Virus record (IMG/VR): IMGVR_UViG_3300042540_001399
Coordinates: 124,001-188,000 of that record
Length of the DNA stretch: 64,000 nucleotides
Strand: one strand, 5' to 3'
Shown here: positions 1 to 64,000 of the stretch, piece by piece
How positions within the stretch are numbered: the stretch's first letter is position 1
Layout: every line of letters begins with the position of its first letter
Program-made: the position numbers and the translations under genes
Notes under the pieces: model-generated
What the model saw: the letters and a program-made list of their open reading frames with translations, nothing else
Database searches by the model: none
Told to the model about the DNA's origin: nothing

Positions 1-58
1 AAACAAGGGTAGAATATTTCAAAACCTTGGAACAAATAAAAGAAATAGAGTTTTAAGT

Positions 59-83
59 AAACCCCCTTAAATGGGGGTTTTTT
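59..83. terminator. Bidirectional intrinsic terminator between convergent genes
   Basis: AAACCCCC-loop-GGGGGTTT followed by T tract. Confidence 0.65.
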
Positions 84-622
84 TATTGTAATGAAATCCA
101 TTTAGATTTATAATCTAAATTGGTGGCACAATATCTACCATAGTCATTTACAACTGGCCTACCTGTATTGTACCAACCACAAACAATTGACCAATTACCA
201 TACTTTTTGTGCAAGTAATTAAGAAGTTTCATACTTGTCATGACATTTAATTCTAAATCAGACATTATTTTATTTTTACTGTAGTTTGAATTGTTGATCC
301 AATTACAAGTTTTTGGTAAAACTTGCATCGGACCAACAGCTCCAACAGAAGAAACCTGATTCGGATTGTAATTCCAATGAAACGGTCCCATATATCTTGT
401 TTCTTTAAACGCAACATTGTAGGCGATGTATTTTGGAACTGAATATTCATCAGAATATTTTTCTATTAAATCAAAAAGAACCATAGAACTAAATTGTTTA
501 GTTTTGAAATTACTTTTGTTGTCTAATGGTTTGTAATCGTTGGAAAAACTATCGAATGAAAATGAAAAATATATCAAAAATGAACAAAAAAGTCCGTAAT
601 AAAAAACTGTTTTTATCTTCAT
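83..622 (-). CDS. Soluble lytic transglycosylase (SLT) domain protein with N-terminal membrane anchor
   Basis: AFKETR (catalytic Glu), GAVGPMQV and WYNTG motifs; hydrophobic N-terminus. Confidence 0.8.
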   Translation of the reverse strand: MKIKTVFYYGLFCSFLIYFSFSFDSFSNDYKPLDNKSNFKTKQFSSMVLFDLIEKYSDEYSVPKYIAYNVAFKETRYMGPFHWNYNPNQVSSVGAVGPMQVLPKTCNWINNSNYSKNKIMSDLELNVMTSMKLLNYLHKKYGNWSIVCGWYNTGRPVVNDYGRYCATNLDYKSKWISLQ

Positions 623-623
623 A

Positions 624-941
624 CTATTTTTCCGATTTGACTATAACATTTCTGGCGTACATATTAAAAATTGCAACACCAATTGAATCTTCATAAACAG
701 TGTAATTACCATTATTCTTATCAATTATGATTAAGTGGTTATTTTCATCAATTGCCAAATTAACCTGTGACTTGTCCAAAGAAATCATTTCTATGGTTGG
801 TGATTTGGGACCATAAATTCTGTGGTAAAGATAACCAACAGAAAACCCACTAACAATGGAAAGTGAAAGTACAGTTATGACTGTGACTTTTTTGATCATT
901 GGTTTTGAATTCTCGATTAAAGCTTTGATTTTTTCTTTCAT
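624..941 (-). CDS. Single-pass membrane protein, unknown function
   Basis: One hydrophobic segment; TATATTTG on the minus strand upstream at 968-975. Confidence 0.6.
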   Translation of the reverse strand: MKEKIKALIENSKPMIKKVTVITVLSLSIVSGFSVGYLYHRIYGPKSPTIEMISLDKSQVNLAIDENNHLIIIDKNNGNYTVYEDSIGVAIFNMYARNVIVKSEK

Positions 942-1031
942 AATATATTTTTTTTATTGGTTTGATACAAATATAATAATTTTATCAACAATTTACAAAA
1001 TTTAATCTTCAACAATCGATATTTATGTTAT

Positions 1032-2414
1032 ATGAAAAAAGGAATATTAGTAGAATCAGGAATTAGGGACATTAAAAAGCTTGCTGATAGATACAAAAAG
1101 GCTAAAATTTATTTTCATCAAGATTTGGATGGTGTAACTACTGCAATTGCTATGAAAGAATATTTGGAAGATAATGGTATTGACGTTGTTGACGCCGAAA
1201 TAATACAATATGGTGATAAAGAATTTGCAATAAAAAAACTTGACGCTGAAGGTGATACGATGCCGGTTTTGGTTGATTTTGCCCACGGAAAACCAATGTT
1301 TGTAATTCACACAGATCACCATGATACACAAGCTGGTGTAGAAAAAGGAACATCTACATCATTCAAAAGTTCAAGGTCTAACGTTGAAACAATATCTCAA
1401 AGTTTATCACCTAAAGAAATTTTTACACAAGAAGACATAACGTTAATATCAACTGTTGATTCTGCAAATTTTGCTCAATACAATATATCAGTTGACGATG
1501 TAATGAAGTATATTTTCAAATTAGATAAGAATTCTGATGTTAAAAGAAATAAAATGTTGTTAGGATTAGTTGCTAATAAATTACTTTTAGCGTTCAAAAA
1601 TAAACCCGGATTTCTTGAAGAATTAGTATTAGACTGTAAACCATCGTTACTGAATATTTTATTAAAGATCAAATCAATTATGAAACGAGAAGGTTTTGAT
1701 GATGAAGAAAAACTCACACAAAATCAACAGGCCTACATCCAAAATATGAATGTTAGCCCCAACGTTAATGTTAGCGGTAACATATTAGTTCAATACGGAG
1801 GTGGATACATGACACCACAAGGTTCATATGATAGATATACACCATTTAAAAACAATCCAGACGCTGATTTTTTAGTAATTGCATGGCCGTTGGGATTAGT
1901 TCAAGCATCATGTAACCCATACAAAAAAGAACGAGCACTTAAGGGTGTTGATTTGGGTGAAATCAAAAATGAAGTATTGGATGAAATGAATCCAGAATTA
2001 CAAAGTATTATTGTACCATTATCAGTTTTGAAAAGAATATCTGAAACAAAAGCAACCTTCAAGTCTGTTGGTTTTACATTTAAGGATTTTATGGCAATTT
2101 ATGGTAACAGTCCATCTTTGAAAGTTTTGGGTAGAAAAGAAAGTTTATTCCCAATATTGGATAACATAATGAATAGACCTTACAGAAAACTAAGTGAAAA
2201 ACAAATTGCTTTATTAGATAAAGTTGTACTAAATGGTAGAGATATCATAAATGCAAATTCTGGGGGACATAAATGTATTACCAATATTTCAGGTATTAGT
2301 TTTCTTTACAGAAAAAAAGATGGTGGAGAACAAAAAAGTTATGTAGATTTAACAAAGCAGATACAAAGTAAGTTTTACGAAATTTTACAGGCAAAAATCA
2401 GTTCTGAAAAATAA
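1032..2414 (+). CDS. DHH-family phosphoesterase with short leader (MKKGILVE)
   Basis: FHQDLDG, LVDF, TDHH and C-terminal SGGHK motifs; TATTTAT at 1020-1026. Confidence 0.7.
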   Translation: MKKGILVESGIRDIKKLADRYKKAKIYFHQDLDGVTTAIAMKEYLEDNGIDVVDAEIIQYGDKEFAIKKLDAEGDTMPVLVDFAHGKPMFVIHTDHHDTQAGVEKGTSTSFKSSRSNVETISQSLSPKEIFTQEDITLISTVDSANFAQYNISVDDVMKYIFKLDKNSDVKRNKMLLGLVANKLLLAFKNKPGFLEELVLDCKPSLLNILLKIKSIMKREGFDDEEKLTQNQQAYIQNMNVSPNVNVSGNILVQYGGGYMTPQGSYDRYTPFKNNPDADFLVIAWPLGLVQASCNPYKKERALKGVDLGEIKNEVLDEMNPELQSIIVPLSVLKRISETKATFKSVGFTFKDFMAIYGNSPSLKVLGRKESLFPILDNIMNRPYRKLSEKQIALLDKVVLNGRDIINANSGGHKCITNISGISFLYRKKDGGEQKSYVDLTKQIQSKFYEILQAKISSEK

Positions 2415-2745
2415 TTTCGTCACCTTCATTTATGTTATATTTTTTACATTCACCACCTGGTAATTCTAAAACAATATCGCCATTTCCATTATATGTCTGA
2501 CACTTACCTTGATTACATGGTTTACAATTGTGATGAATTTTAGTTATAACATCTTCATTTATAAAAATAATATCAAGTGGTATAATACAATTTTTCATCC
2601 AAAAGGAGTGATCCCTACCGTCTAACATGAATAACATACCATCAAAGTCTTCATCAAATTTTTTATTCATCATACCATTTGAAATATCTTTATTTGTCAA
2701 TGCCGACTTGACCCTATAACTATTATTATTTATTACTATGTTCAT
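2398..2745 (-). CDS. DUF192 family protein
   Basis: GMLF, FWMKNCIIPLDIIFI and VLELPGG motifs. Confidence 0.8.
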   Translation of the reverse strand: MNIVINNNSYRVKSALTNKDISNGMMNKKFDEDFDGMLFMLDGRDHSFWMKNCIIPLDIIFINEDVITKIHHNCKPCNQGKCQTYNGNGDIVLELPGGECKKYNINEGDEIIFQN

Positions 2746-2757
2746 ATTTATAAATAT
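2744..2757. promoter_or_regulatory. Palindromic bidirectional TATTTAT-type promoter element
   Basis: ATATTTATAAATAT places TATTTAT on both strands between divergent DUF192 and NUDIX genes. Confidence 0.55.
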
Positions 2758-2763
2758 TGTATT

Positions 2764-3186
2764 ATGAAAGAATTCAAAAGGTATTCGGGTATTGTTATAA
2801 AAAAAGGTAATGAAGTTTTACTATGTAAAAGAAGCCCAAAAAATTCCTTACCTAATGAATGGTCCATTCCATCAGGAGGTATGGAAGGAAAAGAAACGCC
2901 AAAAGAAACCGCAATCAGGGAATTCAAGGAAGAAACAAATATTCAAATAAAAGGGGAATTAAAGTTAGTCGACATACTTAACCTGTATGAGGATGAAGAT
3001 ACAAAAAAAGGTTTAATGTATATTTTTCTTCATGAAACAAATAGATATGTGTTTCCTGAACTTGAATCAGCAAAAGATGGTCATGAACACACAGAATGTG
3101 GGTACTTCAACTTAAAAAACAATCCTATAAGTAAAAAAAATCAAGAATTTGGTAAAATAATTACAAATATTTTGAAAAAATATTGA
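2764..3186 (+). CDS. NUDIX hydrolase
   Basis: Nudix box GGMEGKETPKETAIREFKEET. Confidence 0.9.
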   Translation: MKEFKRYSGIVIKKGNEVLLCKRSPKNSLPNEWSIPSGGMEGKETPKETAIREFKEETNIQIKGELKLVDILNLYEDEDTKKGLMYIFLHETNRYVFPELESAKDGHEHTECGYFNLKNNPISKKNQEFGKIITNILKKY

Positions 3187-3216
3187 TTTTTACCAATTTA
3201 TCACATATTTATTTAA

Positions 3217-3308
3217 CACAAAAAAACATTACACCCCTTTCACTTACTGTAATGGTTTATCAAAACCCAACCCACAAATTAAGTAAAATTTCTTTGTGGG
3301 TTTTTTTA
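3217..3308 (+). ncRNA. Candidate short late non-coding transcript
   Basis: TATTTAT at 3206-3212, CATTACA/TGTAATG hairpin, then AACCCACAAA/TTTGTGGGTT terminator; no credible ORF. Confidence 0.35.
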
Positions 3309-3324
3309 TATACAAAATTTCCCT

Positions 3325-3332
3325 TATATTTG
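3325..3332 (+). promoter_or_regulatory. Bacteroidota primary-sigma -7 element (TAnnTTTG), representative copy
   Basis: TATATTTG. Other copies before genes at 3876, 4272, 8127, 9479, 10455, 21576, 26875, 29469, 47203 (+) and 968, 36651, 41635, 56015 (-). Confidence 0.75.
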
Positions 3333-3346
3333 TATAAATAAAAAAA

Positions 3347-3538
3347 ATGAAATCAATTCCGTTGTATATTGTAATAAACAGTCACTTGAGTGACTCACTT
3401 ATTGAAATTTCCTTCAACCCTGAACTAGCAAGAAATAGGATTCAATTTGTAAAAGTTTTAACAAACATGTTTACCGATCTGACAGAAAGAATAAGTGAAG
3501 AAGAATTGAATAAAATTTGGGATGAAAAAATAAATTAA
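3347..3538 (+). CDS. Hypothetical protein
   Basis: ORF directly behind TAnnTTTG. Confidence 0.6.
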   Translation: MKSIPLYIVINSHLSDSLIEISFNPELARNRIQFVKVLTNMFTDLTERISEEELNKIWDEKIN

Positions 3539-3539
3539 A

Positions 3540-3869
3540 ATGGGAACTTACATTTACACTTACAAGAAAAAATTAGATAAAAAGGCAATTCTTAACGGAC
3601 AAGAAGTTAAGGTTGGTGAAGCTACTTTTTTATGTAAACAAGATTGGTCAGGAAATTACACACCACAAGAAAAACGTGAAATGACAAGAGCCACATGTTT
3701 ACTTGAAAACGATCAACCAGAATACATTACATTTGGTGAAGAAGTTTATAAAAATAATAAACGTGGTATTTGGACTGATGGTAGTGGTTTTTGGTCAGGT
3801 ATTGATCATAAAAAAGATTTTGTTGGAACATTAAAAAAATCGGGTAAAAAATTTGTTATTGAAAAATAA
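3540..3869 (+). CDS. Hypothetical protein
   Basis: Tightly coupled ORF. Confidence 0.6.
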   Translation: MGTYIYTYKKKLDKKAILNGQEVKVGEATFLCKQDWSGNYTPQEKREMTRATCLLENDQPEYITFGEEVYKNNKRGIWTDGSGFWSGIDHKKDFVGTLKKSGKKFVIEK

Positions 3870-3887
3870 TTCATGTATATTTGTATT

Positions 3888-4163
3888 ATGAATAAAGTAG
3901 GTTTCAATATTAAAGTTATGAATGAAAAGTTTGGTGATTTAATCAACGAAACTTTTATGGACCAAGTACAGTTTAAACTTTTTTTAAAAATGGTACACGG
4001 TTGTGTAGAATTAGGCGAAGACCTAACATTCTTCAACGGAGATACTTTCTTTGTAAACATACCAAACAAAATCCTCAAAGAATCTGTTATTGTAACTAAC
4101 GTTAAAGAAATTACAATGACTGAACAAGTTAAAAGTAAAATAGAGGCTCTTGTAACAAAATAG
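3888..4163 (+). CDS. Hypothetical protein
   Basis: Start moved to ATG 3888, 4 nt after TATATTTG (3876-3883). Confidence 0.6.
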   Translation: MNKVGFNIKVMNEKFGDLINETFMDQVQFKLFLKMVHGCVELGEDLTFFNGDTFFVNIPNKILKESVIVTNVKEITMTEQVKSKIEALVTK

Positions 4164-4283
4164 TTTCTTTGTTTCCTATAAAACAAAGTGGTGGAGTCAG
4201 TCCAATTTGGACGGCCTGAAAAAAAGGGATCTTTTACGATCTCTTTTTTTGTTTTATATTAAAATTTTTATTATCTTTGTTTT

Positions 4284-4496
4284 ATGAAATTAACTAAAAA
4301 AGAACAATTATTTTTAGACCAATTAGAAAAAAATGGTGTAGTTTGGAATTTTGACCCTATATACTTAGAAACCAAAGACAAAAAAGGTTTTGACAAGGTA
4401 ATTGGTTATAAATCTTCTTTTATTGCCTACGACTTAATTGAAAAAGGTTTGATTAAAAAAAATCCCGAAAATCCATCAAGTTGGATCAAAGCTTAA
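4284..4496 (+). CDS. Hypothetical protein
   Basis: ATG 4 nt after TATCTTTG. Confidence 0.6.
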   Translation: MKLTKKEQLFLDQLEKNGVVWNFDPIYLETKDKKGFDKVIGYKSSFIAYDLIEKGLIKKNPENPSSWIKA

Positions 4497-4500
4497 TACT

Positions 4501-4890
4501 ATGGAAAAAATATTATATATTGTAAGAGGGGTGCCGGGTTCAGGTAAAACAACTTTAGCAAAAGAATTAACTGCAAACGTGTTTGAGGCGGATCATTATT
4601 TTTATGATAATGATGGTAATTATAATTTCATTCCTTCAGAAATAAAAGAAGCACATAAAGAATGTCAACAGTTTGTTGGATATGCGATGGAATCAGGAAT
4701 TAAAAAAATTGCAGTATCTAACACATTCACTCAAGAGTGGGAAATGGAACCCTACTTTGAGTTAGCAAAAAAACATGGGTTCAAAGTTTTTACTATCATA
4801 GTTGAAAATAGACATGGTGGTGTTAATCAACATGGAGTTCCCGAAGATAAAATAGAACAAATGAAAAAACGTTTTGAAATAAAATTATGA
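4501..4890 (+). CDS. P-loop kinase, AAA_33/polynucleotide-kinase-like
   Basis: Walker A GVPGSGKT; EAD, VSNTF and HGVP motifs. Confidence 0.8.
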   Translation: MEKILYIVRGVPGSGKTTLAKELTANVFEADHYFYDNDGNYNFIPSEIKEAHKECQQFVGYAMESGIKKIAVSNTFTQEWEMEPYFELAKKHGFKVFTIIVENRHGGVNQHGVPEDKIEQMKKRFEIKL

Positions 4891-5789
4891 ATAGATTAGA
4901 AAGACTTAAGCAACAACATCAAGATCTTGATGTTTCTTTGATTGATATTATTTCTTTTTTAGACCCAACGGATTCATATAAATATTTAGAATTTTTAATC
5001 AAAAATTTCAAAAATGAAAATGATTACTACAGCCCAAACAAAGAAGAATTTATGGGGTATATGGGTGTATTTTTATTTGGGTCTGGTGAAATTGAAACTT
5101 TGAATGAATTTGAAAGACATTCCAAGGCCAACCGAATTAAAAACAAAGATATTAGTTCATATAATGATTTCTTAGAATTACATGAAGTTGTCAAGAAAGC
5201 TGAAGAAATTGAAAAAAGAAAACGTATTGAAAAAGAAATTATAAAAATACATGAAGATGACATTTGGTTAGTTTTGACACCATTAAGTTTTGAATCTGCT
5301 AAAATTTATGGGTCTAATACGAAATGGTGTGTCACTCAAGAAAAGTATTGGGTAGATTATTTATCAACACACAGACTGATATATCTTATAAATAAAGAAA
5401 ATGGGTGGAAGATGGCTTTTTCAAGAAATTTCAGATTAAATAATGGAAGAAGAAGTTTTGGGAATGAAGTACAAGCTTGGGATCAACAAGATAAAGAACA
5501 AGATCCCATGTCCATAGAAAATATACCTGATGAAATCTTTTTGAAAATAAAAAAAGAGTTGCAAATCTATAAAACTACTGGTGAGTTATGTGGAATAAAA
5601 AATGAAACGCTTTTGACTACTTCAGATTCTTTTCATGGTACAATTCATCATAATTCTCATATAACAACAACAAGGTCTTTTGGTGAAATAATGGGTTTAT
5701 ACACACCAAATTCTCCAATAGATGGTTTAACATATAATAGTCCATGGTCACAATCGTCCGATATCATCGAATTGGATGATTTACCTTAA
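4887..5789 (+). CDS. YGxxTKWC-motif protein, paralog 1
   Basis: LTPLSFESAKIYGSNTKWCV...LIYLINK, shared with 11673 and 39452. Confidence 0.65.
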   Translation: MNRLERLKQQHQDLDVSLIDIISFLDPTDSYKYLEFLIKNFKNENDYYSPNKEEFMGYMGVFLFGSGEIETLNEFERHSKANRIKNKDISSYNDFLELHEVVKKAEEIEKRKRIEKEIIKIHEDDIWLVLTPLSFESAKIYGSNTKWCVTQEKYWVDYLSTHRLIYLINKENGWKMAFSRNFRLNNGRRSFGNEVQAWDQQDKEQDPMSIENIPDEIFLKIKKELQIYKTTGELCGIKNETLLTTSDSFHGTIHHNSHITTTRSFGEIMGLYTPNSPIDGLTYNSPWSQSSDIIELDDLP

Positions 5790-5800
5790 AAATAAATTTT

Positions 5801-6454
5801 ATGGGATTCAAAAAAATTTTAACAACAGGAAAAGTATATATAACTTCAGATATACATTTTGGTCATAAAAATATCTGTCGAGGTGTTACTAATTGGAGAA
5901 CACAAAATGGTGAAATACCTGTAGAATCAACTAGGGATTTCCAAACAATAGAACAAATGAATCAAAGATTAGTTGATGGGATTAACCACTTTGTTGGTCA
6001 AGACGATACGTTAATTATTTTGGGGGATGTTTCATTTGGTGGATTTGATAATGTAGGGATTTTTTTAAGTCGGTTAGTTTGTAAAAATATTCATTTAATA
6101 CTTGGGAACCACGACCATCATATTGAAAATGATAGAATGGGAATACAAAGTAATTTTTTAAGTGTACAACATTATTTGGAAGTTAATATTAATGGGGAAA
6201 ATTTTGTATTATGTCATTACCCATTACAAAGTTGGCACGGAATGAATAAAGGGGTTATTCACCTTCACGGTCACGTTCATTTACCAGAAAGCCGTAAATT
6301 TGGGAATGGTAAAAAAATGGATGTTGGCGTTGATGGTAATGGTATGGATCCATATGACATCGATGAAATTATTAAAATTATGAACAGAAGAAATATTTTT
6401 TCTGACATGGATGGCGACCATCATATGGATAATTTGGTTGGAATTGTTGGTTAA
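5801..6454 (+). CDS. Calcineurin-like metallophosphoesterase
   Basis: SDIHFGH, LGD, GNHD, LCHYP and HGHVH motifs. Confidence 0.9.
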   Translation: MGFKKILTTGKVYITSDIHFGHKNICRGVTNWRTQNGEIPVESTRDFQTIEQMNQRLVDGINHFVGQDDTLIILGDVSFGGFDNVGIFLSRLVCKNIHLILGNHDHHIENDRMGIQSNFLSVQHYLEVNINGENFVLCHYPLQSWHGMNKGVIHLHGHVHLPESRKFGNGKKMDVGVDGNGMDPYDIDEIIKIMNRRNIFSDMDGDHHMDNLVGIVG

Positions 6455-6481
6455 ACTTTTTTTTTAGATATTTATCTGAAT

Positions 6482-7738
6482 ATGAAAACTTTTATTTTAA
6501 CAGAAAAACAATTTGATAAATTAAGTAAAAAACTTATTAGCGAAGCGGTTGGTGTACCTCAAGGTATTTTAGAAGCTTCAGAAAAACTATACAAGTTGAT
6601 ATCTGAAGAGTTAAAAAAAATAAATACTAAAGAGACAGAATATACTTTTTACATCAGGAATCAAAAATTAAAAATATCTGACATAGTTATAAAAACTATA
6701 CATGTAACGATCAACGTTGAAGAGTTGGAAAGTTATGACGGTAAACCCGTAATTGCGTCCATGGGTGTTGCTAATGAATTTAATTTTGATGAAGGTATTA
6801 TGATGCAGGTAAACAAAGTAAGTAAAGAAGTGCAATTAACCTTAAATTATATTGTTTCGGAAAATTGGGAACCAAATGAATTATACGATAATTTTGTTTC
6901 AGATGAAATACAAACTATTTCGGTTATGTCTCATGAATTGAAACACAAATATGATAGGACTAAAAAAACAAAAGGTTTTGTTGGTGATATTTCAGACTAC
7001 CAAGCTTATTCATCAGGTAGGCTTAGGTTTGGCATTCCTATAATTGATCAATTTATGAGATATAGTTATTACATTCAAAATGTGGAAAATCTAGTTAGAC
7101 CAACTGAAGTCTCAACAAGAATGATCAAGAAAGGTATAAATAAAGAAACTTTTTATGATTTCATCACAAATGATGAAACCTTTTTAGAATTAAAGGAAAT
7201 TCAAAATTTTTCATATGATTATTTTATTAAGAGTTTATATGAACAAATGGAAGATATTGACAGTTTAATTGAACATGCTGGTGGGGATCCATCAACTATG
7301 TCTGAAGAAGAAAAGGTGGAAGGTGTTTTACAATTGGTTTATGTTAATTTGGCTAATCTTAAAACTGATTTATTTGATCATTATTTTTATACTTCAAAAG
7401 AAAAAATTGATAAAATGTTTGGGGGTATGTTGAGGTCTCTTTTTGGTCAATCAGATAATTCCAATGAAGGTAAAGAAAAAATTAGAAATAAGTATTGGAA
7501 TTACGTTATGAAATATAAAAATAACGAAATAAAATTTTTCGAAGATGAATGTGAAAGATTTAATTATGTTTCAACAAAACTTCTTAAAAAAATTAGTAAA
7601 ATATATTCTTTAATTCCTGATGATAAAGAAGTTACCAATGAATCAATTATAAATTGGGAACTTCATCACAAACTAATGGAAAAAAAATATGGTAAAAGAA
7701 AAATTCAAACAACATACAATTACAAAAATTTTAAATAA
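6482..7738 (+). CDS. Leader-bearing protein with HExxH motif (possible zincin)
   Basis: SHELKH; leader MKTFILTEKQF; TATTTAT at 6469-6475. Confidence 0.5.
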   Translation: MKTFILTEKQFDKLSKKLISEAVGVPQGILEASEKLYKLISEELKKINTKETEYTFYIRNQKLKISDIVIKTIHVTINVEELESYDGKPVIASMGVANEFNFDEGIMMQVNKVSKEVQLTLNYIVSENWEPNELYDNFVSDEIQTISVMSHELKHKYDRTKKTKGFVGDISDYQAYSSGRLRFGIPIIDQFMRYSYYIQNVENLVRPTEVSTRMIKKGINKETFYDFITNDETFLELKEIQNFSYDYFIKSLYEQMEDIDSLIEHAGGDPSTMSEEEKVEGVLQLVYVNLANLKTDLFDHYFYTSKEKIDKMFGGMLRSLFGQSDNSNEGKEKIRNKYWNYVMKYKNNEIKFFEDECERFNYVSTKLLKKISKIYSLIPDDKEVTNESIINWELHHKLMEKKYGKRKIQTTYNYKNFK

Positions 7739-8102
7739 AGTATTTCTAATCTTAATTTCTTTATTTCTTTTGTCTTTTATTTTTTCTGAATTTAAAGAAT
7801 ACAAAGGAACCGCAACTTACTACGGACAACATTGGACAGGAAGACTAACTTCATCAGGGGAAAGATTCCATGCAGATAGTTTGACTGCAGCCCACAAATA
7901 CTTTAAGTTTGGAACAATTCTTAAAGTAACTAATACAATCAATGACTCAGTTCGTTATGTTAAGGTGAATGACAGACTACCAAAAAGTTCAAAATTTATA
8001 ATTGATCTTAGTTATGGAACGGCAAAAGAACTTAACTTTTTGAAAAGAGGTGTAATTCCAGTCATCTTAGTTCCTGTTGACACCGTAAAAATTGTAAAAT
8101 AA
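7689..8102 (+). CDS. rlpA: RlpA-like DPBB lytic transglycosylase
   Basis: GTATYYG, TSSGE, TAAH, VKVNDR and IIDLS motifs; signal anchor. Confidence 0.85.
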   Translation: MVKEKFKQHTITKILNKVFLILISLFLLSFIFSEFKEYKGTATYYGQHWTGRLTSSGERFHADSLTAAHKYFKFGTILKVTNTINDSVRYVKVNDRLPKSSKFIIDLSYGTAKELNFLKRGVIPVILVPVDTVKIVK

Positions 8103-8139
8103 TTTTTCTAATCCAATTTAATTTCCTATCTTTGTTTCT

Positions 8140-9489
8140 ATGTGGACAACTAAAGAAACTAAAAGAGAGTATCGTGGGGTAACAATATGGAAGTTTGAAG
8201 GATCAAAAGTTAAAGACTCCTTCAGAAAAAGAGACCCACGCACATTTCAAAAAGACGACAGTAGATTTACCAAATGGCATTCCTATCAGGTTGAACTATT
8301 TGGTGTTAAATACGAATCAGAATTGTTAAGAGATGTAAAAGAGTACATTGATTCAATCTTTGATAAAATATGAAAAACCCCTGTAAAGAGTGTCCCCACT
8401 TTATTCGTAATCGTCATAATGATATGATTGTGGAGTTTGGAAAAAGAACTGGAAAAAAACACAATTGTCATATGACTGAAGGAGTAAAAGATTTATGGAA
8501 TGTTAAGAATGAAAAATTAGAATGTTATGGTTCAAAGAAAGATAATTTACGGAGTGTGTGATAAGACAGGATCTTGTGATTCATATTTTGGTTTTTTTAA
8601 AACCAAGTCAGACGCAGAACACGAAGTTGAGATACAAGCAAAACGACTCAAAGAAGACTTGGGTATGATGGATATTGAAATCAAATCAGACCGAGCATTG
8701 TTCGGAGGTAAAGTAGTAATTGTTATTCACCAGTATATGTTAAGGTGATGAAAAAAGTACAAACTAAATTTGGAACCTATATAGATATGGAAACAAAAAG
8801 TAATACAGAATTAACCGGTGATAAAATCAAGGTATTTGTAGAGAGATTAAAAAAGATTGGTATTGAAGTTAAACTTGTGGGTAACTATCCTTGGGTTTAT
8901 ATTGATGAAATCTGTGGTATCAAAGTAAAAGAAAAGTTTGAAGGAAATCATGGGTTTACTCTAATATTCTTACCTGCAAAAACTGACTCACCACCATCCG
9001 ACTTCACAGATATAACGGAGATATTCAAACTAATACGAAAGTATATTAGACAAGCGAATCTTATTGAATTAATGAAAATAGACGAAAAAGACGGAATGTA
9101 TGACACTGAATGAATTAAGAGTTGGTAGTATTGTAACCCACCCAATTTTTGGAACACCTGTTGCTGTAAGGGCGATTGCTTTTAACGGATTATATATCGG
9201 AACTGAAAACGGTCTTCCACTTCATATCGATGACTTCAAACCTGTCGAAATAACTGAACAGATATTAGAGTTGTTACATTTTGTTAGAATGGAAGCCGAA
9301 GCACCTGGTATTGGTGAATACGAGTGGTGGGAAACAGATACCTTTTCCCTAACGCACCTTTATAAAGGTTTATATGGTGTTGAAGGATTAAGTGGTATCA
9401 ACCCAATTAGATATGTTCATCAACTTCAAAATGCGGCATTTGTTATTGATGGAAAAGAATTAGATACGAAAGAATTATTATATTTGTAA
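8140..9489 (+). other. Run of five small overlapping hypothetical ORFs (8140, 8370, 8527, 8745, 9100)
   Basis: Coupled ORFs behind TATCTTTG (8127-8134); 8370 has CxxC...HxCH. Confidence 0.6.
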
Positions 9490-9494
9490 AAGTT

Positions 9495-9908
9495 ATGGAA
9501 AAGAAAAGAATTTATTTAGATGATGTTCGTACACCAGTCGATAAAGACAATTGGATTGTGGTTCGTTCTTATGATGAGTTCGTTCAAAAGATTAATGAGG
9601 TTGGTATGGAGAATATTGAACTCATATCTTTGGATCACGACTTGGGTGATAGTGCGATGAAAGAGTGGTTACATGGTGTTGTAAGAAACTATGAAATCAA
9701 CTACGATAATATCACCGAAAAGACTGGTATGGATTGTACTAAGTGGTTAGTGAATCAGTGGATGGATGGTAAACCTATTGTTGATGTTGTAGTTCACTCC
9801 GCAAACGCTATTGGATCTGCAAACATGATGGGTTACATCAACAACTACCGACACATCAATCGACTACCACAGAATTGTAATAGAATATTTTGGGAACACA
9901 CAGTATAA
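9495..9908 (+). CDS. Cyclic-phosphate-processing receiver-domain protein
   Basis: IYLDDVRTP, ISLDHDLG, TGMDC and VHSAN motifs. Confidence 0.75.
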   Translation: MEKKRIYLDDVRTPVDKDNWIVVRSYDEFVQKINEVGMENIELISLDHDLGDSAMKEWLHGVVRNYEINYDNITEKTGMDCTKWLVNQWMDGKPIVDVVVHSANAIGSANMMGYINNYRHINRLPQNCNRIFWEHTV

Positions 9909-9918
9909 AAAATTAGTA

Positions 9919-10443
9919 ATGGAATTAGAAAAATTAACAATGGACGAACTTATTTCTTTAAGAAATAAAATTGAAGGACTTATTCATTCATATGAGGACG
10001 GTTATATCTACATATGTTCTGTTCGTCAGTTCGGTAGTGTTTGGGAAGAAAGACCTTCTAGTTTATATTCTTTAAGGGAACTGTGTGATTCTTATTACGG
10101 AGATAATGGAATTGTGGATGTTTATACCAACAACCCGAATTTAGAATTTCCTGAAATGGAGTTTGAAAATTATGGTGATGTTATGTATATTGAATCTGAG
10201 TATGATTACAGAGAGTGGATTAAACACACTAAAGCTAAAAATCTTATTAAAGATGTGACACAACGACTTGATGAGTGGGATGAAAGTAAAAATTTACCAT
10301 TTAAGTACCGTCCTTCTTTTGCGCCACATTGGACAAGAGAAGATGTTAATGGATGGATTGAAGAATTTGAAAATACTAAGTGGGATTTTGTTGAACCAAG
10401 ATCAATAAAAATAAATTATCTTGAAGAAGATACTGACGAATAA
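9919..10443 (+). CDS. Hypothetical protein
   Basis: 174-aa ORF in operon. Confidence 0.6.
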   Translation: MELEKLTMDELISLRNKIEGLIHSYEDGYIYICSVRQFGSVWEERPSSLYSLRELCDSYYGDNGIVDVYTNNPNLEFPEMEFENYGDVMYIESEYDYREWIKHTKAKNLIKDVTQRLDEWDESKNLPFKYRPSFAPHWTREDVNGWIEEFENTKWDFVEPRSIKINYLEEDTDE

Positions 10444-10466
10444 AAAAATATTATTATTTTTGTAAA

Positions 10467-11600
10467 ATGGAAAATTTAAATAGTGTATGTTATGTTGGTT
10501 TTATAGGTGAAGTTCTATCAATAGAAGGCGCAGATAACATAGAATTGGTCTTAGTTAGTGGATGGCAAGCAATTACAAAAAAAGGTGAATACCAGGTTGG
10601 GGATAAGGTTGTAATTGCAACCACTGATGCTGTGATCCCAAAGGATTTATCTGATCTTATGCAGGTGACTAGCTACCTTCGTAAAGGTCAGCGAGTTAGA
10701 ACCGTTAAACTTCGTGGGGTATATTCTGAATGTTTGTTAATACCGTTTAAGTACTTGGCACCAGAGTCTTTAGAGACAAATGTTGAAGAAGGTCACGACA
10801 TGATGGGTATCTTAGGTATCACTAAATACGAACCTCCTGTTAAGATGGTTGAGATGAGTGTTGGTGGTAGAAAAATAAAATATCACCAAAACCCAAACTT
10901 CCATGTTTACTACAAGTTTCCTAACTTGAAGAATGTTCCTGAGTTATTTACTGAAGAAGATAAGGTATCTATAACTAGAAAAATTCATGGTACAAACGCA
11001 AGATACGGTATTGTTAAAAAGAAAAAAATTACAATTATTGATCGTATAAAAAAGTTTTTTGGTAATGAATGGGCATTTTACGAATATGTTTACGGATCTC
11101 ACAACGTTGAAAAAGGTTCTGATTCGCAAGGTTTCTATTCTACCGATGTTTGGAGAACAATTGCTGAAAAATACGAAATTAAACAAAAACTTTGGAAATA
11201 TGTGAAATCTTATTATAGTCATAGAACATTTAAAAGTGGAATTATTATTTACGGTGAAATTTACGGACACGGAATTCAAAAAAATTACGATTATGGATTA
11301 CAAGAAATAAAATTTGTTGGATTTGATGTCGAAGTAGATGGTGAATACAAAAGTTTTTTTACTGAAAGAGGTATATTTGAAAGTTTGTCTTTACCTACGG
11401 TGGAACTTTTGTACACAGGATATTGGTCTAAAGAAAAACAAGACAAGTATGTGTTTGGAAATTTTATCGAAGGAACTAAAATTCCGCACGAAGGTATTGT
11501 TGTTAAGTGTTTAAGTGGTGATCGTCACAAAGTGGCAAAAGTTATAAATCCTGATTACTTAATCTACGGAGAAAAAAATAATGTTGGTGACTCCCATTGA
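10467..11600 (+). CDS. ATP-dependent RNA ligase, DRB0094/Rnl5-like (N-terminal OB module)
   Basis: Motif I KIHGTN; YGE, FDV, EGIV and AKVIN; N-terminal IEGADNIE...LRGVYSE. Confidence 0.85.
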   Translation: MENLNSVCYVGFIGEVLSIEGADNIELVLVSGWQAITKKGEYQVGDKVVIATTDAVIPKDLSDLMQVTSYLRKGQRVRTVKLRGVYSECLLIPFKYLAPESLETNVEEGHDMMGILGITKYEPPVKMVEMSVGGRKIKYHQNPNFHVYYKFPNLKNVPELFTEEDKVSITRKIHGTNARYGIVKKKKITIIDRIKKFFGNEWAFYEYVYGSHNVEKGSDSQGFYSTDVWRTIAEKYEIKQKLWKYVKSYYSHRTFKSGIIIYGEIYGHGIQKNYDYGLQEIKFVGFDVEVDGEYKSFFTERGIFESLSLPTVELLYTGYWSKEKQDKYVFGNFIEGTKIPHEGIVVKCLSGDRHKVAKVINPDYLIYGEKNNVGDSH

Positions 11601-11616
11601 TGGGGTCACCTTTTTT
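11586..11616 (+). terminator. Intrinsic terminator
   Basis: GGTGACTCCA/TGGGGTCACC-type stem plus T tract. Confidence 0.7.
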
Positions 11617-11672
11617 ACTTATAATTAAAAACAAACTATAATGGGAGAAGAAAACGACCAAAATAAAATAAA

Positions 11673-12638
11673 ATGGGAATTAAAAAAATTAAAAAAGAAA
11701 ATGATCAATTAAATTTAAATTTAATTGAAATGTTGGGGGCTTTTGATACAAGTAAAACAAAAAAATACACTCAATTCTTAATCAAAGTTTTGAACAAAAG
11801 AATAAAAGAGTATGAAAATTACCCTCAACTTGTAGAAAATGAAAATGTTATTGATAAAATTTTACCTTTGAATTCTTGGAAAAATTTACAGATTAGGAAT
11901 TATGTTTGTGATTTTTTATTTTCTTGGAATCAAATGAAAACTTTCATTGAATTTTGTGAATTAATGGAAAAAGGGTTAATTGAAGAAAATGACATCAGTA
12001 AATACGATTCATGGGAAATGTTAGAACATAATCTTTTTTATGCTAAAAATAAAGAAATGTTTAAAAAATCAAAAAAAGACATTAAGGTTATATTCGAAGA
12101 TGAAAAGTATCTGATTTTCAAACCAACAAGTTATTTGGCATCATGTTCCTATGGTTATCAAACTAAATGGTGTACCGCAATGGTGAATGATCCAGATTAT
12201 TTTTATCGTCACAGTCACAATGGTATTTTAATTTATTTGATTGATAAAAAAGAAAATAAAAAGTTTGCGTTTTATAAAAGAGTTTCTGATAATGATGTGG
12301 ATGATCATGAACAGTATATTTTTAAAACTTTCAATCAGCAAGATAAACAAATAGATACTATTCAAACAGGATTACCTGTTGAAATATTGAAAGTAATAAT
12401 GTTAGAAATGGACATTACGAACCCGACTAACTTACCAAATTATAAATTATTTTCTGAAGATGAAATTTCAAAAATGAAATATTACATCAACTTGAATGAA
12501 GAAGTTACTGAAAATGTAACACGACCACGTTTTAGAAATATATACCGAAGGTTAGAAGTTCTAAGAAACAATGAAGAGATTAATGAAGCTGAAATTGTTT
12601 CAGAATCTGAAGAAAATGTTGAAAACACATCAATTTAA
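11673..12638 (+). CDS. YGxxTKWC-motif protein, paralog 2
   Basis: FKPTSYLASCSYGYQTKWCTA...LIYLIDK. Confidence 0.65.
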   Translation: MGIKKIKKENDQLNLNLIEMLGAFDTSKTKKYTQFLIKVLNKRIKEYENYPQLVENENVIDKILPLNSWKNLQIRNYVCDFLFSWNQMKTFIEFCELMEKGLIEENDISKYDSWEMLEHNLFYAKNKEMFKKSKKDIKVIFEDEKYLIFKPTSYLASCSYGYQTKWCTAMVNDPDYFYRHSHNGILIYLIDKKENKKFAFYKRVSDNDVDDHEQYIFKTFNQQDKQIDTIQTGLPVEILKVIMLEMDITNPTNLPNYKLFSEDEISKMKYYINLNEEVTENVTRPRFRNIYRRLEVLRNNEEINEAEIVSESEENVENTSI

Positions 12639-12974
12639 TTATAATATTATATGAAAAAAGTAGAAATAAAAGTTAGGTTTGCTAATGAAAGTAATTACTA
12701 CAATAAAATAACTATTGACCCCCAAAAAATAGAAACCCCAACAATCCTGAATAAAGAAGTTTTTTTTACAATTGACGGTATAAGAGTTGCGACTAAATCA
12801 GAAGATTGGGAACAAATAAAAAAATTAATTAATTAATATGAAAAAATTGGATACATTTTTAACATTTGTTTTTTTAATAAATGTAATAGGATCATTTTTT
12901 ATGAGTGATTTGTTTGGTACTTTAGGATGGAGCTGTGCTTTACTAACACAATTAAGAATTAAAGAACTATTTTA

Positions 12975-13406
12975 ATGAGATATCATGCTAATTTTTATGT
13001 AAACAGATTAGTTTCTGAATGGTTAGAAAATGATAAGATAATCATTGCTTGTGATTTAGATGATACTATCATACCCAAAAACAATGAAATAAAGACAAAC
13101 TGTGATAAGATGGTAAAACTTATCCTTGATTGTCAAAAAGAAGGTATTATATTTCTAATTAACACTGCTAGAAGTAAAGAACAGTTAAAAACTGTAAAAG
13201 AAGAAGTTGAAAATCTTGGAATAAAAGTACATGGTGTGAATGAGATGCATCCCGAATGGAATAAAGACTATGGTGTAAATGGAAAGTTGTATGCTAACAT
13301 TTTTTTAGATGATCGTGGAGGTTTTTGGGATTCATATTGGACACTATTTACAACTTTAACACATGTAAAAATTAACAGAAAAAAAATATCAACAAGTAAT
13401 GATTGA
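12975..13406 (+). CDS. HAD-superfamily phosphatase-like protein
   Basis: CDLDDT, NTAR, K and FLDDR motifs. Confidence 0.75.
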   Translation: MRYHANFYVNRLVSEWLENDKIIIACDLDDTIIPKNNEIKTNCDKMVKLILDCQKEGIIFLINTARSKEQLKTVKEEVENLGIKVHGVNEMHPEWNKDYGVNGKLYANIFLDDRGGFWDSYWTLFTTLTHVKINRKKISTSND

Positions 13407-14028
13407 TAATTATGAAATATTAGAAAACGGTCTTATTAGACAAATTAAAATATTGGATAAAATACAAAGTTATGATTTCCAATACGTTGACGAAAGATAT
13501 AATAAATATGGCGAAAAGGGCCCGCAAATGGCCGGTTTACGACTTGGTTATTTAATAGGTAATCTTGGTTATATTCCTAAATCTATTTTAGATATTGGAT
13601 ATGGTAATGGTGATTTTTTAAAAGTAACAGAACAGGGAATTGAATCATATGGAAATGACATTTCAGGATATCCAATCCCAACGGGATCCAAGTTTGTTAA
13701 TAATATTTTTGATAAACACTATGATGTTATCTGTATGTTCGATGTACTTGAACATTTTGAAGATATTTCATTCGTTAAGGACTTAAGTTGTGATTATATA
13801 TATATAAGTTTACCTTGGTGTCATAATTTTTCTGATGATTGGTTTGAAAATTGGAAACATAGAAGACCAGACGAACATTTGTGGCATTTCAATGAAACAT
13901 CCATAACTAATTTTTTTAAAGAAATGGGATTTGAATTAGTAATACATTCAAACGTTGAAGATATAATAAGAAAGTCAACAGATAATAACCCAAATATATT
14001 AACTTGTTTATTCAAAAAGACAAAATGA
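13399..14028 (+). CDS. Class I SAM-dependent methyltransferase
   Basis: ILDIGYGNG, FDVLEH and EHLWHF motifs. Confidence 0.8.
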   Translation: MIDNYEILENGLIRQIKILDKIQSYDFQYVDERYNKYGEKGPQMAGLRLGYLIGNLGYIPKSILDIGYGNGDFLKVTEQGIESYGNDISGYPIPTGSKFVNNIFDKHYDVICMFDVLEHFEDISFVKDLSCDYIYISLPWCHNFSDDWFENWKHRRPDEHLWHFNETSITNFFKEMGFELVIHSNVEDIIRKSTDNNPNILTCLFKKTK

Positions 14029-14957
14029 GATTTGGATTCAAAATATCTGGATGTTTTGGAGATGTCTTATATTCAACACCAGTATTAAAATATCTCAGTC
14101 AGTGTCACCAAGATAAATTGGATGTTGAAACAAATTATCCTGAAATATTTGAAAATAATCCTTATGTTGGTTTGATTTATAATCCTGAAAAAGGTGAAAT
14201 TATGCCTCATGATCAAATTTTTTATGATTGTAATGGTCACAATTTTGGTGACATACAAAAACAAATAAGAAAAATGCATTTAACTGATTATTGGTCAACT
14301 CATTTAGGATTTATTTTATCTCCCAAAGAAAAAACAATTGAATATTATCCATCCGAAATTGATTTTGAATTACCTGAAAGTAATTATGTGGTTATAAATC
14401 CATCAAAAACATGGGAATGTAGAACTTGGTCAAAAGAAAATTGGGAAAGACTTACAGAAAAAATATTGAATTTGGGAATCAAGGTTGTAGTTACTGGTAA
14501 AAACATTGTTTACGGAGATAATGATCAAAAAACATTTTTAAAAGTTGATAATTCAAATGTCATCAATTTGGTCGATAAACTTAACCTATCACAACTTTGG
14601 CACCTACTACAAAATAGTTTAATGGTCATAACAATGAACGCTGGTTTGCTACCTTTTGCAGGTTCTACAGACTGTAATATCTTACAACTTGGCGGAGCTA
14701 TCGACCCAAGTTATAGAACTCCATTCAGACATGGTACACAAGATTATAAACATAAATTTATTGGTGGGTCTTGTAAGTTACTTTGTCAATCAGATATGAA
14801 ATATAATGTTTTAGAGGACAAAAAAATAACAAGATGGAATGGATATCGATCACCTGGTTGTTATGAAAATAAACCAACTTTCGAATGTCATCCATCCGTA
14901 AACGGGGTTTTTAATGAAGTTTTAGAAATTTTAAAAAATGAAAAAAAAATATATTGA
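14025..14957 (+). CDS. Glycosyltransferase family 9-like (heptosyltransferase fold)
   Basis: FGDVLYSTP, NPYV, RTWSKENW and INLVDKLNL; start moved to 14025. Confidence 0.7.
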   Translation: MRFGFKISGCFGDVLYSTPVLKYLSQCHQDKLDVETNYPEIFENNPYVGLIYNPEKGEIMPHDQIFYDCNGHNFGDIQKQIRKMHLTDYWSTHLGFILSPKEKTIEYYPSEIDFELPESNYVVINPSKTWECRTWSKENWERLTEKILNLGIKVVVTGKNIVYGDNDQKTFLKVDNSNVINLVDKLNLSQLWHLLQNSLMVITMNAGLLPFAGSTDCNILQLGGAIDPSYRTPFRHGTQDYKHKFIGGSCKLLCQSDMKYNVLEDKKITRWNGYRSPGCYENKPTFECHPSVNGVFNEVLEILKNEKKIY

Positions 14958-15561
14958 TAGAATAGAACTTGTTAAGGATTTAGATACTTTTTATCCAAAA
15001 GGGAAAGGTGTTGAACTAGGTTCTTTTAAAGGGGAATTTGCTAAAATTATTTCAGAAAATTGGAGTGGTAAACTTTATCTTATAGATGTTTGGAGACCAT
15101 TAGATTTTGACGAATATGACGACACATCTAACCATTTTAATCATTCAGACGCTTATAGAACCTGTATTGATAATTTAAAAGGTTATGAAAATAAAACATT
15201 TATGTTACGGATGGATGGAAACGAAGGGTCTAAACTATTTTCAGATGAATCATTAGATTTTGTTTATATTGATGCCAATCACACTTATGAATCGGTGAAA
15301 AATGATTTAGAAATTTGGTATCGTAAAGTTAAATCAGGTGGAATGATTATGGGTCATGATTATTTACCTGATTATTTTTATGAAGGTAAAGAAGGGAAGG
15401 ATCAAGCTCTTTACACTTTTCCGAATGGAAAACCTGAAGAAGCTAAATACGCGGGCATGTTCGGTGTAAATCCGGCGGTTAATGAATTTTGTGAAAAAAA
15501 TGATTATGAACTTAACAAAACTGAAGAATTTTTGGCTACATGGTGGTTCGTTAAAAAGTAA
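14938..15561 (+). CDS. Methyltransferase (Methyltransf_24-like)
   Basis: GVELGSFKG, FVYIDANHTY and GHDY motifs. Confidence 0.8.
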   Translation: MKKKYIDRIELVKDLDTFYPKGKGVELGSFKGEFAKIISENWSGKLYLIDVWRPLDFDEYDDTSNHFNHSDAYRTCIDNLKGYENKTFMLRMDGNEGSKLFSDESLDFVYIDANHTYESVKNDLEIWYRKVKSGGMIMGHDYLPDYFYEGKEGKDQALYTFPNGKPEEAKYAGMFGVNPAVNEFCEKNDYELNKTEEFLATWWFVKK

Positions 15562-15566
15562 TTGAA

Positions 15567-16703
15567 ATGAAAAAAATACCCATAGTTTTACATTGTACTG
15601 AAAATTATCTGAAAAATTCTTTGAATCTGATTAAATCGCTCCAATCATTCCACGACGACCTTATTTACTATCTTTATACTGTAAATTTTTTATACGAAAG
15701 TAATGATGAAGATATTGTAAGTATATACTACAATAAAACAGGTATAGAAAATAGTATGTCATTTGTTGGAAATAAAAATGATACTGCTAACTTAAACATG
15801 TTTAAATCTGTTTTCTTGAAAAGTGAAATAATTTTGGACTCATTAATCAATCAAAAGTTAGATCAGGCAATTTACATTGATTCAGACATGATACCAACTG
15901 GGAATATTTCGTATTTGTTTCAATTTTTTACTGAATTAGAAGATTACCCCTTAATCCAAAAAGGTTTGTTTGAATATCAAATAAACTATGGTAGGGGAAA
16001 TCCGTTTCATAACGGGGGATTTGATAAAACAAATATTTTAGAATTTCCTCTTATGGATTTATCTTACGTTCCTATTGAAAATAGAAGTCATTATTCGGTA
16101 TCATCAATTATGATCTATAATCAAAAATGTTTACAATTTATTAGAGAATATGATTTTATAAATAAATTATCCAACAAATTAGATATAGAAAAAATCAAAT
16201 ATTATTTTCCATTTAGTGATGAAACAACAATCAATGTATTGTTATGGAAATACAAATTTGACAAAAGGTTACCCACCCTTCAAATGAACATTGACACATT
16301 AGAAAACGTAATTGAATTTTATGAATCAAATAATGACAGTGAAAAAGAAATTAGTCCATTTATCAGAGTACCTGACAAAAAAAATCGTAAGAACATACTT
16401 TTTTTTCACGGAGTCAAAGGAGAACTTTCAAATAAATTATCTAATTACCAAAGTGAAATATTTGATTTTAAAATAGATTTTATTCAGAATAAAATTTTCA
16501 TTTTAAGTAATTGCGATTTCCAAAGGGTGTTAAAATTTGTCGTGTTTGATCAAAATAAAGAAGTATATACCTTTGAAAGTTACATTAGTAAAAATGAAGA
16601 ATATTGGGTTTCCACTAATAAACTTCTGATTGACTATCAAAAAATAAAAATAAAAATTTTTGATGAAGACAAACTAATTTATAATTATGAAAATATTGGG
16701 TAA
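15567..16703 (+). CDS. GT-A fold glycosyltransferase (GT8-like)
   Basis: IYIDSD DxD motif, SDETTIN and FFHG. Confidence 0.6.
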   Translation: MKKIPIVLHCTENYLKNSLNLIKSLQSFHDDLIYYLYTVNFLYESNDEDIVSIYYNKTGIENSMSFVGNKNDTANLNMFKSVFLKSEIILDSLINQKLDQAIYIDSDMIPTGNISYLFQFFTELEDYPLIQKGLFEYQINYGRGNPFHNGGFDKTNILEFPLMDLSYVPIENRSHYSVSSIMIYNQKCLQFIREYDFINKLSNKLDIEKIKYYFPFSDETTINVLLWKYKFDKRLPTLQMNIDTLENVIEFYESNNDSEKEISPFIRVPDKKNRKNILFFHGVKGELSNKLSNYQSEIFDFKIDFIQNKIFILSNCDFQRVLKFVVFDQNKEVYTFESYISKNEEYWVSTNKLLIDYQKIKIKIFDEDKLIYNYENIG

Positions 16704-16732
16704 TATAAAATGTTAATTCAATATTTATATTT

Positions 16733-17362
16733 ATGAAATTTTTATTGAAAGAATCACAAATTGACAGTTTATCAAAAGAAATATTAAAATCTGTAAATAA
16801 CATAGGTTATTTTGATACTTTATTAAGATACAAATTTCCATTTAAAGCCGCAAGTATATTTTTAAAACCAAAAAATAAAGAATATTTCACCCCGAAGGAA
16901 TTAACTGAAATAATGTATTATTATGTTTTTTATGCAAAACAAATACCTAGCAGAATAGAATATAAAAATTTTATTATTGAAAACAGGGAAACCGATTCTG
17001 AAGGTTTTTATTGGGACACGGACATAATAAAAAATCCAAAAAAAAAGTCATTAACTGAAACTTGTTTTGGATATGCCCAACCATTTTGGGAAGACAAAAA
17101 AATTAGTTATTTTGGTAATTTAACCCAAATGCTTTTAGTCGCTCGATTTGATTTCTATACTAAAGGTGATTGGGCTGATCCTGATGAAGAATACATCGAA
17201 GAAGATAAATTTTCCAAAAGTTACCAATTTGATATGTCAGGTCTAAAGTTTAGAACCTTGGATGAAGCAAAAAATTGGTATTTGAATGATTACCCAAAAT
17301 TAGTAGTTGAATTTGCAAATGATTTTTTTGAAAGTGCAAGAACTTTTGAGGAAAATAACTGA
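16733..17362 (+). CDS. Leader-bearing hypothetical protein, paralog of 63560
   Basis: MKFLLKESQI; FDTLLRY and AQPFWE match YETLRRY and ATPYWD in 63560; TATTTAT at 16722. Confidence 0.6.
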   Translation: MKFLLKESQIDSLSKEILKSVNNIGYFDTLLRYKFPFKAASIFLKPKNKEYFTPKELTEIMYYYVFYAKQIPSRIEYKNFIIENRETDSEGFYWDTDIIKNPKKKSLTETCFGYAQPFWEDKKISYFGNLTQMLLVARFDFYTKGDWADPDEEYIEEDKFSKSYQFDMSGLKFRTLDEAKNWYLNDYPKLVVEFANDFFESARTFEENN

Positions 17363-17407
17363 TTATTTTATTTGTAAAATTACTTTTTGTTTATTATATT
17401 TACATCC

Positions 17408-17992
17408 ATGAAGATAATCTTTTTAGATAACGACGGTGTAATTTGTCTTTCTACTAATTGGGGGGGACGAACAAAAAAATGGGCGAAATACCGTTCAGCA
17501 AATCCCGACAGTAGTAGGGAAAAGAAAGACGCCCCTGTATTTGTTCGATTTGACGACTTTGATAAAAAGGCGATTAAGATTCTTAATGAGATAATTGAAG
17601 AAACAGGTTGTGAGATTGTTGTAAGTTCTGATTGGAAGTTACATGCGACATTAGAAGAACTTGGGGATTACTACGAAAGTCAGGGAATAATCAAACGTCC
17701 AGTTGCCGTAACACCAAACATTCAAAATTGTACCGTTCATGGTAATTTATTCATATGGTCACCACGATGGGATTTAGAACAAACAAGAACTATTGAGATC
17801 AGACAATACCTACACGATCATCCTGAAGTAACACACTGGGTTTCAGTTGATGATTTGAACATGGGTAAGATTGGTGAACCATGGAAAGACGAATGGGCGA
17901 TTGATAACTTTGTTCTTACATCAAGATCAAGTGAAGGAATTAAACAATCTGGTGTTAAAGAAAAAATAATTAAATATTTGAAAAATGACTAA
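17408..17992 (+). CDS. HAD domain protein, RNA-repair (Swiss Army Knife) type
   Basis: IIFLDNDGV, VVSSDWK, R..EI..YL and WVSVDD; start moved to 17408. Confidence 0.75.
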   Translation: MKIIFLDNDGVICLSTNWGGRTKKWAKYRSANPDSSREKKDAPVFVRFDDFDKKAIKILNEIIEETGCEIVVSSDWKLHATLEELGDYYESQGIIKRPVAVTPNIQNCTVHGNLFIWSPRWDLEQTRTIEIRQYLHDHPEVTHWVSVDDLNMGKIGEPWKDEWAIDNFVLTSRSSEGIKQSGVKEKIIKYLKND

Positions 17993-18368
17993 GGAAGAAA
18001 TGAATGATTATCTTGAGTCCATAGGTGGACTTGAGAATGGTTTTTATTTGGATAGACCTCCGATAAAAGATTGTGGTTTTTTTAGTGTTAACAGTGGATG
18101 GTATCCATTAATTAAAGATCTAATAAATGATCTGATAAAGTTAGGTTGGAACAAACAAGTTTGTCAAGTGAAAGAAAAGTTTGGTGGTTTAAGATTCTAT
18201 ATAAATGAAGGTTCGGAAGAAATACACAACAGAATCTCAAACGCCGAAAAACTTAGTTACGAAATATGTGAATTATGTGGTCAAAAGGGTGAATTAAGAA
18301 CCAAAATAAGATGGTTCACAACTTTATGTGATGAACACTTTGAAAAAAAACATCAACCATTTATATGA
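17985..18368 (+). CDS. Conserved phage protein with zinc ribbon
   Basis: QVKEKFGGLRFY; CELCG...TLCDEH. Confidence 0.65.
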   Translation: MTKEEMNDYLESIGGLENGFYLDRPPIKDCGFFSVNSGWYPLIKDLINDLIKLGWNKQVCQVKEKFGGLRFYINEGSEEIHNRISNAEKLSYEICELCGQKGELRTKIRWFTTLCDEHFEKKHQPFI

Positions 18369-19672
18369 AATGAAAAGTATTTGGCAAATATTCAAGGGAA
18401 ATGAGCATTTGATGGATTTAGCTCCTGTAGAAGAACTTATAGACTATACTCAAGAACTTGAAGGACAAGTAATGGAAAAAAAAATTGAAAATAACTATGA
18501 TAAACAACATATGTTAAAATCGATGTTATCTGATATATTAACAAGTTGTAAGGAATATGAAGAAAATAAATTACTACAAGACAGATATCCTGAAATTTAT
18601 CAAAAAATGGAAGCGGATACTTTAGTTAAAAACTTAATGGATTATATTATAACTATGAATGCTAAAAATGATTTGAGGTTGTGAAAGAAATTATTATAAG
18701 TGAAAATTGTTTTGGTCCTGATGTTTTAATTGATCAAGAAAGTTTATTTGTTCATAAATATGAAAACAGGGATCTGAAAAAAATTGATAATATAAAAAAA
18801 ATTTTAATAAAAGAGTTAAATGAGTTGAGAAATGATTTGACTATAAATGATTGGACTAAAATATTAGAAATAATAATTGATAAGCCCAATAAATATGAAT
18901 ATGATGTAGATAACTCGACTGAAATAAAAAACTGTGAACAATGTGGAAATTGGAATCATAAATATGTTTTTAAAAAAATAAAATGAGAAAAACTGTAAAA
19001 TTATTTAATATAAACAATGAAAATTATTTAGTTTCAGCCGACCCAATCAAAGTTGGTGATTTGGCGGTTGTGACAGTTGGTGGTGAATATCCAAATATAG
19101 TTAAGTGTGAAAATGAAATGGTTTTGAATTTGATTACAGATTCTAAACTTTCCCTAACTAAAGCATTCAAAGTTGTTGCAGAACCGAATCAGTTAGATCT
19201 TTCGATTGATGAACTATCAAAAATAGAAGAAAATCAATGGTTTTGTTTGATTGAAGAAGACGAAAGTGAACTTGATGAAAGAAAAGATTGGGGGTTTTCT
19301 TTACCAACAACTAAAAAAGTTAAAGTCATAGTAGAATAAAATGTCAGAATTATCTATTTTAACACCGAAAGGTTACGGAAAAGTTGATCGAATTTTTTTA
19401 TCAGAATTAGGTTTTTTTATGTTGAAAATTAGTTTTGAAAATGGTACATTTACAACATATAACCTCGGAAAACATAATATAGATGATAATATTTTTACAA
19501 ATGAATTAATGATTTATGAAGAAAAAGAAAATTAAAATTTTAGTGGATGGTAAAATAGTTTCGGCAAAAATCGAAAATGACTTCCATTATTTAGGTGGAA
19601 AAAAAGTAGTTTATGTATTACCAAATAATGTTACTGGTAACACTTCTTTAGAATTAACAAAAATAGTCGAAG

Positions 19673-19930
19673 ATGAAAAAGTTAATTAGTTTTTTATTTT
19701 TAACTATTGTTTTTTATTCTTGTGAATTCAAACAATATAGATATGAAATTAAAGGTAAAGTTTACATACCAACAGGTGGTGTAAGTGGATTACATGATGC
19801 GGTTTGGTTTACTGACACAATAAGTTTTGATGGTGATACCGCTTATTATTTCAATAGTGACGGAAGCGAAGTCAGAATCCAACCACCATTCACAATTATC
19901 GATCATTCATCCAAAACCCAAAAAAAATGA
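19673..19930 (+). CDS. Putative lipoprotein
   Basis: MKK, hydrophobic core, FYS-C lipobox. Confidence 0.6.
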   Translation: MKKLISFLFLTIVFYSCEFKQYRYEIKGKVYIPTGGVSGLHDAVWFTDTISFDGDTAYYFNSDGSEVRIQPPFTIIDHSSKTQKK

Positions 19931-20145
19931 AATACTTTTATCTACTGTTACTTTTAGTTTTATTTTCTTGTGTGCCAAAGTACAAATACAAAATAATTAA
20001 TTCCAAAGGGGATAAATTTTATTGTAACTTCTATAACGAAACGAGTCAAGGATGTATACTTTTTAATAAAAACCCTGGTTTGAATAATACACCAGGAGAA
20101 CCATTCATTATTTGTGGTAATTACAAAATTGAAAAATTGAAATGA
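19927..20145 (+). CDS. Putative lipoprotein
   Basis: Hydrophobic core and LFS-C lipobox. Confidence 0.6.
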   Translation: MKYFYLLLLLVLFSCVPKYKYKIINSKGDKFYCNFYNETSQGCILFNKNPGLNNTPGEPFIICGNYKIEKLK

Positions 20146-21587
20146 AGAAAATAAAAATAGACCCAAAAAAAGTTATTAAAACTGAACCAAAAATGGTTAA
20201 ACAAGGGGCAGATGCCGGGATTTTATTGGTAATGATATTAGGATTTTTGTTAGGAATGACATTGATATCTTTATAAAAAATGAGTTTTGACAAAAAAATA
20301 TTAAACCTTAGTAGAACAATTTATCAAACTTCGATTATGTCACATGGTACAAAAGAAGATCCATCAAAACAAATTGAACAGATAAAAAATTTGATCAGAG
20401 AATTTATAAGGGTTGAAGTGGTTCCATATGAACTTACTGATTCTGAAAAAATGTCTTTTATCCTTAAAAATGAAATGAATATTTGTGAAGCGATATCCAA
20501 GGGACATAAAGCAACAGATCAGGATGAATTTGCTGAAGTTAGAAAAAAAATAAATAAGTACAGAAAAGATTTAAAATTAATATGAGTGCAAACAAAATAC
20601 CACATCTTTCAGACGATTTACAAAATGGACCAGATGGTGTATTCGAAGACCAAAATGGAAAAAACCCTTTAATTGGTTTAGATAGATATCACTACAATGA
20701 TGAAGATATGTCAATTTGGGATAATACTTTAAGAGATGGATTAGAAGATTTTGAAGTTTACGAAACAATTCAAAAAATAAGAAACTATTATAATGGTCAT
20801 CACAATATTGATGGAAGGCCACCATCTAAAAAAGATTTCAATGATTATCTTGATTCATTACAAAAAGTTTAAGATATTTAAAATAAAAAAAAACAATGAC
20901 AGAAAAAGAACTAACCCTTTTGGGATTCAAAATGGAAGAAATCAAAGAATATGATGAAGATAAGTCTTACTATTACGTATTAGACATTGTTGATGGATTA
21001 ACATTGATTACACCAACTAACGAAGAAATAAAAAATAATGATTGGCATGTAGATTTTTTCGATACCGAACCTTTAGTACGATTCAAAAACTTTGGCGAAT
21101 TACAGGCATTGATAAATCAATTAACTAACGCAATTGTAAAATAAAACTCATGAACGATAAAAGAGAACTCCAAGGTAAACTTATGGATAATCATAGAAGA
21201 ATTCTTAATGAAATATCCGATATAAAATCCAAAAATTATGAATTATCACAAGAAGATAAGTTAAAAATTCAGGAATTGGAAAAACAACTCAAGTTGGTTG
21301 CAGGTAGTCTTTACAATCTTTATAAACAATAAAATGTCTGATTTTGGTAAAGTAAAAATATGGATTGAAAAAGTTATTTTATCTTGTAAAACTTGGGACC
21401 AAATAATCACTTCAGAAAAACTTGTAAATAATTTCCAAAAACAAATGGAAATTGACAACTTCGATAAAATGTTATTAGAACCTTACTTAATCCATTTACA
21501 AAATCTTATTCACCTACAAAAAAAAGAAATATTTCAAAAAACTATAGTAAGTAACTTTAATTAATTTTTTTCTTTTATATTTGTGTT

Positions 21588-22862
21588 GTGATAATAGAAA
21601 AACTTTCAAATATTCCACAATCTAGTGGTTGTTACCTTTTCAAAAATGAAAAGGGTCAGATCATCTATGTGGGTAAGTCAAAGTTTTTACCCAAACGAGT
21701 TAAGTCTTATTTTCAAAAAAATCACAAAGATCAAAAGACAACTTTGTTGGTAAACGAAATTCGTGATGTCGAGTTCATGACTACTAACGACGAATCACAG
21801 GCTCTTTTGTTGGAGGATGAACTTATCAAGTCTTTGAAACCCAAATACAACATCAAGGCAAAAGATGACAGATCTCGTCGTTGGTTTATTACTTTGACTG
21901 ATGAGGAGTTCCCAAGACTTTTGGTTTGTAATCCTTCTAACTTTTTAGGTGAAGTTCTTTTGGAATCTACAAGTTCCAACTCTTGTTATGAGATCTATGA
22001 AATGGTTCACGACATCTTTAATCTTCGTTCTTGTTCTTACAACTTGACTGAAGAAAACATTTCAAACGAAAAGTTCAAGACTTGTTTGGAGTTTCATCTT
22101 GGTCGTTGTAATGCTCCTTGTATTTCAAACATTCTAAAATTCTCCTACAAAAAGATTGTAAGTGAAATGAAAGAAGTATTTTCTTTTGAGTTTGACAAGG
22201 TTCGTAACCGTTTGAAAAGATCTATGAAATACTTTTCTGAATCTATGGAGTTTGAAAAAGCTCAAGAGTTCAAAACTAAAATTTCTGTTATTGATTTACT
22301 TCAGAAGAAACTTGAGCCTTTTCGCGTTCGAAAGTATAATGATTTTGCTCGCCAGTTCAAAGAGTCTTTGGGTCTAATCAATGTTCCTACTTTGATCGAA
22401 GCGTTCGATAATTCACACAATGCTGGTGACTGTCAGGTGTCCGCTCTTGTTCGTTACAAGAATGGTAAAACTGATAAGTCAAACTATCGTAAGTTTAACA
22501 TCAAAACTGTTGAGGGTCCTGATGATTACGCATCTTTTTCTGAAGTTCTTTCTCGTCGTTTTACAAGACTTTTGAATGAAAAACAAGAGTTACCTTCACT
22601 TGTTGTTATTGATGGTGGTAAAGGTCAGTTGGGTGTTGCAAAACAAGTATTTGAATCTCTTGGTTTGTTGTCTCGTATTGATTTGATTTCTATTTCTAAA
22701 AACGACAAACACCAGTCTCAAACAATTCATTTGATTAATGGGTCATCATATGACATTCCAAGAAATGAGTTTGGGTTTTTATTAGCTGAAGTTCAGAATG
22801 AAGTTCACAGATTTGTGATTTCATTTCATAGAAATAAAAAAAGTAAAAAATTATTTTTGTAA
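21588..22862 (+). CDS. uvrC: UvrC-like excinuclease (GIY-YIG, UVR and RNase H-like domains; no C-terminal HhH)
   Basis: GCYLF...IIYVGKS, MEFEKA, EAFDNSH, DDYAS, IDGGKGQ and EVHRF; GTG start 4 nt after TATATTTG. Confidence 0.9.
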   Translation: MIIEKLSNIPQSSGCYLFKNEKGQIIYVGKSKFLPKRVKSYFQKNHKDQKTTLLVNEIRDVEFMTTNDESQALLLEDELIKSLKPKYNIKAKDDRSRRWFITLTDEEFPRLLVCNPSNFLGEVLLESTSSNSCYEIYEMVHDIFNLRSCSYNLTEENISNEKFKTCLEFHLGRCNAPCISNILKFSYKKIVSEMKEVFSFEFDKVRNRLKRSMKYFSESMEFEKAQEFKTKISVIDLLQKKLEPFRVRKYNDFARQFKESLGLINVPTLIEAFDNSHNAGDCQVSALVRYKNGKTDKSNYRKFNIKTVEGPDDYASFSEVLSRRFTRLLNEKQELPSLVVIDGGKGQLGVAKQVFESLGLLSRIDLISISKNDKHQSQTIHLINGSSYDIPRNEFGFLLAEVQNEVHRFVISFHRNKKSKKLFL

Positions 22863-23142
22863 AATGGGTTTTAATAAAAGATTTTTAAGTCAAAAAGGTA
22901 TTCTAAATAACTTGGATAACATAATGAAGTATTTAGACGCCGATGCGGTATATCTTACAGATGAGTTTTCAAGGAACGTTTATAAAATTTACAATTCAGC
23001 TGGATCAGAAACCGAAGTCAGAAAAAAAATAGAGCAATTATTGTCTGAAGAAAAAAAATATTAAAAAAATGTAAAACTTTGTTTTTTATATTTGAATTTT
23101 TTTGAAAAATTTGTTATTATTTTATTGAATAAAAAAAATTAT

Positions 23143-24267
23143 ATGAAGTTAAAATTAGAATATGTTTGGTTAGATGGTTATAAACCTGAACCAAATCTTA
23201 GAAGTAAAGTTAAAGTCGTTGAATACGAAAAAGTTAGAAATGCTCTTTTAGATGGAAATTTTCCTGTTTGGAATTTTGATGGGTCATCAACATTACAAGC
23301 AGAAACAGGAAATTCAGATCGTTTATTAAAACCTGTTAGACATTACATGAAAGACATGCAATCTACAGTTTATGTATTGTGTGAAGTTCTAAATCCTGAT
23401 GGTACACCACACGAATCAAATAAAAGATCTCAAATTGGTGAAAATTATGAAGATTTATGGTTTGGATTTGAACAAGAATATTTTATTCGTGAAGAAATTA
23501 ACGGAAATATTTTAGGTCATAAAAGAAATATTCTTAAGGGTCAAGGTGAATATTATTGTGGTGTTGGGCACAATGTTGTTGGACGTGAATTTGTTGATGA
23601 ACATTTGAACATGTGTTTAAATTATGGAATTGATGTTACGGGAATTAATGCCGAAGTTGCATTAGGTCAGTGGGAATATCAAGTTTTTTCCCAAGGTAAA
23701 TTGAAAGGTGGTGATGATCTTTGGATGACTCGATATTTTCTTTATAAAGTTGCTGAAAAATATAATTATCATATTGAACTCCACCCTAAACCATTGACCC
23801 ACGGTGAATGGAATGGATCAGGACTTCATACAAATTTTTCAACAGACAAGATGAGAAATGAAGGAAATGAAGACTATTTTAAGGCACTATTCAATGCATT
23901 TGAATCAAGACATGATGATCATATCAAAGCTTATGGTTCACAAAATCATTTAAGACTTACTGGTGAATATGAAACCCAATCAATTGATAAATTTAGTTGG
24001 GGTGTATCCGATCGTGGGGCGTCAATTAGAGTTCCTCAGGACACGGCAAAAGAATGGAAAGGTTACATCGAAGATCGCAGACCAGGATCAAATGCCGATC
24101 CATACAAGATAATTCGTGAAATAGTTAAGTCCTTGGATGCAACAAAAGAAATCTACGAAATGAAAGGTATGATGACTTCGTTTGTTGATATGGATGGTCT
24201 GAGTGGTAAATATGGCACAATGACTAATGAAGAGTTATTAAAAGAATACAGATCTGATGAAAACTAA
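23143..24267 (+). CDS. glnII: Glutamine synthetase type II
   Basis: LEYVWLDG, WNFDGSST, FGFEQEY, NAEV..GQWEYQ, WNGSGLHTNFS and EDRRP; start moved to 23143. Confidence 0.9.
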   Translation: MKLKLEYVWLDGYKPEPNLRSKVKVVEYEKVRNALLDGNFPVWNFDGSSTLQAETGNSDRLLKPVRHYMKDMQSTVYVLCEVLNPDGTPHESNKRSQIGENYEDLWFGFEQEYFIREEINGNILGHKRNILKGQGEYYCGVGHNVVGREFVDEHLNMCLNYGIDVTGINAEVALGQWEYQVFSQGKLKGGDDLWMTRYFLYKVAEKYNYHIELHPKPLTHGEWNGSGLHTNFSTDKMRNEGNEDYFKALFNAFESRHDDHIKAYGSQNHLRLTGEYETQSIDKFSWGVSDRGASIRVPQDTAKEWKGYIEDRRPGSNADPYKIIREIVKSLDATKEIYEMKGMMTSFVDMDGLSGKYGTMTNEELLKEYRSDEN

Positions 24268-24546
24268 ATTTTATAATATTACCAAATGGTTTGAAATCAA
24301 TTTTGGATGGTTTTTTATAAACTGTAGAAAACAAGCCGCTTGGGCGGAATACTTAAGAAAAAAATATAAAAATGAAAGTAATTGAAGTTAATTTAGGGAT
24401 TGGGATAAATATGTTTTTTGTTGAACCTGTTAAAATTATAATTGAAGATGAAACTGATTCTGAAAAACCAAAAAAAAGAAAAAAAACCGTCAAACCCATC
24501 AAAAAGGAAATAGAAATAGAAAAAGAATAGATTCAATACAAATAAA

Positions 24547-25665
24547 ATGAACACATTAGATAAAAATTACCAAGAACTTCTTTTTGAATTAATTGAAAAA
24601 GGAATAAAAAAAAACGATAGAACTGGAACAGGAACTCGTTCACTTTTTGGTCGTCAGATTCGACACAATATGAATGAAGGATTCCCTTTGTTAACAACCA
24701 AAAAAATGTATTGGAAAGGAATTGTAACAGAACTATTATGGTTTTTAAGAGGTGATACAAATATTAAATATCTTGTTGATAATGATTGCCATATTTGGGA
24801 TGGTGATGCATATAAGAACTATTCTAAAATTGCTGGTTCTGTTGAAGAACCTGATTATGACATTCACGTAGATGACCCTAATCAGAATTGTACTCGTTTG
24901 ATGACACAAGAAGAATTTATCAACAAAATCAAAACAGATGATGAGTTTGCTGAGAAGTGGGGTGATTTAGGTCCTGTGTATGGTAAACAATGGAGAAGTT
25001 GGGGTGGATTTGAAAAAAAAACTATTGGTTGGCATCACGGGTCACCGTCTGAATTTGATTTTATCGCGGTAAATGATCAAATCACAAACCTAATAAACGA
25101 CCTTAAAACAAATCCAGACTCAAGACGATTAATGGTTTCTGCTTGGAATGTAGGTGAATTAGACCAAATGGTTCTTCCTCCTTGTCATTATGGATTCCAA
25201 GTTTATACAAGAGAGTTGACATGGGAGGAACGATATGAGTATATGTACAATACTAATGTTAGGGCCGAAGATGGGTTTAGACCACCACTAACTCCCGAAA
25301 TGTTGCAACAATACAACATCCCGACCAGAGCAATCTCTCTAATGTGGAACCAAAGGTCGGTAGATACATTTTTAGGTTTACCATTCAATATTGCTTCCTA
25401 CGGACTTCTTCTAACTATTTTGGCTAAAGAAGTGAATATGATCCCTGACCAACTTATTGGTAATTTGGGTGATGTACATTTATATGAAAACCATGTGTCT
25501 CAAGCATCACAACAGATTACAAGAGAACCATTTAAGTTACCAACATTAAATTCTTTTCCAATTTATCAAGGAACTAAACTGGGTATCGAATGTTATGTGG
25601 TTAGTGATTTTACACTAAAAGATTATCAATCACATGAATCAATAAAGGCACCATTATCAAATTAA
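24547..25665 (+). CDS. thyA: Thymidylate synthase with loop insertions
   Basis: DRTGTGT, FPLLTTKK, ELLWF, LPPCH, QRSVDTFLGLPFNIASY and HLYENH. Confidence 0.97.
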   Translation: MNTLDKNYQELLFELIEKGIKKNDRTGTGTRSLFGRQIRHNMNEGFPLLTTKKMYWKGIVTELLWFLRGDTNIKYLVDNDCHIWDGDAYKNYSKIAGSVEEPDYDIHVDDPNQNCTRLMTQEEFINKIKTDDEFAEKWGDLGPVYGKQWRSWGGFEKKTIGWHHGSPSEFDFIAVNDQITNLINDLKTNPDSRRLMVSAWNVGELDQMVLPPCHYGFQVYTRELTWEERYEYMYNTNVRAEDGFRPPLTPEMLQQYNIPTRAISLMWNQRSVDTFLGLPFNIASYGLLLTILAKEVNMIPDQLIGNLGDVHLYENHVSQASQQITREPFKLPTLNSFPIYQGTKLGIECYVVSDFTLKDYQSHESIKAPLSN

Positions 25666-25669
25666 AATT

Positions 25670-25906
25670 ATGAAAGAACAAAACAATTGGAATGACCCAC
25701 AATTATCAGATGGAGATTTCCCACAAACAAACAAAACAAAATTCCAAGTAGGAGACAAAGCGATAAAACTAAAAGGATATAAATTCCCATGTACTATTGT
25801 ATCAGTATTTAAAACCGTAGAAGGAAATGTTCGGGTCGTTGGTGAGATGGATGACTATGGGTTACTTCATATTTTTAACGAAGAACAATTAGAAAAGGTA
25901 AATTAA
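25670..25906 (+). CDS. SH3-fold protein resembling type II (R67/DfrB) dihydrofolate reductase
   Basis: FQVGDKAIKLKG...GLLHIFNEEQLEKVN aligns with R67 FGMGDRVRKKSG...GSVQIYPVAALERIN; directly follows thyA. Confidence 0.5.
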   Translation: MKEQNNWNDPQLSDGDFPQTNKTKFQVGDKAIKLKGYKFPCTIVSVFKTVEGNVRVVGEMDDYGLLHIFNEEQLEKVN

Positions 25907-26157
25907 TGAAAAAATTTTTTGTGATATTCCTTGCATCTTTTATATTGGAAACGGCGTCTACTATGTACATTTCTACAGTATCACAAAAAAGTATTTCTAT
26001 GATTTTTTGGGCGTTTATAGGACCTTTTTTGGCGTTACCTTTTGTCGGGTATATGGTAGAATCTAAAACTTGGACAGAAAGATCAAAAATGGCACTCGCA
26101 TCGGGAATTGGTTATATGATTGGCGCTTATTTAGTTTATTTATATTCAAATATTTAA
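25906..26157 (+). CDS. Small membrane protein (about 3 TM segments)
   Basis: Hydrophobicity pattern. Confidence 0.6.
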   Translation: MKKFFVIFLASFILETASTMYISTVSQKSISMIFWAFIGPFLALPFVGYMVESKTWTERSKMALASGIGYMIGAYLVYLYSNI

Positions 26158-26256
26158 AAGTAAAAATTATGATAAAACTTATAAAGTTTTTTATTTGGTT
26201 GGAAAAAGAAAAAATAAATGCTATGATTCATAGCGGTAAAGGGATTTATTAGTGTT

Positions 26257-26628
26257 ATGGAAAAACCTGATAATGTTGCAGAAAAACCAAATTTGTTACC
26301 ATACGGATCAAACGTAGGAGCTCCTTCGATTAGAATAGAAAACATACAGTTTTGGAAAGAAACAAAAGTGAATAAAGTAAATCATCTGTTTGATGAAAAG
26401 TTCAATTCAATCAAAAAAGATTACGAAAAACTTTTAGAAGAATACGAATGGAATAATTTGGTTTATAAATCAAATTTTAACTTCGAGCCAACTATAGGAC
26501 AAACATATTATTTATATAGTTCTGATGATGATAAAACGTTTCTATCCTTAATTGAACCGAACCAATGGAATAAAAAATATATAGGTTCATTTTTTTTGAA
26601 CCATGAATGTAAATGGGTCAAAGTCTGA
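26257..26628 (+). CDS. DUF2452-like protein
   Basis: LLPYGSNVGAPSI...FEPTIGQTYYLY...LSLIEP. Confidence 0.7.
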   Translation: MEKPDNVAEKPNLLPYGSNVGAPSIRIENIQFWKETKVNKVNHLFDEKFNSIKKDYEKLLEEYEWNNLVYKSNFNFEPTIGQTYYLYSSDDDKTFLSLIEPNQWNKKYIGSFFLNHECKWVKV

Positions 26629-26864
26629 TGTCAAAAAAAAGAATTCATGTAAACCAACATCATATTAGATCAAACAAATCTAAAAATACTGATCTACCTG
26701 TTATTACAATAAAAGAAGGTAGAAAAAACACATATTGTAACGAAGTTGAAATTTTGGGACCAAGTAGAATAGTTTATTGTGGTAGTGGACAACAAAAACC
26801 CATTCTTAGTTGTGGAGCCAGGGTTGTTATTGAAACTGAAAGTGAAATTATTATAATAAGTTAA
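26628..26864 (+). CDS. Conserved phage hypothetical protein
   Basis: IHVNQH...LSCGARVVIET; ATG overlaps the preceding stop. Confidence 0.6.
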   Translation: MSKKRIHVNQHHIRSNKSKNTDLPVITIKEGRKNTYCNEVEILGPSRIVYCGSGQQKPILSCGARVVIETESEIIIIS

Positions 26865-27087
26865 AAAAAACCATTATATTTGTAGAAAATTATTTCATGA
26901 ATGCCGATAAAGATTTTAAATTTGTATTAAGGGTGTTAAACTCAAGTGAAAACAATGAACACATTAAAACTTCAGATAAACTTTTCGAAAATTTCAAAGA
27001 CAAGTGGAAAAGAAAGATGGAATGTTTTGAATTAGTTGATTATATGTTCAAATATAAAGTAGAAAGAAAAAAAAATAAAAAAAGTAT

Positions 27088-27780
27088 ATGAAACTTACAA
27101 TAATATCAGACACTCATAATCATCACAAAAGAATTACCGATGATCTTCCTGGTGGTGACCTTTTAATTCATGCGGGTGACCTTAGTTCTATGGGTTATGA
27201 GCATGAAATAACTAATTTTGCGAAATGGTTTGATAGTTTAGACAACTACACTAGTAAAGTTTTTATTGCGGGTAACCACGATTGGGGATTTCAAAATAAC
27301 ACCGAAAAAATCAAAGGTCTTCTTACAGGTTATAAAAATATAGACTATCTTCAAGATGACTTTATGGGAATAATAGAAGGAGGGGAACCTGAAGTTAAAA
27401 TTTGGGGTAGTCCTTGGCAACCTGAGTTTTATAATTGGGCATTCAATTTACCAAGAAATGGTGATGAGTTGAAAGAAAAGTGGGATATGATTCCCGATGA
27501 TATTGACATTCTAATCACACATGGTCCTGCTTGGGGATTCTTGGATGATGTAGAAGGTCGAAGAGGAGAACATCTTGGGTGTGAATTACTTGCAGAAAGA
27601 ATCAAACAAATCAAACCAAAGATTCACATTTGTGGACACATTCATACAGGATATGGTCATTATTATAATGGACATACTCATTTCTTCAATGCATCTGTTC
27701 TAAATGAAAGATATGCTTATGCTCATTTACCTTGGAATATTGAATGGGACCCAATTACAAATGAAATTTTGTTTCTCTAA
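27088..27780 (+). CDS. Metallophosphoesterase (MPPED/239FB-like)
   Basis: SDTH, HAGD, GNHD, THGP and GHIH motifs. Confidence 0.9.
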   Translation: MKLTIISDTHNHHKRITDDLPGGDLLIHAGDLSSMGYEHEITNFAKWFDSLDNYTSKVFIAGNHDWGFQNNTEKIKGLLTGYKNIDYLQDDFMGIIEGGEPEVKIWGSPWQPEFYNWAFNLPRNGDELKEKWDMIPDDIDILITHGPAWGFLDDVEGRRGEHLGCELLAERIKQIKPKIHICGHIHTGYGHYYNGHTHFFNASVLNERYAYAHLPWNIEWDPITNEILFL

Positions 27781-27807
27781 ATTAAATGAGCCTAATATTT
27801 ATCATAT

Positions 27808-28506
27808 ATGAAAAATAGGCTCATTTTACTTTTTGAACTATTCAAACAAATAGGGGGTACTTCGGCAGATTTAGAAATTATTATGGACCGAAGTTTTATC
27901 GAAGACTGGAATCAAACCGTTTATATAAACTATAATAATTCATCACGAAGAAATGTAAAAATACCATTTTTAATGGTCAAAACTTTGAAAGACTTAGTCA
28001 AAAAGTATGATGATGTTTTTTGGGACTATAATAATTATGATAATGATGAAATTTGGTATTTATTGATTACAATAAATTATATAGAAAAAAAAATAATTTT
28101 TAGAAGTCAGTGTAAAGAAGAAACTTATAATAAATTTAGTCACGACTTTAAAAAAGATGATTTTAGTGAAATAGTACAAAATTATATTTCTGAACTCACA
28201 AATAATGCAAGTGATATTGTTGACTTTGAGTTCTTTGGTAGATGGGATGATGGTGAAATATATAATGTTAATTTGAACGGAAAAAAAAATACGGAATTTT
28301 TCTTGGGAAACGATCATGCTTATTGGGAAATTTGTAATGCCGTTATGGAAAAAATAATTAGCAAATATTGGAATTCAGAACAAGGGGCTACAGGTGAAAT
28401 AAGATTATGGGGTGATGATATTTTTGTTCGAGGTAAAGAATTATTAGAAGAATATCAATGGACTGATTTGAATCTTGTTGTAACACCTGATAACGTTGAA
28501 GATTAA
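27808..28506 (+). CDS. Hypothetical protein, divergent paralog of 30779
   Basis: FEFFGRWDDGEI...WNSEQGATG parallels FRYNGGGDSGEL...WEIDDGSSG; TATTTAT at 27796. Confidence 0.5.
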   Translation: MKNRLILLFELFKQIGGTSADLEIIMDRSFIEDWNQTVYINYNNSSRRNVKIPFLMVKTLKDLVKKYDDVFWDYNNYDNDEIWYLLITINYIEKKIIFRSQCKEETYNKFSHDFKKDDFSEIVQNYISELTNNASDIVDFEFFGRWDDGEIYNVNLNGKKNTEFFLGNDHAYWEICNAVMEKIISKYWNSEQGATGEIRLWGDDIFVRGKELLEEYQWTDLNLVVTPDNVED

Positions 28507-28555
28507 ATAATCTTTGAATTTACAAATAAACAATATATTTATTAGAAAAAAATAT

Positions 28556-29098
28556 ATGAAAACTGAAAAATTAGATTTAACAGAAAAATTAATTGAAGAA
28601 TTGAAAAAAAGAAGAATGTTCGAAGCTAAAGAATTCGAAGAAGATGATGATGATGAGGATGATGACGATGAGAATAATGATGAGGATGATGACGAAGACG
28701 AAAATGATGATGAAGATGAAAATAATGATAACAACGAAGACTTTTGTGAAATGGTTTGTAAAATTCTTCACTCAAGAAATCAAGCTCACATATATCACCT
28801 TCAGACACAATCTTTTGCTGAACACAAAGCTCTAAATGATTACTATGATGGTATATTAGGACTATTTGATGCTATTATAGAGTCTTACCAAGGTAAATAC
28901 GGTATAATCAGAACTTATAAGACATTTAAAATTGAACAGTATAAAAATAATAAAAAAACAATTTCTTATTTTGAAAGATTACTGGACGATATAGATAATC
29001 TTAGAGGATCTGTTGAAGATAGTTATCTACAAAATCAAATTGATACTGTTGAAGAATTAATTAACTCAACAATTTATAAACTTAAATTTCTTAAGTGA
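28556..29098 (+). CDS. Ferritin/Dps-like four-helix protein (DUF5856-like) with leader and acidic tract
   Basis: QAHIYHLQT.SFAEHKAL..YY...ESYQGKYG; start moved to 28556. Confidence 0.65.
   Translation: MKTEKLDLTEKLIEELKKRRMFEAKEFEEDDDDEDDDDENNDEDDDEDENDDEDENNDNNEDFCEMVCKILHSRNQAHIYHLQTQSFAEHKALNDYYDGILGLFDAIIESYQGKYGIIRTYKTFKIEQYKNNKKTISYFERLLDDIDNLRGSVEDSYLQNQIDTVEELINSTIYKLKFLK
28637..28741 (+). repeat. GAT/GAA/GAC/AAT low-complexity tract encoding about 35 D/E/N residues
   Basis: Seen directly in sequence. Confidence 0.9.
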
Positions 29099-29457
29099 AA
29101 CTAGAAATTACAGAAAATGAAAAAAATGATATTTCTTCACATCACGAAGAAATAGACAACATCCTGTTCAATTTTTTAATAAGAAGAGTAAGAATTGAAG
29201 AAAAAAATTTAGGTACAGATTGGTTTGATCAAAAACCGCTTAAAGTTACTGAATATAGATTTGAAGGATTTCCTGGTTATGGGTTTAATAGTTTTTCTTC
29301 TAAAAAAGACATGGAATATAAAATTGTTGAAATGTTGGTTGAAGGAACTGATATGGTTGGTGACTGGTTTTTTGGACCAAACAATGTTAATAATCCGGAA
29401 AGACAAAAATTTATGAAAACAGTAAGAAATTTTTTAAATTTCATTTTGACAAAATGA
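29095..29457 (+). CDS. Leader-bearing hypothetical protein
   Basis: MKLEITENEK; FLIRR motif. Confidence 0.6.
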   Translation: MKLEITENEKNDISSHHEEIDNILFNFLIRRVRIEEKNLGTDWFDQKPLKVTEYRFEGFPGYGFNSFSSKKDMEYKIVEMLVEGTDMVGDWFFGPNNVNNPERQKFMKTVRNFLNFILTK

Positions 29458-29509
29458 AAAAAAAATTCTAAATTTGTTTATTGTTTAACTTAAAATTATA
29501 AAAAAAGAA

Positions 29510-29758
29510 ATGGGTACAAAATCAGGGAAGAACGGGAGGTATATTTGTAAAGTTGGTTATTTTGACATTTATGCAAAAGATAGTCACAAACCAAAAAAAG
29601 ATTCAAAATATAAATTTTTAAAGGCAGAAGTTAAATCAACAGTTTACAATGTACTACACGCCAAAAAATTAATCCAAGGGAACTTTAAAACCAAAGATGA
29701 TGCTGTTAAAAATGCTATTGAGCTTTTGGGGGATAAAAGATTAAACTATTCATTATAA
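29510..29758 (+). CDS. Basic hypothetical protein
   Basis: ORF behind TAAATTTG (29469), followed by terminator at 29763-29788. Confidence 0.6.
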   Translation: MGTKSGKNGRYICKVGYFDIYAKDSHKPKKDSKYKFLKAEVKSTVYNVLHAKKLIQGNFKTKDDAVKNAIELLGDKRLNYSL

Positions 29759-29793
29759 AACAAAGTCGGATCAAAAATCCGACTTTTTAATTT

Positions 29794-30351
29794 CTAATCG
29801 TCCCATTGAGAAGTTACATCTAAATAATTTAAACCAAAATCAAGTTGTATTGTGTGAACGTAACCTTCAATCTCACCACGTAACCAATTTACAACATCCA
29901 AATAAATATCATCATAGTGATCATCCATAAGTTCTTCATAGGTTAATTGTCCATCACTTGTATCAAAAGTACCATTTATAATATAAAAACCAAAATTAAG
30001 TTCACCATCTTCCATGTAGAATTTTTCAAAACTACGGGTAATCATAACCTCGAAGTGGTCATTTGAATAAATATTTTGATCTGAGTTTCTTAGGTCTTTA
30101 TCTGTTACCTTTAAATTTGTAATGTATTGGTCAAAAAGTTCGAAAGCCTTATCCTTACCACCAACAAATTCATAATACCATTTATCAATTTGATCTATAT
30201 ATTTAGATAATTTTTTTCTATATAGATCAACGTAACCTATCCTTGGTATTTCACCTGAATTTACTTGGCGTTCCCATAGATTGAAAAAATACTTTTTTAA
30301 TGTATCCATTTTAGAATCTTCTCTTAATATGGTTTTGATAAGATCTTTCAT
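29794..30351 (-). CDS. Leader-bearing hypothetical protein, paralog of 37266
   Basis: MKDLIKTILRE; LKKYFFNLW matches LKRFFYNKW; minus-strand TATTTAT upstream. Confidence 0.65.
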   Translation of the reverse strand: MKDLIKTILREDSKMDTLKKYFFNLWERQVNSGEIPRIGYVDLYRKKLSKYIDQIDKWYYEFVGGKDKAFELFDQYITNLKVTDKDLRNSDQNIYSNDHFEVMITRSFEKFYMEDGELNFGFYIINGTFDTSDGQLTYEELMDDHYDDIYLDVVNWLRGEIEGYVHTIQLDFGLNYLDVTSQWDD

Positions 30352-30412
30352 ATTTAAATAAATACTACAAAAAACTGAAGTAAAAAACTATATTTATTAA
30401 AAATATAAAGTT

Positions 30413-30766
30413 ATGGCACATCCACAAGTACACGCAAAAAGCTCTGTAAAAAAATATGGTGGTAAAGTTGAAGATTACATAAAAATTCATGAGTGGTTTG
30501 ATGAAACTAAAGCATGGATCGGACATTCATATCACAGAATGTTTAGACATCACAGCGAAGGAATTTTTGAATGTGAAAAAATCTTCGGACCATCTTTTGA
30601 AAATAGTGATGGAAAAACAGTTTACACTAGATATATTGGCGAAGATCATGTTAAAGAAGATTGTTTTAATTACGTCCCTTCTGCTAAAGAATGGATTAAA
30701 AATATACAAGAAAAAGAAAAACCAATATGGATGATGAGAACCTTGGATCTTAAATTTGATGATTAG
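30413..30766 (+). CDS. DUF6915-like protein
   Basis: HPQVHAKSS..KYGG, IHEWFDETK, HRMFRHHSEGIF and EDHVKEDC. Confidence 0.7.
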   Translation: MAHPQVHAKSSVKKYGGKVEDYIKIHEWFDETKAWIGHSYHRMFRHHSEGIFECEKIFGPSFENSDGKTVYTRYIGEDHVKEDCFNYVPSAKEWIKNIQEKEKPIWMMRTLDLKFDD

Positions 30767-30778
30767 ATATTTATTATT

Positions 30779-31462
30779 ATGGAAAAAAGAATTTTTGAAA
30801 ATGTAATGAAGTTTTTACAGTCCTATGATAAAAAAATAATAAATTTTGAATGGAGTTCATATGGTGGTGACGGATTCAATGATATTGAATGGGAATACGG
30901 ATGGTCCAACTTAGGAAATAGAAACTTACCAACATCAATTAATAATTTAGTTATTGAAATTGTTTCCGAATACGCAGAAACAATGTTTGAAAATGTTTAT
31001 AGTGATCTCGAATCATATAAATTAAGGGCAACTTTTTTCCCTTTCGAAAAAAAAGTAGAACTTTATGTTGACGCCGAAGAAAATCAAACTGAATACCGTG
31101 AAGAACAAGGGAACTTAGGCGAAAATTCTGAAGTGGTTGCTATCATGAAACAAAATGAATATGAAGAAATTGAATTTAGATACAATGGTGGTGGCGATAG
31201 TGGTGAATTAGAATCCGTTAAAGTTAATAGTATAGACGATCAAATATATAACTGGGAAAGGGATAATGACAAAACTGTTATTTACCAAAAAGCATATGAT
31301 TTATTAGAAAGCGCGTTTGCCGGTTGGGAAATTGATGATGGATCTTCAGGTACAATATATATGTTTGCTAACGGTTCATATGTTATCGAACATGAATGGT
31401 ATACGCGAGAATTTGTTGATTCAGGTGAACAAAAAATAATTACAGTAAAAGACTTTGAATAA
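30779..31462 (+). CDS. DUF6878-like protein
   Basis: YNGGGDSG and GWEIDDGSSGT; adjacent to DUF6915-like gene. Confidence 0.6.
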   Translation: MEKRIFENVMKFLQSYDKKIINFEWSSYGGDGFNDIEWEYGWSNLGNRNLPTSINNLVIEIVSEYAETMFENVYSDLESYKLRATFFPFEKKVELYVDAEENQTEYREEQGNLGENSEVVAIMKQNEYEEIEFRYNGGGDSGELESVKVNSIDDQIYNWERDNDKTVIYQKAYDLLESAFAGWEIDDGSSGTIYMFANGSYVIEHEWYTREFVDSGEQKIITVKDFE

Positions 31463-31465
31463 AAA

Positions 31466-31966
31466 ATGAATATTTTAATAACAAAAAGTCAATATGTTAA
31501 CTTGAAAGAAAATCTTGATCAGGTATTAGATTTATATTCAAAAATGAATAGTGGTAAAGAACTTAAACCTTCCGAAAAAGACGTTTTGAGGGCTTTCAAA
31601 AGGTTTACCGACAGGGGAGGTAATCCAGAAGATTTTATATTTGATTTAGAATACATATATGATAATGATGAAAGACAAGGAATGAAGTTTAAATACGATA
31701 TCAAAGGTAAACTTTTTATTTATGAATTCTCAGAAGAAATTGATAAGGGTGATGAAATAGAATACTATGGAGAAGTAAAGTATAACGATGACGAATTCCT
31801 TGGTGTAATTGTAACAGATAAAAGAGGTTATTTGATAACCTACGATTTTTATAGTGTTATAAGTGACCAAGATATAAGATTACAAAACATTTTGAAAAAT
31901 GAAGGTACTGATTCCGAAATACAACATTTTTTCCAAGAAGAAGTTATAAATAGTTTGAAAAAATGA
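31466..31966 (+). CDS. Leader-bearing hypothetical protein
   Basis: MNILITKSQY..LKE; ENLDQVLD...GKEL module shared with 51091. Confidence 0.6.
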   Translation: MNILITKSQYVNLKENLDQVLDLYSKMNSGKELKPSEKDVLRAFKRFTDRGGNPEDFIFDLEYIYDNDERQGMKFKYDIKGKLFIYEFSEEIDKGDEIEYYGEVKYNDDEFLGVIVTDKRGYLITYDFYSVISDQDIRLQNILKNEGTDSEIQHFFQEEVINSLKK

Positions 31967-32157
31967 AAATTATTATTACAGAAAAACAAGCAGATAAGTT
32001 GTTTGGAAATAATGTTGAATGTAAAAAATGTTCACACAGTTGGGAAATAGAAAAAAATGATAAAAACCCTTTTCTGTGTCATAATTGTGGGTGGGATCAA
32101 AAAATTAAAAAATATAAAGATAAAGAGTTGTTAAACTTTTGGAAAAAATATGAGTAG
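31963..32157 (+). CDS. Leader plus small zinc ribbon
   Basis: MKIIITEKQ; CKKC...CHNC. Confidence 0.65.
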   Translation: MKIIITEKQADKLFGNNVECKKCSHSWEIEKNDKNPFLCHNCGWDQKIKKYKDKELLNFWKKYE

Positions 32158-34648
32158 TTTAATTTCGGAAATAAACAGAATGCGAGATTTGATGGGTATT
32201 AAAACTCAAATCAATGAAAACTACTTCAAAAAAAATATTTTGCTTTTGGAAGAAACTGGATATGGTCAAGCCATGGATATTTACAAGGGCATGTTGAAAA
32301 AAGTTGGAATAGAACTTTCAGAGGAAGAACAGAAATATCTTAAAGCTTTTGTCGATGAATTTAACAGAAAATTCCCGTCAGAAAAAATTGATTTTTCTGG
32401 TGGACTAGATAATTTAACAAGAAAAACTTTAAATAATTTTCTGACTAAAGAAACAGAAGAAGTTGTTGGTGAAGTTTTTGAAAGAGCTATAAAAAATATT
32501 GAAGCCGATATTGCTATAAAACAAATTCAAACACCAACAGAAGTTTTAAGAACAAAACTAACAAATAATAATATTTTGAGTTCAGGTGGGGAAGCAAAAT
32601 CCTTGACGGATTACATTTCATTTATTTATCAAAAAGGGGGCGTAAAAAATTCAAACATTCCGCCCGATACATTAACTTTTTTGAAAATGGATTTAGAAGA
32701 AGCGGCAAAAAAATTAGTATCTACAGGAGAAGAAACTGTAAAAAAATATGTTAATGACTTAATAGGACAGATTGATGAATTAGAAGGAACTTCAGTAAAA
32801 ACTATAGATCCCGAAATAAAAAAATCAGTCACTGATTTAAAAACATCTTTAAAACCAGCGGTTGAAACCCAACTTTCGAAAGTAGATATTTCTAATAAAT
32901 TAAAAAGTTTGGCGGATGCAGACCAATCTATGAGATTAGGTAATGAAATGGATGTTGAAGTTGATTTGTCAAATCAAACAGATCTTAAAAACTTAATGGG
33001 TAACGATCCTGAAAGTTTTATTAAAAGTTTAGATTCTATGGAAGACCTTCAAAATGTTTGGATCATTGTTCAACATTCTGATAACGACATAAACTTTCAA
33101 AAACAAATTCTTAGTATACTACAAAAAAATCAACAATTTCTTGAAACTAAATTTACAACAGAAGCATCTCAGATAAAATCGGGAATTGCAATGTTAGAAG
33201 ATAGGGTTATGGTTAATTCGAACACAAGTGTGACAGGATATAGGGAAACTGGAATGGATGATTTTGGGGATTTAACCAAAGGTAAACAAACATATGGTTC
33301 ACAAGGTGGAATGACACCTGACGGTAGTTTTTGGGTCCCAAGACCAATAGAATTAGATGGAAAAATATATTTTTTCGAAACACCTCAAAAACTTTTAGAT
33401 GACACTGAATTTCTGAATAAACTAAACGCAAAAAGAACTTCTATGGGATTATCCAAAATGGAAGATTATTTGAAACTTATGAACGATGAACTTGGTGTGG
33501 TTGATGAATTAGTTGACGATTTGGTTCCTGCACAATATCTACCTAAAAATCTATCGGATAAAACAGTATTTTCGATTTTTTCAAAAAAGGGAATTTTTTA
33601 CTCAGAAGGTATCAATCTTACTAGAGAACTTATTGATAAATTTTTATCTGAATCACAAAAACTTTATGTGGATGCCATTACAAAAAAAGAATTACAGGAT
33701 TACATAACCGCATTAAATTATCTAAAAAATAAATTTGGTAACGGAAAAATATATGTTACTTCACTTTTAGATGGAAAAACAATAGAAAAAAAGACCATAG
33801 GTGAGTTTATTACCGATGTTGAAAATAATTTCAAAAGAATTTATGATGAACAGGGAAATTGGTCTCCTTTGAATAAGTTGGATACAAATTATAACGACAT
33901 GCCCAAAGAGATGACAACCTTTATCAAAACAGTTTTGAATCCTGAAGAATACGAAAATTTTGTAAAAAAAATACAAGATTTTGAAAATGCCCCTGCTAAT
34001 TCAATTGAAAAAGAACAGGCAAAAAAATTATTGGAAGACGAATTTAAAAATATTAAATCAAAACTTTTGACAAATGAAAACTATGTAAAAAATTGGACAA
34101 AAAGAGTTGACGAATTAACCCAATCAATTAAAAATAACAGCGCTTTAGGTAATTTATCAGAAACAAAGGTTAATGAAACTTTAAAAAATAATAATTTCAA
34201 AATTTTATTCACCGCTAGTGATGGATCACCAATTGACGTTTTACTCAATATAGATCAAATTGTAGAAGACACATCAGGAGTTTTTGGTGGTGGTATTAAA
34301 ACGGTTCAGACAAAAACAGCTAACTCAATCCAAGAAGGAAAATTTGTTGGTGTTGGTAAAGACAGAAAATTTGTACCTGAAGAAGGAACGGGCATATTTA
34401 AAGTTGAAATAACGGCAAATAAACGGATTGCGAAACAAAGTCAAATTGACCTTGCTGGGTTCTATGACCCTCAAACAGGTAAAACTTTAATTGTTGGTAA
34501 ACAACCAAAACTAAGTGGAACTTACAATCCGGACGGTACACCTCAGTATCTTTCACAGTTAGAACTACCTGGATCTACAATACCAGTTACAAAATCACCA
34601 ATTAAACCAATTATAATTGACAAAGATACGCCGAAGATCTTCCAATAA
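32150..34648 (+). CDS. Large leader-bearing multidomain protein (DUF6624-like middle, possible PD-(D/E)xK C-terminus)
   Basis: DADQSMR...WIIVQHSD...LEDR...QTYGSQ; GNLSE...IDQIV...VQTKT. Confidence 0.55.
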   Translation: MSSLISEINRMRDLMGIKTQINENYFKKNILLLEETGYGQAMDIYKGMLKKVGIELSEEEQKYLKAFVDEFNRKFPSEKIDFSGGLDNLTRKTLNNFLTKETEEVVGEVFERAIKNIEADIAIKQIQTPTEVLRTKLTNNNILSSGGEAKSLTDYISFIYQKGGVKNSNIPPDTLTFLKMDLEEAAKKLVSTGEETVKKYVNDLIGQIDELEGTSVKTIDPEIKKSVTDLKTSLKPAVETQLSKVDISNKLKSLADADQSMRLGNEMDVEVDLSNQTDLKNLMGNDPESFIKSLDSMEDLQNVWIIVQHSDNDINFQKQILSILQKNQQFLETKFTTEASQIKSGIAMLEDRVMVNSNTSVTGYRETGMDDFGDLTKGKQTYGSQGGMTPDGSFWVPRPIELDGKIYFFETPQKLLDDTEFLNKLNAKRTSMGLSKMEDYLKLMNDELGVVDELVDDLVPAQYLPKNLSDKTVFSIFSKKGIFYSEGINLTRELIDKFLSESQKLYVDAITKKELQDYITALNYLKNKFGNGKIYVTSLLDGKTIEKKTIGEFITDVENNFKRIYDEQGNWSPLNKLDTNYNDMPKEMTTFIKTVLNPEEYENFVKKIQDFENAPANSIEKEQAKKLLEDEFKNIKSKLLTNENYVKNWTKRVDELTQSIKNNSALGNLSETKVNETLKNNNFKILFTASDGSPIDVLLNIDQIVEDTSGVFGGGIKTVQTKTANSIQEGKFVGVGKDRKFVPEEGTGIFKVEITANKRIAKQSQIDLAGFYDPQTGKTLIVGKQPKLSGTYNPDGTPQYLSQLELPGSTIPVTKSPIKPIIIDKDTPKIFQ

Positions 34649-34811
34649 CATCAACTATAAATCAAACCAACAGTATAATAAACTACCACACAATATAAAA
34701 TATACATGTTAATGTAAAACCATTTTTTTTCTGAACTACTCATAATTTGTTTTTTGAACAAAAATATGGGTTCTAATTAACAATACAAAATATTTATTAA
34801 AAAAATAAAAG

Positions 34812-35537
34812 ATGAAAATTAAAATTACGGAAGATCAATTCCAAAGACTTTTGGAAAACAAATTAAATGGTAACCAAATTAATGAAGGCGTTTTCGGTAT
34901 ATTAGGAAAAATTGCTAAGTACGCTTTAGGTGGTGCGGCAATTTCATATATATTAAAAAAACTAATAGATAAGTTCAAGGATAAAGAACCTACAAAAGCG
35001 GAAGTAGAAAAAGAAATTGAAAGACTTGGAAATGATGTAAAAAAATCTGAAGAATCAGAATCCAAAATAGATAATAAAAACATAATAATAGGAGATTCAC
35101 AAGTACCTTACATTGATATGAATACAAAAAAGGCCAGTAAAATATCAACCAAAGGTGGTGAAGAATCTTTGTGGTTAGGTGGTGTTGGGTTAAACTGGTT
35201 AAAAAACGCAGTTAGAAATTATAAAACGGATAATACAGTCAAAAATGTAATAATCAGTATTGGGACTAATGGTGGTTTTAACACTAATGAAGATATTAGT
35301 GGATTATTTGATAATTTGAAAAAAACATTTCCTAAGGCAAATTTTTATGTTGTACAAGGATCATGGGGATGGGGTGGAAACAAAGACATAGAACAATCTG
35401 AAGTTGATAGGTATTACAGAGTCTTCAAAAACCAAGGGGCAACAATTATAGAACCACCTATAGGTAAAGTTTCGGACCCACACGGTGATTTATCTGTTTA
35501 TGGTGAAATAGGTAAAAACATCGATTCCAAACTATGA
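34812..35537 (+). CDS. Leader-bearing SGNH hydrolase-like protein
   Basis: IIGDS, SIGTNG and SDPH motifs; MKIKITEDQF. Confidence 0.65.
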   Translation: MKIKITEDQFQRLLENKLNGNQINEGVFGILGKIAKYALGGAAISYILKKLIDKFKDKEPTKAEVEKEIERLGNDVKKSEESESKIDNKNIIIGDSQVPYIDMNTKKASKISTKGGEESLWLGGVGLNWLKNAVRNYKTDNTVKNVIISIGTNGGFNTNEDISGLFDNLKKTFPKANFYVVQGSWGWGGNKDIEQSEVDRYYRVFKNQGATIIEPPIGKVSDPHGDLSVYGEIGKNIDSKL

Positions 35538-36004
35538 AAAAACCTAATGTAAAAATGTTGATAGAAAATCGGAATATTTACGACTATCAGTTCGGATTTT
35601 GTCATTACTTCGCCACAAATATTAAAGATAAGTTACAGGAAATTCTTTCACATAAAAAAGTTACTTATTATTTGATTGTTTCCGAAGAACTGGTAATTGA
35701 CACCAATGAAATTATTGAATATCATCTAATTCACGTTTATTTAAAAGTAGATGAATATTTTTTAGATTCAAAAGGAATACACGGATATGATGATGTTATT
35801 TCCAAAATAGAAAAATATGAAATGGAAGCGATTAAATATCTTCCTGACTTCATGGAACTTACAATAAAAGAAGGTGAATCAGATATCATACCCAATTTAT
35901 TTTTTGATGACAACGAATGTGATCAAGTACAGGTAAAAAAAGACGTTGAAGAATTTATGTCTAATCCTGAAATAAAAAAATTCATAAAACAAATGAAATC
36001 ATAA
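35534..36004 (+). CDS. Possible papain-fold (Cys-His-Asp) protein
   Basis: YQFGFCHYFA...IHVYL...FLDSKG. Confidence 0.45.
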   Translation: MKKPNVKMLIENRNIYDYQFGFCHYFATNIKDKLQEILSHKKVTYYLIVSEELVIDTNEIIEYHLIHVYLKVDEYFLDSKGIHGYDDVISKIEKYEMEAIKYLPDFMELTIKEGESDIIPNLFFDDNECDQVQVKKDVEEFMSNPEIKKFIKQMKS

Positions 36005-36646
36005 GTCGTACTGATCACTAATTTCAACTAAACATTTATCTAAGTCTAAAAAATTGAATTGTCTTCTAAACATCCTAACAAATTGGGATGATATTTTTGA
36101 TTTTTCGAATTTCCAATAACTTGACCGACAACAAACTTTTATAGTTAGTTTAGTATCAATTTCTCTGCCTGAATGAGTAACATCTCCATAACCAAAAAAA
36201 TCATCAATTTCGTAAAAAAAAGTTTTTTGTTGAAATCTTTCAATATTAATCGATTCGATGCCTACAATATCACCAAAAGTAATTTCTTTTAAAAAAATAT
36301 TGAAAATTGGAAAACAGTTCAAAATTTTATCTACGTTATCGCCAATATACTTATCATGACTTGAGGATATAAGATTACACATTTGTTAATTTTACATATT
36401 TTTTATCACAGCCTCAAGTATTCCTATAGATTCTAAATCTTTTTTAGTCTTCAATTTTTTACTTTTCAAAAATAAAAGAGACTCCATAAGTTCATCTTTT
36501 TTTGTTCGTTTACCTGAGCTACAAGTGTAATCGGCATCGTTTGATTTTTTTGTATCATCTGAATAAACTATTTTCAAAACCTTGTTGGTTTTTTTTTCAC
36601 ATTTAGTCAAATGTAAAACGATCATTCTAAATAGTTCCTTATCCAT
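35999..36646 (-). other. Two small minus-strand hypothetical ORFs (36392-36646 and 35999-36382)
   Basis: TATCTTTG on the minus strand at 36651-36658. Confidence 0.55.
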
Positions 36647-36691
36647 ACTACAAAGATAACGAAAATACTCTGTAATACAAAAAAATCCACC

Positions 36692-36820
36692 TTACGATGG
36701 ATTTTTAATTTGATCGTAGAAGAACTTTAACAACCTATCATTATCTTTTATTAACTTCAAAGTTTTGTTAATGCTTTTTCTACTTTTCTTTTTTTTACCT
36801 TCCTTTTTTGCTTTTGCCAT
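36692..36820 (-). CDS. 42-aa very basic protein (below the ORF-track cutoff)
   Basis: MAKAKKEGKKKKSRKSINKTLK...; minus-strand TATTTAT near 36860; hairpin at 3' end. Confidence 0.55.
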   Translation of the reverse strand: MAKAKKEGKKKKSRKSINKTLKLIKDNDRLLKFFYDQIKNPS

Positions 36821-36891
36821 TTTGATTGTTTAAAAGGATTTATGAGTAAAAACACAGTGATAAATATATTCCTTATGGTATTTATATTATT

Positions 36892-37266
36892 ATGAAAGTT
36901 CTGATAATGGAAAATCAACTAATATCTACAGTTCAAGGAATGGTAGATAATACAATTGACGAGTTCACAAAAGATTGTGAAAATATAGACGCTGAAAATG
37001 GGCCACCATATTTATCATTTGATGACTGTGATTTATTGGATAGTCTCGAAGAACTTGAAATTGTAGAAGTAACAAAAAGTGATCAAAATAAAGGTAAGTA
37101 CTTACTTTTCGACGCAAAGGTTAATGTTTATTATAGGAATGTTTTTGAATATCAGGACTATAGTAATTTTTTACATAGTTTAAGATTAAGAATAAAAGAA
37201 AAATATAAAATAACTGTGATGTTTACTGTTGCTGATGAAGTAAATAATCAACCAAGAGAATGGTAA
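36892..37266 (+). CDS. Leader-bearing hypothetical protein
   Basis: MKVLIMENQL; TATTTAT at 36879. Confidence 0.6.
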   Translation: MKVLIMENQLISTVQGMVDNTIDEFTKDCENIDAENGPPYLSFDDCDLLDSLEELEIVEVTKSDQNKGKYLLFDAKVNVYYRNVFEYQDYSNFLHSLRLRIKEKYKITVMFTVADEVNNQPREW

Positions 37267-37883
37267 TGAAAGGTATTATTAGACAAATATTGAATAACGA
37301 AATTAAGAATAATTTATATGAAGGAAAACCTTCAAATTATAAAAATATAGAACAACTTAAAAGATTTTTTTATAACAAATGGGATAAAGAAAAAAATGAA
37401 GGAAAAACACCATCAATTGGGGATATATCCAAATTAGGGTTGAATAGGGCTAAAGATCAAATAATTTCCTTATATGTTGAATATATGGGTTATGATTCTG
37501 AAATTAGTAAAATCACCGCTATTAAAAAATATTTGACATCGAATATTTTCACTGAAAAAGACATTACAGAAATGGATAATTTTAGTGAAGGTAAAATAAC
37601 TGTAAAATTTGATAAAGTTGATTTTTCCGAATATGAAAGTGATCGTGACAATGTTATGGATTTAGATGTTAGTTTTATAGTTCTTAATGGATCCTTCTAT
37701 AATAGTGAAGAAGACGAAATATATAACTTTTCAACTGGAAATAACCCATTTGATGACTTTGTTACATATTTTGAGTTTAAAGAAGAAATTGAACAGATTG
37801 TGGAAAGTTTTGTTCACAGAACAATAGAAAATTTTGGATTAGATATAAACCGTAATTTTGATTATATAAGTGTTAAGTGGTAA
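37266..37883 (+). CDS. Leader-bearing hypothetical protein
   Basis: MKGIIRQILNNE; paralog of 29794. Confidence 0.65.
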   Translation: MKGIIRQILNNEIKNNLYEGKPSNYKNIEQLKRFFYNKWDKEKNEGKTPSIGDISKLGLNRAKDQIISLYVEYMGYDSEISKITAIKKYLTSNIFTEKDITEMDNFSEGKITVKFDKVDFSEYESDRDNVMDLDVSFIVLNGSFYNSEEDEIYNFSTGNNPFDDFVTYFEFKEEIEQIVESFVHRTIENFGLDINRNFDYISVKW

Positions 37884-38383
37884 TGAAAAAAATCATAAGA
37901 AATATACTACATGAAGAAAATAAAAATAGTCGTTTATTATCTGATATGATAGAAAATGAAGGTCTTCTTATGACATGTAAAAAAGTTGGTGGTATAGAAA
38001 GGTTATCAAAAATTTTAGGTGTAAGAGATTATAAAATAGTTGAAAATTATTTTGTTGGAAGACAAATATCAACAAATAATTTTGAATTTCCATTAGAAGT
38101 TGGGGGATATGATTTTGTTTTTGAAGTAACCCATGTTAATTATGACTTAACTGACGATTTTATGGAAATAAGATTCAAAATAGTAGAAGGGGAAGTCACA
38201 CTTATAATGACAACGGATGAAACTTATGATCTTTTAGGTGATGATCTAAAAGAAAATGAATATTTGGTTTGGGAAATAAGATATGAAGTTAGGGAGGTTG
38301 TACGTGAATATTTCAAACTATATTTTGAATATATTAGATATAGATTATTTAGCGGTTTAGATGTTGAAGTAACAAATATGTAA
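37883..38383 (+). CDS. Leader-bearing protein with KxVGG module
   Basis: MKKIIRNILHEE; KKVGGIERLSKIL. Confidence 0.6.
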   Translation: MKKIIRNILHEENKNSRLLSDMIENEGLLMTCKKVGGIERLSKILGVRDYKIVENYFVGRQISTNNFEFPLEVGGYDFVFEVTHVNYDLTDDFMEIRFKIVEGEVTLIMTTDETYDLLGDDLKENEYLVWEIRYEVREVVREYFKLYFEYIRYRLFSGLDVEVTNM

Positions 38384-38388
38384 AATAA

Positions 38389-38415
38389 GTTTACAGTAAA
38401 CTGTTTACTGTAAAC
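38389..38415. repeat. Perfect nested palindrome
   Basis: GTTTACAGTAAAC-T-GTTTACTGTAAAC. Confidence 0.85.
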
Positions 38416-38430
38416 AAAAAAAATAGAAAT

Positions 38431-39426
38431 ATGAAAAATATTATAAGAGATATATTAAAAGAAGAAACTTTTTTAATAAGCGAGATAGATATAAAACCAT
38501 CTCAAGTCGCTTTGGACAATGTATGTAAATCAAAAAAGTTTTGTAATGCTCAAGGTAAAATTACATTTGGGCAATTAAGGGAACTTGTAGAAAAAGGTAG
38601 ACTCAAAAGAATAGGAACACACATTGGAGAAGGTGGTTATAAAGCGACACTTAGGTTGATACCTTGGTTTATACCACAATTAGCACTTTTAGGTTTTGGA
38701 GCAACATGGGTTAGGGTTGCAAACAAAATATTCAGACCAGCTTTAGAAGAAACTACAGGATATAAAACATGGTGGGGAAAAACCATAATGAAAATATTTG
38801 ACATGGTAGAAGGTGAATTAAAGGCCGAAGACCCTTTGTCAAAAATATTTTTCATTTCTGATGGTTTGATGACAATGTTGGATGAAAAATATAAAGTTAA
38901 ATTTGCAAATTACATTTCTCAAGTGGCTGATGAAAAACCCAACGATGAAATAGTACCTGATTATTTTGTGGAAAATGAATTAAGAAATTGGTTAAATCAA
39001 AAGTTTCTTTTGGATCCGCCATTACAACCTAAACAAATTACAACATACGTGGATAATGATACAAAATCAGAAGTTGAATTAAAAGAAAACAAAGATTCGA
39101 ATTATGATAAAAAAAATATGGCATCGAAAGTTCTTGATGAATTGAATTTATCACCATGGAAAAATGATACCTATGGTATGGAATATTTATCAACACCAGG
39201 AAAAACAATTATTTTTTTGAATATCAAACCCGATAAGGAAGTTGTAATATTGGATACAATTTATAAAGTCCTGAACAGGATCTTCAAAGAAGAACAGGCA
39301 CTTGAAAACTTTATTTTCGAGTATATCGAATATTTTGGATTGAATGTAAGAATAGGAAGTTTTTTAACTATTTCACAAGACGTTGGTACGTTAGAAGAAG
39401 ATGATGAACCATTAGACTTTGATTAA
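38431..39426 (+). CDS. Leader-bearing two-module protein
   Basis: MKNIIRDILKEE; internal ELKE before a second module. Confidence 0.6.
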   Translation: MKNIIRDILKEETFLISEIDIKPSQVALDNVCKSKKFCNAQGKITFGQLRELVEKGRLKRIGTHIGEGGYKATLRLIPWFIPQLALLGFGATWVRVANKIFRPALEETTGYKTWWGKTIMKIFDMVEGELKAEDPLSKIFFISDGLMTMLDEKYKVKFANYISQVADEKPNDEIVPDYFVENELRNWLNQKFLLDPPLQPKQITTYVDNDTKSEVELKENKDSNYDKKNMASKVLDELNLSPWKNDTYGMEYLSTPGKTIIFLNIKPDKEVVILDTIYKVLNRIFKEEQALENFIFEYIEYFGLNVRIGSFLTISQDVGTLEEDDEPLDFD

Positions 39427-39451
39427 TTAAAAAATAATAATATTTATATAT

Positions 39452-40666
39452 ATGAACCTGAAAAATGAACTATTGAGAATTGCTCAACTTTCCAAAAAAA
39501 TAATTGGTGAAGGTTCATTCAAAATGACTATTATATCAGAAGATAAAAAAGATGATCTTTTAAAACAGTATGGTGAAGATTATGAATGGTTAATTGATTA
39601 TTTGTATGATGAAGATCCATCCCCTTCTAAAAAATATGTTAATTGGATGGTCAAAACTTATTTAAATAACGAGTCAATTGACCAAACCAATATGGCTGGC
39701 ATGATTCAATATTTTGATAAAAATCAACACAAGTTTCAAAAAAAAGATATCTATCAATACACTTATGACGAGCTAGTTAGAGCTTATGAACAAGCGTTAA
39801 CAAAAATTTCGAAAAGAGAAATTTCTTCAGCTGGTGTAGAAAAACTTTATGAAGACGAAAGATATGTTCTGGTAAGACCCAAAAACGAAGAAGCTTCCTG
39901 TAAGTACGGTGCAAACACCAAATGGTGTATTGCATCAAGAATGAATAACTATTTTTATTCCTACAGCGATGAAAATCTTTTCTTTTTCATAATTGACAAA
40001 TTGAGACAACCAATAGAAGGAAAAAAAAAGTCTTCTAACTATTTCAAAATTGCGGTTCAATATTCGCCTAATAAAGAACTATCTTGGGACCATGGTGGAG
40101 TGTCAGATTTTAGTAAACAAATGTTTTTGAAACAAAGTCAAAAAGGTGTTATACAATATTGGAATTCGGTTGACGAAAATATTACAAAAAAAACTGTTGA
40201 AAAATATTTACCCGATCAACTGTTAAGAACATTTATAGATTTGATTAAAAAACATACATATCAAGTTTATTTAAATTATTACGAAAAACAATTAGCAGAA
40301 AAACAAAAATTTGATTATGATTACTTTAAAAAGTTAAAAAAATCACTTAATACCAAAAAGAAAAATTTTAAAATCTTTTCTGATAAATATTTCAGTAATC
40401 CATCTGTAATTTTTGTGTATCAAACTAATGATTTATACGAAACGTTTGTACATTTTATGAAAAGTATACAAATGGAACCAAAAACATTCGATGAACTTTT
40501 GGAGTTTAAAAAAATTAAAGAAAGATATTACAAAGAAAAAAAAATACAAACTGATTTACAAACTCAGCTTAATGATTTATCTGAAGATGTCAAAAGGACC
40601 CAAAAAGAATATGATGAACTTCTAAAAATAGCAAAATCGTTGGAATTAAATATAGAATTCAGATAA
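39452..40666 (+). CDS. YGxxTKWC-motif protein, paralog 3, with leader and C-terminal coiled coil
   Basis: ASCKYGANTKWCIA...FFIIDK; MNLKNELLRI; TATTTAT at 39441. Confidence 0.65.
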   Translation: MNLKNELLRIAQLSKKIIGEGSFKMTIISEDKKDDLLKQYGEDYEWLIDYLYDEDPSPSKKYVNWMVKTYLNNESIDQTNMAGMIQYFDKNQHKFQKKDIYQYTYDELVRAYEQALTKISKREISSAGVEKLYEDERYVLVRPKNEEASCKYGANTKWCIASRMNNYFYSYSDENLFFFIIDKLRQPIEGKKKSSNYFKIAVQYSPNKELSWDHGGVSDFSKQMFLKQSQKGVIQYWNSVDENITKKTVEKYLPDQLLRTFIDLIKKHTYQVYLNYYEKQLAEKQKFDYDYFKKLKKSLNTKKKNFKIFSDKYFSNPSVIFVYQTNDLYETFVHFMKSIQMEPKTFDELLEFKKIKERYYKEKKIQTDLQTQLNDLSEDVKRTQKEYDELLKIAKSLELNIEFR

Positions 40667-40717
40667 CTTTTTCAGTGAAGAATATATTTATTATTATAAA
40701 ATAAAAAAAAACAAATT

Positions 40718-41143
40718 ATGAAAAGAATAGTTAGATTAACAGAATCAGATTTGGCTCGTATCGTTAGACGAGTTATCAGGGAAGAAGCTGAAGGTCAAGG
40801 AACAGAAAACAGAGAACAATATTACGAAATGATGAGAAATGGTAAATGTCCTAACGTTGTTTTGTCATACAAAAAAGATGGTGATTGGTTTGATAATCAT
40901 ACAAGTACATCTTTGTTTGACATGGCTTCTCGTGTAAATGGTTTGGACTTAAGTCAAAAACAAGGAAATGGTACCCTTGGTGAGTATCTTCTTATGATGG
41001 TAAGAAAAGGGAAACATGGTTTGAAATGTGGTAGTAACGGATATTACTTTTTGAAACCTGAAGAACAAGAAGTGGCTTCTGATGAGTATGGTATCACTAA
41101 GAAACTAGAAAGAAAATTCCAAGGACAAGGTGGACCAAGATAA
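40718..41143 (+). CDS. Leader-bearing hypothetical protein
   Basis: MKRIVRLTESDLARIVRRVIREE. Confidence 0.65.
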   Translation: MKRIVRLTESDLARIVRRVIREEAEGQGTENREQYYEMMRNGKCPNVVLSYKKDGDWFDNHTSTSLFDMASRVNGLDLSQKQGNGTLGEYLLMMVRKGKHGLKCGSNGYYFLKPEEQEVASDEYGITKKLERKFQGQGGPR

Positions 41144-41620
41144 TTAGTCCACCTTTATATCATATTTACTAAAAACGTATAGGTTAAATTCTGATTCAAA
41201 ATCCAAATTAATTTCAGTATAAGTTACTTGATCATTATTTTGGTCAATACGAATAGTTGAATATATTTTGGAAACATTTTGGTAAATATCATTATCGTAG
41301 TAAGAAATTTCGTAAATGTTATTTTTTTCTGATACTGTTACAGAATCAAACATTACAACACTACCATCGGAGTGAGTTACTACAACAATTTTAGATTTAA
41401 GATCAATTGTATACTTTGTATCGGTTGATCTTTTTTCGTTTAAATAAGATTTACCATCGATGTTTCTAGAATAATCAACTTCTGTGACATGTATACTTAT
41501 TGTATCAATTATATTTTGAGAAACAGAAGTGTTTATAGTATTGTAAATTTTAGTTGAGTCATTCATAAATGCAAATGAAGACAAAATAAACATAAGACAG
41601 ATTAAAAATAGATTTTTCAT
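41144..41620 (-). CDS. Secreted beta-rich protein
   Basis: Signal peptide; TATCTTTG on the minus strand at 41635-41642. Confidence 0.6.
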   Translation of the reverse strand: MKNLFLICLMFILSSFAFMNDSTKIYNTINTSVSQNIIDTISIHVTEVDYSRNIDGKSYLNEKRSTDTKYTIDLKSKIVVVTHSDGSVVMFDSVTVSEKNNIYEISYYDNDIYQNVSKIYSTIRIDQNNDQVTYTEINLDFESEFNLYVFSKYDIKVD

Positions 41621-41704
41621 AAGGGTTTTTTTTACAAAGATATTATTTTTATTTGGTTAATCAAACTTTTTTTAAATAACTTTCTGATTTATATTTATAA
41701 TAAA

Positions 41705-42145
41705 ATGAATAAAGTAAAAAATATTGTAAAAATTATTGTCGAAAGTGTTTCATTACAAGACTCATTAAAAAAAATGATTCGTGATTCAGGAATTGTAACA
41801 GCGGCAAAAGCTGTCGGTGGCATAAATAATGTTACAAAAATATTAGATATAGATTTTGAAAATAAAGACGATGTTGAAATGTTGATCAAAAATTACATTT
41901 ATTTTTGGAATGATAGCGATGTAGAAATTTCCTTTTTAGAAACACGAACATCAAAAAACGGAAACAGAATAATCAATATCCACTTTAATTCAGATAGTAA
42001 TGCTTCAAATATAGAAAGTTGGTTGGCAAGAACCTTGTCTGACGAAATGAATCAATTTTTTCCTTTCAGAATAGGGGTTACGTGGGAACCCTTTTTTGCA
42101 TCTAGAAATGTTAAAATATTTATTGATGCAACAAAACTCAATTGA
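41705..42145 (+). CDS. Leader-bearing protein with KAVGG module
   Basis: KNIVKIIVE; AAKAVGGINNVTKILD; TATTTAT at 41692. Confidence 0.6.
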   Translation: MNKVKNIVKIIVESVSLQDSLKKMIRDSGIVTAAKAVGGINNVTKILDIDFENKDDVEMLIKNYIYFWNDSDVEISFLETRTSKNGNRIINIHFNSDSNASNIESWLARTLSDEMNQFFPFRIGVTWEPFFASRNVKIFIDATKLN

Positions 42146-42173
42146 TCTTATAATCAAATCATAAAAACTAAAT

Positions 42174-42233
42174 GTTAAGGGAAAGTTAAGTCGTTACCTT
42201 TTTGTTAAGTATTGTAAATGAATTGAACTTAAC
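42174..42233. promoter_or_regulatory. Pho-box-like direct repeats with 11-bp period
   Basis: GTTAAG at 42174 and 42185; GTTACC/GTTAAG at 42193 and 42204; inverted CTTAAC at 42228. Confidence 0.4.
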
Positions 42234-42281
42234 AAAATGGTTTACTATCTATTGTTAGATATAAACAATAAAATTAAAAAA

Positions 42282-43847
42282 ATGAAACAAATTTATCTAA
42301 CAATTTTTTCTGTAATGATGACAGTTTTGTCTTATTCACAGAATTCTTTTTGGACACCTACAACATACAGAGGTGCTTTTCCTATAACAGATAACACACC
42401 ACAAACAGATTGGACTCATGGTTGGTCTAATTGGGATCCACAAAATACACAGTACCCAACAACTCAATTGGTAATTAATACTGATGTAACTACTGATGCA
42501 ACTTGGTCAGGTGTTATAAAATTACAAAACAAAGTTTATATTAAAAATGGTGCAACACTTACAATACTTCCAGGAACTATAATTAGAGGTGATTACAATA
42601 GTCAAGGAACTCTAATTGTAACAAGAGGATCAAAAATTATTGCTGATGGAAATGTGAACCAACCAATCGTCTTTACCTCAAACAATCCTGTCGGAAGTAG
42701 AAACGAAGGAGATTGGGGAGGTTTAGTTCTTTTGGGGCATGCCATTAATAATCAACCTGGTGGTGTTGTTAACATAGAAGGATTACCACCATCTACAAAC
42801 ACTCAACATGGAGGAGGTAATGATAATGATAACTCAGGAGTGTTAAGATATGTAAGAATCGAATTTGCAGGAATTCCACTTGAACCAAACAAAGAAATTA
42901 ACGGATTAACATTCGGTTCAGTTGGAAGTTTAACTACAGTGGATTATGTACAAGTAAGTTTCTGTGGAGACGACTCGTTTGAGTGGTTCGGAGGAACGGT
43001 AAACTGTAAACATTTAATTTCATATTCAACAATAGATGACGATTTTGATACTGACTTTGGATACAGAGGTAAGGTTCAATTCGGTTTGGCGATTAGAAAT
43101 GAAAATTTGTCAGACGCAGCGGGCGACTCAAATTGTTTCGAATCGGATAATGACGCACAGGGTAGCGCTTCTCAACCATTGACGGCACCTATTTTTTCTA
43201 ACTTCACGATTATTGGGGCTAAGGGTGATGGGACTGTAATTCTTCCAGTGGGTGAAAAATTTGAAAAAGCTTTCAGATTAAGAAGAAATACTGCAACTTC
43301 TGTTTTCAACTCAATTGCGACAGGATGGGAAAAAGGATTATCTTTAGAGGGTGTTCCTGTTGAAAATAACATAACTTCAGGTGTTATGAACTTTAATAGT
43401 AACATACTTTCAAACTTTAATACTGGGACAGTTTGTTATACAACAACACCAAACTTTCTTTCATCTTATTTTTCTCAAAACTTGAATGACTCAACTTTAA
43501 CGAATCAAGACATCAATTGGGTTAACCCATTTGTTCAAATAGGATCAACACCTGATTTTAGATTGAATGGGTTCTCGTTTGCGGCAATTGGTGCCAACTT
43601 CCCTTTAAACATATTTGGAAATATTGCGTCAGTCGATGAACTTAATAATGGGTACACAATTTATCCTAACCCGGCAACCAATCAAATTACGGTTAATGAA
43701 AAAACTAATATCGAAGTTATGGATCAAAACGGGAAATTATTAGTAAGTTCTTTTGATAATCAAGTTGAATTGATAAATCTACCAAATGGAGTTTATTTTG
43801 TTAGACTAAACAACTCCAAGGTTGAAAAGTTAATAATTAGAAAATGA
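42282..43847 (+). CDS. Secreted beta-helix-like protein with T9SS (Por) C-terminal sorting domain
   Basis: Signal peptide; GDWGGLVLLG, DNSGVLRYVRIEFAG and DDSFEWFGG; C-terminal IYPNPA...GVYFVRL...KLIIRK. Confidence 0.85.
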   Translation: MKQIYLTIFSVMMTVLSYSQNSFWTPTTYRGAFPITDNTPQTDWTHGWSNWDPQNTQYPTTQLVINTDVTTDATWSGVIKLQNKVYIKNGATLTILPGTIIRGDYNSQGTLIVTRGSKIIADGNVNQPIVFTSNNPVGSRNEGDWGGLVLLGHAINNQPGGVVNIEGLPPSTNTQHGGGNDNDNSGVLRYVRIEFAGIPLEPNKEINGLTFGSVGSLTTVDYVQVSFCGDDSFEWFGGTVNCKHLISYSTIDDDFDTDFGYRGKVQFGLAIRNENLSDAAGDSNCFESDNDAQGSASQPLTAPIFSNFTIIGAKGDGTVILPVGEKFEKAFRLRRNTATSVFNSIATGWEKGLSLEGVPVENNITSGVMNFNSNILSNFNTGTVCYTTTPNFLSSYFSQNLNDSTLTNQDINWVNPFVQIGSTPDFRLNGFSFAAIGANFPLNIFGNIASVDELNNGYTIYPNPATNQITVNEKTNIEVMDQNGKLLVSSFDNQVELINLPNGVYFVRLNNSKVEKLIIRK

Positions 43848-44056
43848 TTTTAACTTGGGGGTTATTTTTGGTATTGATTATACCAAGAATAATCAAAGAT
43901 AGAAAAGAATATCTCAAGTGGTCAAAAAAATAATAAAAGTCCTCACCAACAAGGTGGGGATTTTTGTTATCATAGATCAATCAATAAATGATTTACATGT
44001 TGATTCAAAAGGCCTATTATTTCCATACGAAAATAAACCAAAAACAAATATAAAAA

Positions 44057-44599
44057 ATGACAAAACTTGTAATTGACCCGTCCCACTCTGATTTGGGTTT
44101 TAAAATCAGACACTTAATGGTATCTAATGTAAAAGGTACATTAACTAATTACTCAGGAGGTATGACATATACCGCTGAAGATATGAGTGACGCTCAAGTA
44201 AGATTTGATGCCGAAGTAAACTCTATTTCTACAGGAAATGCTGACCGTGACGCACACTTAAACGCTGAAGACTTCTTCAACACAGAAAGATTCCCAAGAA
44301 TGTATTTTGAATCTACAATGGTAAATGTTGAAAACGGAAAGATGAAAGGTGAAATGACAATCAAAGATACAACAAAAGAAATCGAGTTGGATATTGAGTA
44401 TAACGGTAAGAGTGTTGATCCATGGGGTAATACGAAACATGGGTTTGAAATTACAGGAGTAATCAATCGTTCTGATTTTAATCTTACATGGAACGCACCT
44501 TTAGAAACAGGTGGTGTATTGTTGAGTGATGAAGTTAGATTAACACTTGATGTTCAGATGATGGAAATGGTTGAACAAACTGAAGAGCAACCCGCATAA
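44057..44599 (+). CDS. yceI: YceI family lipid/polyisoprenoid-binding protein
   Basis: IDPSHS..GFKIRHLMVSNVKG, RDAHL and DPWG...INRSDF. Confidence 0.92.
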   Translation: MTKLVIDPSHSDLGFKIRHLMVSNVKGTLTNYSGGMTYTAEDMSDAQVRFDAEVNSISTGNADRDAHLNAEDFFNTERFPRMYFESTMVNVENGKMKGEMTIKDTTKEIELDIEYNGKSVDPWGNTKHGFEITGVINRSDFNLTWNAPLETGGVLLSDEVRLTLDVQMMEMVEQTEEQPA

Positions 44600-44693
44600 T
44601 ATAGTTTTAGAATAACACTAAAATATAGAAATCCCCACCAAAAAAGTGGGGATTTTTCTTTTTTATATCATTTACATTTACTATATTTTGTAT

Positions 44694-45011
44694 ATGTTAA
44701 GACACCAAAACCCAATTCAGATCAATTCTACAACAACAGGATTTGCTTCACCAGCGGAAACATACGTTGACAAACGATTAGATCTAAATGACTTGATTGT
44801 GAAAGATCACTACACAACATTTTATTTTAGATATTCAGGACCATCAGTCTTTGGAATCAATCAAGGTGATACAATAGTAATTGATCGAACTGAGAATCCA
44901 AAAGATGGGGATTTGGTAATCTTAACTGATAAGAATCATTTCAAACTTCGAGAGTTCAAAGGACAAAAAAACTTATGGGGAAAAGTAACATGGGTATTAA
45001 AGAAAATGTAA
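44694..45011 (+). CDS. umuD: UmuD-like (S24) protein, short and degenerate
   Basis: GFASPA...LDLNDL...SGPS...GDTIVIDR; directly upstream of umuC; start moved to 44694. Confidence 0.8.
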   Translation: MLRHQNPIQINSTTTGFASPAETYVDKRLDLNDLIVKDHYTTFYFRYSGPSVFGINQGDTIVIDRTENPKDGDLVILTDKNHFKLREFKGQKNLWGKVTWVLKKM

Positions 45012-46207
45012 AAAAGATTGGAATAATTGATTGTAACAACTTCTATGTTAGTTGTGAAAGATTATTTAATCCTGAATCTATTGGAAGACCAACCGTTGTA
45101 TTATCAAACAATGACGGATGTGTAATTGCCAGATCACAAGAAGCAAAAGACCTTGGAATTAAAATGGGGGAACCATTCTTTAAGAGTCGAGAGTTCATGG
45201 ACCAACATAGATTTTGTGTATACTCATCAAACTACAACCTGTATGGTGATATGTCAGATAGGGTTATGAAAGTAATCTCGGAGTTTGGAAATGATATTGA
45301 GGTATATTCAATTGATGAAGCGTTTGTTGATTTTTCAAACATACCTTTAGAAGATCTCACAGAAACATTAATAGCAATTAAAGAAGAAGTTAGAAAGAAA
45401 GTTGGAATTCCTGTATCAATTGGTGTTGGCCCAAACAAAACTTTAGCTAAACTAACATCCTTTTTAGCTAAACAACAGCTAAACTATAATGGTGTATGTT
45501 CATATTGGGACTTACCAAACTTTAGAAATATGTCTTATGGGATTAATGTTGATGAGGTTTGGGGTATTGGTAGAAAGTGGGCAAAAAAACTAAAAAACAT
45601 TGGGGTAGAATCAGTAGGTCAGTTTATTAACACAAACGAATATACTGTTAGAAAGTTGATGAATATCAATGGAGTAAAAACTCAATTGGAGTTAAAAGAA
45701 ATGTATTGTTTTTTAATTCAAAAGAAGTCCAAACCAAAAAAAAATATTGCATCTACTCGTTCTTTTGGAAAAGATGTACAGGACTTTGATCAACTGGGTG
45801 AAGCGATGTATACATACATTAAAAACGGTGTGAAGAAATTAAGTCAAAACAAGTTGTTTGCAAATAAAGTAACTATATTTGTTTCAGGAAATTATCATAA
45901 AGGTGATAAGTATTACCATTCTAAAACAATCAAACTTCAAAATCCAACTAGAGATCCTGACCTTATTTGGTCACAGATTCACGAACAATATAAAGTTCTT
46001 TGTGACAAATCTGAAAAGTATAAAAAGTGTGGAATAGTATTTAATGAACTTACTCCTGATACAATTATCCAAACTTCTTTATTTAGTGACGATGTTAAAG
46101 TTGTAAACGCCCCACAGAATGAAAACCATGAGTGGGAAATGAAACAAGACTATATTACTCAAAAGTACACAACATCATGGAATGAGTTACCACTTGTTTT
46201 TGTTTGA
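44990..46207 (+). CDS. umuC: Y-family DNA polymerase V catalytic subunit
   Basis: DCNNFYVSCER, SNNDGC, YSIDEAF and STRSFG; C-terminal YTTSWNEL. Confidence 0.93.
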   Translation: MGIKENVKKIGIIDCNNFYVSCERLFNPESIGRPTVVLSNNDGCVIARSQEAKDLGIKMGEPFFKSREFMDQHRFCVYSSNYNLYGDMSDRVMKVISEFGNDIEVYSIDEAFVDFSNIPLEDLTETLIAIKEEVRKKVGIPVSIGVGPNKTLAKLTSFLAKQQLNYNGVCSYWDLPNFRNMSYGINVDEVWGIGRKWAKKLKNIGVESVGQFINTNEYTVRKLMNINGVKTQLELKEMYCFLIQKKSKPKKNIASTRSFGKDVQDFDQLGEAMYTYIKNGVKKLSQNKLFANKVTIFVSGNYHKGDKYYHSKTIKLQNPTRDPDLIWSQIHEQYKVLCDKSEKYKKCGIVFNELTPDTIIQTSLFSDDVKVVNAPQNENHEWEMKQDYITQKYTTSWNELPLVFV

Positions 46208-46224
46208 CGTAGTATTTATAGTTA

Positions 46225-47166
46225 ATGAAAAATTTAATTAGATCAATACTAAATGAAGAATTACACCGTGAAGTTATACATGAATGTACTATAGCTGCGG
46301 TAAGACTCGAAGATGGTGTTGTTTTGGCGAAAAATAGAGATCGTGGATATAAAGCAAGAGTTGAAATCATTCATGAAATAGTCAATGATGTTGAAATGGT
46401 TTATTGGAGAGATGTTGACACTGATTGGAGTGAAGGAATGAATGAATTTGGTATCGGGATTGTAAATTCAAGTTTATTAGTCGTTCAAGACGAAAAGGAA
46501 GGTAAAGGGGTTGAAAAAGAAAGAAAATCTGATGGAAAAGATAAGGACAAACCAGCAAAAAAAAGATTCGCGGCTGACGGTGGTAAAATTAGAAAGGCTC
46601 TAACTTATAAAACTTTACCTAAAGTTATCAAATCAATTATTTCTTTCAGAGGTGAAGATAAAAAAGATGTTGGCCTCAAAGGGGAAACAATAGTGTCCAA
46701 TAATGAAAATGTTTACGTAGTTGAAATGACCGCAAAACATTCCCCTGTGATCAAAAAATTGAAAAAAGAATCAAAATTAGTTGTCAGAACTAATCACGGC
46801 ATTTATCAGAAAAGTGCTGGTTATACCAGTGGTAAAAAAAGAAAATCTTCAGTTTCAAGGATGAAATTGGCTCAGGATCATCTCAAAGATGTAAAAAATG
46901 ATATGGATGTTATTGATGCTATGAAAAAGAAATACAAAAAAGATCCATTTTTGAATCCATACAGAACAAAAAATATGTATCACATGCAAACAACGGGACA
47001 AATTATGATGAATCTTGATAAAAAACTTGTTGTTGTAAGAATGGATAATGAAATGGGTGAATTTGTTGGAATAGAAAACAAACTTCCTAAAGATTATGAA
47101 CCCAAAATCAAAATCAAAGTCGAAAGTGAAAAAACACATGATAACGGTAAAAAACTACCAACTTAA
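46225..47166 (+). CDS. Leader-bearing Ntn (N-terminal Cys nucleophile) hydrolase
   Basis: CTIAA...LAKNRD, EGMNEFGI and RTNH motifs; Cys21 follows I-H-E; TATTTAT at 46213. Confidence 0.75.
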   Translation: MKNLIRSILNEELHREVIHECTIAAVRLEDGVVLAKNRDRGYKARVEIIHEIVNDVEMVYWRDVDTDWSEGMNEFGIGIVNSSLLVVQDEKEGKGVEKERKSDGKDKDKPAKKRFAADGGKIRKALTYKTLPKVIKSIISFRGEDKKDVGLKGETIVSNNENVYVVEMTAKHSPVIKKLKKESKLVVRTNHGIYQKSAGYTSGKKRKSSVSRMKLAQDHLKDVKNDMDVIDAMKKKYKKDPFLNPYRTKNMYHMQTTGQIMMNLDKKLVVVRMDNEMGEFVGIENKLPKDYEPKIKIKVESEKTHDNGKKLPT

Positions 47167-47416
47167 TTTTTGAAACATTCTTGTTTTTTAATTTTTTATT
47201 CTTATCTTTGTCAAACTTATGGAAACACAATTTGAAGATTTAGAAAAAAAAATACGTGAAAAATTTGCTGAAAGACAAAAAAATGTCCCTAGAGTTGTTG
47301 ACCGTTATTTAAGAATCAAATTCAAACAAAAACTTAAACAGTTTACAGGAATAAAACTGAAATAACAAAACCCCACCATCTTGTGGGGTTTTTTATTTAC
47401 TCTAATATTTATCATT

Positions 47417-48304
47417 ATGGGATTAAATGAATCAATATATAGAATAATTAGAGAAGAAACTGAAACCGATAAAAATATTGATGGTGGTAAATTAAAAGTT
47501 TGTTCTCGTAACCCAATTACAGGTTTTTATAGAGATGGATACTGTAGAACAGGTGATGATGATAAAGGTAGTCACACGGTATGTTCTAAGGTGACAAAAG
47601 AATTTCTTAAATTTACAAAGTCACAGGGAAATAATCTTGATATGTTACAACCTGGTGACAAGTGGTGTTTGTGTGCAAAAAGATGGGAAGAAGCAAATGA
47701 AAATGGGGTAGCTCCAAAAATTATCAGAAGTTCCACCAATATTAAAACTTTAGATATTATTAATAGTGTAGACGAAGAATTGGATGAATATGCAAGAACC
47801 TTAAAAAATGCTAGAAGACAAGGTGTTGGTATAAGATTTCCACAATCCGCAATCAAAAGTAATCCAAGTAGATTTAGACCTTCAGTTAGAAAATCAATTT
47901 CAGAAATCTACGACAACTTTAGCTTATTAAGAAGATTAAATAGATCAATTGATGACACAACGATAAAAAGGTTAGTAAAACAAAAAATGTATGACCTTGA
48001 ACCCACTGAATATAATTCCAAATATGGTTACGCGGATGATGTTATTTTTTATGTTACTGATGAATTTATCAAACCTTCAGATGATCCACAATACAGTAAA
48101 ATTTACGATATTTTATACGAATATATTAGAATGAATTTTTCTAATATCATTTATAATTATTGGACGGAAAATCAGTTGGAAAATGATGACGAGTTATATG
48201 AAAACAAAGAAATAACAGAAAGATGTTGGAAGGGATACACTCAAAAAGGTATGAAAACTATGTTTGGTAAAAAGTATCCTAATTGTGTAAAAATAAAGAA
48301 ATGA
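47417..48304 (+). CDS. Modular protein: leader, DUF2237, basic peptide, LRR-motif helical module and CWKGY peptide
   Basis: TGFYRDGYC...HTVC...PGDKWCLCA; C-terminal RCWKGY...PNCVK; start moved to 47417. Confidence 0.75.
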   Translation: MGLNESIYRIIREETETDKNIDGGKLKVCSRNPITGFYRDGYCRTGDDDKGSHTVCSKVTKEFLKFTKSQGNNLDMLQPGDKWCLCAKRWEEANENGVAPKIIRSSTNIKTLDIINSVDEELDEYARTLKNARRQGVGIRFPQSAIKSNPSRFRPSVRKSISEIYDNFSLLRRLNRSIDDTTIKRLVKQKMYDLEPTEYNSKYGYADDVIFYVTDEFIKPSDDPQYSKIYDILYEYIRMNFSNIIYNYWTENQLENDDELYENKEITERCWKGYTQKGMKTMFGKKYPNCVKIKK

Positions 48305-48305
48305 A

Positions 48306-48716
48306 ATGAACCTACAAGAAAACATACAAAGAATCAAAGAAATGATGAAAATAAATCATTCATTTTTGAACGAATCGCAAAGTTTAGGAGTTACCAAAAT
48401 TTTGGGTAGACCATTCCAATTAGTTAAAACTGAAGTACCTTACAAATTTGAAATCCAAGATAACAAAAATGACATGATTAAAATGCAAATAACCGCACCT
48501 AATGGTTCTTTTATTAATATAGATGAAGTTGACCATGTTTTGGAAGAAACTGACGGTGGTGGAAAAAAATTGATTGGTTATAATTTCAAGGGTAAGAGCG
48601 GAACTGTAAAGTTGATAGATGTTCCAAATGTTAAAAGAATTATTGAGTTTGTTGATAATTCAGAAAAAAAATCAATAACAATTTCTTTTGTGACATTCGA
48701 AAAAGTACTTGAATAA
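48306..48716 (+). CDS. MNLQE-leader hypothetical protein
   Basis: Leader repeat followed by an unrelated body. Confidence 0.7.
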   Translation: MNLQENIQRIKEMMKINHSFLNESQSLGVTKILGRPFQLVKTEVPYKFEIQDNKNDMIKMQITAPNGSFINIDEVDHVLEETDGGGKKLIGYNFKGKSGTVKLIDVPNVKRIIEFVDNSEKKSITISFVTFEKVLE

Positions 48717-49198
48717 TGAACCTACAAGAAAACATACAAAGGATAAAAGAAATGATGGGAATAATAGTTGAAAATTACTATGACCCAAAAAAGTTGTATG
48801 TTGACATGGGTGGAGTTTTATTCAAAAAAATGGGTGCCGATGAAGGTGGATCAGGTAATGAAACTGATTATATAGGGAGCGAATTATGGGAAAGTATTAA
48901 AAAATATTACCCAATAATTCTTACTTCCACAGGATCCAAAAATATAGAAAATTCAGAAAAAATAAAAACCAAACAAGTTCAAGACTATTTAAACCCAATT
49001 CCAAAAATTGAATTTGTTGTCTTTGGGGCTGATAAAAAAACTTTTGCCACCACAACTCAAGACGATTTAGTTTATCCAAATATTTTAATAGATGATTCTG
49101 AAACAAACATAAACGGATGGGTAAACAATGGAGGTATTGGAATACTTCATAAAAATAATCAAACAACTTTGGAACAATTAAAAAGTTATATCAAATGA
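48716..49198 (+). CDS. MNLQE-leader HAD/5'(3')-deoxyribonucleotidase-like protein
   Basis: LYVDMGGV, ILTS, KK and ILIDD...GGIGILH. Confidence 0.7.
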   Translation: MNLQENIQRIKEMMGIIVENYYDPKKLYVDMGGVLFKKMGADEGGSGNETDYIGSELWESIKKYYPIILTSTGSKNIENSEKIKTKQVQDYLNPIPKIEFVVFGADKKTFATTTQDDLVYPNILIDDSETNINGWVNNGGIGILHKNNQTTLEQLKSYIK

Positions 49199-49950
49199 AC
49201 CTACAAGAAAACATACCGGTACATATAAAAAGAAGAATTCATTTAATTGATAAGGTAATAGATAATTTGTTACCCAATATGTATCCGTGTGATTATAATT
49301 CTTATGACCATTTTGTGGAAGGAGTATTAGATGAAATTAGATGGTTTTTAATTGATGTAGAAGAATTACAACGTATTGAAAGATCGGATATTGAAAACTA
49401 CATTCTTGATTACAAATATGATGAATTAACTGAATACTTCAATGAAAGGTGTATTGTTTTAAAAAATGATAAACTACAAGAAAACATAAGAAGACTTTCA
49501 AGAGAAAATTCACTAAAGAATGATTTGATGAATCTAATTGATAATGTTGGTTTAAAAAAAGCGTCAAAGGCTGTGGGAGGGATGGTTAGATTATTAAAAA
49601 TATTAGATCTTGATCAACAAGAAATTAATAATTTTATTTACCAGTATCTAAAAGAAGAGTTTTATCCTGATTATAATTGGGGACCTGAAATACATGATTT
49701 TTATAAAAAAGAAATTGAACAGTATGGTATATATGATTTTTTGATTAATGATGATCCGGCATATTCATATTTAGGTGAGTGGGATGGATATGAATATCTA
49801 TACACACTATCAATTGGTAAACTTGTCAGGGATGAACTTACAAAACTGTTTGGGGATAAGTGGATTCCAATTTTTAAGAAATGGTTTGAAGAAAACTCAG
49901 GTCTTGAAGTAAGAGAAATAGACTTAAATAATAAATTTTTAGTGTATTGA
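49195..49950 (+). CDS. MNLQE-leader two-module protein (RR/YPC module and KAVGG module)
   Basis: Internal second leader KLQENIRRLSRE. Confidence 0.7.
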   Translation: MNLQENIPVHIKRRIHLIDKVIDNLLPNMYPCDYNSYDHFVEGVLDEIRWFLIDVEELQRIERSDIENYILDYKYDELTEYFNERCIVLKNDKLQENIRRLSRENSLKNDLMNLIDNVGLKKASKAVGGMVRLLKILDLDQQEINNFIYQYLKEEFYPDYNWGPEIHDFYKKEIEQYGIYDFLINDDPAYSYLGEWDGYEYLYTLSIGKLVRDELTKLFGDKWIPIFKKWFEENSGLEVREIDLNNKFLVY

Positions 49951-50297
49951 TTGAGGTGAACAAAAAAGAATTTATAAAAAGACTATTAAGGGAAAATAAT
50001 TCAAATCCAATTAATCCAATTTTAAGAAGATTGGATGTCGTTGATTGGTTGGTTGAGTTTTCAGTAAGAGAAATAGAAAGACAATATAATGGTATATGTA
50101 AAGTAAGAACCCCTGAAAACTTTTTGGAAATTGTAATAGAAAAGACTGGGGATGGAATGTATTGGGATTATTTTTCTGACACACTAGATGATGATTCAGA
50201 AGAGTGGGCGGAAATGTATAGATTCATATCCATATATGTGTATAATAAATTTGGTGATAAGTTAAGAGAACATTTTCACACACAGTGTGGAGATTAA
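49947..50297 (+). CDS. LRR-motif helical module protein
   Basis: NPILRRLD...C...C; exact start uncertain. Confidence 0.6.
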   Translation: MIEVNKKEFIKRLLRENNSNPINPILRRLDVVDWLVEFSVREIERQYNGICKVRTPENFLEIVIEKTGDGMYWDYFSDTLDDDSEEWAEMYRFISIYVYNKFGDKLREHFHTQCGD

Positions 50298-50311
50298 CAT
50301 AATTATATAAT

Positions 50312-51094
50312 ATGAACCTACAGGAAAACATATTAAGAATTAAACAAATGATGGGACTTGTTACAGAAGTTACTAATCCATACAAAGTTGAATGGTTGGA
50401 ACCTACACAAGAATACTTTACACAAGAGTTAAGTGAGTTATTGGGCAATCCTATTAGGTTTACAGACAAAGAGTTTTTCAACCCTGAAAACTATGATACG
50501 GTTTATAACATTATGCCACACACATTCAAAACGATTGCTGAATTTTCTAAAGGTGAATATGTGGAAGGCGAAGATAAAATTAAGGACATACTTCTAAATC
50601 AAAATATAATATCTCTTTTAAAAGAAGAAGAAAGATGGAATGAATTGAAAAACATTTTAATGAATGACCCGCAATCAATCCAAGAAGGTTATGATTTCTT
50701 CAGTCGTGGTCAAATGACGATATGGAAAGGAACTAACCCTGAAACAGGTGAACATATTGATAATGTAAACAACACTGATTACATGGGTGAATTAACAAGT
50801 TTTCTTGAACCATTAAAAAAAACCGTATCTTCCAAAATGTCATCACATTTGAAAAAAGTTGGTGACGGAGAAGGTAATAAAGATTTACACGCTTTTGCAG
50901 GAAACATCGACCAATATAGAGAATTTGCAAAGAAAAGTGAAACAAGAAAATTACCAGCACCATTTGTTGTTAAATACTACACAAAGAAAAATGATAAAGA
51001 TTATGTTTTAATAGGTGGATTCAAAAGAAGTTCAATCGCATTACAAATGGGTATTGAACCAATAAAAGTTTGGTTAATAGATTTAACAATATGA
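50312..51094 (+). CDS. MNLQE-leader protein with C-terminal ParB/Srx-like motif
   Basis: LPAPFV...LIGGFKRSSIA. Confidence 0.55.
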   Translation: MNLQENILRIKQMMGLVTEVTNPYKVEWLEPTQEYFTQELSELLGNPIRFTDKEFFNPENYDTVYNIMPHTFKTIAEFSKGEYVEGEDKIKDILLNQNIISLLKEEERWNELKNILMNDPQSIQEGYDFFSRGQMTIWKGTNPETGEHIDNVNNTDYMGELTSFLEPLKKTVSSKMSSHLKKVGDGEGNKDLHAFAGNIDQYREFAKKSETRKLPAPFVVKYYTKKNDKDYVLIGGFKRSSIALQMGIEPIKVWLIDLTI

Positions 51095-51840
51095 ACCTAC
51101 AAGAAAACATACAAAGGATTAAACAAATGATGGGGATCATTAACGAGAATATAGATGATGTTCTTGACAAAATGAGCCGAGGTGAAGAATTGTCACAGGA
51201 AGATAAAAATAAAATGTCAGTATTTCAAAAACATCTTTTTTCAGGAAAAAAAGAAAATGATTTCAAATATCACAGAGTATCTGAGTTAAATATTGCAGAA
51301 CCTAATTCAGAAAATCATGTAAATGAATCACAAATTCTTGTACACTACGATTCTAATACTAATATCAAACCAGAATACATGGTAAAAAAAATTGCACTTA
51401 TTTTAAATAAATCAAACATTGATTGTGTAGTTGGGTATTCTTTTAGATTGTTTACATTTGCCAATGGGTATTTTGTTAAGGTAAATGAGTACCAAGTCGA
51501 AAACGCAATTTATGTTTTGAATAAAAACGGGTTTAGTACGGAAATGAATCCAATGTATGATCTTTCAAATAACTATGACACAAAAAGTAACCGAGAAGAA
51601 AAACTACAAAACTTTTCTGAAAATTCAGATATAATAATTTTGAGTGACTCTGAAATTTATCAAAATTTAAATCTTACTGATACACAATTTAATGATAGAT
51701 TAGAAAAACTGTTAAAAAAATTTGGTATAAATAACTTCTTTATAACAAAAAATAAAATAACCATTTCTGATAAATCAAAAATTGACGATGTGATTAATTA
51801 TTTGAATACCAAAGGATACAACACAAGAAGATCAAGATAA
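51091..51840 (+). CDS. MNLQE-leader hypothetical protein
   Basis: True start at 51091 (ATGA overlap with previous stop). Confidence 0.7.
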   Translation: MNLQENIQRIKQMMGIINENIDDVLDKMSRGEELSQEDKNKMSVFQKHLFSGKKENDFKYHRVSELNIAEPNSENHVNESQILVHYDSNTNIKPEYMVKKIALILNKSNIDCVVGYSFRLFTFANGYFVKVNEYQVENAIYVLNKNGFSTEMNPMYDLSNNYDTKSNREEKLQNFSENSDIIILSDSEIYQNLNLTDTQFNDRLEKLLKKFGINNFFITKNKITISDKSKIDDVINYLNTKGYNTRRSR

Positions 51841-51841
51841 T

Positions 51842-52249
51842 ATGAATTTACAAGAAAACATATCAAGGATTAAACAAATGATGGGACTTCTTACAGAAGG
51901 ACTTCATGACACATATTGGCAAAATGAAGATGGTGACAAAATAACTCTAATTGATTTATTAAATGCAACACAAGACATACCTGTAGAAGAATTTTCCGTA
52001 GAAGAATTAAAACCGCATCTATTAACTTGGGATGGGGATGAAGATGAGGTTAAAAAAATAGAAAGTGCCAATTTACAATACCCAATATTAATATTCGTAA
52101 ATGACGATGGTGAATTTATATCAATTATAGATGGTCATCACCGAGCACAAAAAGCGGTGAGAAAAGGGTTAGAAACAATTAAGGCGAAGGTAATACCAAT
52201 TAATTCTTTACCTAAAAACATAAGAAGAGTATTTTCACATATGAACTAA
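51842..52249 (+). CDS. MNLQE-leader ParB/Sulfiredoxin-like protein
   Basis: ANLQYPILI...IIDGHHRAQKA. Confidence 0.8.
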   Translation: MNLQENISRIKQMMGLLTEGLHDTYWQNEDGDKITLIDLLNATQDIPVEEFSVEELKPHLLTWDGDEDEVKKIESANLQYPILIFVNDDGEFISIIDGHHRAQKAVRKGLETIKAKVIPINSLPKNIRRVFSHMN

Positions 52250-52250
52250 T

Positions 52251-53531
52251 ATGAACCTACAAGAATCCATAAGAAGAATATTAAGGGAAGATTTGTTAAA
52301 TAAATCAAAATTCTTTCTAAGAAGAATTAATTTAGATGAGGTTAAAAAATTACTTCCAATCAACGCAGAACAAGTACATGGTGAAACAAAAAGTTATGAG
52401 CAATTCAAGTATGAATTAACTTTAAGAGCCGTGGAGGCAATTATGTGGAATGATTATGAACTCGGGTGGGAAGATCTACCAGAACAAGAGGAAATAGAAT
52501 TTGTTAATGAAGTTTCCAACATGTTTAATAAAACAATCAAAAAGTTATATAATTCTTATAGTGGAAGAATATTAAGGGAAGAAGATTATTCTCCGGCGGG
52601 TAAAGAAATAATACCAAATAAAATTGTGATCCACAAGTCCAATCCGATCTTCAGAAATAAGATAATGGAAAATGGTCTTAAAGTAAGGGCAGGAGAATGT
52701 TACAAAATATATGTTGGTTATGGTGTTAAGTGTAAACCTGCAATTTTTGCAACCAACTCAACGAACAAAAGAGCATGGTTTGATTCAACATACGACGATG
52801 ATATATGGGAAATAAATACAGAAATGATTCCTGATGTAAAGTGGTATAAAGATAGACACTTTGAGTCAAGGTCAAAACATATTGTTACGTTTCAAGACAT
52901 ACCAAAAGAAGCAATAACTTTAAAATATGAAGGAAGTGGAAGTGGAGATGTAGAAAAGTGGGATAAAGATTCGCCAAACATAGTTAGAGAATCCCAAATA
53001 GACCCTTATCTTCTAAGAAGATTTCATGAGTTCGACGACACTTTCAAATTGGTATCATCAAATGTTTATCCATGTGATTTCAGACATCCACAACATTATT
53101 GGAATTACACGATAGAAAGAGTACTGGAAGCTATTTATTTTAATTTTTTCTATGAAACTAAATCCGAATTAAATTGGGAGTCCCTTTCTGATGAAATTCT
53201 TTATCTTCTAAATAGAACATATTATGATGAATTAGTTTCAGACTGGGAATCCAAGTGTAATAATAATATTCATGAAGATTTTTCACCTGAGTTTTTAAGA
53301 AGAATAACTATAATTGATACGTTAATTGACGCAACCCTTTCTTCTATGTACCCATGTGAATATAGTTCTGAAAAAGCTTTTCTTCGTGGTTTATACGACG
53401 AATTATATTGGTCATTTATAGGGGAAGACTTAAAAATTATTGACTATTCAGATATTATTGATTTTATAGAAGAAAACAGAAAAGAAGACATATATGATTA
53501 TTGGGACGAATATTGTGTTCGATTATCATAA
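52251..53531 (+). CDS. Four-module protein: LRR module, ADP-ribosyltransferase-like domain, two more LRR modules
   Basis: VIHKS...IMENGL...IFAT...DIPKEAI; modules separated by ILREE, VRE and IHE. Confidence 0.6.
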   Translation: MNLQESIRRILREDLLNKSKFFLRRINLDEVKKLLPINAEQVHGETKSYEQFKYELTLRAVEAIMWNDYELGWEDLPEQEEIEFVNEVSNMFNKTIKKLYNSYSGRILREEDYSPAGKEIIPNKIVIHKSNPIFRNKIMENGLKVRAGECYKIYVGYGVKCKPAIFATNSTNKRAWFDSTYDDDIWEINTEMIPDVKWYKDRHFESRSKHIVTFQDIPKEAITLKYEGSGSGDVEKWDKDSPNIVRESQIDPYLLRRFHEFDDTFKLVSSNVYPCDFRHPQHYWNYTIERVLEAIYFNFFYETKSELNWESLSDEILYLLNRTYYDELVSDWESKCNNNIHEDFSPEFLRRITIIDTLIDATLSSMYPCEYSSEKAFLRGLYDELYWSFIGEDLKIIDYSDIIDFIEENRKEDIYDYWDEYCVRLS

Positions 53532-53532
53532 T

Positions 53533-53610
53533 TAACTATGGTTTTCAATTACTCGGTTCATAGTCCTTCACTTCGTTCGGAATTCACCTCATAATTTAAT
53601 ACCATAGTTA
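53533..53610 (-). other. Hairpin with three tandem G.A pairs and a C-GAA-G triloop
   Basis: Minus strand: TAACTATGGT...GA-GGT-GA-AT-TCC-GA-AC-GAA-GT-GA-A-GGA-CT-AT-GA-ACC-GA...ACCATAGTTA. Confidence 0.7.
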
Positions 53611-53650
53611 TATTTATTATACATAAAGGATAACAAATCAAAAGACAACA

Positions 53651-53974
53651 ATGTCACTTAAAAAAATAATTAGAAAAGTATTGATTCAAGAATCGGGAAA
53701 CATAGATCCTTACATACTTCGAAGACTTGATTTAGATAAGTTCAATGATCTCTTAGATAAAGGAAAAGTATATATGTTTTATGAATCCAATTCATTAGAA
53801 GAATTCAAATGGAAGTTAGTTACGGCAACATTAGAAAACTATCATTACTACAAGTATGAAACTGATATAGATACAAGTGATGGATATTTCGATCAAACAA
53901 TACAAAGTCTTATCAACTTATTTGAGCCCAAGTTAGAAACTATTTATAACAGATTAAAAAATGAAAGAGGATGA
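53651..53974 (+). CDS. Leader plus LRR-motif module
   Basis: KKIIRKVLIQE; IDPYILRRLD. Confidence 0.65.
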   Translation: MSLKKIIRKVLIQESGNIDPYILRRLDLDKFNDLLDKGKVYMFYESNSLEEFKWKLVTATLENYHYYKYETDIDTSDGYFDQTIQSLINLFEPKLETIYNRLKNERG

Positions 53975-54594
53975 ACAAACAATTAAATCCATTTTTGTTA
54001 CGTAGAGTTGATCCTAAAGTGTTAGACGCCGAATTTGAGGATTGTTTAGATACTGCCACAAACATGTACAACAGGGGAAAAGACAAAAGTTCGGTATCAT
54101 TACCTCAGTTTAGAAATAGAGTCATATCCATGTTGATAGACTCAATTCACTATGATATACATAGCTCTGTTCCAGAAGAACTTCAGTGGTATGATGATGT
54201 CTTTTATATGTTAAAAGATTATTATGGGGGTAAGATTAAAAAAAGATTAGATCAATTAAATTCCAAAACTATAAATGAATCCAAGTTACAAATTTATATG
54301 TTAAGAAGAATAGATGTTGTTGAACATTACCTTAACAATTTAAGTTCAAAAGATGTTTGTATACACTGGTCAGACGATGAGGCTTTAGAATATTCTAGTC
54401 AAATACTTTCAGACATGTCAAGAATTATTATTGATGAACTACACTATGTTGATTCAGAATCATATGTAGACAAGTATGATGAAATATATCAATTTTTAAT
54501 TGATCTTGATTATCCGAAAAGAATAGTAGACTTCTTTTATGATTCATTAAAAACTTGTGAAGATAGACATAGATATAAATTTAGAAAACCATAA
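53971..54594 (+). CDS. Two LRR-motif modules
   Basis: NPFLLRRVD and INE-SKLQIYMLRRID. Confidence 0.65.
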   Translation: MNKQLNPFLLRRVDPKVLDAEFEDCLDTATNMYNRGKDKSSVSLPQFRNRVISMLIDSIHYDIHSSVPEELQWYDDVFYMLKDYYGGKIKKRLDQLNSKTINESKLQIYMLRRIDVVEHYLNNLSSKDVCIHWSDDEALEYSSQILSDMSRIIIDELHYVDSESYVDKYDEIYQFLIDLDYPKRIVDFFYDSLKTCEDRHRYKFRKP

Positions 54595-54676
54595 AATAAT
54601 ATAACACATTCACTCATTACAAAGGGGACCTCAATCGGTTCCCTTTTTCATTCACTCATATGTTATACTATTTTAT
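54591..54676 (-). other. Second tandem G.A hairpin
   Basis: 19-bp outer stem (two G.T); ATGAGTGAAT paired with ATGAGTGAAT; inner AAAGGG/CCCTTT and ACC/GGT. Confidence 0.7.
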
Positions 54677-55796
54677 AAAACTATAATCCCCCCATTTAGT
54701 TAAGTCCTAATATATTGTCCCCCCATTTAAGTTGACCAATGATTACACATTTTGCGTAACACATTTTGTATAATGTTATGGTACAACTATCAAGACAACT
54801 TTGTACCAAAGTTATATTTTAGTGTTGTACTTGTATTATATTTTGGTGTGGTGATTAGTTACTAAATGAATGTGTATATGAAAAGGGTATAAACATACCC
54901 ACTTATTACCACTTATTAGAAGTTATTACCACTTTACTATGTGTTATTAGTTGTGTAGATTTTAGTGGTCAGGATGTTGAAAAACCCACTAAAGTGGTCG
55001 TTGAAGTTATCTATTTAATGATCTATAAGTGATCTACTAACGACATAAATGTCTGTCCACGGCAACAGTACCATTAATATATGTTTTTCGCTGGAGAATA
55101 GACATAGTGAAAAAAGTGGTTCTGTAGGGGTCAAGAAGGGGGATTTTTTAGGTCTGTAGATAGCAACAGGTACAATTTCGGTGGTAGAAAGTGGGAAGTA
55201 TAGAGTGGGGAAAAGTGGTAGAAAACCCGTAAAGAGATTGTGTCGTGTGTAACGCTCGACTGACATTTTGACAAAAACAAGTTTTTTAACATAATTATTT
55301 ATTAACAATTCCCCCTGGTGATGGAGATATTAAAAGTTTTCAACAAAGTAATTGACAAAAGTGGTGATACCATAACCCTGACATATTGTCACCAAAACTA
55401 TTCTGGTACATGTGTGTATAAAGAACATAACTTGGTTGGTAAAAATAAACCTATCAGACAAAGGTTCTACACCCTTGAGTCATCAGACATGGGGGATGTA
55501 TTAGAATATCTATTTACACAGGGACATATTAAAGATGGGGACTTCAATACCATTGGTCCCCAACTACAAGACTATTCATTAGGTCTTATATATGATCATC
55601 CATTTGATCAATAATATAACGACGAATAAAGTTAGTTATATTTGACGTGGGGAAGTAGTCCAAAAAGAAAGCACACACTGTAAGACCAAACAGAAATAAC
55701 AACGTGATTACAACATAGACCATAAGAAACATTTCCATAACAGAATAATAACACACACCATTCACCTTTTCAAGATCATTAGTATATTTATTATTA

Positions 55797-55920
55797 GAAG
55801 TTCATTTTCCCCACAGTAGGGAATTAGTTGTTCAAGACCCAGGCGGTCTGTAAAGTTCAAGATGAAGTTGACAACATAATTTTCTTAAGGATCCCTATTC
55901 GGTGATGGGGAATTTTTTAT
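55797..55920 (+). ncRNA. Candidate structured late sRNA
   Basis: TATTTAT at 55785; stems TTCCC/GGGAA, AATTAGTTG-TCAA/TTGA-CAAC-TAATT and AGACC/GGTCT; terminal hairpin with T tract. Confidence 0.4.
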
Positions 55921-56010
55921 GCTCCCTTATTTTTTTTATAAGGCATCCTGCCTCTGATTGAGCTCCACGGGTTGTTCCCCCGAGCCCGACTTAACCTTAT
56001 CATCAGTGTC
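55921..56010 (-). ncRNA. Candidate structured sRNA behind a host-sigma promoter
   Basis: TACCTTTG on the minus strand at 56015-56022; stems CTGAT/ATCAG, GGGCTC/GAGCTC, GGG/CCC and GGCA/TGCC. Confidence 0.45.
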
Positions 56011-56347
56011 AATACAAAGGTACGGGATTAATTTGACACTACCAAATTTTCCCCCATGTTTATTTGATCAAAAGTTATTAACACCACTATAGTCGTTTAC
56101 TAAGTTATCAACATGACAGTGTGTCACATGGGGGACCAATAGAGTTTGGCATACCCCTACCATAGGGGGATCCACAAGAATTACCCCCTCCCCCCTCCCG
56201 TATGCCCCCTTATATGACATATTGTCAGGGGAAAAAGGGGGGTCAATCCCAAATATAACATATTCGTAAAAAAAATTCTGGAAAAATTTTTGGGAAAATT
56301 TGGAAACTATACTATCCCATATTATACAGTAAAGTATATTTATCAAT

Positions 56348-56653
56348 ATGGAAGAAGGTTTAAGATGGTTTTTAAGAAGAACAAATGATCCTGAAATAAT
56401 AAATCACATCGAGGAACTTGTGGAAGAGGGTTTTGATTATGAAGACGTTTGTGATTACATCGGTAGGAAAAGAGAATATGTTAGGGAAATAGTTCGTGGG
56501 TCAACTATTACTTTTATAAATTCTTATGATGGATTAGATAAACTAAATGAGTCAAGTGTGTTAAGGATTTATAATTTTATTATGTCCAGATTTCTTGAGT
56601 TAATTACGGACCATTATGACTCTAATATCGAAGATTGTGATGGATTCTTATAA
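56348..56653 (+). CDS. LRR-motif module protein
   Basis: WFLRRTND...VCDY...EDC; TATTTAT at 56337. Confidence 0.65.
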   Translation: MEEGLRWFLRRTNDPEIINHIEELVEEGFDYEDVCDYIGRKREYVREIVRGSTITFINSYDGLDKLNESSVLRIYNFIMSRFLELITDHYDSNIEDCDGFL

Positions 56654-56715
56654 TGTGTAAAGTAAAACCCTTACAATCTGTAAAGTGAAACCCTTATAAT
56701 CTGTAAAGTCGACCC
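56647..56715 (+). repeat. Three tandem 23-bp repeats
   Basis: CTTAYAATSTGTAAAGTnnAcCC; TGTAAAGT at 56656, 56679 and 56702. Confidence 0.85.
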
Positions 56716-56812
56716 CTTTTTAATTTACCTTCAAATACTAAAAAAAATTTCTGGAAAAATTTTTCAAAAATATAGGTTTTAGACATTCTACATATTTATT
56801 GGAAAATACATT

Positions 56813-57526
56813 ATGGAACTAAATAGATTTAAACAATTATTGGAATCAAGCTTGGGGGATGTTAGACCACTTATATCTGAACAAGAAGTAAAAGATTTTT
56901 CAGCTCAGATTTTTGAAGAACTAAAAACAAACGGATTTACAATATCAAATGTAAACGCCAATCTTGTTCAAGCGTCAAAGGCGTCACTTACACTTTTATT
57001 TCAAGTACAGGTTGATAAGCAACAACAGAAATATTATAGACTAATTGAAATAGATTATATGTTGGCGGTTGATCCAAATAATGAAGGGATTTCACCTGAG
57101 TTATTAAAAACATTTACAGGTGTGGGTGCCAGTGGGGAGTACATTGGTCCTGTTTATTCTAAACCAACAGAAGAAGATAAAGAGTTTTTAAAAACTTTAT
57201 CCAACAAAGATAGGAACATGATGACCAATAGTGGACCTACAGAAAAAAGAGCAGGTTTTAAAATGTGGAAATCTAATCTTGGGGGTCTTGATCTTACGAC
57301 TTTGGGACAATCAAAAGAAACCACAAGTATATACAAGTACATGAAAGATTTTTATGCTTTGGGTGTTACCGCACAAAAATATCAAAACTTTAATAGTGCT
57401 AATTTTGCAGGTCAAGTTAAGATTGTTGGTCAGGAATTAAAATCGGCAGCCGCTCCTATGGTTGACAAGGCTAAACAAGGAATACAAAATCTGGCATCTA
57501 AGGTCAAAGGAAAACTACAACGTTAA
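56813..57526 (+). CDS. MExNRFKQLLES-leader hypothetical protein
   Basis: 24-aa leader nearly identical to 60624; bodies unrelated. Confidence 0.7.
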   Translation: MELNRFKQLLESSLGDVRPLISEQEVKDFSAQIFEELKTNGFTISNVNANLVQASKASLTLLFQVQVDKQQQKYYRLIEIDYMLAVDPNNEGISPELLKTFTGVGASGEYIGPVYSKPTEEDKEFLKTLSNKDRNMMTNSGPTEKRAGFKMWKSNLGGLDLTTLGQSKETTSIYKYMKDFYALGVTAQKYQNFNSANFAGQVKIVGQELKSAAAPMVDKAKQGIQNLASKVKGKLQR

Positions 57527-57636
57527 AAATTAATAAAAATAGAAACCCTACCTCATCGGTGGGGTTTTTTGTTATTGACAGTAGTATTTATTTTTGTTAA
57601 TATTATTTAACAAATAAACTTATAATTTAACTTACC

Positions 57637-57807
57637 ATGAAAAGTTTAACTTTGATGGGTCTTTTGTTAAGTTTTTCGTTGATGGTATCATCATGTAATT
57701 CTAAAAAAGAAGAAACAACTACAAACAATGTTTCTACTGAAAATGTTGGAACTGATAGTACTACAACCGAAAACGTATCAAATGATTCCTTGACTGTTAT
57801 TAAGTAA
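57637..57807 (+). CDS. 56-aa lipoprotein (below the ORF-track cutoff)
   Basis: MKSLTLMGLLLSFSLMVSS-CNSKKEE followed by a T/N/S-rich tail; flanked by terminators. Confidence 0.7.
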   Translation: MKSLTLMGLLLSFSLMVSSCNSKKEETTTNNVSTENVGTDSTTTENVSNDSLTVIK

Positions 57808-57886
57808 AAAATAATTTATAATCTGTGAATTATTTATCCCCCACTTTTATCGGTGGGGTTTTTTGTTTTACATTATATTTATTGAT

Positions 57887-58213
57887 ATGAAAATTATTAT
57901 AACGGAAAGACAATATAATAAAGTAATTGTTCTAAGAAGAATTAATGAAATAATGCATGAAGCCTTGTTAATGATTAGGGATGATGGGGCTTTTTATGGT
58001 GACGTAAACTTTTGTTATCATTACCCCACATTTGAAGGTTTTATGGAAGATATGGTTGAGGAAATTATTCGCAATTATGAATATTTTAATAATTTCGACA
58101 TATCGGATTTTATCTATGATGAAGTTGGTTTTGAAAACTTTATTAACATATTGATTGATGTTCACGGTGATGAGATTAGAGAGTTCTATAACTCAAAAAC
58201 AGAAGATTGTTAA
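57887..58213 (+). CDS. Leader plus LRR-motif module
   Basis: MKIIITERQ...VLRRI...C...EDC; TATTTAT at 57876. Confidence 0.7.
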   Translation: MKIIITERQYNKVIVLRRINEIMHEALLMIRDDGAFYGDVNFCYHYPTFEGFMEDMVEEIIRNYEYFNNFDISDFIYDEVGFENFINILIDVHGDEIREFYNSKTEDC

Positions 58214-58214
58214 C

Positions 58215-58544
58215 ATGAAAATCATTATCACAGAAAATCAACTATTTCTTATTAGACGGCTACAACAATTTGTTGATCTTGTTGAAGATCAGATTGATGG
58301 GTACGAAAGAAATGAAGATGGTGCTTGGTGGTGTAAATATAATACCCCCGATTCTTTTTTAGAAAATTTTAGAGATAGATGTATCGAGGAGTTTGTTAAT
58401 AACAATTGGGAATTCTTTCATGATAACAGTGAAAATGGGGGATCTAATATGGATATAAGTTTATTATATAATATTGTTGATCAAGATTACGGGAACTATA
58501 TTAAAAATCTTTTTGTTCGTAAGTGTAATTATTATCGTTATTAG
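58215..58544 (+). CDS. Leader plus LRR-motif module
   Basis: MKIIITENQ..LIRRL...WC...KC; start moved to 58215. Confidence 0.7.
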   Translation: MKIIITENQLFLIRRLQQFVDLVEDQIDGYERNEDGAWWCKYNTPDSFLENFRDRCIEEFVNNNWEFFHDNSENGGSNMDISLLYNIVDQDYGNYIKNLFVRKCNYYRY

Positions 58545-58564
58545 TAAAATTCTTCCTTTTTATT

Positions 58565-58630
58565 GGGGGCCGGATACCGCGGGTCCCGACTTCGTCGGAA
58601 AAATCGACCGACCGAACCCTTCGGGTTTTT
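58565..58630. other. GC-rich intergenic element with two GAA/TTC triloop hairpins
   Basis: CCGAC-TTC-GTCGG and AACCC-TTC-GGGTT (C-GAA-G on the minus strand); GGGGCC/GGTCCC. Confidence 0.6.
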
Positions 58631-58737
58631 AATAGTTCATATTATATCTTACTTAAGTGAATCTTTCAGAAAAAGGTGGTTTCCCTACTTGACTTAATGG
58701 TATTTACTGTTTATAATTTTATACACAAAAAAAAGTT

Positions 58738-59172
58738 ATGACAATTAAACAAGCACTGAAACAAAAAAATAAACTGATCAAACAGATCGGTGAAAATACA
58801 AAGTTGATGCAAGAGTACAACTCAATTGAAGTTGGAAATGAAAGACCATATAGCTCAAACGAACTATTGGTTGAAATAACTAAAGACACAAAGGAGTTGG
58901 CAAAGTTAAAAACAAAAATTCACATTGCAAACACACCAGTGTTAGAAGACATCTTTTTTATGTCGGAGTTAAAATCAATGACTCAATCACTTAAAAAAAT
59001 GGATTGTACCGAAGGGAAGTCAAATAGAGATAGGTACCGATTGGAAAGTGAAAGTATTAAAACCTCAGAAATATCTTTGGTTAAACGAAATGAAACAATC
59101 AAAGAGTTGGAAGCTCGAATTGAAGAAATCCAAGATCGATTGGATATATTCAACGCAACCACTCAAATTTAA
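58738..59172 (+). CDS. DUF6847/DIP1984-like coiled-coil protein
   Basis: MTIKQALKQKNKL...YNS...LKTKIHIAN...IQDRLDIFNATT. Confidence 0.6.
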   Translation: MTIKQALKQKNKLIKQIGENTKLMQEYNSIEVGNERPYSSNELLVEITKDTKELAKLKTKIHIANTPVLEDIFFMSELKSMTQSLKKMDCTEGKSNRDRYRLESESIKTSEISLVKRNETIKELEARIEEIQDRLDIFNATTQI

Positions 59173-59347
59173 TATGGTTTGTGGGTAGGGTCAAAATGAT
59201 ATGTGTTCTACAATTAGAGACTGAATAGTCAGATAATTGATCGTGATAAAGTAATGGTCCCAAACTCATTATTCAAAGACTCAAAAGTCATTTGATTAAA
59301 ATTTAAAACTCTTGATGACATAATTTTAATCCTCGAAACAAACTATA
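59173..59347 (+). ncRNA. Candidate 175-nt structured RNA in 3' UTR
   Basis: UAUGGUUUGU/ACAAACUAUA and AGGGUCAAAAU..UAUGU/ACAUAAUUUUAAUCCU long-range stems; terminator at 59351-59378. Confidence 0.6.
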
Positions 59348-59400
59348 TGGAACCCTCACAGAAATGTGGGGGTTTTTTAGTTGTAAGATATTTATTTCAT

Positions 59401-60021
59401 ATGAAAATCATTGTTACCGAATCACAGTTAAGACGATACCTTGTTAAAGAATCTACAGAAGAATCTGTTGATTTGGAAATGAATCAATCAATAGACACAA
59501 CAATAAATGAACTACACCCCAACGTTATTCCAAAATTCCAAAAATTAGTAAACGCGTGGAAAGCTAAGGGATACAAATTTAAAATTACCGACGGATTTAG
59601 AACATTTGATGAACAAGAAAACGAATTCCAAAAAGGAACTAGTAAAGCTCGTGGTGGTCTTGGGATTCACAATTATGGTCATGCGATTGATGTTTATATG
59701 TGGAATGGAAAAAATTGGGATAAACCATCTGACGCAATGTTAAAAGTTGCCGTGAACAATGGTTTTGAATCATACGGTCTTTCTTGGGGTTGGGATTTTT
59801 ATCACGTACAATATACAAAAGAATTCACAGGTCAAAAAGGTGGTGATGCTAATTTCATAAAAAAATACGGAAAACAATTAATCGATTCTTATTCCAAAAT
59901 TTCATCTGAAGACAAAAAGAAAATGAAAAAAAATATTGACGCTAAATTTAAACAGGGGAATGGCGGTTACAAAGATTTAATTAATAAATGGTTGGACTTA
60001 TATAGCCCCTTCAAAGATTAA
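59401..60021 (+). CDS. Leader-bearing M15 family peptidoglycan peptidase
   Basis: GFRTFDEQ, HNYGHAID and WDFYHVQ; MKIIVTESQL; start moved to 59401. Confidence 0.8.
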   Translation: MKIIVTESQLRRYLVKESTEESVDLEMNQSIDTTINELHPNVIPKFQKLVNAWKAKGYKFKITDGFRTFDEQENEFQKGTSKARGGLGIHNYGHAIDVYMWNGKNWDKPSDAMLKVAVNNGFESYGLSWGWDFYHVQYTKEFTGQKGGDANFIKKYGKQLIDSYSKISSEDKKKMKKNIDAKFKQGNGGYKDLINKWLDLYSPFKD

Positions 60022-60268
60022 AATTTTTTTGACAAATATTTTTTTTATCATTAATTTTAAATTTGAAGATGAAAAATTTAGGATTGTTTATTGCAGGAAT
60101 TGTTACCGCAATTTTGGCTTTGTTATATTTACCACCATTTATAATTTATCTTATTGGTTGTTTTCAGATTGGGTCATGGATTGGATCTTATATTCAAAAC
60201 AAAAGATTTGAAGATTAATTAATAATTGGTAACTTATACTGTTTTTATTTCACAAATATTTATTTTAT

Positions 60269-60568
60269 ATGGTGAATATACCCACATTTTTACTCAGAAG
60301 ATTTGACGGTCACAAGATAGAAAAGACGATGAAAAAAATTGCCGGTCAAGTTTATTTTGGTACTGACAACAAACAAGAATTCAAAGATGAACTTGTTTAT
60401 AGAACTCTTTCTAATTATTTTTGGACAAAATATAATTTCGATATTACACAACTCAGTGACGATGAATTGATATCTATGAATGAATTAATTTTTAAAATCT
60501 TTGAACCACTTATGAATGTATATTATTCAGGTCTTAAAAAAAATTACCCGAGTCCAAAAACAAATTAA
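60269..60568 (+). CDS. LRR-motif module protein
   Basis: IPTFLLRRFD; TATTTAT at 60257. Confidence 0.65.
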   Translation: MVNIPTFLLRRFDGHKIEKTMKKIAGQVYFGTDNKQEFKDELVYRTLSNYFWTKYNFDITQLSDDELISMNELIFKIFEPLMNVYYSGLKKNYPSPKTN

Positions 60569-60623
60569 TTTTATTTTATTAAAAAATTTTTGAAATTCAT
60601 AAATATTTATAATAAAAATATTT

Positions 60624-61130
60624 ATGGAAACAAATAGATTTAAACAACTTTTAGAATCAACTCTTGGAAATGTTAAACCATTAATTTCTGAACAAAGAGT
60701 AAACCAATCATCAATTCAAACAGTTGAACAATATGTTGTAAAATGTCTTACAGACATTAACAATTTCATTTTAAAAACAAACAAGGAACAAAAGAAAAAT
60801 GTACCAATAATTAAATATACCGTTAAAAGAATGAATGTTGCCGCTGATCCATCATACGGGACAAGACAAACTGTAGAAGTTCCTCAATATACCTTGATGA
60901 TAAACGGAGTACAGGCACCCGCACAATTAGATTTTGGTGTTTATTTAAATAACCCAAATACTTTTTTTAGAATTTGGAAAGATACTTTAGGTAATACAGA
61001 TTGGTTATTGAAAAACATCAAAGATACGCAAATTCTTCCTATAATACAAAATATAGATAAAAAATACTACGATTTATCTTTTAGAGCAACGCAGCAAGGT
61101 AACAAACAATCCCCTGTAAAAAAACCATAA
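60624..61130 (+). CDS. MExNRFKQLLES-leader hypothetical protein
   Basis: Leader shared with 56813. Confidence 0.7.
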   Translation: METNRFKQLLESTLGNVKPLISEQRVNQSSIQTVEQYVVKCLTDINNFILKTNKEQKKNVPIIKYTVKRMNVAADPSYGTRQTVEVPQYTLMINGVQAPAQLDFGVYLNNPNTFFRIWKDTLGNTDWLLKNIKDTQILPIIQNIDKKYYDLSFRATQQGNKQSPVKKP

Positions 61131-61218
61131 GACACATAAAGTTACTTACAGAAAAACCTCATCTTCAAAAGATGAGGTTTTTTATTTTCTTTATGTATTT
61201 ATAACGTATATATTAATT

Positions 61219-61401
61219 ATGACAAACGAACAAAAAGCACAAAAGTATAACGAACTAATGTACGAATATACTAGAACACAGAACAAAATTTCATCAATCA
61301 AAGGTGAATCATTGGAATTAAATCAAAAACAAATCCATGAAGTAAGATTATTGGAAGACAAGTTAAGGTTTTTGATGCAAATGGCAGCGAAACTTCATTA
61401 A
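61219..61401 (+). CDS. Small coiled-coil protein
   Basis: Resembles ORF 21150-21332 (ISSIKGESLELNQ vs ISDIKSKNYELSQ). Confidence 0.55.
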   Translation: MTNEQKAQKYNELMYEYTRTQNKISSIKGESLELNQKQIHEVRLLEDKLRFLMQMAAKLH

Positions 61402-61454
61402 TTTTTATTTTTTTTATTGTATTTATAATAAAAATAAATTACCAAATAAAAAAA

Positions 61455-62093
61455 ATGAAAAACTTTATAATAACTGAATCAGAAAAACAAAGAATTTTAG
61501 AAATGCACCAAAGTGCAACGTCAAGACAATATTTAAAAGAAAATGAAGATGAATGGATAGACATGTCAAATGATATGGAAACAGAATCAGATTTTTCAAT
61601 GATAGATTTAAAAAATGACAGAAATTTCAAAAGATTGGTTTCATTTCTTAAAAGAAATCCTGATGCCGCTATGGATATCAAAAATTCTTTAGAAATGAAT
61701 ATCAATGAGGCTCAAAAATACTATGATTATAGTGATGATCGTGGAAAAAAAGAAATTACTAGAAATCAGTATCTTAAAAGAAAACTAATTAATTATGGTA
61801 TATTTGGATTATTAGGGGCTGCAATTGGTGCAACAATGGGAGCCATGGCTGGTGACCAAGTTTTAGAAGCCGCTCTTCTTATGGCTGGAATGGGTGGTAC
61901 CGTGGGAGCGGAACTTGCTGGTCAGATTGGTAGAGAAAGAGTCAAAGACGAACCACCAACAGACGAAACTTCGATAGAAGATGACGAAACATTAAGTGAA
62001 CGTTGGTCACAAAAATACAAAAGATCAATAGATTGTAATAACCCAAAGGGTTTTTCACAAAAAGCCCATTGTCAAGGTAGAAAAAAAAGATAA
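61455..62093 (+). CDS. Leader-bearing protein with Gly/Ala-rich membrane hairpin and C-terminal WSxKYK...HC peptide
   Basis: MKNFIITESEKQRILEMH; GLLGAAIGATMGAMAG; LSE-RWSQKYKRSIDCNNPKGFSQKAHC. Confidence 0.65.
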   Translation: MKNFIITESEKQRILEMHQSATSRQYLKENEDEWIDMSNDMETESDFSMIDLKNDRNFKRLVSFLKRNPDAAMDIKNSLEMNINEAQKYYDYSDDRGKKEITRNQYLKRKLINYGIFGLLGAAIGATMGAMAGDQVLEAALLMAGMGGTVGAELAGQIGRERVKDEPPTDETSIEDDETLSERWSQKYKRSIDCNNPKGFSQKAHCQGRKKR

Positions 62094-62153
62094 ACCAAAC
62101 CCCGCGTTAATGTGGGGTTTTATTTTTATGTAATATTTATAAAATAAAAAATT

Positions 62154-63056
62154 ATGAAAAAAGTATTTAAAAAAATTAGTAAGTTGTTTTCCAAAAACAA
62201 AACGGTATCGGTAGATCCAAATACAATCGAAGGTGTGATTGTAAGCACACTTAACACAATTATTCAATCACCACAAGTACAGGACATGACATTCAAAGTG
62301 TCTTCGTCTTGTGATAAAACATCTGTTTTAAACGACATTGAATTTTGTAACGAAGTTTATGTTCACGATAAATATACTTGGAGTGTTGTTGATGATGCTT
62401 GTATTGATGCTTGTAATGTGGCATATGACATTTGTCATGGCGGATGCTCTGCGATAGATTGGACATGTAATAACTGTTGTACTAAAGAATGTAAACAAGG
62501 AAGAGATGCTTGTAAAAGTCTTTGTGGTTATTTAGATATGACAGGAGGTTACGAGTTCAGACTTATGAACATAAAAGGTGTTGGTGGTATTCAAGTAACA
62601 AATGTATATGATATGATACCAAAGTCTGATGTAGATAACGTATTTAGTATTACTATGGATTTAAATGTTCCAAAAGTTACCGCTCAGGCATATTATAAGA
62701 TTTGGCAAGACCCTATTCCTGCTATGACTGGAACAATTCCTGTGGTTGCATCTAATGTTACAGGAAAAGCAACCGGAACTTTAATTATTTCTTGTGATGA
62801 AAATAATCCTTCTGAATCAGGTTACTATTTACATATTGACACAATAGAAATTAACATACCTAAAAATGTATTTGATTCAAATATTTTATTAACTGCGGTG
62901 TCTATCTTTGGAATGGACATTCAATACTTAACAGGTGGTATTGTTGATCTTGATCAAATGTTGTTAGATTTAGCGGACGGTGAGTTGGCAGATGTTGTTG
63001 TTGATGTCTTAAACGATATTTTGGATGATTATAAATTAATGGATGCAAATTGTTGA
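62154..63056 (+). CDS. Cysteine-rich hypothetical protein
   Basis: Dense Cys cluster DACIDAC...CNNCC...C; TATTTAT upstream. Confidence 0.6.
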   Translation: MKKVFKKISKLFSKNKTVSVDPNTIEGVIVSTLNTIIQSPQVQDMTFKVSSSCDKTSVLNDIEFCNEVYVHDKYTWSVVDDACIDACNVAYDICHGGCSAIDWTCNNCCTKECKQGRDACKSLCGYLDMTGGYEFRLMNIKGVGGIQVTNVYDMIPKSDVDNVFSITMDLNVPKVTAQAYYKIWQDPIPAMTGTIPVVASNVTGKATGTLIISCDENNPSESGYYLHIDTIEINIPKNVFDSNILLTAVSIFGMDIQYLTGGIVDLDQMLLDLADGELADVVVDVLNDILDDYKLMDANC

Positions 63057-63059
63057 TAA

Positions 63060-63548
63060 ATGAAATCCAAATTAGAAAGTCTAAATGATACTAGTTTATC
63101 AAGATATCTTAATTATGTAAAAAACGCATTATCTAATGTTGTTGATATTGAAACGATAGAATTCACTGAATTTTATGAAAAATTAACTTATGATCTTGAT
63201 TTAGAAAGAAAAATTTTTTCCCCAATAAGAGGTGGTGATAGGTATGATGTAGAATACATCTTTGCATGTTTTTCATTAAATAATTACGGAAATAATAATT
63301 TCGACCCGAATGATTTAATGAGACCTGATCAGAAAGGGTTTACAGTTAACTATATGCTAGATGAAAGAGAATTAACTAGACGAACCTACAGGATAAAGAT
63401 GGAAACTTATCTTACGCGAAGAGATTTTGACACATCATATCTTTGGCAACTTAAAAATGAAGACGAAATCGATCCATGGTCATGGGAACATGTTGACACA
63501 GATTATTTGGATAGTGATTTTGTGGATGATGATTTTGATATACATTAA
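63060..63548 (+). CDS. Acidic hypothetical protein
   Basis: 162-aa ORF in operon. Confidence 0.6.
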   Translation: MKSKLESLNDTSLSRYLNYVKNALSNVVDIETIEFTEFYEKLTYDLDLERKIFSPIRGGDRYDVEYIFACFSLNNYGNNNFDPNDLMRPDQKGFTVNYMLDERELTRRTYRIKMETYLTRRDFDTSYLWQLKNEDEIDPWSWEHVDTDYLDSDFVDDDFDIH

Positions 63549-63559
63549 AATTTTATATT

Positions 63560-64000
63560 ATGAAGTTTATTATAAATGAAAACCAATTTGCCGGATTAAG
63601 ACAGAAACTTAGAAATTCAATTGAAACGGTAGGTGTATACGAAACTTTGAGAAGGTATAATATTACATTAAATATTTTATCGGTAATCTTCGATGGGAAC
63701 ATGCCTGACACATCTTGTTATGATTTGTATGAATTAATTAGAGTATATCTAAGACAAAAAAAGTTCAAAGAAAAAACTTATAAAAATTTGACATTTAAGT
63801 TTAGCTTCGATTCTATGGGTGGGGTTTTAGAATTTGAATGTGAAGATAAAATAAAAAATGATTTTGTAACAGCGTTTGCTACACCATATTGGGATGGAGA
63901 GTGTCACCTTCCAATAGATTTTCAATATTTTGGTTTTATTGGTGGAGGACCAGAATCCGAATTTGAAATAAGTGGTGATTATTTCTACATTGAAGATTTA
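63560..64000 (+). CDS. Leader-bearing protein, truncated by window end; paralog of 16733
   Basis: MKFIINENQF...; open to end of window. Confidence 0.65.
   Translation, partial: MKFIINENQFAGLRQKLRNSIETVGVYETLRRYNITLNILSVIFDGNMPDTSCYDLYELIRVYLRQKKFKEKTYKNLTFKFSFDSMGGVLEFECEDKIKNDFVTAFATPYWDGECHLPIDFQYFGFIGGGPESEFEISGDYFYIEDL

What the first reader, a model, noticed from the sequence alone, without database searches (positions are those of the whole stretch)
47417..53531. Polyprotein-like ORFs with internal leader copies at module junctions
Seen: in 52251 the 19-nt string GAAGAATATTAAGGGAAGA (RILRE) occurs at 52273 and again at 52564, just before a new domain; later modules follow VRE and IHE. 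49195 has an internal KLQENIRRLSRE. 47417 strings together DUF2237, LDE|basic peptide, ISE|helical module and ITE|CWKGY peptide. The same modules occur as stand-alone genes nearby. Inference: gene fusions through leader DNA are tolerated because the head protease separates the modules again, giving phage polyproteins.
Basis: partly seen in the sequence, partly recalled or inferred. Interest (0 to 1): 0.75.

Follow-up and report, generated by a model that had tools for sequence, protein, structure and literature searches.

The report
Leader-tagged cargo polyproteins in jumbo phage
A 291-kb T4-like lake phage has a cluster of genes that all begin with a short leader peptide ending in the cutting motif of the phage's own head protease. 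Three longer genes are fusions of such units with a leader remnant at every joint, which suggests, but does not prove, that they are cut apart inside the capsid like a polyprotein.

Summary
The window belongs to a 290,887-bp T4-like jumbo phage from lake water that encodes a gp21-type (S77) prohead protease. In T4 this protease cuts after L/I-x-E. Seven neighbouring genes start with MNLQE(N/S)I leaders. ORFs 47417, 49195 and 52251 are strings of modules that occur as separate, leader-headed genes in this genome and in relatives. Every homology breakpoint that is also a predicted domain boundary sits on a leader remnant that keeps [ILV]xE, and AlphaFold places its only inter-domain low-confidence segments there. 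In relatives the same junction motif recurs: 25 of 25 and 25 of 30 internal module starts, 123 of 123 CW-peptide copies, and [IL]xES five-fold over shuffles in proteins up to 873 aa. Leader DNA keeps the same codon at 94% of identical residues between genomes, against 64-73% in an orthologous module, so it looks like a recombination substrate. One module has an ADP-ribosyltransferase fold, as does T4's packaged Alt. Fusion through leaders is well supported. Capsid targeting and cleavage are inferred only, because no proteomics exists. It is best read as an expanded, cassette-like variant of the T4 capsid-targeting-sequence and internal-protein system.

The parts
47367..47392 (+). Intrinsic terminator that closes the upstream unit. 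No further terminator-like site on the + strand until about 55.8-55.9 kb, so 47417-54594 reads as one operon.
47417..47458 (+). N-terminal leader of ORF 47417 (MGLNESIYRIIREE), with LNE5 and IRE13.
47471..47767 (+). DUF2237 domain (aa 19-117). The leader lies outside the domain.
47789..47896 (+). Basic peptide after LDE124. Present after DUF2237 in L004 and L008, absent in P0326 and P0332, so it is a separable piece.
47897..48202 (+). ISE163 followed by a helical xxLRRxxxxD-type module. Homology breakpoint at aa 161-163.
48212..48301 (+). ITE268 followed by the basic CWKGY...NCVK peptide (aa 269-295).
48306..49198 (+). Two leader-headed single-unit genes. The second (48716-49198) is deoxyribonucleotidase-like.
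49195..49467 (+). ORF 49195 unit 1 (aa 1-91): short leader MNLQE plus a helical module. It is a paralogue of module 4 of ORF 52251.
49468..49506 (+). Internal leader DKLQENIRRLSRE (aa 92-104), with no start codon. It is the only inter-domain low-confidence segment of the model.
49507..49947 (+). ORF 49195 unit 2 (aa 105-251). Normally a stand-alone ~160-aa leader-headed gene.
49947..52249 (+). Four more leader-headed genes (49947, 50312, 51091, 51842). The last is ParB-like.
52251..52289 (+). N-terminal leader of ORF 52251 (MNLQESIRRILRE), with LQE5 and LRE13. Holds the first copy of the 19-mer.
52290..52565 (+). Module 1 (helical). Stand-alone in L007:5777-6112 and in window 53651-53974.
52566..52583 (+). 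Junction 1, RILREE. A truncated leader and the second copy of the 19-mer. pLDDT below 50.
52584..52949 (+). Module 2, an ADP-ribosyltransferase-fold domain (Tpt1/KptA- and DarT-like). Mostly a stand-alone 125-145-aa gene elsewhere.
52950..53000 (+). Junction 2 (aa 234-250), containing NIVRE|S. pLDDT below 50.
53001..53264 (+). Module 3 (helical, LLRR type).
53265..53279 (+). Junction 3, NNIHE|D. It aligns to the MNLQEN start of ORF 49195. pLDDT below 50.
53280..53528 (+). Module 4 (helical). 37.5% identical to unit 1 of ORF 49195.
53651..54594 (+). Stand-alone and two-module relatives of the helical modules (53651-53974 and 53971-54594).

Best explanation
The short N-terminal leaders are capsid-targeting propeptides of the T4 kind. 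Each is an amphipathic, mostly basic helix that would dock the protein to the acidic scaffold core of the prohead, and it ends in the L/I-x-E site of the phage's gp21-type protease. Because many unrelated cargo genes carry nearly the same leader DNA, recombination and small deletions at leaders shuffle cassettes and sometimes fuse neighbours in frame. In the fused ORFs (47417, 49195, 52251) the first leader would take the whole chain into the prohead. The protease would then cut at the leader remnants between modules and release separate cargo pieces, among them an ADP-ribosyltransferase-fold enzyme and a small basic Cys-containing peptide, which leave with the DNA at infection. Shown: the module architecture, the fusions at leaders, motif retention at junctions, linker prediction at junctions, presence of the protease, and nucleotide-level homogenisation of leaders. 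Inferred: packaging, cleavage and ejection.
For: The genome encodes Peptidase_S77 (80.7 bits; phrog_207; T4 gp21 5JBL at E 1e-13) next to terminase, portal, an acidic scaffold-like protein and a T4-type capsid protein. T4 gp21 cuts after L/I-x-E, removes propeptides of 7-65 residues, and a 10-residue capsid-targeting sequence suffices for packaging (PMC9026906; PMC3012670). All leader families in this genome end in [IL]xE. The same module carries different leaders in different lineages, all ending in [IL]xE. The leader lies outside DUF2237. Homology breakpoints fall on leader remnants holding [ILV]xE in 6 of 7 cases; the seventh is not a domain boundary. AlphaFold inter-domain segments with pLDDT below 50 are residues 106-112, 234-250 and 340-343 of ORF 52251 and residues 88-104 of ORF 49195, which are the junctions. 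In relatives, 25/25 internal junctions before the second unit of 49195 keep the motif across 9 upstream contexts, as do 25/30 before module 2 and 123/123 before the CW peptide, which is followed by VNE|S when internal. In 51 proteins of 300 aa or more, [IL]xES occurs 89 times against 17.6 +/- 4.1 in shuffles. The P1 Glu of the internal leader is the most conserved column of a 50-sequence alignment (100%). Module 2 has an ART fold, like T4's packaged Alt. A CW-peptide protein of cyanophage S-SCSM1 is annotated as a virion protein in a genome whose virion was analysed by mass spectrometry. Downstream of the leader, [IL]xE is over-represented less than in the rest of the proteome (observed/expected 1.06 against 1.26).
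Against: There is no proteomic or biochemical evidence for this phage or any close relative, and no cultured relative carries these modules. The complex prediction for protease plus junction peptide gave no answer. [IL]xE is short and common: 17% of internal 15-residue windows contain one. Junction motifs could persist simply because junctions descend from leaders. The counts over database proteins are not phylogenetically independent. In ORF 49195 the second site has decayed to SRE. About 48 genes carry such leaders by eye, far more than T4's handful, and some (a deoxyribonucleotidase-like enzyme) are not obvious capsid cargo. The depletion signal is weak, about 2 sd.
Confidence: 0.55

Rival explanations
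1. The N-terminal leaders are capsid-targeting propeptides, but the fused ORFs stay intact as ordinary multi-domain cargo proteins. On this reading the internal leader remnants are just flexible linkers inherited from the fusion event.
For: Junction motifs can be explained by descent from leaders. Some junctions are degenerate: SRE104 in ORF 49195, and a few relatives lack [ILV]xE before module 2. Fused arrangements are stable down to about 45% identity, as expected for a functional multi-domain protein.
Against: Where most of the leader has been lost, the [IL]xE|S core is what remains (INES, LNES, IQES, IRES). The P1 Glu is invariant. The CW peptide is bracketed by such sites on both sides and occurs in tandem. 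[IL]xES is five-fold over shuffles.
Confidence: 0.25
2. The leader is not a capsid tag at all. It would be an expression or recombination cassette end (an unstructured, A-rich start region that favours translation in a Bacteroidota host), or a tag for some other destination. Its [IL]xE content would then be a by-product of an amphipathic helix.
For: Leader DNA is conserved beyond the needs of the peptide: 94% same codon against 64-73% in an orthologous module. It is unstructured as RNA (z 0.07-0.83). Its 41-mer is about 100-fold deeper than its flanks in one of the lake-water/aquatic runs examined. The host is probably a Bacteroidota (T9SS sorting domain), a group that by general knowledge makes little use of Shine-Dalgarno sites. 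Some tagged enzymes look metabolic.
Against: Synonymous differences between copies that keep the same amino acids show selection on the peptide. Diverged lineages keep the helix pattern and the terminal Glu with different codons and residues. Internal copies without a start codon stay conserved. Five unrelated leader families all end in [IL]xE in a genome that has a Glu-specific head protease.
Confidence: 0.15
3. The long ORFs are assembly or frameshift artefacts that join separate genes.
For: Leaders are repeats that break metagenome assemblies, and contigs end at them.
Against: Identical ORFs occur in two other assemblies (L002, L003). A 92%-identical variant of ORF 49195 has the same internal leader. 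Contigs of two independent runs span the internal leader without a difference. Hundreds of database proteins show the same kind of fusion.
Confidence: 0.02

Closest known systems
T4 internal proteins IPI/IPII/IPIII and Alt, with their capsid targeting sequence, processed by the gp21 prohead protease
   Same: Both use a short N-terminal propeptide ending in L/I-x-E on otherwise unrelated proteins, in a phage with a gp21-family protease. In both, the cargo includes an ADP-ribosyltransferase-fold enzyme, and the tag is shared by a diverse, fast-changing gene set.
   Different: The leaders share no sequence homology with the T4 tag. There are about 48 tagged genes instead of a handful, and several leader families coexist in one genome. 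Multi-module ORFs carry internal leader copies. Nothing has been shown experimentally.
Modular shuffling in T4-type genomes through conserved flanking sequences (PeSL cassettes, PMC2839356; polymorphic T-even internal-protein locus)
   Same: Short conserved DNA at gene borders acts as a recombination substrate, so the cassette content differs between close relatives.
   Different: Here the conserved DNA is coding (the leader itself), not an intergenic promoter-stem-loop. No RNA structure was found. Recombination also yields in-frame fusions.
Ejection and inner-body proteins of giant phages phiKZ, 201phi2-1 and SPN3US, cut by diverged gp21 homologues
   Same: Many head-internal proteins are involved. 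Cleavage follows Glu in a three-residue motif, and some proteins are cut into several fragments.
   Different: Those phages use an S/A/G-x-E type of site (from my own knowledge; the paper read states only cleavage after Glu in a short motif) and have paralogue families rather than a shared portable leader. No cassette-like fusion and fission through leader DNA has been described for them, as far as the searches went.
Viral polyproteins (for example of picornaviruses), cut by a virus-encoded protease
   Same: It would work alike: one ORF, several independent modules, and a protease motif at each joint.
   Different: There is no evolutionary relation. Here the modules also exist as separate genes, fusion is facultative, and cleavage would take place inside the prohead.

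Membership tests
T4-type capsid-targeted, protease-trimmed head cargo | The phage encodes a gp21-family (Peptidase_S77) prohead protease with a T4-type head module | tested here: met
T4-type capsid-targeted, protease-trimmed head cargo | A short N-terminal propeptide ending in L/I-x-E | tested here: met
   motif definition from PMC9026906
T4-type capsid-targeted, protease-trimmed head cargo | The tag is a separable add-on shared by unrelated proteins | tested here: met
   The leader lies outside DUF2237, and the same module carries different leaders
T4-type capsid-targeted, protease-trimmed head cargo | The protein is present in virions and its N-terminus is trimmed at the site | not testable with these tools
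   No proteomics exists for this phage. The only indirect hint is a CW-peptide protein annotated as a virion protein in S-SCSM1.
T4-type capsid-targeted, protease-trimmed head cargo | The protease recognises the leader or junction | tested here: inconclusive
   Complex prediction gave no answer
Protease-processed polyprotein | One ORF made of modules that fold independently and exist as separate genes elsewhere | tested here: met
Protease-processed polyprotein | A protease-site motif at the inter-module joints, above background | tested here: met
Protease-processed polyprotein | Release of the modules by cleavage | not testable with these tools
   Needs mass spectrometry or an in vitro assay
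PeSL-type mobile regulatory cassette | An intergenic promoter plus stem-loop flanking the shuffled genes | tested here: not met
   The leaders are coding and unstructured. Promoter-like sites are not above shuffles, and there is no Rfam match.

The most novel reading that the evidence does not exclude
Aquatic T4-like phages may run a cassette system in which one ~40-nt leader serves three purposes at once. It would be a recombination joint for swapping and fusing cargo genes, an address tag for the prohead, and a cutting site for the head protease. Arrays of host-takeover effectors, up to about 870 aa and eight modules, could then be built as polyproteins, cut apart in the capsid and injected. 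This would be a protein-level counterpart of integron cassettes.
Probability: 0.35. Interest if true: 0.8.

Novelty: new variant of a known kind. Interest (0 to 1): 0.65.

Why it matters
If the leaders are capsid tags, this phage group packages dozens of different proteins, and their identity can be read directly from the genome. That would give a ready catalogue of candidate injected effectors, such as an ADP-ribosyltransferase fold, a ParB-like nuclease, an Ntn-hydrolase-like protein, an M15 peptidase and a basic Cys peptide. It would also give a simple rule for finding such effectors in metagenomes. The fused forms would be, as far as the searches here went, the first described facultative polyproteins of tailed phages. 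They would show how a very short protease motif makes gene fusion harmless. The widespread CW peptide (more than 1,700 proteins, including cultured cyanophages) makes the idea testable with virion mass-spectrometry data of the kind already collected for S-SCSM1.

Tried and rejected
- **Protease-peptide complex:** Complex prediction on the protease plus residues 96-125 of ORF 52251 scored 0.00 with no verdict. This is not evidence either way.
- **Cultured relatives:** Megablast of the region, and tblastn of module 2 and of unit 2 of ORF 49195, against cultured phages found nothing.
- **Literature:** Searches for the leader and CW strings gave no paper.
- **T4 late promoter:** TATAAATA occurs 21 times against 13.5 +/- 3.5 in shuffles and is not placed before the leader genes, so it is uninformative.
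- **Other regulatory signals:** Sigma-70-like sites are not above shuffles.
- **RNA structure or known RNA family at the leaders:** none found. This rejects a PeSL-like stem-loop.
- **Alignments:** Two MAFFT alignments that mixed single-module pieces misplaced module 1 (A2 and A4) and were discarded in favour of A3.
- **Boundary in ORF 49195 near aa 139:** rejected. The model and the homologues show one unit from 105 to 251.
- **Internal translation starts at junctions:** rejected, because there is no start codon there.
- **Supplement of the S-SCSM1 paper:** it did not let me confirm that ORF 29 itself was among the proteins detected by mass spectrometry.
Full report
**What the window is.** The window is bases 124001-188000 of a single 290,887-bp virus record (31% G+C, CheckV 99% complete). 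The genome has a T4-type head module outside the window:
- large terminase, portal and head maturation protease (Peptidase_S77 at 80.7 bits; phrog_207; T4 gp21 structure 5JBL at E 1e-13);
- a very acidic 585-aa scaffold-like protein;
- a gp23-type major capsid protein.

The nearest cultured capsid proteins are those of Flavobacterium phage immuto and Microcystis phage Mel-JY01, at 41-43% identity. A gene in the window carries a type IX secretion sorting domain, so a Bacteroidota host is likely. The sequence is held almost complete by at least 16 lake-water/freshwater metagenome runs.

**Checking the observation.**
- The 19-mer occurs only at 52273 and 52564, both in frame in ORF 52251-53531.
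- Seven consecutive genes start with MNLQE(N/S)I, and one internal copy lies in ORF 49195 at 49468-49506. The motif occurs nowhere else in the genome.
- ORF 47417 (its true start is the ATG, because the TTG at 47381 lies inside a terminator hairpin) has DUF2237 at residues 19-117, then LDE124, ISE163 and ITE268 before a basic CWKGY peptide.
- No terminator-like site occurs on the + strand between 47392 and about 55.8 kb, so these genes form one operon.

**The long ORFs are strings of units that are separate genes elsewhere.**
- Within the genome, residues 1-101 of ORF 52251 match the 107-aa gene at 53651 and the 99-aa gene at 60269. Residues 339-425 match residues 2-89 of ORF 49195. Residues 92-149 of ORF 49195 match the start of the 146-aa gene at 41705.
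- In related viral contigs, module 1 of 52251 is a 111-aa gene (L007). Module 2 is a 146-aa or 134-aa gene with its own leader (L005, L006), or heads a different fusion (L004).
- In L008, unit 1 of 49195 is joined through a full internal leader to module 1 of 52251. A ParB-like unit is joined through another internal leader to DUF2237.
- More distant contigs carry the same modules behind a different leader, MKYIITES.
- A search of 1.8 billion representatives found 396 relatives of ORF 52251. In them module 2 sits at the start, in the middle or at the end of proteins of 100-873 aa.
- For ORF 49195, the start points of homologue alignments pile up at residue 1 (46 cases) and at residues 90-94 (47 cases). 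Residues 92-251 are normally a ~160-aa gene whose Met-leader aligns to the internal leader.
- The fusions are not assembly errors. Identical ORFs occur in two other assemblies, a 92%-identical variant keeps the same junction, and contigs from two independent runs span it without a difference.

**The joints.**
- Breakpoints were defined only by where homologues begin or end. They lie at residues 106, 244-250 and 339 of ORF 52251, at 92 and 139 of ORF 49195, and at 161 and 265 of ORF 47417.
- Six of these seven are followed within five residues by [ILV]xE: LRE110, VRE247, IHE342, LQE96, ISE163 and ITE268.
- AlphaFold models built on alignments A3 and A5 put their only inter-domain segments with pLDDT below 50 at 106-112, 234-250 and 340-343 of ORF 52251, and at 88-104 of ORF 49195. 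These are the leader remnants. Residues 105-251 of ORF 49195 fold as one unit, so the seventh breakpoint is not a domain boundary.
- Within the two modelled ORFs, 4 of 18 non-leader [ILV]xE sites fall in the 45 linker residues, where about 1.2 would be expected (my calculation).

**The joints in relatives.** These counts are not phylogenetically independent, but they cover many different upstream contexts.

| Comparison | Result |
|---|---|
| Internal starts of unit 2 of ORF 49195 that keep [IL]xE | 25 of 25, in nine upstream contexts |
| Internal starts of module 2 with [ILV]xE zero to two residues before the conserved YSPAGKE | 25 of 30 |
| CW-peptide copies preceded by [ILV]xE plus one residue | 123 of 123 |
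| [IL]xES in 51 proteins of 300 aa or more | 89 observed against 17.6 +/- 4.1 in shuffles |
| Ser after [IL]xE in those proteins | 3.8-fold enriched |

- Where the rest of the leader has decayed, what remains is INES, LNES, IQES or IRES.
- When the CW peptide is internal it is followed by ...KKKR-VNE|S.
- In a 50-sequence alignment, the Glu that ends the leader is the best conserved column (100% of 48 sequences). The first Glu is 92% conserved.

**What the leaders are.**
- About 48 genes of this genome (picked by eye) start with one of several amphipathic leaders: MNLQENIxRIKxMMG..., MNLQESIRRILREE or MKxIIRxILxEE, MKIIITESQ, MKRIVRLTESDL...RVIxE, and MExNRFKQLLES.... All of them end in [IL]xE.
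- In the 140-220 kb stretch, 49% of ORFs have [IL]xE in residues 2-16, against 17% of internal windows.
- Selection acts on the peptide. Copies differ at synonymous sites while keeping the residues, and diverged lineages keep the pattern with other residues.
- The DNA is also homogenised. Between genomes, 94% of identical residues in the type-B leader use the same codon, against 64-73% in the orthologous body of module 2.
- In one of the runs examined (X17) the 200-base bin holding this leader is about 100-fold deeper than its flanks, and many contigs match only those ~41 bases.
- The leader RNA is not structured and matches no Rfam family.

**Link to the protease.** In T4, gp21 cuts after L/I-x-E, removes propeptides of 7-65 residues from head proteins, and chops core proteins into fragments. 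A 10-residue capsid-targeting sequence is enough to package foreign proteins. The internal proteins are a diverse set that shares only that tag, and Alt, a packaged ADP-ribosyltransferase, is trimmed at both ends (PMC9026906; PMC3012670). Here:
- By eye, the capsid protein has SFLINE|A where T4 has SFLTE|A. The phmmer alignment starts right after that point, at our A61.
- INE is also the commonest junction triplet.
- Module 2 has the Tpt1/KptA- and DarT-like ADP-ribosyltransferase fold.
- Other tagged proteins are ParB-like, deoxyribonucleotidase-like, weakly Ntn-hydrolase-like, and an M15 D-Ala-D-Ala carboxypeptidase. A carboxypeptidase of that kind was detected in the virion of cyanophage S-SCSM1.
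- Among cultured phages the CW peptide occurs only in T4-like cyanophages (86 records). In S-SCSM1 it lies in a 518-aa product annotated as a virion protein, though I could not confirm that entry in the supplement.
- Downstream of the leader, [IL]xE is barely over-represented in tagged proteins (observed/expected 1.06), while it is 1.26 in the rest of the proteome. [IL]xD and [IL]xK behave alike in both sets. This is a weak signal, about 2 sd, in the direction expected if stray sites are avoided.

**Verdict.**
- Fusion and fission of cargo genes through leader DNA is well supported.
- Capsid targeting by the leaders, and cleavage of the fused ORFs by the head protease, is the best-supported mechanism (about 0.55), but it remains an inference.
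- The main rival (about 0.25) is that the fusions stay uncut. A smaller rival (about 0.15) is that the leader serves expression or some other destination.
- The system is a new, expanded and cassette-like variant of the T4 capsid-targeting-sequence and internal-protein system. No paper describing it was found with the searches made.

Noticed in passing
window 46225-47166: A leader-headed protein with a weak match to the Ntn-hydrolase family AAT (22.5 bits, just under the cut-off). The sequence reads ...VIHE followed directly by Cys, so a cut after IHE would expose an N-terminal Cys nucleophile.
   Followed up: partly
window 59347-60021: A VanY / Peptidase_M15 D-Ala-D-Ala carboxypeptidase preceded by an MKIIVTESQ leader. 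A carboxypeptidase of this kind was found in the virion proteome of cyanophage S-SCSM1 (PMC9602691).
   Followed up: partly
window 48221-48301, and proteins P0262-P0381: The basic peptide CWxGYxxKGMKTMFGKxYPNCVK occurs in more than 1,700 database proteins, at C-termini, internally or in tandem. It is always preceded by [ILV]xE. Among cultured phages it is found only in T4-like cyanophages. It has no Pfam family.
   Followed up: partly
window 52584-52949: Module 2 of ORF 52251 has an ADP-ribosyltransferase fold nearest to Tpt1/KptA and DarT (DUF4433). It has no Pfam match, and the family is large (152 and 396 hits in the two searches).
   Followed up: partly
window 52251-52291 and 48132-48331: In lake-water/aquatic runs these short stretches (the type-B leader, and the CW peptide plus a leader) are far deeper than their flanks (up to 968 against 5-10). 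Contigs break or diverge exactly there, so the leader is shared by many genes and phages in the community.
   Followed up: partly
window 44057-46207: A YceI-like protein (44057), then a Peptidase_S24 (UmuD/LexA-like) gene (44694) and a Y-family polymerase of the impB/mucB/samB family (44975). This is an SOS-type mutagenesis pair carried by a phage.
   Followed up: yes
window 42237-43847: A 536-aa protein with a signal-like start and a type IX secretion C-terminal sorting domain, pointing to a Bacteroidota host.
   Followed up: yes
L020:7574-8287 (genome 257574-258290, outside the window): The prohead protease itself has LIE at residues 14-16. This recalls the LIE-9 near the N-terminus of T4 gp21, which has been proposed as an autocleavage site (PMC9026906).
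   Followed up: no
genome 1199-7471 (outside the window): Very long ORFs with highly repetitive, Met/Gln/Glu/Leu/Val-rich translations. They look like another frame of collagen-like triplet repeats.
   Followed up: no
window 40718-41143; genome 193286, 224728, 240736: Four genes share the longer leader MK(R/K)I(V/I)RLTESDL.RIV.RVI.E, with two [IL]xE sites. In the window copy it heads a 141-aa protein of unknown function.
   Followed up: no

Follow-up and report, generated by a model that had tools for sequence, protein, structure and literature searches.

Organization of the cassette array

The window, i.e., the whole stretch of 64,000 nucleotides analyzed here (positions 124,001 to 188,000 of IMG/VR virus record IMGVR_UViG_3300042540_001399), derives from the genome of an uncultured jumbo phage of ~290 kb and ~30% G+C, and the locus described below is a hyperplastic array of accessory genes. 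A protein with a T9SS sorting domain hints at a host from the Bacteroidota. The locus comprises the following features (window positions):

47367..47392, + strand: terminator-like hairpin (10-bp stem with 5 G-C pairs, then a T run), closing the preceding transcription unit
47406..47419, + strand: promoter-like motif TATTTAT, 4 nt 5' of the ATG
47417..48304, + strand: first gene of the unit, with type-B-like leader MGLNESIYRIIREE (47417-47458), DUF2237 domain, middle domain and C-terminal TAIL
48224-48301, + strand: mobile C-terminal TAIL module (CWKGY...PNCV) within gene 47417..48304
48306..48716, + strand: cassette 1, leader A (48306 to ~48374) and ORFan body, 136 aa
48716..49198, + strand: cassette 2, leader A (48716-48772) and 5'(3')-deoxyribonucleotidase-like body (phrog_2643, E = 1.2e-15)
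49195..49950, + strand: fused cassettes, with short leader (49195-49215), LRRxD/MYPCDY-type domain, leader-B remnant KLQENIRRLSREN (49471-49509) and second body
49947..50297, + strand: cassette with degenerate type-B leader VNKKEFIKRLLREN, TTG start and LRRLD domain
50312..51094, + strand: cassette, leader A (50312-50368) and ORFan body, 260 aa
51091..51840, + strand: cassette, leader A (51091-51147) and ORFan body, 249 aa
51842..52249, + strand: cassette, leader A variant with AAT-TTA codons (51842-51898) and ParB/sulfiredoxin-fold body
52251..53531, + strand: four cassettes fused in one ORF, with leader B (52251-52292) at the start
53533..53625, + strand: intergenic stem-loop (53533-53610; z = -2.4) and promoter-like motif TATATTTAT from 53609
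53651..54594, + strand: two more small genes of the LRRxD-domain family, the first with B'-type leader MSLKKIIRKVLIQE

The leader sequence ATGAACCTACARGAA occurs exactly at positions 48306, 48716, 49195, 50312, 51091 and 52251, and a variant with two mismatches (AAT TTA) is located at 51842. Scanning the window at ≤2 mismatches yielded eight matches (0.57 expected; 0/100 shuffles reached eight), each of which coincides with the ATG of an ORF. Hence, the leader that an earlier note had reported for seven of eight successive genes (48306-53531) is real, and the eighth gene (49947) carries a degenerate type-B copy whose DNA is 76% identical to the leader at 52252-52301 (family D6). A related leader also starts the gene upstream of the array. 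The near-identical starts at 50312 and 51842 were likewise recovered (90% identity over 63 nt between 50307-50369 and 51837-51899, with divergence beyond), as were the abutting or overlapping gene borders (TGA-A-ATG at 48304/48306, TAATG at 48716, and ATGA at 49195 and 51091), and a single base lies between the genes at 51840/51842 and at 52249/52251. Six of the seven copies retain AAC-CTA, within AAC-CTA-CAA-GAA-AAC/TCC-ATA, despite a codon usage in the window of 28% AAC for Asn, 8% CTA for Leu and 35% ATA for Ile.

TATTTAT was found 4-6 nt before an ATG 20 times in the window (4.6 expected), nearly always at gene starts, and no such promoter-like site was found within 47420-53600. The copy at 47406..47419 is likely the start of a near-leaderless transcript that spans the whole array. 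The array ends with the terminator/promoter-type unit at 53533..53625, which is conserved in four related contigs (L001, L013, L054 and L057).

Conservation of the leader peptide and of its DNA

The leader is not a local oddity, as it heads unrelated bodies throughout a clade of uncultured phages. The peptide (type A, MNLQENIxRIKxMMG[LIV]xE; type B, MNLQESIRRILREE) was detected in hundreds of uncultured viral contigs (>150), and the exact leader 21-mer is present in 69 viral stretches. The 253 unique leader proteins fell into at least 88 clusters of mutually unrelated bodies. Leader-type N-termini occur in ~28 of the 42 genes at 31-62 kb of the window and in ~10% of the ORFs in the sampled loci, where orphan leaders without a body also exist as ORFs of 11-22 aa (e.g., in L016, L021, L042 and L061). 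The array itself is 100% identical in three independent contigs. Among 185,579 bacterial and archaeal genomes searched, only one contained a genuine leader; no match was found in GenBank phages, and the leader is essentially absent from Pfam, NCBIfam and the literature searched.

Residues L3, E5, I7, R9, I10, M14 and G15 hardly vary between contigs, even where the bodies are only 50-80% identical or unrelated. In codons 9, 10 and 15 the third position is the sole varying site, and throughout residues 8-19 the amino acids are conserved while third positions are free, with a heptad-like L3/I7/I10/M14 pattern. The leader is thus translated and under purifying amino-acid selection across a large clade of uncultured phages. 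AlphaFold2 predicted a free helix at residues 3-14 (12 residues), followed by a disordered linker (pLDDT < 50 at residues 18-20) and an independently folded body (pLDDT ~90). The motif [LIVM]-x-E ends at residues 17-19 in 72 of 84 unique A leaders and B leaders end in ILRE-E, but [LIV]-x-E carries little information and is followed by a non-conserved residue. Moreover, one body can carry different leaders: the ParB-like body has leader A or, in L147, a type-D leader plus the TAIL module, and DUF2237 orthologues start with leader A (L180), leader B (L175 and L178) or B-like leaders. Since this translated, clade-wide peptide can be replaced by other leader types on a given body, it very likely functions at the level of the protein, which the earlier note had overlooked. 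The leader looks like a detachable protein address tag.

The DNA of the leader is, as had been claimed, conserved beyond what protein constraint and codon bias explain. In an unbiased set of 110 leaders, codons 2-7 were enriched in rare codons relative to background (AAC 80% vs 30%, CTA 67% vs 9%, ATA 95% vs 34%), while synonymous choice was near background from codon 9 on, and conservation at the nucleotide level does not extend beyond approximately the first 21 nt. Starts of non-leader genes showed only a weak shift. The comparison proposed in the earlier note, between leaders and orthologous bodies, gave a same-amino-acid codon identity of 0.76 vs 0.62 (p = 2e-4). Homogenization of leader codons was only slightly higher within genomes (0.795) than between genomes (0.728), which indicates that part of the nucleotide conservation is clade-wide; this part may be functional rather than recombinational.

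Cassette variation between relatives

Gene content and order at the locus vary among relatives, and the breakpoints fall in the leader, both as predicted in the earlier note: 18.3% of 4817 homology-block endpoints lie within the 1.4% of bases that leaders occupy, corresponding to a 13-fold enrichment compared with 1.8-fold at other gene starts. A comparison of the close relatives L030 and L180 shows two clean cassette indels, both with direct leader repeats on either side. Neighboring cassettes have also fused, leaving leader remnants inside the window ORFs starting at 49195 (49471-49509) and 52251, and the parts of these ORFs exist separately elsewhere. The second body of ORF 49195..49950 is a stand-alone leader-B gene in relatives (L174, 16428-16907, 70% identity). 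ORF 52251..53531 contains internal junctions with the leader ends GRILREE (52563-52583), NIVRE.. (52977-53021) and NNIHE.. (53262-53303), and its modules 8a and 8b occur as individual leader genes in L048, L007, L180 and others. The leader thereby also marks the points of gene gain, loss, fusion and reshuffling among relatives of this uncultured giant freshwater phage.

A role of the leader DNA as a recombination joint is well supported by these sequence comparisons, and the cassettes are probably shuffled by homologous recombination between the leader repeats of 40-60 nt. New domains may also be captured already tagged, as the earlier note had it. The earlier note's view of an integron-like array holds by analogy only: no attC-type hairpins were found at the leaders, whose RNA is A/C-rich and unstructured (MFE -0.8 to -3.6 kcal/mol per 60 nt), and there is no sign of site-specific recombination. 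What stands of that note is the DNA conservation, the variable gene content and order and the breakpoints in the leader.

Possible functions of the leader and closest known systems

The best reading, to which we assign a probability of roughly 0.45, is that the leader is a propeptide resembling the capsid targeting sequence (CTS) of phage T4 and that its coding DNA doubles as a recombination joint. Each cassette consists of a portable N-terminal leader and an unrelated body, and general homologous recombination at the leader repeats would excise, insert, delete and reorder cassettes. As an amphipathic propeptide, the leader would attach its protein to the prohead core and then be cut off at [LIV]-x-E by a prohead protease of the gp21 type; a changing set of effectors would be packaged and then injected with the phage DNA. 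The additional nucleotide conservation of codons 2-7 would result from recombination and from a role as the start region of mRNAs that are near-leaderless or translationally coupled.

The capsid targeting sequences of T4 are propeptides of 10-20 residues that are cut off by gp21 (PMC5694885); the internal proteins are a diverse anti-restriction set with the targeting sequence alone in common (PMC3012670), and the tagged proteins are injected anti-defense effectors (PMC3012670, PMC5694885). As in the T4 proteins IPI, IPII, IPIII, Alt and gp24, a short N-terminal peptide precedes otherwise unrelated, hypervariable accessory proteins. T4 ipII and ipIII share MKTYQEFIAE, with 30/30 nt identical, before unrelated bodies, so that leader DNA is identical between paralogues there as well; gp24 starts with MAKINELLRE. 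The (L/I)-x-E end corresponds to the gp21 site, and relatives of the phage encode a gp21-like protease in a T4-like head module: contigs bearing leaders also contain gp23-, gp20-, gp21- and gp17-like genes, 77 of 80 MCP loci in related contigs of the clade include the gp21-like protease, and one contig of 287 kb carries leader genes (L047) together with the MCP of the clade (L273). The leader bodies include ART-PolyVal and ParB/Srx domains, which are typical of injected effectors (PMC5512222). However, the leader is longer (13-19 aa vs 10) and resembles the T4 targeting sequence in its general pattern only. Each genome contains dozens of tagged genes, with at least 88 body families in total, compared with ~6-8 in T4; the cassettes follow one another in tandem, their stop and start codons overlap, and some have fused. 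Several interchangeable leader types and a mobile C-terminal tail module occur. Cargo status is also opposed by the large number of leader-type N-termini, by metabolic-looking bodies (nucleotidase, P-loop kinases, DUF2237, a likely pterin dehydratase, and a VanY/endolysin-like protein with a type-E leader), not all of which are easily regarded as capsid cargo, and by the rarity of leader genes within the head module (14 of ~1180 ORFs). We propose an address tag of the T4 CTS kind only tentatively, with a putative packaging function that is somewhat less probable than not.

The same recombination could act on a tag that docks or addresses proteins elsewhere, be it at a phage replication factory or compartment, at a common hub or chaperone, or at a protease that degrades them at a given time. 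A free amphipathic helix with a linker fits such docking equally, multiple leader types are interchangeable on one body, the head module is poor in leader genes, and the very large number and metabolic flavor of the tagged proteins are easier to reconcile with a general signal for sorting or regulation than with capsid cargo. Yet neither a partner nor a compartment gene or dedicated protease was identified, and the [LIV]-x-E end of every leader type, matching the specificity of the T4-like protease, would be left unexplained; we regard this as possible, but rather unlikely. Still less probable is a leader that mainly serves expression as nucleic acid, at near-leaderless or translationally coupled mRNA starts in a non-Shine-Dalgarno host, with the peptide as a tolerated by-product. 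The excess of TATTTAT before ATG codons (at -13..-11 in 75 of 314 leader genes), the short span of nucleotide conservation, the A/C-rich, unstructured leader RNA, the gene overlaps at ATGA or TAATG and the hinted Bacteroidota host agree with it. An RNA signal does not account for the amino-acid conservation of residues 8-19 and the heptad-like pattern, though; non-leader genes under the same promoter motif lack the rare codons, and functional copies exist with AAT-TTA or AAC-TTA..GAG in place of the AAC-CTA block.

Breakpoints and indels at leaders and body-less orphan leaders could also mean that the leader itself is functionless, a recombination scar that hitch-hikes with shuffled cassettes as a neutral or selfish block of homology, but the near-invariant residues and substitutions indicative of purifying selection on the coding sequence make this very improbable. 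Ordinary diverged paralogues with only the N-terminus still recognizable, or an assembly artefact, would match tandem, co-oriented, abutting genes with common starts. We consider this highly implausible, since the bodies represent several distinct folds and families (ParB/Srx, HAD-type nucleotidase, P-loop kinases, ART, HD, DUF2237) and have homologues without leader in cultured phages, and since the array recurs unchanged in independent contigs and the leader in more than 150.

The CTS-like propeptide with a DNA joint has better precedents than integrons in the T4 internal-protein leader and in shuffling mediated by PeSLs (promoter-early stem-loops), the mobile regulatory cassettes of T4-type phages (Arbiol et al. 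2010, PMC2839356; Comeau et al. 2014, PMC4122927). There too, short repeats surround non-essential ORFs in hyperplastic regions without a dedicated recombinase, recombination between them accounts for insertions, deletions and replacements among close relatives, and terminator-plus-promoter units like those bordering our array occur. In contrast to the intergenic PeSL, the repeat inside the array is coding and comprises the first 40-60 nt of each gene. In giant phages, ejection-protein paralogues (SPN3US gp53/gp54, phiKZ gp93) have identical N-terminal 15 residues, while the rest has diverged to 34% identity (PMC5694885). They share the jumbo-phage context and prohead-protease motifs in the identical N-terminus, but they are genuine paralogues whose propeptides are long and whose motifs are of the A/S-x-E type, whereas the bodies here are unrelated and the leader family is far larger.

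Integron arrays resemble the locus in their co-oriented, promoter-less cassettes behind apparently one upstream promoter and in content that differs between relatives. They differ in that no integrase or attC hairpin site is present here and the leader is unstructured; the repeat forms the 5' end of the coding sequence and contributes a peptide, and exchange would proceed by homology rather than site-specifically. The encapsulation peptides of bacterial microcompartment enzymes and the cargo-loading peptides of encapsulins are amphipathic helices of ~15-18 residues with a flexible linker, which direct unrelated enzymes into a protein shell. These shells are cellular, and the peptides are not known to be removed proteolytically or to have a role in recombination; they resemble the leader in form only. 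Unlike in polyvalent proteins (Iyer et al. 2017, PMC5512222), most effectors here are separate small genes with their own leader, and no MuF or metallopeptidase packaging domain was seen; both share overlapping domains (ART-PolyVal, ParB/Srx, peptidoglycan-directed) and multi-domain fusions (426 aa for the ORF found here, 548 to 1057 aa for those of relatives), and both are proposed to be early effectors delivered with the DNA.

Leader families in the window and their spread

The array is a tandem run of genes (48306–53531) headed by a DUF2237 gene (47417–48304). Each cassette in it consists of a leader, i.e. a short N-terminal peptide with its coding DNA, and a body, the remaining protein. 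The 15-mer ATGAACCTACARGAA was found in exact copies at 48306, 48716, 49195, 50312, 51091 and 52251, and a variant with two mismatches, which uses the codons AAT-TTA, opens the gene at 51842. When up to two mismatches were allowed, the window contained 8 matches against 0.57 expected, a number that no shuffled sequence reached. Every match coincided with the start codon of a plus-strand ORF, and these ORFs abut or overlap. The gene at 49947 is the sole array gene without the 15-mer and has a degenerate type-B leader, the DNA of which is 76% identical to the leader at 52251. Leader types A and B were defined by aligning the array gene starts:

48306, 48716, 50312, 51091 and 51842, plus strand: gene starts with leader type A, MNLQENIxRIK(E/Q)MMG followed by [LIV]xxE
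52251, plus strand: gene start with leader type B, MNLQESIRRILRED
49195, plus strand: gene start with a shortened leader, of which MNLQENI alone is kept
49471–49509: internal leader remnant KLQENIRRLSREN, inside an ORF
52563–52583: internal leader remnant GRILREE, inside an ORF

The earlier note had described seven of eight consecutive genes as starting with the same leader fused to unrelated bodies. The exact copies, the variant, the degenerate eighth leader and the internal remnants confirm this description, which was correct and, if anything, understated.

Further leader types were recognized elsewhere in the window:

Leader B′: MKxLIRxILKEE (also MKxLIRxILxEE)
Leader C: MELNRFKQLLESxLGxVxPLISE (MELNRFKQLLES..PLISE)
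Leader D: MKKIIRLTESDLxRIVKRVIxE (MKRIVRLTESDLARIVRRVIRE)
Leader E: MKIIITESQL
Starts of genes with leader C, D, E or B′: 40718, 56813, 60624, 6482, 16733, 31466, 31963, 34812, 36892, 57887, 58215, 59401, 61455, 37260, 37883, 38431, 46225 and 53651
48224–48301: C-terminal module CWxGY..G.K...GK..PNCV, at the end of the DUF2237 gene

The starts with types C, D, E and B′ cluster in the 31–62 kb part of the window, where leader-type starts, counted by eye, make up approximately 28 of the 42 genes, compared with approximately 2 in the first 31 kb. The C-terminal module is rich in Lys, contains two Cys and had no match in Pfam. In related uncultured viral contigs it closes 112 ORFs (57 unique) for many unrelated proteins, among them the ParB-like body of the related locus L147 (5608–6138, minus strand), and where a gene with this module had an adjacent gene, the neighbor was a leader gene in half of the cases.

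The leader occurs throughout the clade and is specific to viruses. IMG/VR contigs, many of which are 50–300 kb long, contained the exact 21-mer in 69 stretches, and a synonymous-degenerate pattern of the 21-mer was also matched in IMG/VR (among the matches listed). The proteins behind the leader in these loci differ strongly from each other, and 253 unique leader proteins of at least 90 aa fell into 88 unrelated body clusters with few recognizable domains (ART-PolyVal, HD, shikimate-kinase-like/AAA kinases, PG_binding_1, ParB/Srx, deoxyribonucleotidase and DUF2237). A word-indexed protein search with the leader region only returned 114 candidates; its leader-only matches had non-significant E-values, and it served solely as a list of body domains. 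Across 185,579 bacterial and archaeal genomes, there were 12 pattern matches, of which only one was a real leader, located on a 3.3-kb MAG contig. Three leader peptides had no tblastn match among 50,697 GenBank phage records, and a full-text literature search for leader peptide strings retrieved nothing relevant. Pfam, PHROGs, NCBIfam and PADLOC had no match to the leader and few to the bodies, and the ESM Atlas returned only viral clusters without names.

Conservation of the leaders and probable recombination between them

Peptide and DNA are both conserved, in different parts of the leader. Codons 9, 10 and 15 varied at the third position only (97 unique A leaders), and the variability of A leaders overall decreased from the third to the first to the second codon position. 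Hence, the leader is translated and under amino-acid selection, with L3, E5, I7, R9, I10, M14 and G15 as near-invariant residues. This periodicity, together with type B, which has no internal Met, also rejects a true start at the internal ATG-ATG (M13/M14). At the nucleotide level, codons 2–7 were assessed in loci fetched via an unrelated protein anchor, which are hence unbiased as to leader DNA. In this set, rare codons far exceeded the background, with 80% AAC for Asn (background 30%), 67% CTA for Leu (9%) and 95% ATA for Ile (34%), whereas synonymous choice was close to background from codon 9 on. The 5′ ends of non-leader genes showed only a weak codon shift, so that a general 5′-end codon bias was rejected as the cause. 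The codon block is not an absolute requirement, because AAC-TTA-CAA-GAG replaces it in other contigs and AAT-TTA is used at 51842. Between the window and its relatives, the synonymous identity of leaders, which the earlier note had proposed to compare with that of bodies, was indeed the higher one (same-amino-acid codon identity 0.76 in leaders and 0.62 in orthologous bodies, p = 2e-4). Codon concordance was in slight excess within loci (0.795) over that between loci (0.728), which is too small a difference for strong gene conversion to explain the rare codons by itself. A structured RNA element or attC-like hairpin was also rejected, as leader RNA folded no better than shuffled controls.

The portability of the leader became apparent when relatives were compared. 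Around the orthologous DUF2237 gene, every relative examined had a different set and order of genes. Pieces of the window array recurred elsewhere, rearranged and in different surroundings, and their BLAST alignments ended at leaders, the internal remnants included; cassette gain, loss or reordering with breakpoints in the leader, as anticipated by the earlier note, is thus borne out. Over all fetched loci, 18.3% of the 4817 internal endpoints of homology blocks were located within −10 to +60 of a leader start. This zone comprises 1.4% of the bases, which corresponds to a 13-fold enrichment, compared with 1.8-fold at other gene starts. The 5′ block boundaries were concentrated at the ATG; those on the 3′ side gathered where the next leader ends. 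The cleanest indel case was provided by the related contigs L030 and L180, which are 92–95% identical. L180 has a surplus of one 359-bp cassette and a 1.68-kb block of four cassettes, both flanked by direct leader repeats of 40–55 nt, and at each of these sites L030 has just one leader copy, which is partly mosaic.

Leaders were also swapped between otherwise corresponding bodies. The ParB-like body (starting with GLHDTSW) is preceded by leader A in the window and also in six relatives; in L147 its leader is of type D, it additionally has the C-terminal tail, and the junction of this swap lies directly after VINE. DUF2237 orthologues carry A, B or B-like leaders, and module 8b, a part of the fused ORF at 52251, follows leader A in L007 and leader B in L180 and is ORF-internal in the window. 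Cassette fusion accounts for two array ORFs: the one at 52251 consists of four fused cassettes, and the one at 49195 of two, which are separate genes in L174, L061 and L062. Orphan leaders, i.e. ORFs of 11–22 codons in which a leader is followed by a stop codon, occur in the relatives L016, L021, L042, L045, L054 and L061 and were probably left behind when leader joints recombined or decayed. An assembly artefact was rejected on the basis of three independent assemblies of the phage, IMG/VR contigs of 274–291 kb (IMGVR_UViG_3300042939_000736 among them) that are 100% identical to the window; their identity also speaks for short-term stability of the array.

Together, the boundaries and indels argue well for homologous recombination between leader repeats as the driver of the shuffling. 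The proposal of the earlier note that the leader DNA acts as a recombination module is supported to this extent, but its integron-type side is not: attC-type hairpins were absent from the cassette junctions, which, in contrast to integron attC sites, folded no better than shuffled sequence and have direct rather than inverted repeats. What the array shares with integrons is promoter-less cassettes behind one upstream promoter, here predicted only. No recombinase was matched by Pfam, PHROGs or NCBIfam among the array ORFs and flanking genes scanned individually, and the 25 families listed, out of 41 PHROG families matched by the other 74 ORFs, included no integrase. For T4-type phages, shuffling mediated by promoter-early stem-loop (PeSL) cassettes has been described (PMC2839356). 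The array resembles this system in that indels between close relatives are bounded by repeats, as in L030 and L180 and in the endpoint enrichment. However, the PeSL repeat is an intergenic promoter with a stem-loop terminator, whereas the repeat of the array is translated and unstructured, and terminator-plus-promoter units are confined to the array borders.

Predicted transcription of the array and putative roles of the leader

The motif TATTTAT was located 3–7 nt upstream of an ATG at 20 sites in the window (4.6 expected), nearly all of them at gene starts, and often directly after terminator hairpins:

1020, 6469, 16722, 27796, 36879, 39441, 46213, 47406, 56337, 57876 and 60257: examples of TATTTAT sites
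44627–44657, 47367–47392, 57541–57569 and 57839–57858: terminator hairpins followed by TATTTAT
53533–53625: intergenic stem-loop (z = −2.4) plus TATATTTAT motif, 79–84% conserved in the unrelated contigs L001, L013, L054 and L057

TATTTAT is probably a −10-like element of phage promoters, and its proximity to the ATG at gene starts suggests near-leaderless transcripts. Hairpin and motif together form PeSL-like terminator-promoter units. The terminator 47367–47392 and the TATTTAT at 47406 precede the gene at 47417, and the next site of this type follows only at 53609, within the stem-loop-plus-motif element. With a terminator and motif upstream and none inside up to this element, the array looks like one operon of translationally coupled genes.

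In the AlphaFold2 model of the ParB-like cassette, residues 3–14 of the leader form a helix, which is amphipathic, and residues 15–20 are disordered (pLDDT <50 at residues 18–20). The body was modelled with a pLDDT of ~90 and matches sulfiredoxin/ParB folds; its homologues in cultured phages align from residue 14–30 on and hence lack the leader. Diverged paralogy of the cassettes was rejected on the basis of these fold matches and leaderless homologues. The leaders are 13–19 aa long. Among 84 unique A leaders, 72 have [LIVM]-x-E ending at residues 17–19, B leaders end with ILRE-E, and types B′, C, D and E likewise end with [LI]-x-E. The T4 prohead protease gp21 removes capsid targeting sequences (CTS) of 10–20 residues from internal proteins, Alt and gp24 (PMC5694885; PMC3012670). 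Like the CTS, the leader is a short N-terminal peptide on unrelated proteins, with a modelled detached helix and linker, and its ends match the (L/I)-x-E motif of gp21, a likeness at the sequence level only. According to the T4 record, MKTYQEFIAE opens both ipII and ipIII, which are identical over these 30 of 30 nt and then diverge; the shared peptide ends with I-A-E. The start of gp24 is MAKINELLRE, ending with L-R-E. The leader had no significant similarity to the targeting sequence shared by ipII and ipIII, with which it has only a hydrophobic-Q-E-x-I pattern in common. Distant but clear homologues of T4 gp23, gp20, gp21, gp17 and gp18 are encoded in leader-bearing contigs. A gp21-like protease is present in the leader-bearing contigs L128 and L156 and in 77 of 80 loci of the clade with the gp23-like major capsid protein (MCP; the best 80 of more than 600, the window’s own contig not among them), and one 287-kb contig holds leader genes together with this MCP gene. 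Furthermore, some bodies (ART-PolyVal, ParB/Srx) are of domain families that have been described from packaged and injected phage proteins (PMC5512222).

These likenesses lend moderate support to a CTS-like role, in which the leader peptide would be a propeptide for targeting to the prohead. The very large number of tagged genes, the metabolic appearance of several bodies and the low information content of the cleavage motif are the chief reservations. One of the two chief rival explanations is that the leader is a sorting or regulatory tag for a destination other than the capsid. The other regards it as a start module for near-leaderless mRNAs that acts at the RNA or DNA level, with which the TATTTAT sites directly before gene starts are consistent, but which leaves the amino-acid conservation of residues 8–19 unexplained. 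The most far-reaching reading, to which we assign a probability of roughly one in four, is that a large clade of T4-related freshwater jumbo phages possesses a phage-encoded protein-sorting code. Its interchangeable leaders (A, B, B′, C, D, E) and mobile C-terminal tail would tag at least 10% of the ORFs for one destination, the capsid interior or another intracellular structure, and the tag DNA would be the attC-equivalent of integrase-free cassettes, rendering captured domains at once expressed, addressed and exchangeable.

Precedents for the principle are the T4 CTS, which is carried by hypervariable internal proteins, PeSL shuffling, and the propeptides common to SPN3US gp53 and gp54. We found no described equivalent of the leader family, of at least 88 unrelated bodies combined with interchangeable leader types and a tail module, of a coding repeat as recombination joint, or of the tandem fused architecture. 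If the tag works as proposed, it would offer a sequence handle on injected or sorted effectors of a large group of uncultured jumbo phages, whose tagged repertoire is dominated by ORFans and is likely to contain proteins for host takeover and anti-defence. The coding repeat would then be both the protein address and the recombination joint of a cassette system, and the CTS and PeSL ideas, which concern a handful of genes, would be extended to a plug-and-play architecture on the scale of a genome. Even without a packaging function, the array is a clean case from nature in which gene modules are shuffled, fused and split at defined joints within coding sequence. Being short and portable, the leader is also a candidate tool for bringing foreign proteins into such capsids, a use to which the T4 targeting sequence has already been put.

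Genome setting and further observations

The window has a G+C content of ~30%, and its genes lie almost exclusively on one strand. Among their products are an RNA ligase, whose best matches were in uncultured huge phages, a thymidylate synthase, a UvrC-like protein, a UmuD/UmuC-like pair, phosphoesterases and an endolysin-like protein. When the 12-kb locus was compared with GenBank phages by megablast, nothing matched.

Several further features were observed. In the relative L124, a 308-aa Gln/Ala-rich protein (1493–2419) with a type-D/E leader ending with IIEE is encoded directly after the T4-like MCP gene and is a candidate head-internal protein with a leader. The stretch 54600–56350 contains few convincing ORFs, yet is 73–77% conserved in many relatives (BLASTN). 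Behind it, at 56647–56715, lie 23-nt repeats (CTTATAATGTGTAAAGTAAAACC-like), three in tandem. Rfam had no match for any RNA family in the window, including 54600–56350; this conserved region could be a non-coding RNA or regulatory region. A small domain without a Pfam match, starting with x(L/F)LRR(L/I/V)D and often continuing with MYPCDY, occurs both as single genes and as repeats within fused ORFs (copies at 49222, 50019, 52311, 53010, 53292, 53714, 53995, 54298, 56363 and 60290). A 536-aa protein (42237–43847) has an N-terminus resembling a signal peptide and, at its C-terminus, a T9SS sorting domain (E = 6.5e-12), which hints at a host from the Bacteroidota. At 44694–46207, a UmuD-like gene is followed by a gene for a UmuC/DinB-type Y-family polymerase, a phage-borne gene pair of the SOS-mutagenesis type.

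What the first reader, a model, noticed from the sequence alone, without database searches (positions are those of the whole stretch)
53533..53610. Hidden minus-strand hairpin built from three tandem G.A pairs with a C-GAA-G triloop
Seen: the + strand looks like an inverted repeat with an unpaired middle. The minus strand folds fully if tandem GA/GA pairs are allowed: 10-bp perfect stem, AT-rich stem, GA.GA, GGT/ACC, GA.GA, AT/AT, TCC/GGA, GA.GA, AC/GT, GAA loop. Established: sheared tandem G.A pairs and GNA triloops are very stable in single-stranded DNA. Inference: because this is the non-mRNA strand, it is probably a functional ssDNA structure, such as a priming or nicking signal, hairpin promoter or REP-like element. 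Standard folding tools would miss it.
Basis: partly seen in the sequence, partly recalled or inferred. Interest (0 to 1): 0.75.

Follow-up and report, generated by a model that had tools for sequence, protein, structure and literature searches.

The report
Strand-specific hairpin at phage cassette boundaries
The hairpin is real and is one copy of an apparently undescribed family of about 90-base elements in uncultured lake jumbo phages, which sit just after genes, fold best on the strand opposite the mRNA, and mark the points where small gene cassettes are gained or lost.

Summary
The hairpin at 53533-53610 exists as described. ViennaRNA does find its skeleton.

It lies in a 119-nt gap of a 290,887-bp lake phage, 2 nt after a stop codon and abutting a promoter-like ATATTTAT motif.

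It is single-copy in its own genome by sequence. A gapped word search and a covariance model found 19 related elements in 12 phage records. One is a distant sibling 1.06 kb downstream in this window (54592-54675).

Across 15 aligned members, 91% of stem cells pair and 11 of 29 pairs show compensatory changes. All 19 members fold more stably on the strand antisense to the upstream gene. The first two tandem G.A steps are invariant or nearly so. The apex varies, but C-GNA-G occurs on that strand in 17 of 19.

The elements bracket cassettes of 1-3 mostly orphan ORFs. Flank homology breaks at them. One record has a single hybrid element where a relative has element-cassette-element.

Best reading: a strand-specific DNA hairpin marking cassette junctions, working like attC or PeSL but a member of neither. 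ssDNA versus antisense RNA, and the partner protein, remain untested.

The parts
52251..53531 (+). Upstream ORF (426 aa, no Pfam or PHROG match). It is a mosaic of three modules that occur as separate genes in relatives. Stop TAA at 53529-53531, 2 nt before the hairpin.
53533..53610 (-). Hairpin element H1 (covariance-model match 53529-53614, 84.1 bits). This is the family member the finding describes. The folding strand is the minus strand.
53533..53552 (-). 3' arm of the outer stem (minus-strand sense). It pairs with 53591-53610. The outer 10 bp are perfect, followed by an AT-rich stretch with two single mismatches and a T.G wobble. The sequence differs from other family members but stays complementary, through five compensatory pair changes.
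53591..53610 (-). 5' arm of the outer stem (minus-strand sense).
53553..53590 (-). Conserved interior. Tandem G.A step 1 is 53589-53590 with 53553-53554. GGT/ACC is 53586-53588 with 53555-53557. Tandem G.A step 2 is 53584-53585 with 53558-53559. AT/AT is 53582-53583 with 53560-53561. The CT bulge is 53562-53563. TCC/GGA is 53579-53581 with 53564-53566.
   Evidence: step 1: GA on both arms in 15/15; step 2: 15/15 and 14/15
53567..53578 (-). Variable apex of this copy. It holds the A bulge (53567), a third G.A step (53577-53578 with 53568-53569), AC/GT, and the GAA triloop (53572-53574) closed by C-G. A population variant inserts A after 53572, giving a C-GATA-G cap.
53610..53617 (+). Promoter-like motif ATATTTAT, abutting the hairpin and 41 nt before the next ATG. 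The motif is found in 56 of 339 upstream regions (7.8 expected).
53651..54594 (+). Two overlapping orphan ORFs (107 and 207 aa). They form the cassette bracketed by H1 and H2.
54592..54675 (-). H2, a distant family member (model match 54590-54677 on the minus strand only, 31.8 bits, E 6e-5 in 112 kb). It has an 18-nt outer stem. On the minus strand a direct repeat of ATGAGTGAAT pairs with itself as AT / GA.AG / GT.TG / GA.AG / AT. Its apex is a classical plus-strand terminator hairpin with a T run. It begins with the stop codon of the 207-aa ORF.

Best explanation
H1 is one copy of a repeated intergenic element, about 85-96 nt long, carried by uncultured freshwater large phages.

Shown:
- The element sits directly after the stop codon of a gene in nearly all copies examined, in a fixed orientation.
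- It recurs 0.7-2 kb apart and so brackets cassettes of one to three mostly orphan ORFs.
- Its stem is kept by compensatory changes.
- The strand that folds well is always the one antisense to the upstream gene, which is the template strand.
- That fold is an outer Watson-Crick stem, then two conserved tandem G.A steps alternating with 2-3-bp helices and a conserved CT bulge, then a variable apex often capped by C-GNA-G.
- Homology between related phages breaks at the element, and cassette presence or absence is resolved through a single hybrid element.

Inferred:
- The functional form is a DNA hairpin of the template strand, extruded under negative supercoiling or exposed as single-stranded DNA.
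- A still unidentified protein recognises its asymmetric shape.
- The element acts as the junction at which cassettes are exchanged, and probably as a boundary between transcription units.

In working principle it resembles an integron attC site or a T4-type PeSL.
For: Family:
- A 72-nt homologue turned up in a related record.
- Word and gap-pattern scans found 11 viral loci.
- Covariance model R1 then found more divergent copies, and H2.

Fold:
- With 12 sequences, 92.0% of cells pair and 8 pairs show double changes (0 of 500 shuffles); slid controls give 35-48%.
- With 15 sequences, 91.0% pair and 11 of 29 pairs show double changes, 20 cells in all.
- One member has lost one base on each arm of the GGT/ACC helix.

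Strand:
- G.U occurs at 6 pair positions on the minus sense against 1 on the plus sense.
- RNAalifold gives -19.52 against -8.03 kcal/mol.
- Minus is more stable in 19 of 19 members. The mean difference is -11.1 kcal/mol with RNA parameters and -4.2 with DNA parameters.
- The model scores 84-102 bits on the minus sense against 24-35 on the other strand.
- CGNAG occurs in 17 of 19 members on the minus sense and in none on the plus sense.

Context:
- In 10 of the first 12 copies a co-oriented ORF ends 12-113 nt before the conserved box.
- Arrays of 2-4 copies occur.

Junction:
- Pairs of copies share the left or the right flank but not both. Scores are 98-208 against a null of 16.
- Record G007 aligns with G011 up to the end of element a, and again from the start of element b. 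G007 therefore has one element where G011 has a 1.15-kb cassette between two.
- The G007 element combines the left arm of a with the apex and right arm of b.
Against: - No recombinase was found. The genome has no Phage_integrase, Y1 transposase, RecT or ERF domain, and only a sub-threshold RecA-like hit.
- Complete genomes hold few copies: one canonical plus H2 here, and one in the 291,867-bp relative.
- The conserved core of about 60 nt would by itself allow ordinary homologous exchange, so the fold need not be what drives recombination.
- No experiment or read data show single-stranded DNA or extrusion.
- One metatranscriptome contig (53563-53713, no direction, depth 2) crosses half the hairpin and cannot exclude an RNA role.
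- Positive GC skew suggests the folding strand is the leading-strand template, which is rarely single-stranded.
- The sequences are related by descent, so counts such as 19 of 19 are not independent trials.
- The first 12 copies were found with a pattern that forces part of the interior.
Confidence: 0.45

Rival explanations
1. A PeSL-like regulatory boundary. The element would be a conserved end-of-operon signal (terminator, insulator or RNA-processing hairpin) followed by the next promoter. Cassette shuffling would be a passive by-product of homologous recombination between conserved copies, with no structure-specific DNA step.
For: - The element lies between a stop codon and the next promoter-like motif.
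- H2 and the G004 member carry GC-rich apex hairpins, and H2's is followed by a T run.
- The crossover in the G007 hybrid lies inside a 22-nt identical core.
- PeSLs behave this way in T4-type phages (PMC4122927, PMC2839356).
Against: - The sense-strand fold is weak. The consensus is -8.0 kcal/mol, with C.A mismatches where the other strand has G.U.
- Most copies have no T run after the stem.
- The genome has ordinary GC-rich terminators elsewhere.
- This reading does not explain the invariant G.A steps or the consistent strand bias.
Confidence: 0.25
2. A template-strand initiation signal. The hairpin would be recognised on unwound DNA by an RNA polymerase or a primase, as with phage N4 virion RNA polymerase promoters or ssiA/G4-type priming sites. 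These known sites also use C-GNA-G mini-hairpins.
For: - The folding strand is the template strand of the downstream genes.
- C-GNA-G or C-GNNA-G caps occur with all four N, including the population variant GATA.
- The elements precede small orphan ORFs that look like early genes.
- Mini-hairpins occur at N4 promoters, ssiA and the G4 origin (PMC13037366).
Against: - No T7-like RNA polymerase domain was found, though that control was silent. No beta-prime domain and no DnaG zinc ribbon were found.
- Three of the four largest ORFs gave no family match, and the fourth is a collagen-like tail fibre.
- The element is far larger than the 5-bp-stem, 3-nt-loop N4 promoter.
- The majority apex type is a 5-bp helix with a 7-nt loop.
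- The distance to the next ORF varies from 7 to 110 nt.
Confidence: 0.15
3. A small antisense RNA gene or antisense RNA motif. The minus-strand fold would be an RNA structure, since tandem G.A and G.U are common in RNA.
For: - The preference for the minus sense is strongest with RNA parameters.
- G.U pairs are conserved.
- One copy (G011_b) lies 33 nt upstream of a possible minus-strand ORF.
Against: - The downstream flanks, which would hold the promoter, are unrelated between copies.
- The minus-strand T run after the stem is inconsistent between copies.
- Neighbouring genes are nearly all on the plus strand.
- No Rfam family matches.
Confidence: 0.08
4. A miniature inverted-repeat transposable element (MITE) or another self-mobile repeat that inserted after genes.
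For: - It has terminal inverted repeats and a conserved core.
- There are several copies per record, with unrelated flanks.
Against: - There are no target-site duplications.
- No transposase families were detected.
- Its position, right at stop codons and in a fixed orientation, is not what random insertion gives.
- The arms diverge while staying paired.
Confidence: 0.04

Closest known systems
Integron attC sites (gene-cassette recombination sites)
   Same: - An imperfect inverted repeat of similar length (attC 57-141 bp), directly after a cassette ORF and in a fixed orientation.
- The bottom strand, not the coding strand, is the one that folds.
- It has conserved inner boxes, bulged bases on one arm, symmetric unpaired steps, a variable terminal structure and purine skew.
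- Flanks are mosaic and cassettes are gained or lost at the site (PMC5027507).
   Different: - There is no family-wide AAC/GTT core at the stem base. Only H1 has it, apparently by chance.
- The unpaired steps are 2x2 G.A rather than a 5-6-nt central spacer.
- No tyrosine recombinase is present in the phage.
- The observed crossover lies between the left arm and the apex, not at the stem base.
- The next gene has its own promoter-like motif.
PeSLs (promoter-early stem-loops) of T4-type phages
   Same: - Conserved composite intergenic motifs in hyperplastic regions, next to orphan ORFs.
- They lie at indel and replacement boundaries between close relatives.
- They are proposed to mediate modular shuffling (PMC2839356, PMC4122927).
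- H1 is followed at once by a promoter-like motif.
   Different: - PeSL stem-loops are short GC-rich sense-strand terminators next to sigma-70-like promoters.
- Here the hairpin is about 90 nt, conserved in sequence, and selected on the antisense strand with G.A steps.
- The promoter is not part of the conserved unit.
C-GNA-G 'mini-hairpin' signals on single-stranded DNA (N4 virion RNA polymerase promoters, ssiA of RSF1010, G4 origin)
   Same: - A C-G-closed GNA or GNNA cap on the non-coding strand.
- N varies freely, as expected for this loop (PMC13037366, PMC3201870).
   Different: - The known signals are small (a 5-bp stem for N4) and need a dedicated polymerase or primase that was not detected here.
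- The cap is absent from the majority apex type and from H2.
Purine-rich fold-back repeats of the GGAAT/ATGGA type (human satellite III)
   Same: The arms are direct purine motifs (ATGAGGTGAAT, GGAATGG...). They pair with themselves through sheared G.A flanked by A-T (PMC11014236).
   Different: The similarity is in DNA chemistry only. These are not tandem satellites, and they occur in phage intergenic DNA with a Watson-Crick clamp.
Bacterial REP/BIME and Correia-type intergenic hairpin repeats
   Same: Repeated intergenic hairpins placed after genes.
   Different: - No RAYT/Y1 transposase is present and there is no target duplication.
- Copy number is low.
- The strand-specific non-Watson-Crick design is not a described feature of those repeats (from my own knowledge).

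Membership tests
Integron attC | [quoted passage not shown] | tested here: met
Integron attC | A conserved R box with an AAC triplet (RYYYAAC / GTTRRRY) at the base of the stem | tested here: not met
   The family stem base is AAGAG...CTCTT. Only H1 has TAAC...GTTA.
Integron attC | Extrahelical bases on one arm, an unpaired central spacer of 5-6 nt, and a variable terminal structure | tested here: inconclusive
   There is a conserved CT bulge (14 of 15) and a variable apex. The unpaired steps, however, are 2x2 G.A.
Integron attC | An IntI-type tyrosine recombinase in the same replicon | tested here: not met
   PF00589 is absent from the 99%-complete genome, and the control rang in 14 of 14 genomes.
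PeSL (T4-type promoter-terminator cassette) | Located in hyperplastic regions at indel boundaries next to orphan ORFs | tested here: met
PeSL (T4-type promoter-terminator cassette) | A short GC-rich sense-strand stem-loop with a T run, joined to a conserved early promoter | tested here: not met
   Most copies have no T run. The sense fold is weak. The downstream flank is not conserved.
Intrinsic (rho-independent) terminator | A stable GC-rich RNA hairpin on the sense strand, immediately followed by a U tract | tested here: not met
   The scan lists none at H1. The interior adds nothing on the plus strand (z -0.8). H2's apex does meet this feature.
N4-type hairpin promoter | A template-strand hairpin with a 5-7-bp stem and a 3-nt purine-centred loop | tested here: inconclusive
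   A C-GNA-G cap is present in H1 and about half the family, but embedded in a 90-nt hairpin.
N4-type hairpin promoter | A virion-packaged single-subunit RNA polymerase | tested here: inconclusive
   PF00940 was not found, but the control rang nowhere. Three of the four largest ORFs gave no family match.
MITE / transposable repeat | Terminal inverted repeats flanked by a target-site duplication | tested here: not met
   No duplicated flanks in 19 copies.
REP / IS200-IS605-type hairpin ends | An associated Y1 (HUH) transposase | tested here: not met
   PF01797 is absent.
Known RNA families (Rfam 15) | A match at the gathering score | tested here: not met
   No match in the window. Only chance-level matches at E > 0.04 around the site.

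The most novel reading that the evidence does not exclude
These elements may be the recombination sites of an integron-like, structure-specific cassette exchange system native to large phages. The template-strand hairpin, shaped by tandem sheared G.A pairs and a bulge, would be recognised as single-stranded or extruded DNA by a recombinase of a family not yet recognised. That would let phages capture and discard orphan genes at defined junctions.
Probability: 0.2. Interest if true: 0.9.

Novelty: new variant of a known kind. Interest (0 to 1): 0.72.

Why it matters
How large phages turn over their many orphan genes is an open question. Conserved intergenic linkers (PeSLs) are one proposed route, and integrons are the bacterial model.

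This is a conserved junction element whose evolutionary signal points to a fold of the non-coding DNA strand built partly from non-Watson-Crick G.A pairs. That signal comprises compensatory changes, G.T wobbles, invariant G.A steps and C-GNA-G caps.

If the DNA fold is functional, it would be a rare natural case of selection for sheared G.A architecture in double-stranded phage DNA. It would also give a handle for finding the protein that reads it.

Even on the conservative reading, the family gives a marker for cassette boundaries in uncultured lake phages. It also provides a ready set of natural variants for biophysical tests.

Tried and rejected
- tRNA, tmRNA and Rfam searches found nothing.
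- Megablast of the locus and blastn of a family member against 50,697 cultured phage records found no match.
- BLAST and nhmmer of H1 against its own genome found a single copy.
- Relatives fetched through the upstream protein (8 viral and 51 metagenome loci) held only identical copies of H1, so they gave no covariation.
- An exact 34-mer spanning the apex found only identical copies, because the apex is variable.
- The left-core 17-mer gave four unrelated GC-rich coding hits.
- The genome-contig scan returned only Lachnospiraceae coding sequences with no flank similarity. I rejected these as chance.
- The strand asymmetry of H1 alone is not an outlier genome-wide: 7% of windows are as asymmetric. 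It became meaningful only at family level.
- My first, lenient GA-aware genome scan was uninformative, because shuffled genomes scored as high. I replaced it with stricter scoring.
- MAFFT global alignment of H1 with H2 failed. A local alignment gave p of about 0.01, same strand only.
- Read laying gave no usable direction or transcript ends.
- I considered an attC reading and rejected membership (no AAC/GTT, no integrase).
- I considered a MITE and rejected it (no target duplication).
- I considered a decayed tRNA and rejected it.

Full report
**Setting.** The window is bases 124001-188000 of a 290,887-bp IMG/VR virus record, estimated 99% complete and 31% G+C, with most genes on the plus strand. 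Public runs that hold it are lake-water metagenomes. The finding lies in a 119-nt gap. On its left is a 426-aa ORF with a stop at 53529-53531. On its right is a 107-aa ORF starting at 53651. Neither ORF has a Pfam or PHROG match.

**Checking the observation.**
- The inverted repeat is real. It has 19-nt arms, 17 of 19 complementary, 40 nt apart, and the outer 10 bp are perfect.
- All six GA steps are in the pyrimidine-GA-purine context. From my own knowledge of the DNA literature, that context favours sheared pairs.
- ViennaRNA recovers the same helices on both strands, so standard tools do not miss it. With DNA parameters it gives -10.1 (minus) against -7.8 (plus) kcal/mol. With RNA parameters it gives -22.7 against -16.6, and z ranges from -3.4 to -5.5.

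**Is the interior more than chance?**
- With standard parameters it adds little beyond the outer arms: z = -2.05 for RNA minus and -0.55 for DNA minus.
- H1's strand asymmetry alone is unremarkable genome-wide.
- With a scoring that I chose after seeing the data and that counts tandem GA as paired, the interior scores 28 against 7.3 +/- 4.0 (0 of 3000 dinucleotide shuffles). Without GA credit it is at chance.
- A strict genome-wide scan puts this hairpin (44.5) and a second one 1.06 kb downstream (56) as the two best GA-containing hairpins on the minus strand. The next scores 32.5, and shuffled strands peak at 30-47.

**The sibling, H2.** H2 (54592-54675) starts with the stop codon of the second downstream ORF.
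- It has an 18-nt outer stem.
- It has a direct repeat of CATTCACTCAT on the plus strand (54607-54617 and 54649-54659).
- Its apex is a classical terminator with a T run.
- On the minus strand the repeat pairs with itself as AT / GA.AG / GT.TG / GA.AG / AT.
- H1 and H2 share words in the same order and on the same strand (local alignment p about 0.01; the reverse strand is at chance).

**Finding relatives.** Loci fetched through the flanking proteins held only identical copies. Searching whole related records with the DNA then gave a 72-nt match at 81% identity in a 106-kb record.
- In that copy the interior is identical to H1 apart from a 9-nt insertion at the apex.
- Its outer stem has a different sequence but is a perfect 12-bp stem.
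- Word and gap-pattern scans of the viral collection then gave 11 loci.
- Hits of the 17-mer alone, and of the pattern in bacterial genomes, were unrelated coding sequences.
- I aligned 12 copies in both senses (A3, A4) and built covariance model R1.
- Searching the records behind the loci found six more divergent members. In a 112-kb search it also found H2, on the minus strand only (31.8 bits, E 6e-5).
- Several fragments carry arrays of copies: four in G010 and two each in G008, G011 and G012, spaced 0.7-2 kb apart. The two complete 291-kb genomes have one canonical copy each.
- No cultured phage record matches.

**Structure and strand.**
- On the minus-sense alignment, 92.0% of cells are standard pairs and 8 pairs show changes on both sides. 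No shuffle of 500 reaches this, and slid controls give 35-48%.
- With 15 sequences aligned to the model, 91.0% of cells pair and 11 of 29 pairs show double changes, 20 cells in all. That alignment leans towards the model.
- One member has lost one base on each arm of the GGT/ACC helix.
- The same structure on the plus sense pairs in 86.8% of cells. The difference is that six pair positions carry G.U on the minus sense, and those are C.A mismatches on the plus sense. The reverse holds at one position only.
- RNAalifold gives -19.52 against -8.03 kcal/mol.
- Folded one by one, all 19 members are more stable in the minus sense. The mean difference is -11.1 kcal/mol with RNA parameters and -4.2 with DNA parameters. 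Seventeen of the 19 show two tandem GA loops in that fold.
- In the 15-sequence alignment the first GA step is GA on both arms in 15 of 15. The second is GA in 15 and 14 of 15. The CT bulge is kept in 14 of 15.
- Part of this invariance is forced for the first 12 copies by my search pattern. The first GA step and the model-found members are not forced.

**The apex.** It is variable.
- The third GA step and the C-GAA-G triloop belong to H1's subtype.
- The commonest type has a 5-bp helix with a 7-nt loop.
- Even so, CGNAG occurs on the minus sense in 17 of 19 members and never on the plus sense, and N takes all four bases.
- A population variant of H1 inserts A after 53572, which gives C-GATA-G.
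- C-G-closed GNA and GNNA caps are known to be unusually stable in DNA (PMC13037366, PMC3201870).

**Context.**
- In 10 of the first 12 copies a co-oriented ORF ends 12-113 nt before the conserved box. That places the stop at or within a few bases of the outer stem.
- In the arrays the elements separate groups of one to three small ORFs. Of ten ORFs tested, one is a DNA methyltransferase and nine have no family.
- H1 abuts ATATTTAT, a motif found in 56 of 339 upstream regions against 7.8 expected, usually 12-26 nt before the ATG.
- The flanks downstream of other copies are not conserved, and most copies lack a T run on either strand.

**Junctions.**
- Pairwise comparison of 250-nt flanks shows copies that share the left flank and the element but not the right flank, or the reverse. 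Scores are 98-208 against a null mean of 16 and maximum of 29.
- Record G007 aligns with G011 from far upstream to the end of element a (88% identity). It aligns again from the start of element b onward (74%). G007 therefore has a single element where G011 has two elements around a 1.15-kb cassette.
- The G007 element has the left arm of a and the apex and right arm of b, so the crossover lies in the shared 22-nt left core.
- There are no target-site duplications.

**What the genome lacks.**
- No tyrosine recombinase, Y1 transposase, RecT, ERF, DnaG zinc ribbon or RNA polymerase beta-prime domain was found.
- There is one RecA-like hit below the family cut-off.
- The search for a T7-like polymerase was uninformative, because its control rang nowhere.
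- The largest ORF is a collagen-like tail fibre, and the next three have no matches.

**Transcription evidence.** Only weak data exist. One 151-nt metatranscriptome contig covers 53563-53713, at depth 2 and with no direction. Assemblies of other runs break inside the hairpin.

**Interpretation.**
- Shown: the family, the selected stem, the strand preference, the position after genes, and the role as a homology breakpoint and cassette junction.
- Inferred: the folded form is DNA. No conserved promoter exists for an antisense RNA and the neighbours are nearly all plus-strand genes.
- Also inferred: the asymmetric shape is read by a protein.
- The working principle is closest to integron attC sites (PMC5027507) and to PeSLs (PMC4122927, PMC2839356). 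Membership in either fails on defining features.
- The main rival is a PeSL-like regulatory boundary with passive homologous exchange. An N4-like or ssi-like initiation signal comes second.

**Verdict.** The specific functions it proposed are untested. The finding is a new variant of the 'cassette-junction hairpin' kind. I give it an interest of 0.72.

Noticed in passing
window 54680-55310: A non-coding stretch of about 630 nt lies right after H2 and is dense in short direct and inverted repeats. Examples are TTATTACCACTT twice (54903, 54923), AAAAGTGGT (55112, 55211), GTGGTAGAAA (55181, 55215) and a CCCCCCATTTA pair (54682, 54713). It looks iteron-like, so possibly an origin or regulatory region. 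A metatranscriptome contig covers 55023-55173.
   Followed up: partly
whole genome; in the window e.g. 53610-53617: The promoter-like motif ATATTTAT is enriched about 7-fold upstream of genes, mostly 12-26 nt before the ATG. Leaders are A-rich and lack a Shine-Dalgarno sequence, which hints at a Bacteroidota-type host. Several copies sit about 10 nt after classical terminators.
   Followed up: partly
window 51070-54594 and related loci: Genes here form paralogue families that share a conserved N-terminus of about 20-30 aa. The first 100 residues of the 426-aa ORF resemble the 107-aa ORF. The 426-aa ORF is a mosaic of three modules found as separate genes in relatives. The same 40-50-nt gene-start repeats recur in G007 and G011 and could be a second kind of recombination linker.
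   Followed up: partly
window 51842-52249: The 135-aa ORF two genes upstream of H1 matches phrog_17560 (E 2.5e-13) and, weakly, ParB-like partition protein families (E about 0.004).
   Followed up: no
window 53572 (population variant in run X17): One contig inserts A after 53572, which turns the C-GAA-G triloop into a C-GATA-G tetraloop. Assemblies of other runs break inside the hairpin.
   Followed up: partly
window 51834-52250 (runs X20, X25, X26): Contigs in three runs skip 415 nt, which is the whole 135-aa ORF, and have 8 other letters at the joint. This is another cassette-like presence/absence polymorphism close to the finding.
   Followed up: no
own genome outside the window, about 222,000-228,000: Several intergenic stretches with higher G+C and strong folds look like non-coding RNA genes. 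They were seen in the hairpin lists but not examined.
   Followed up: no
own genome 53280-53498 (outside the window): A 340-aa ORF gives a RecA-family match below the cut-off (18.6 bits). It may be a RecA-fold recombinase or ATPase.
   Followed up: no
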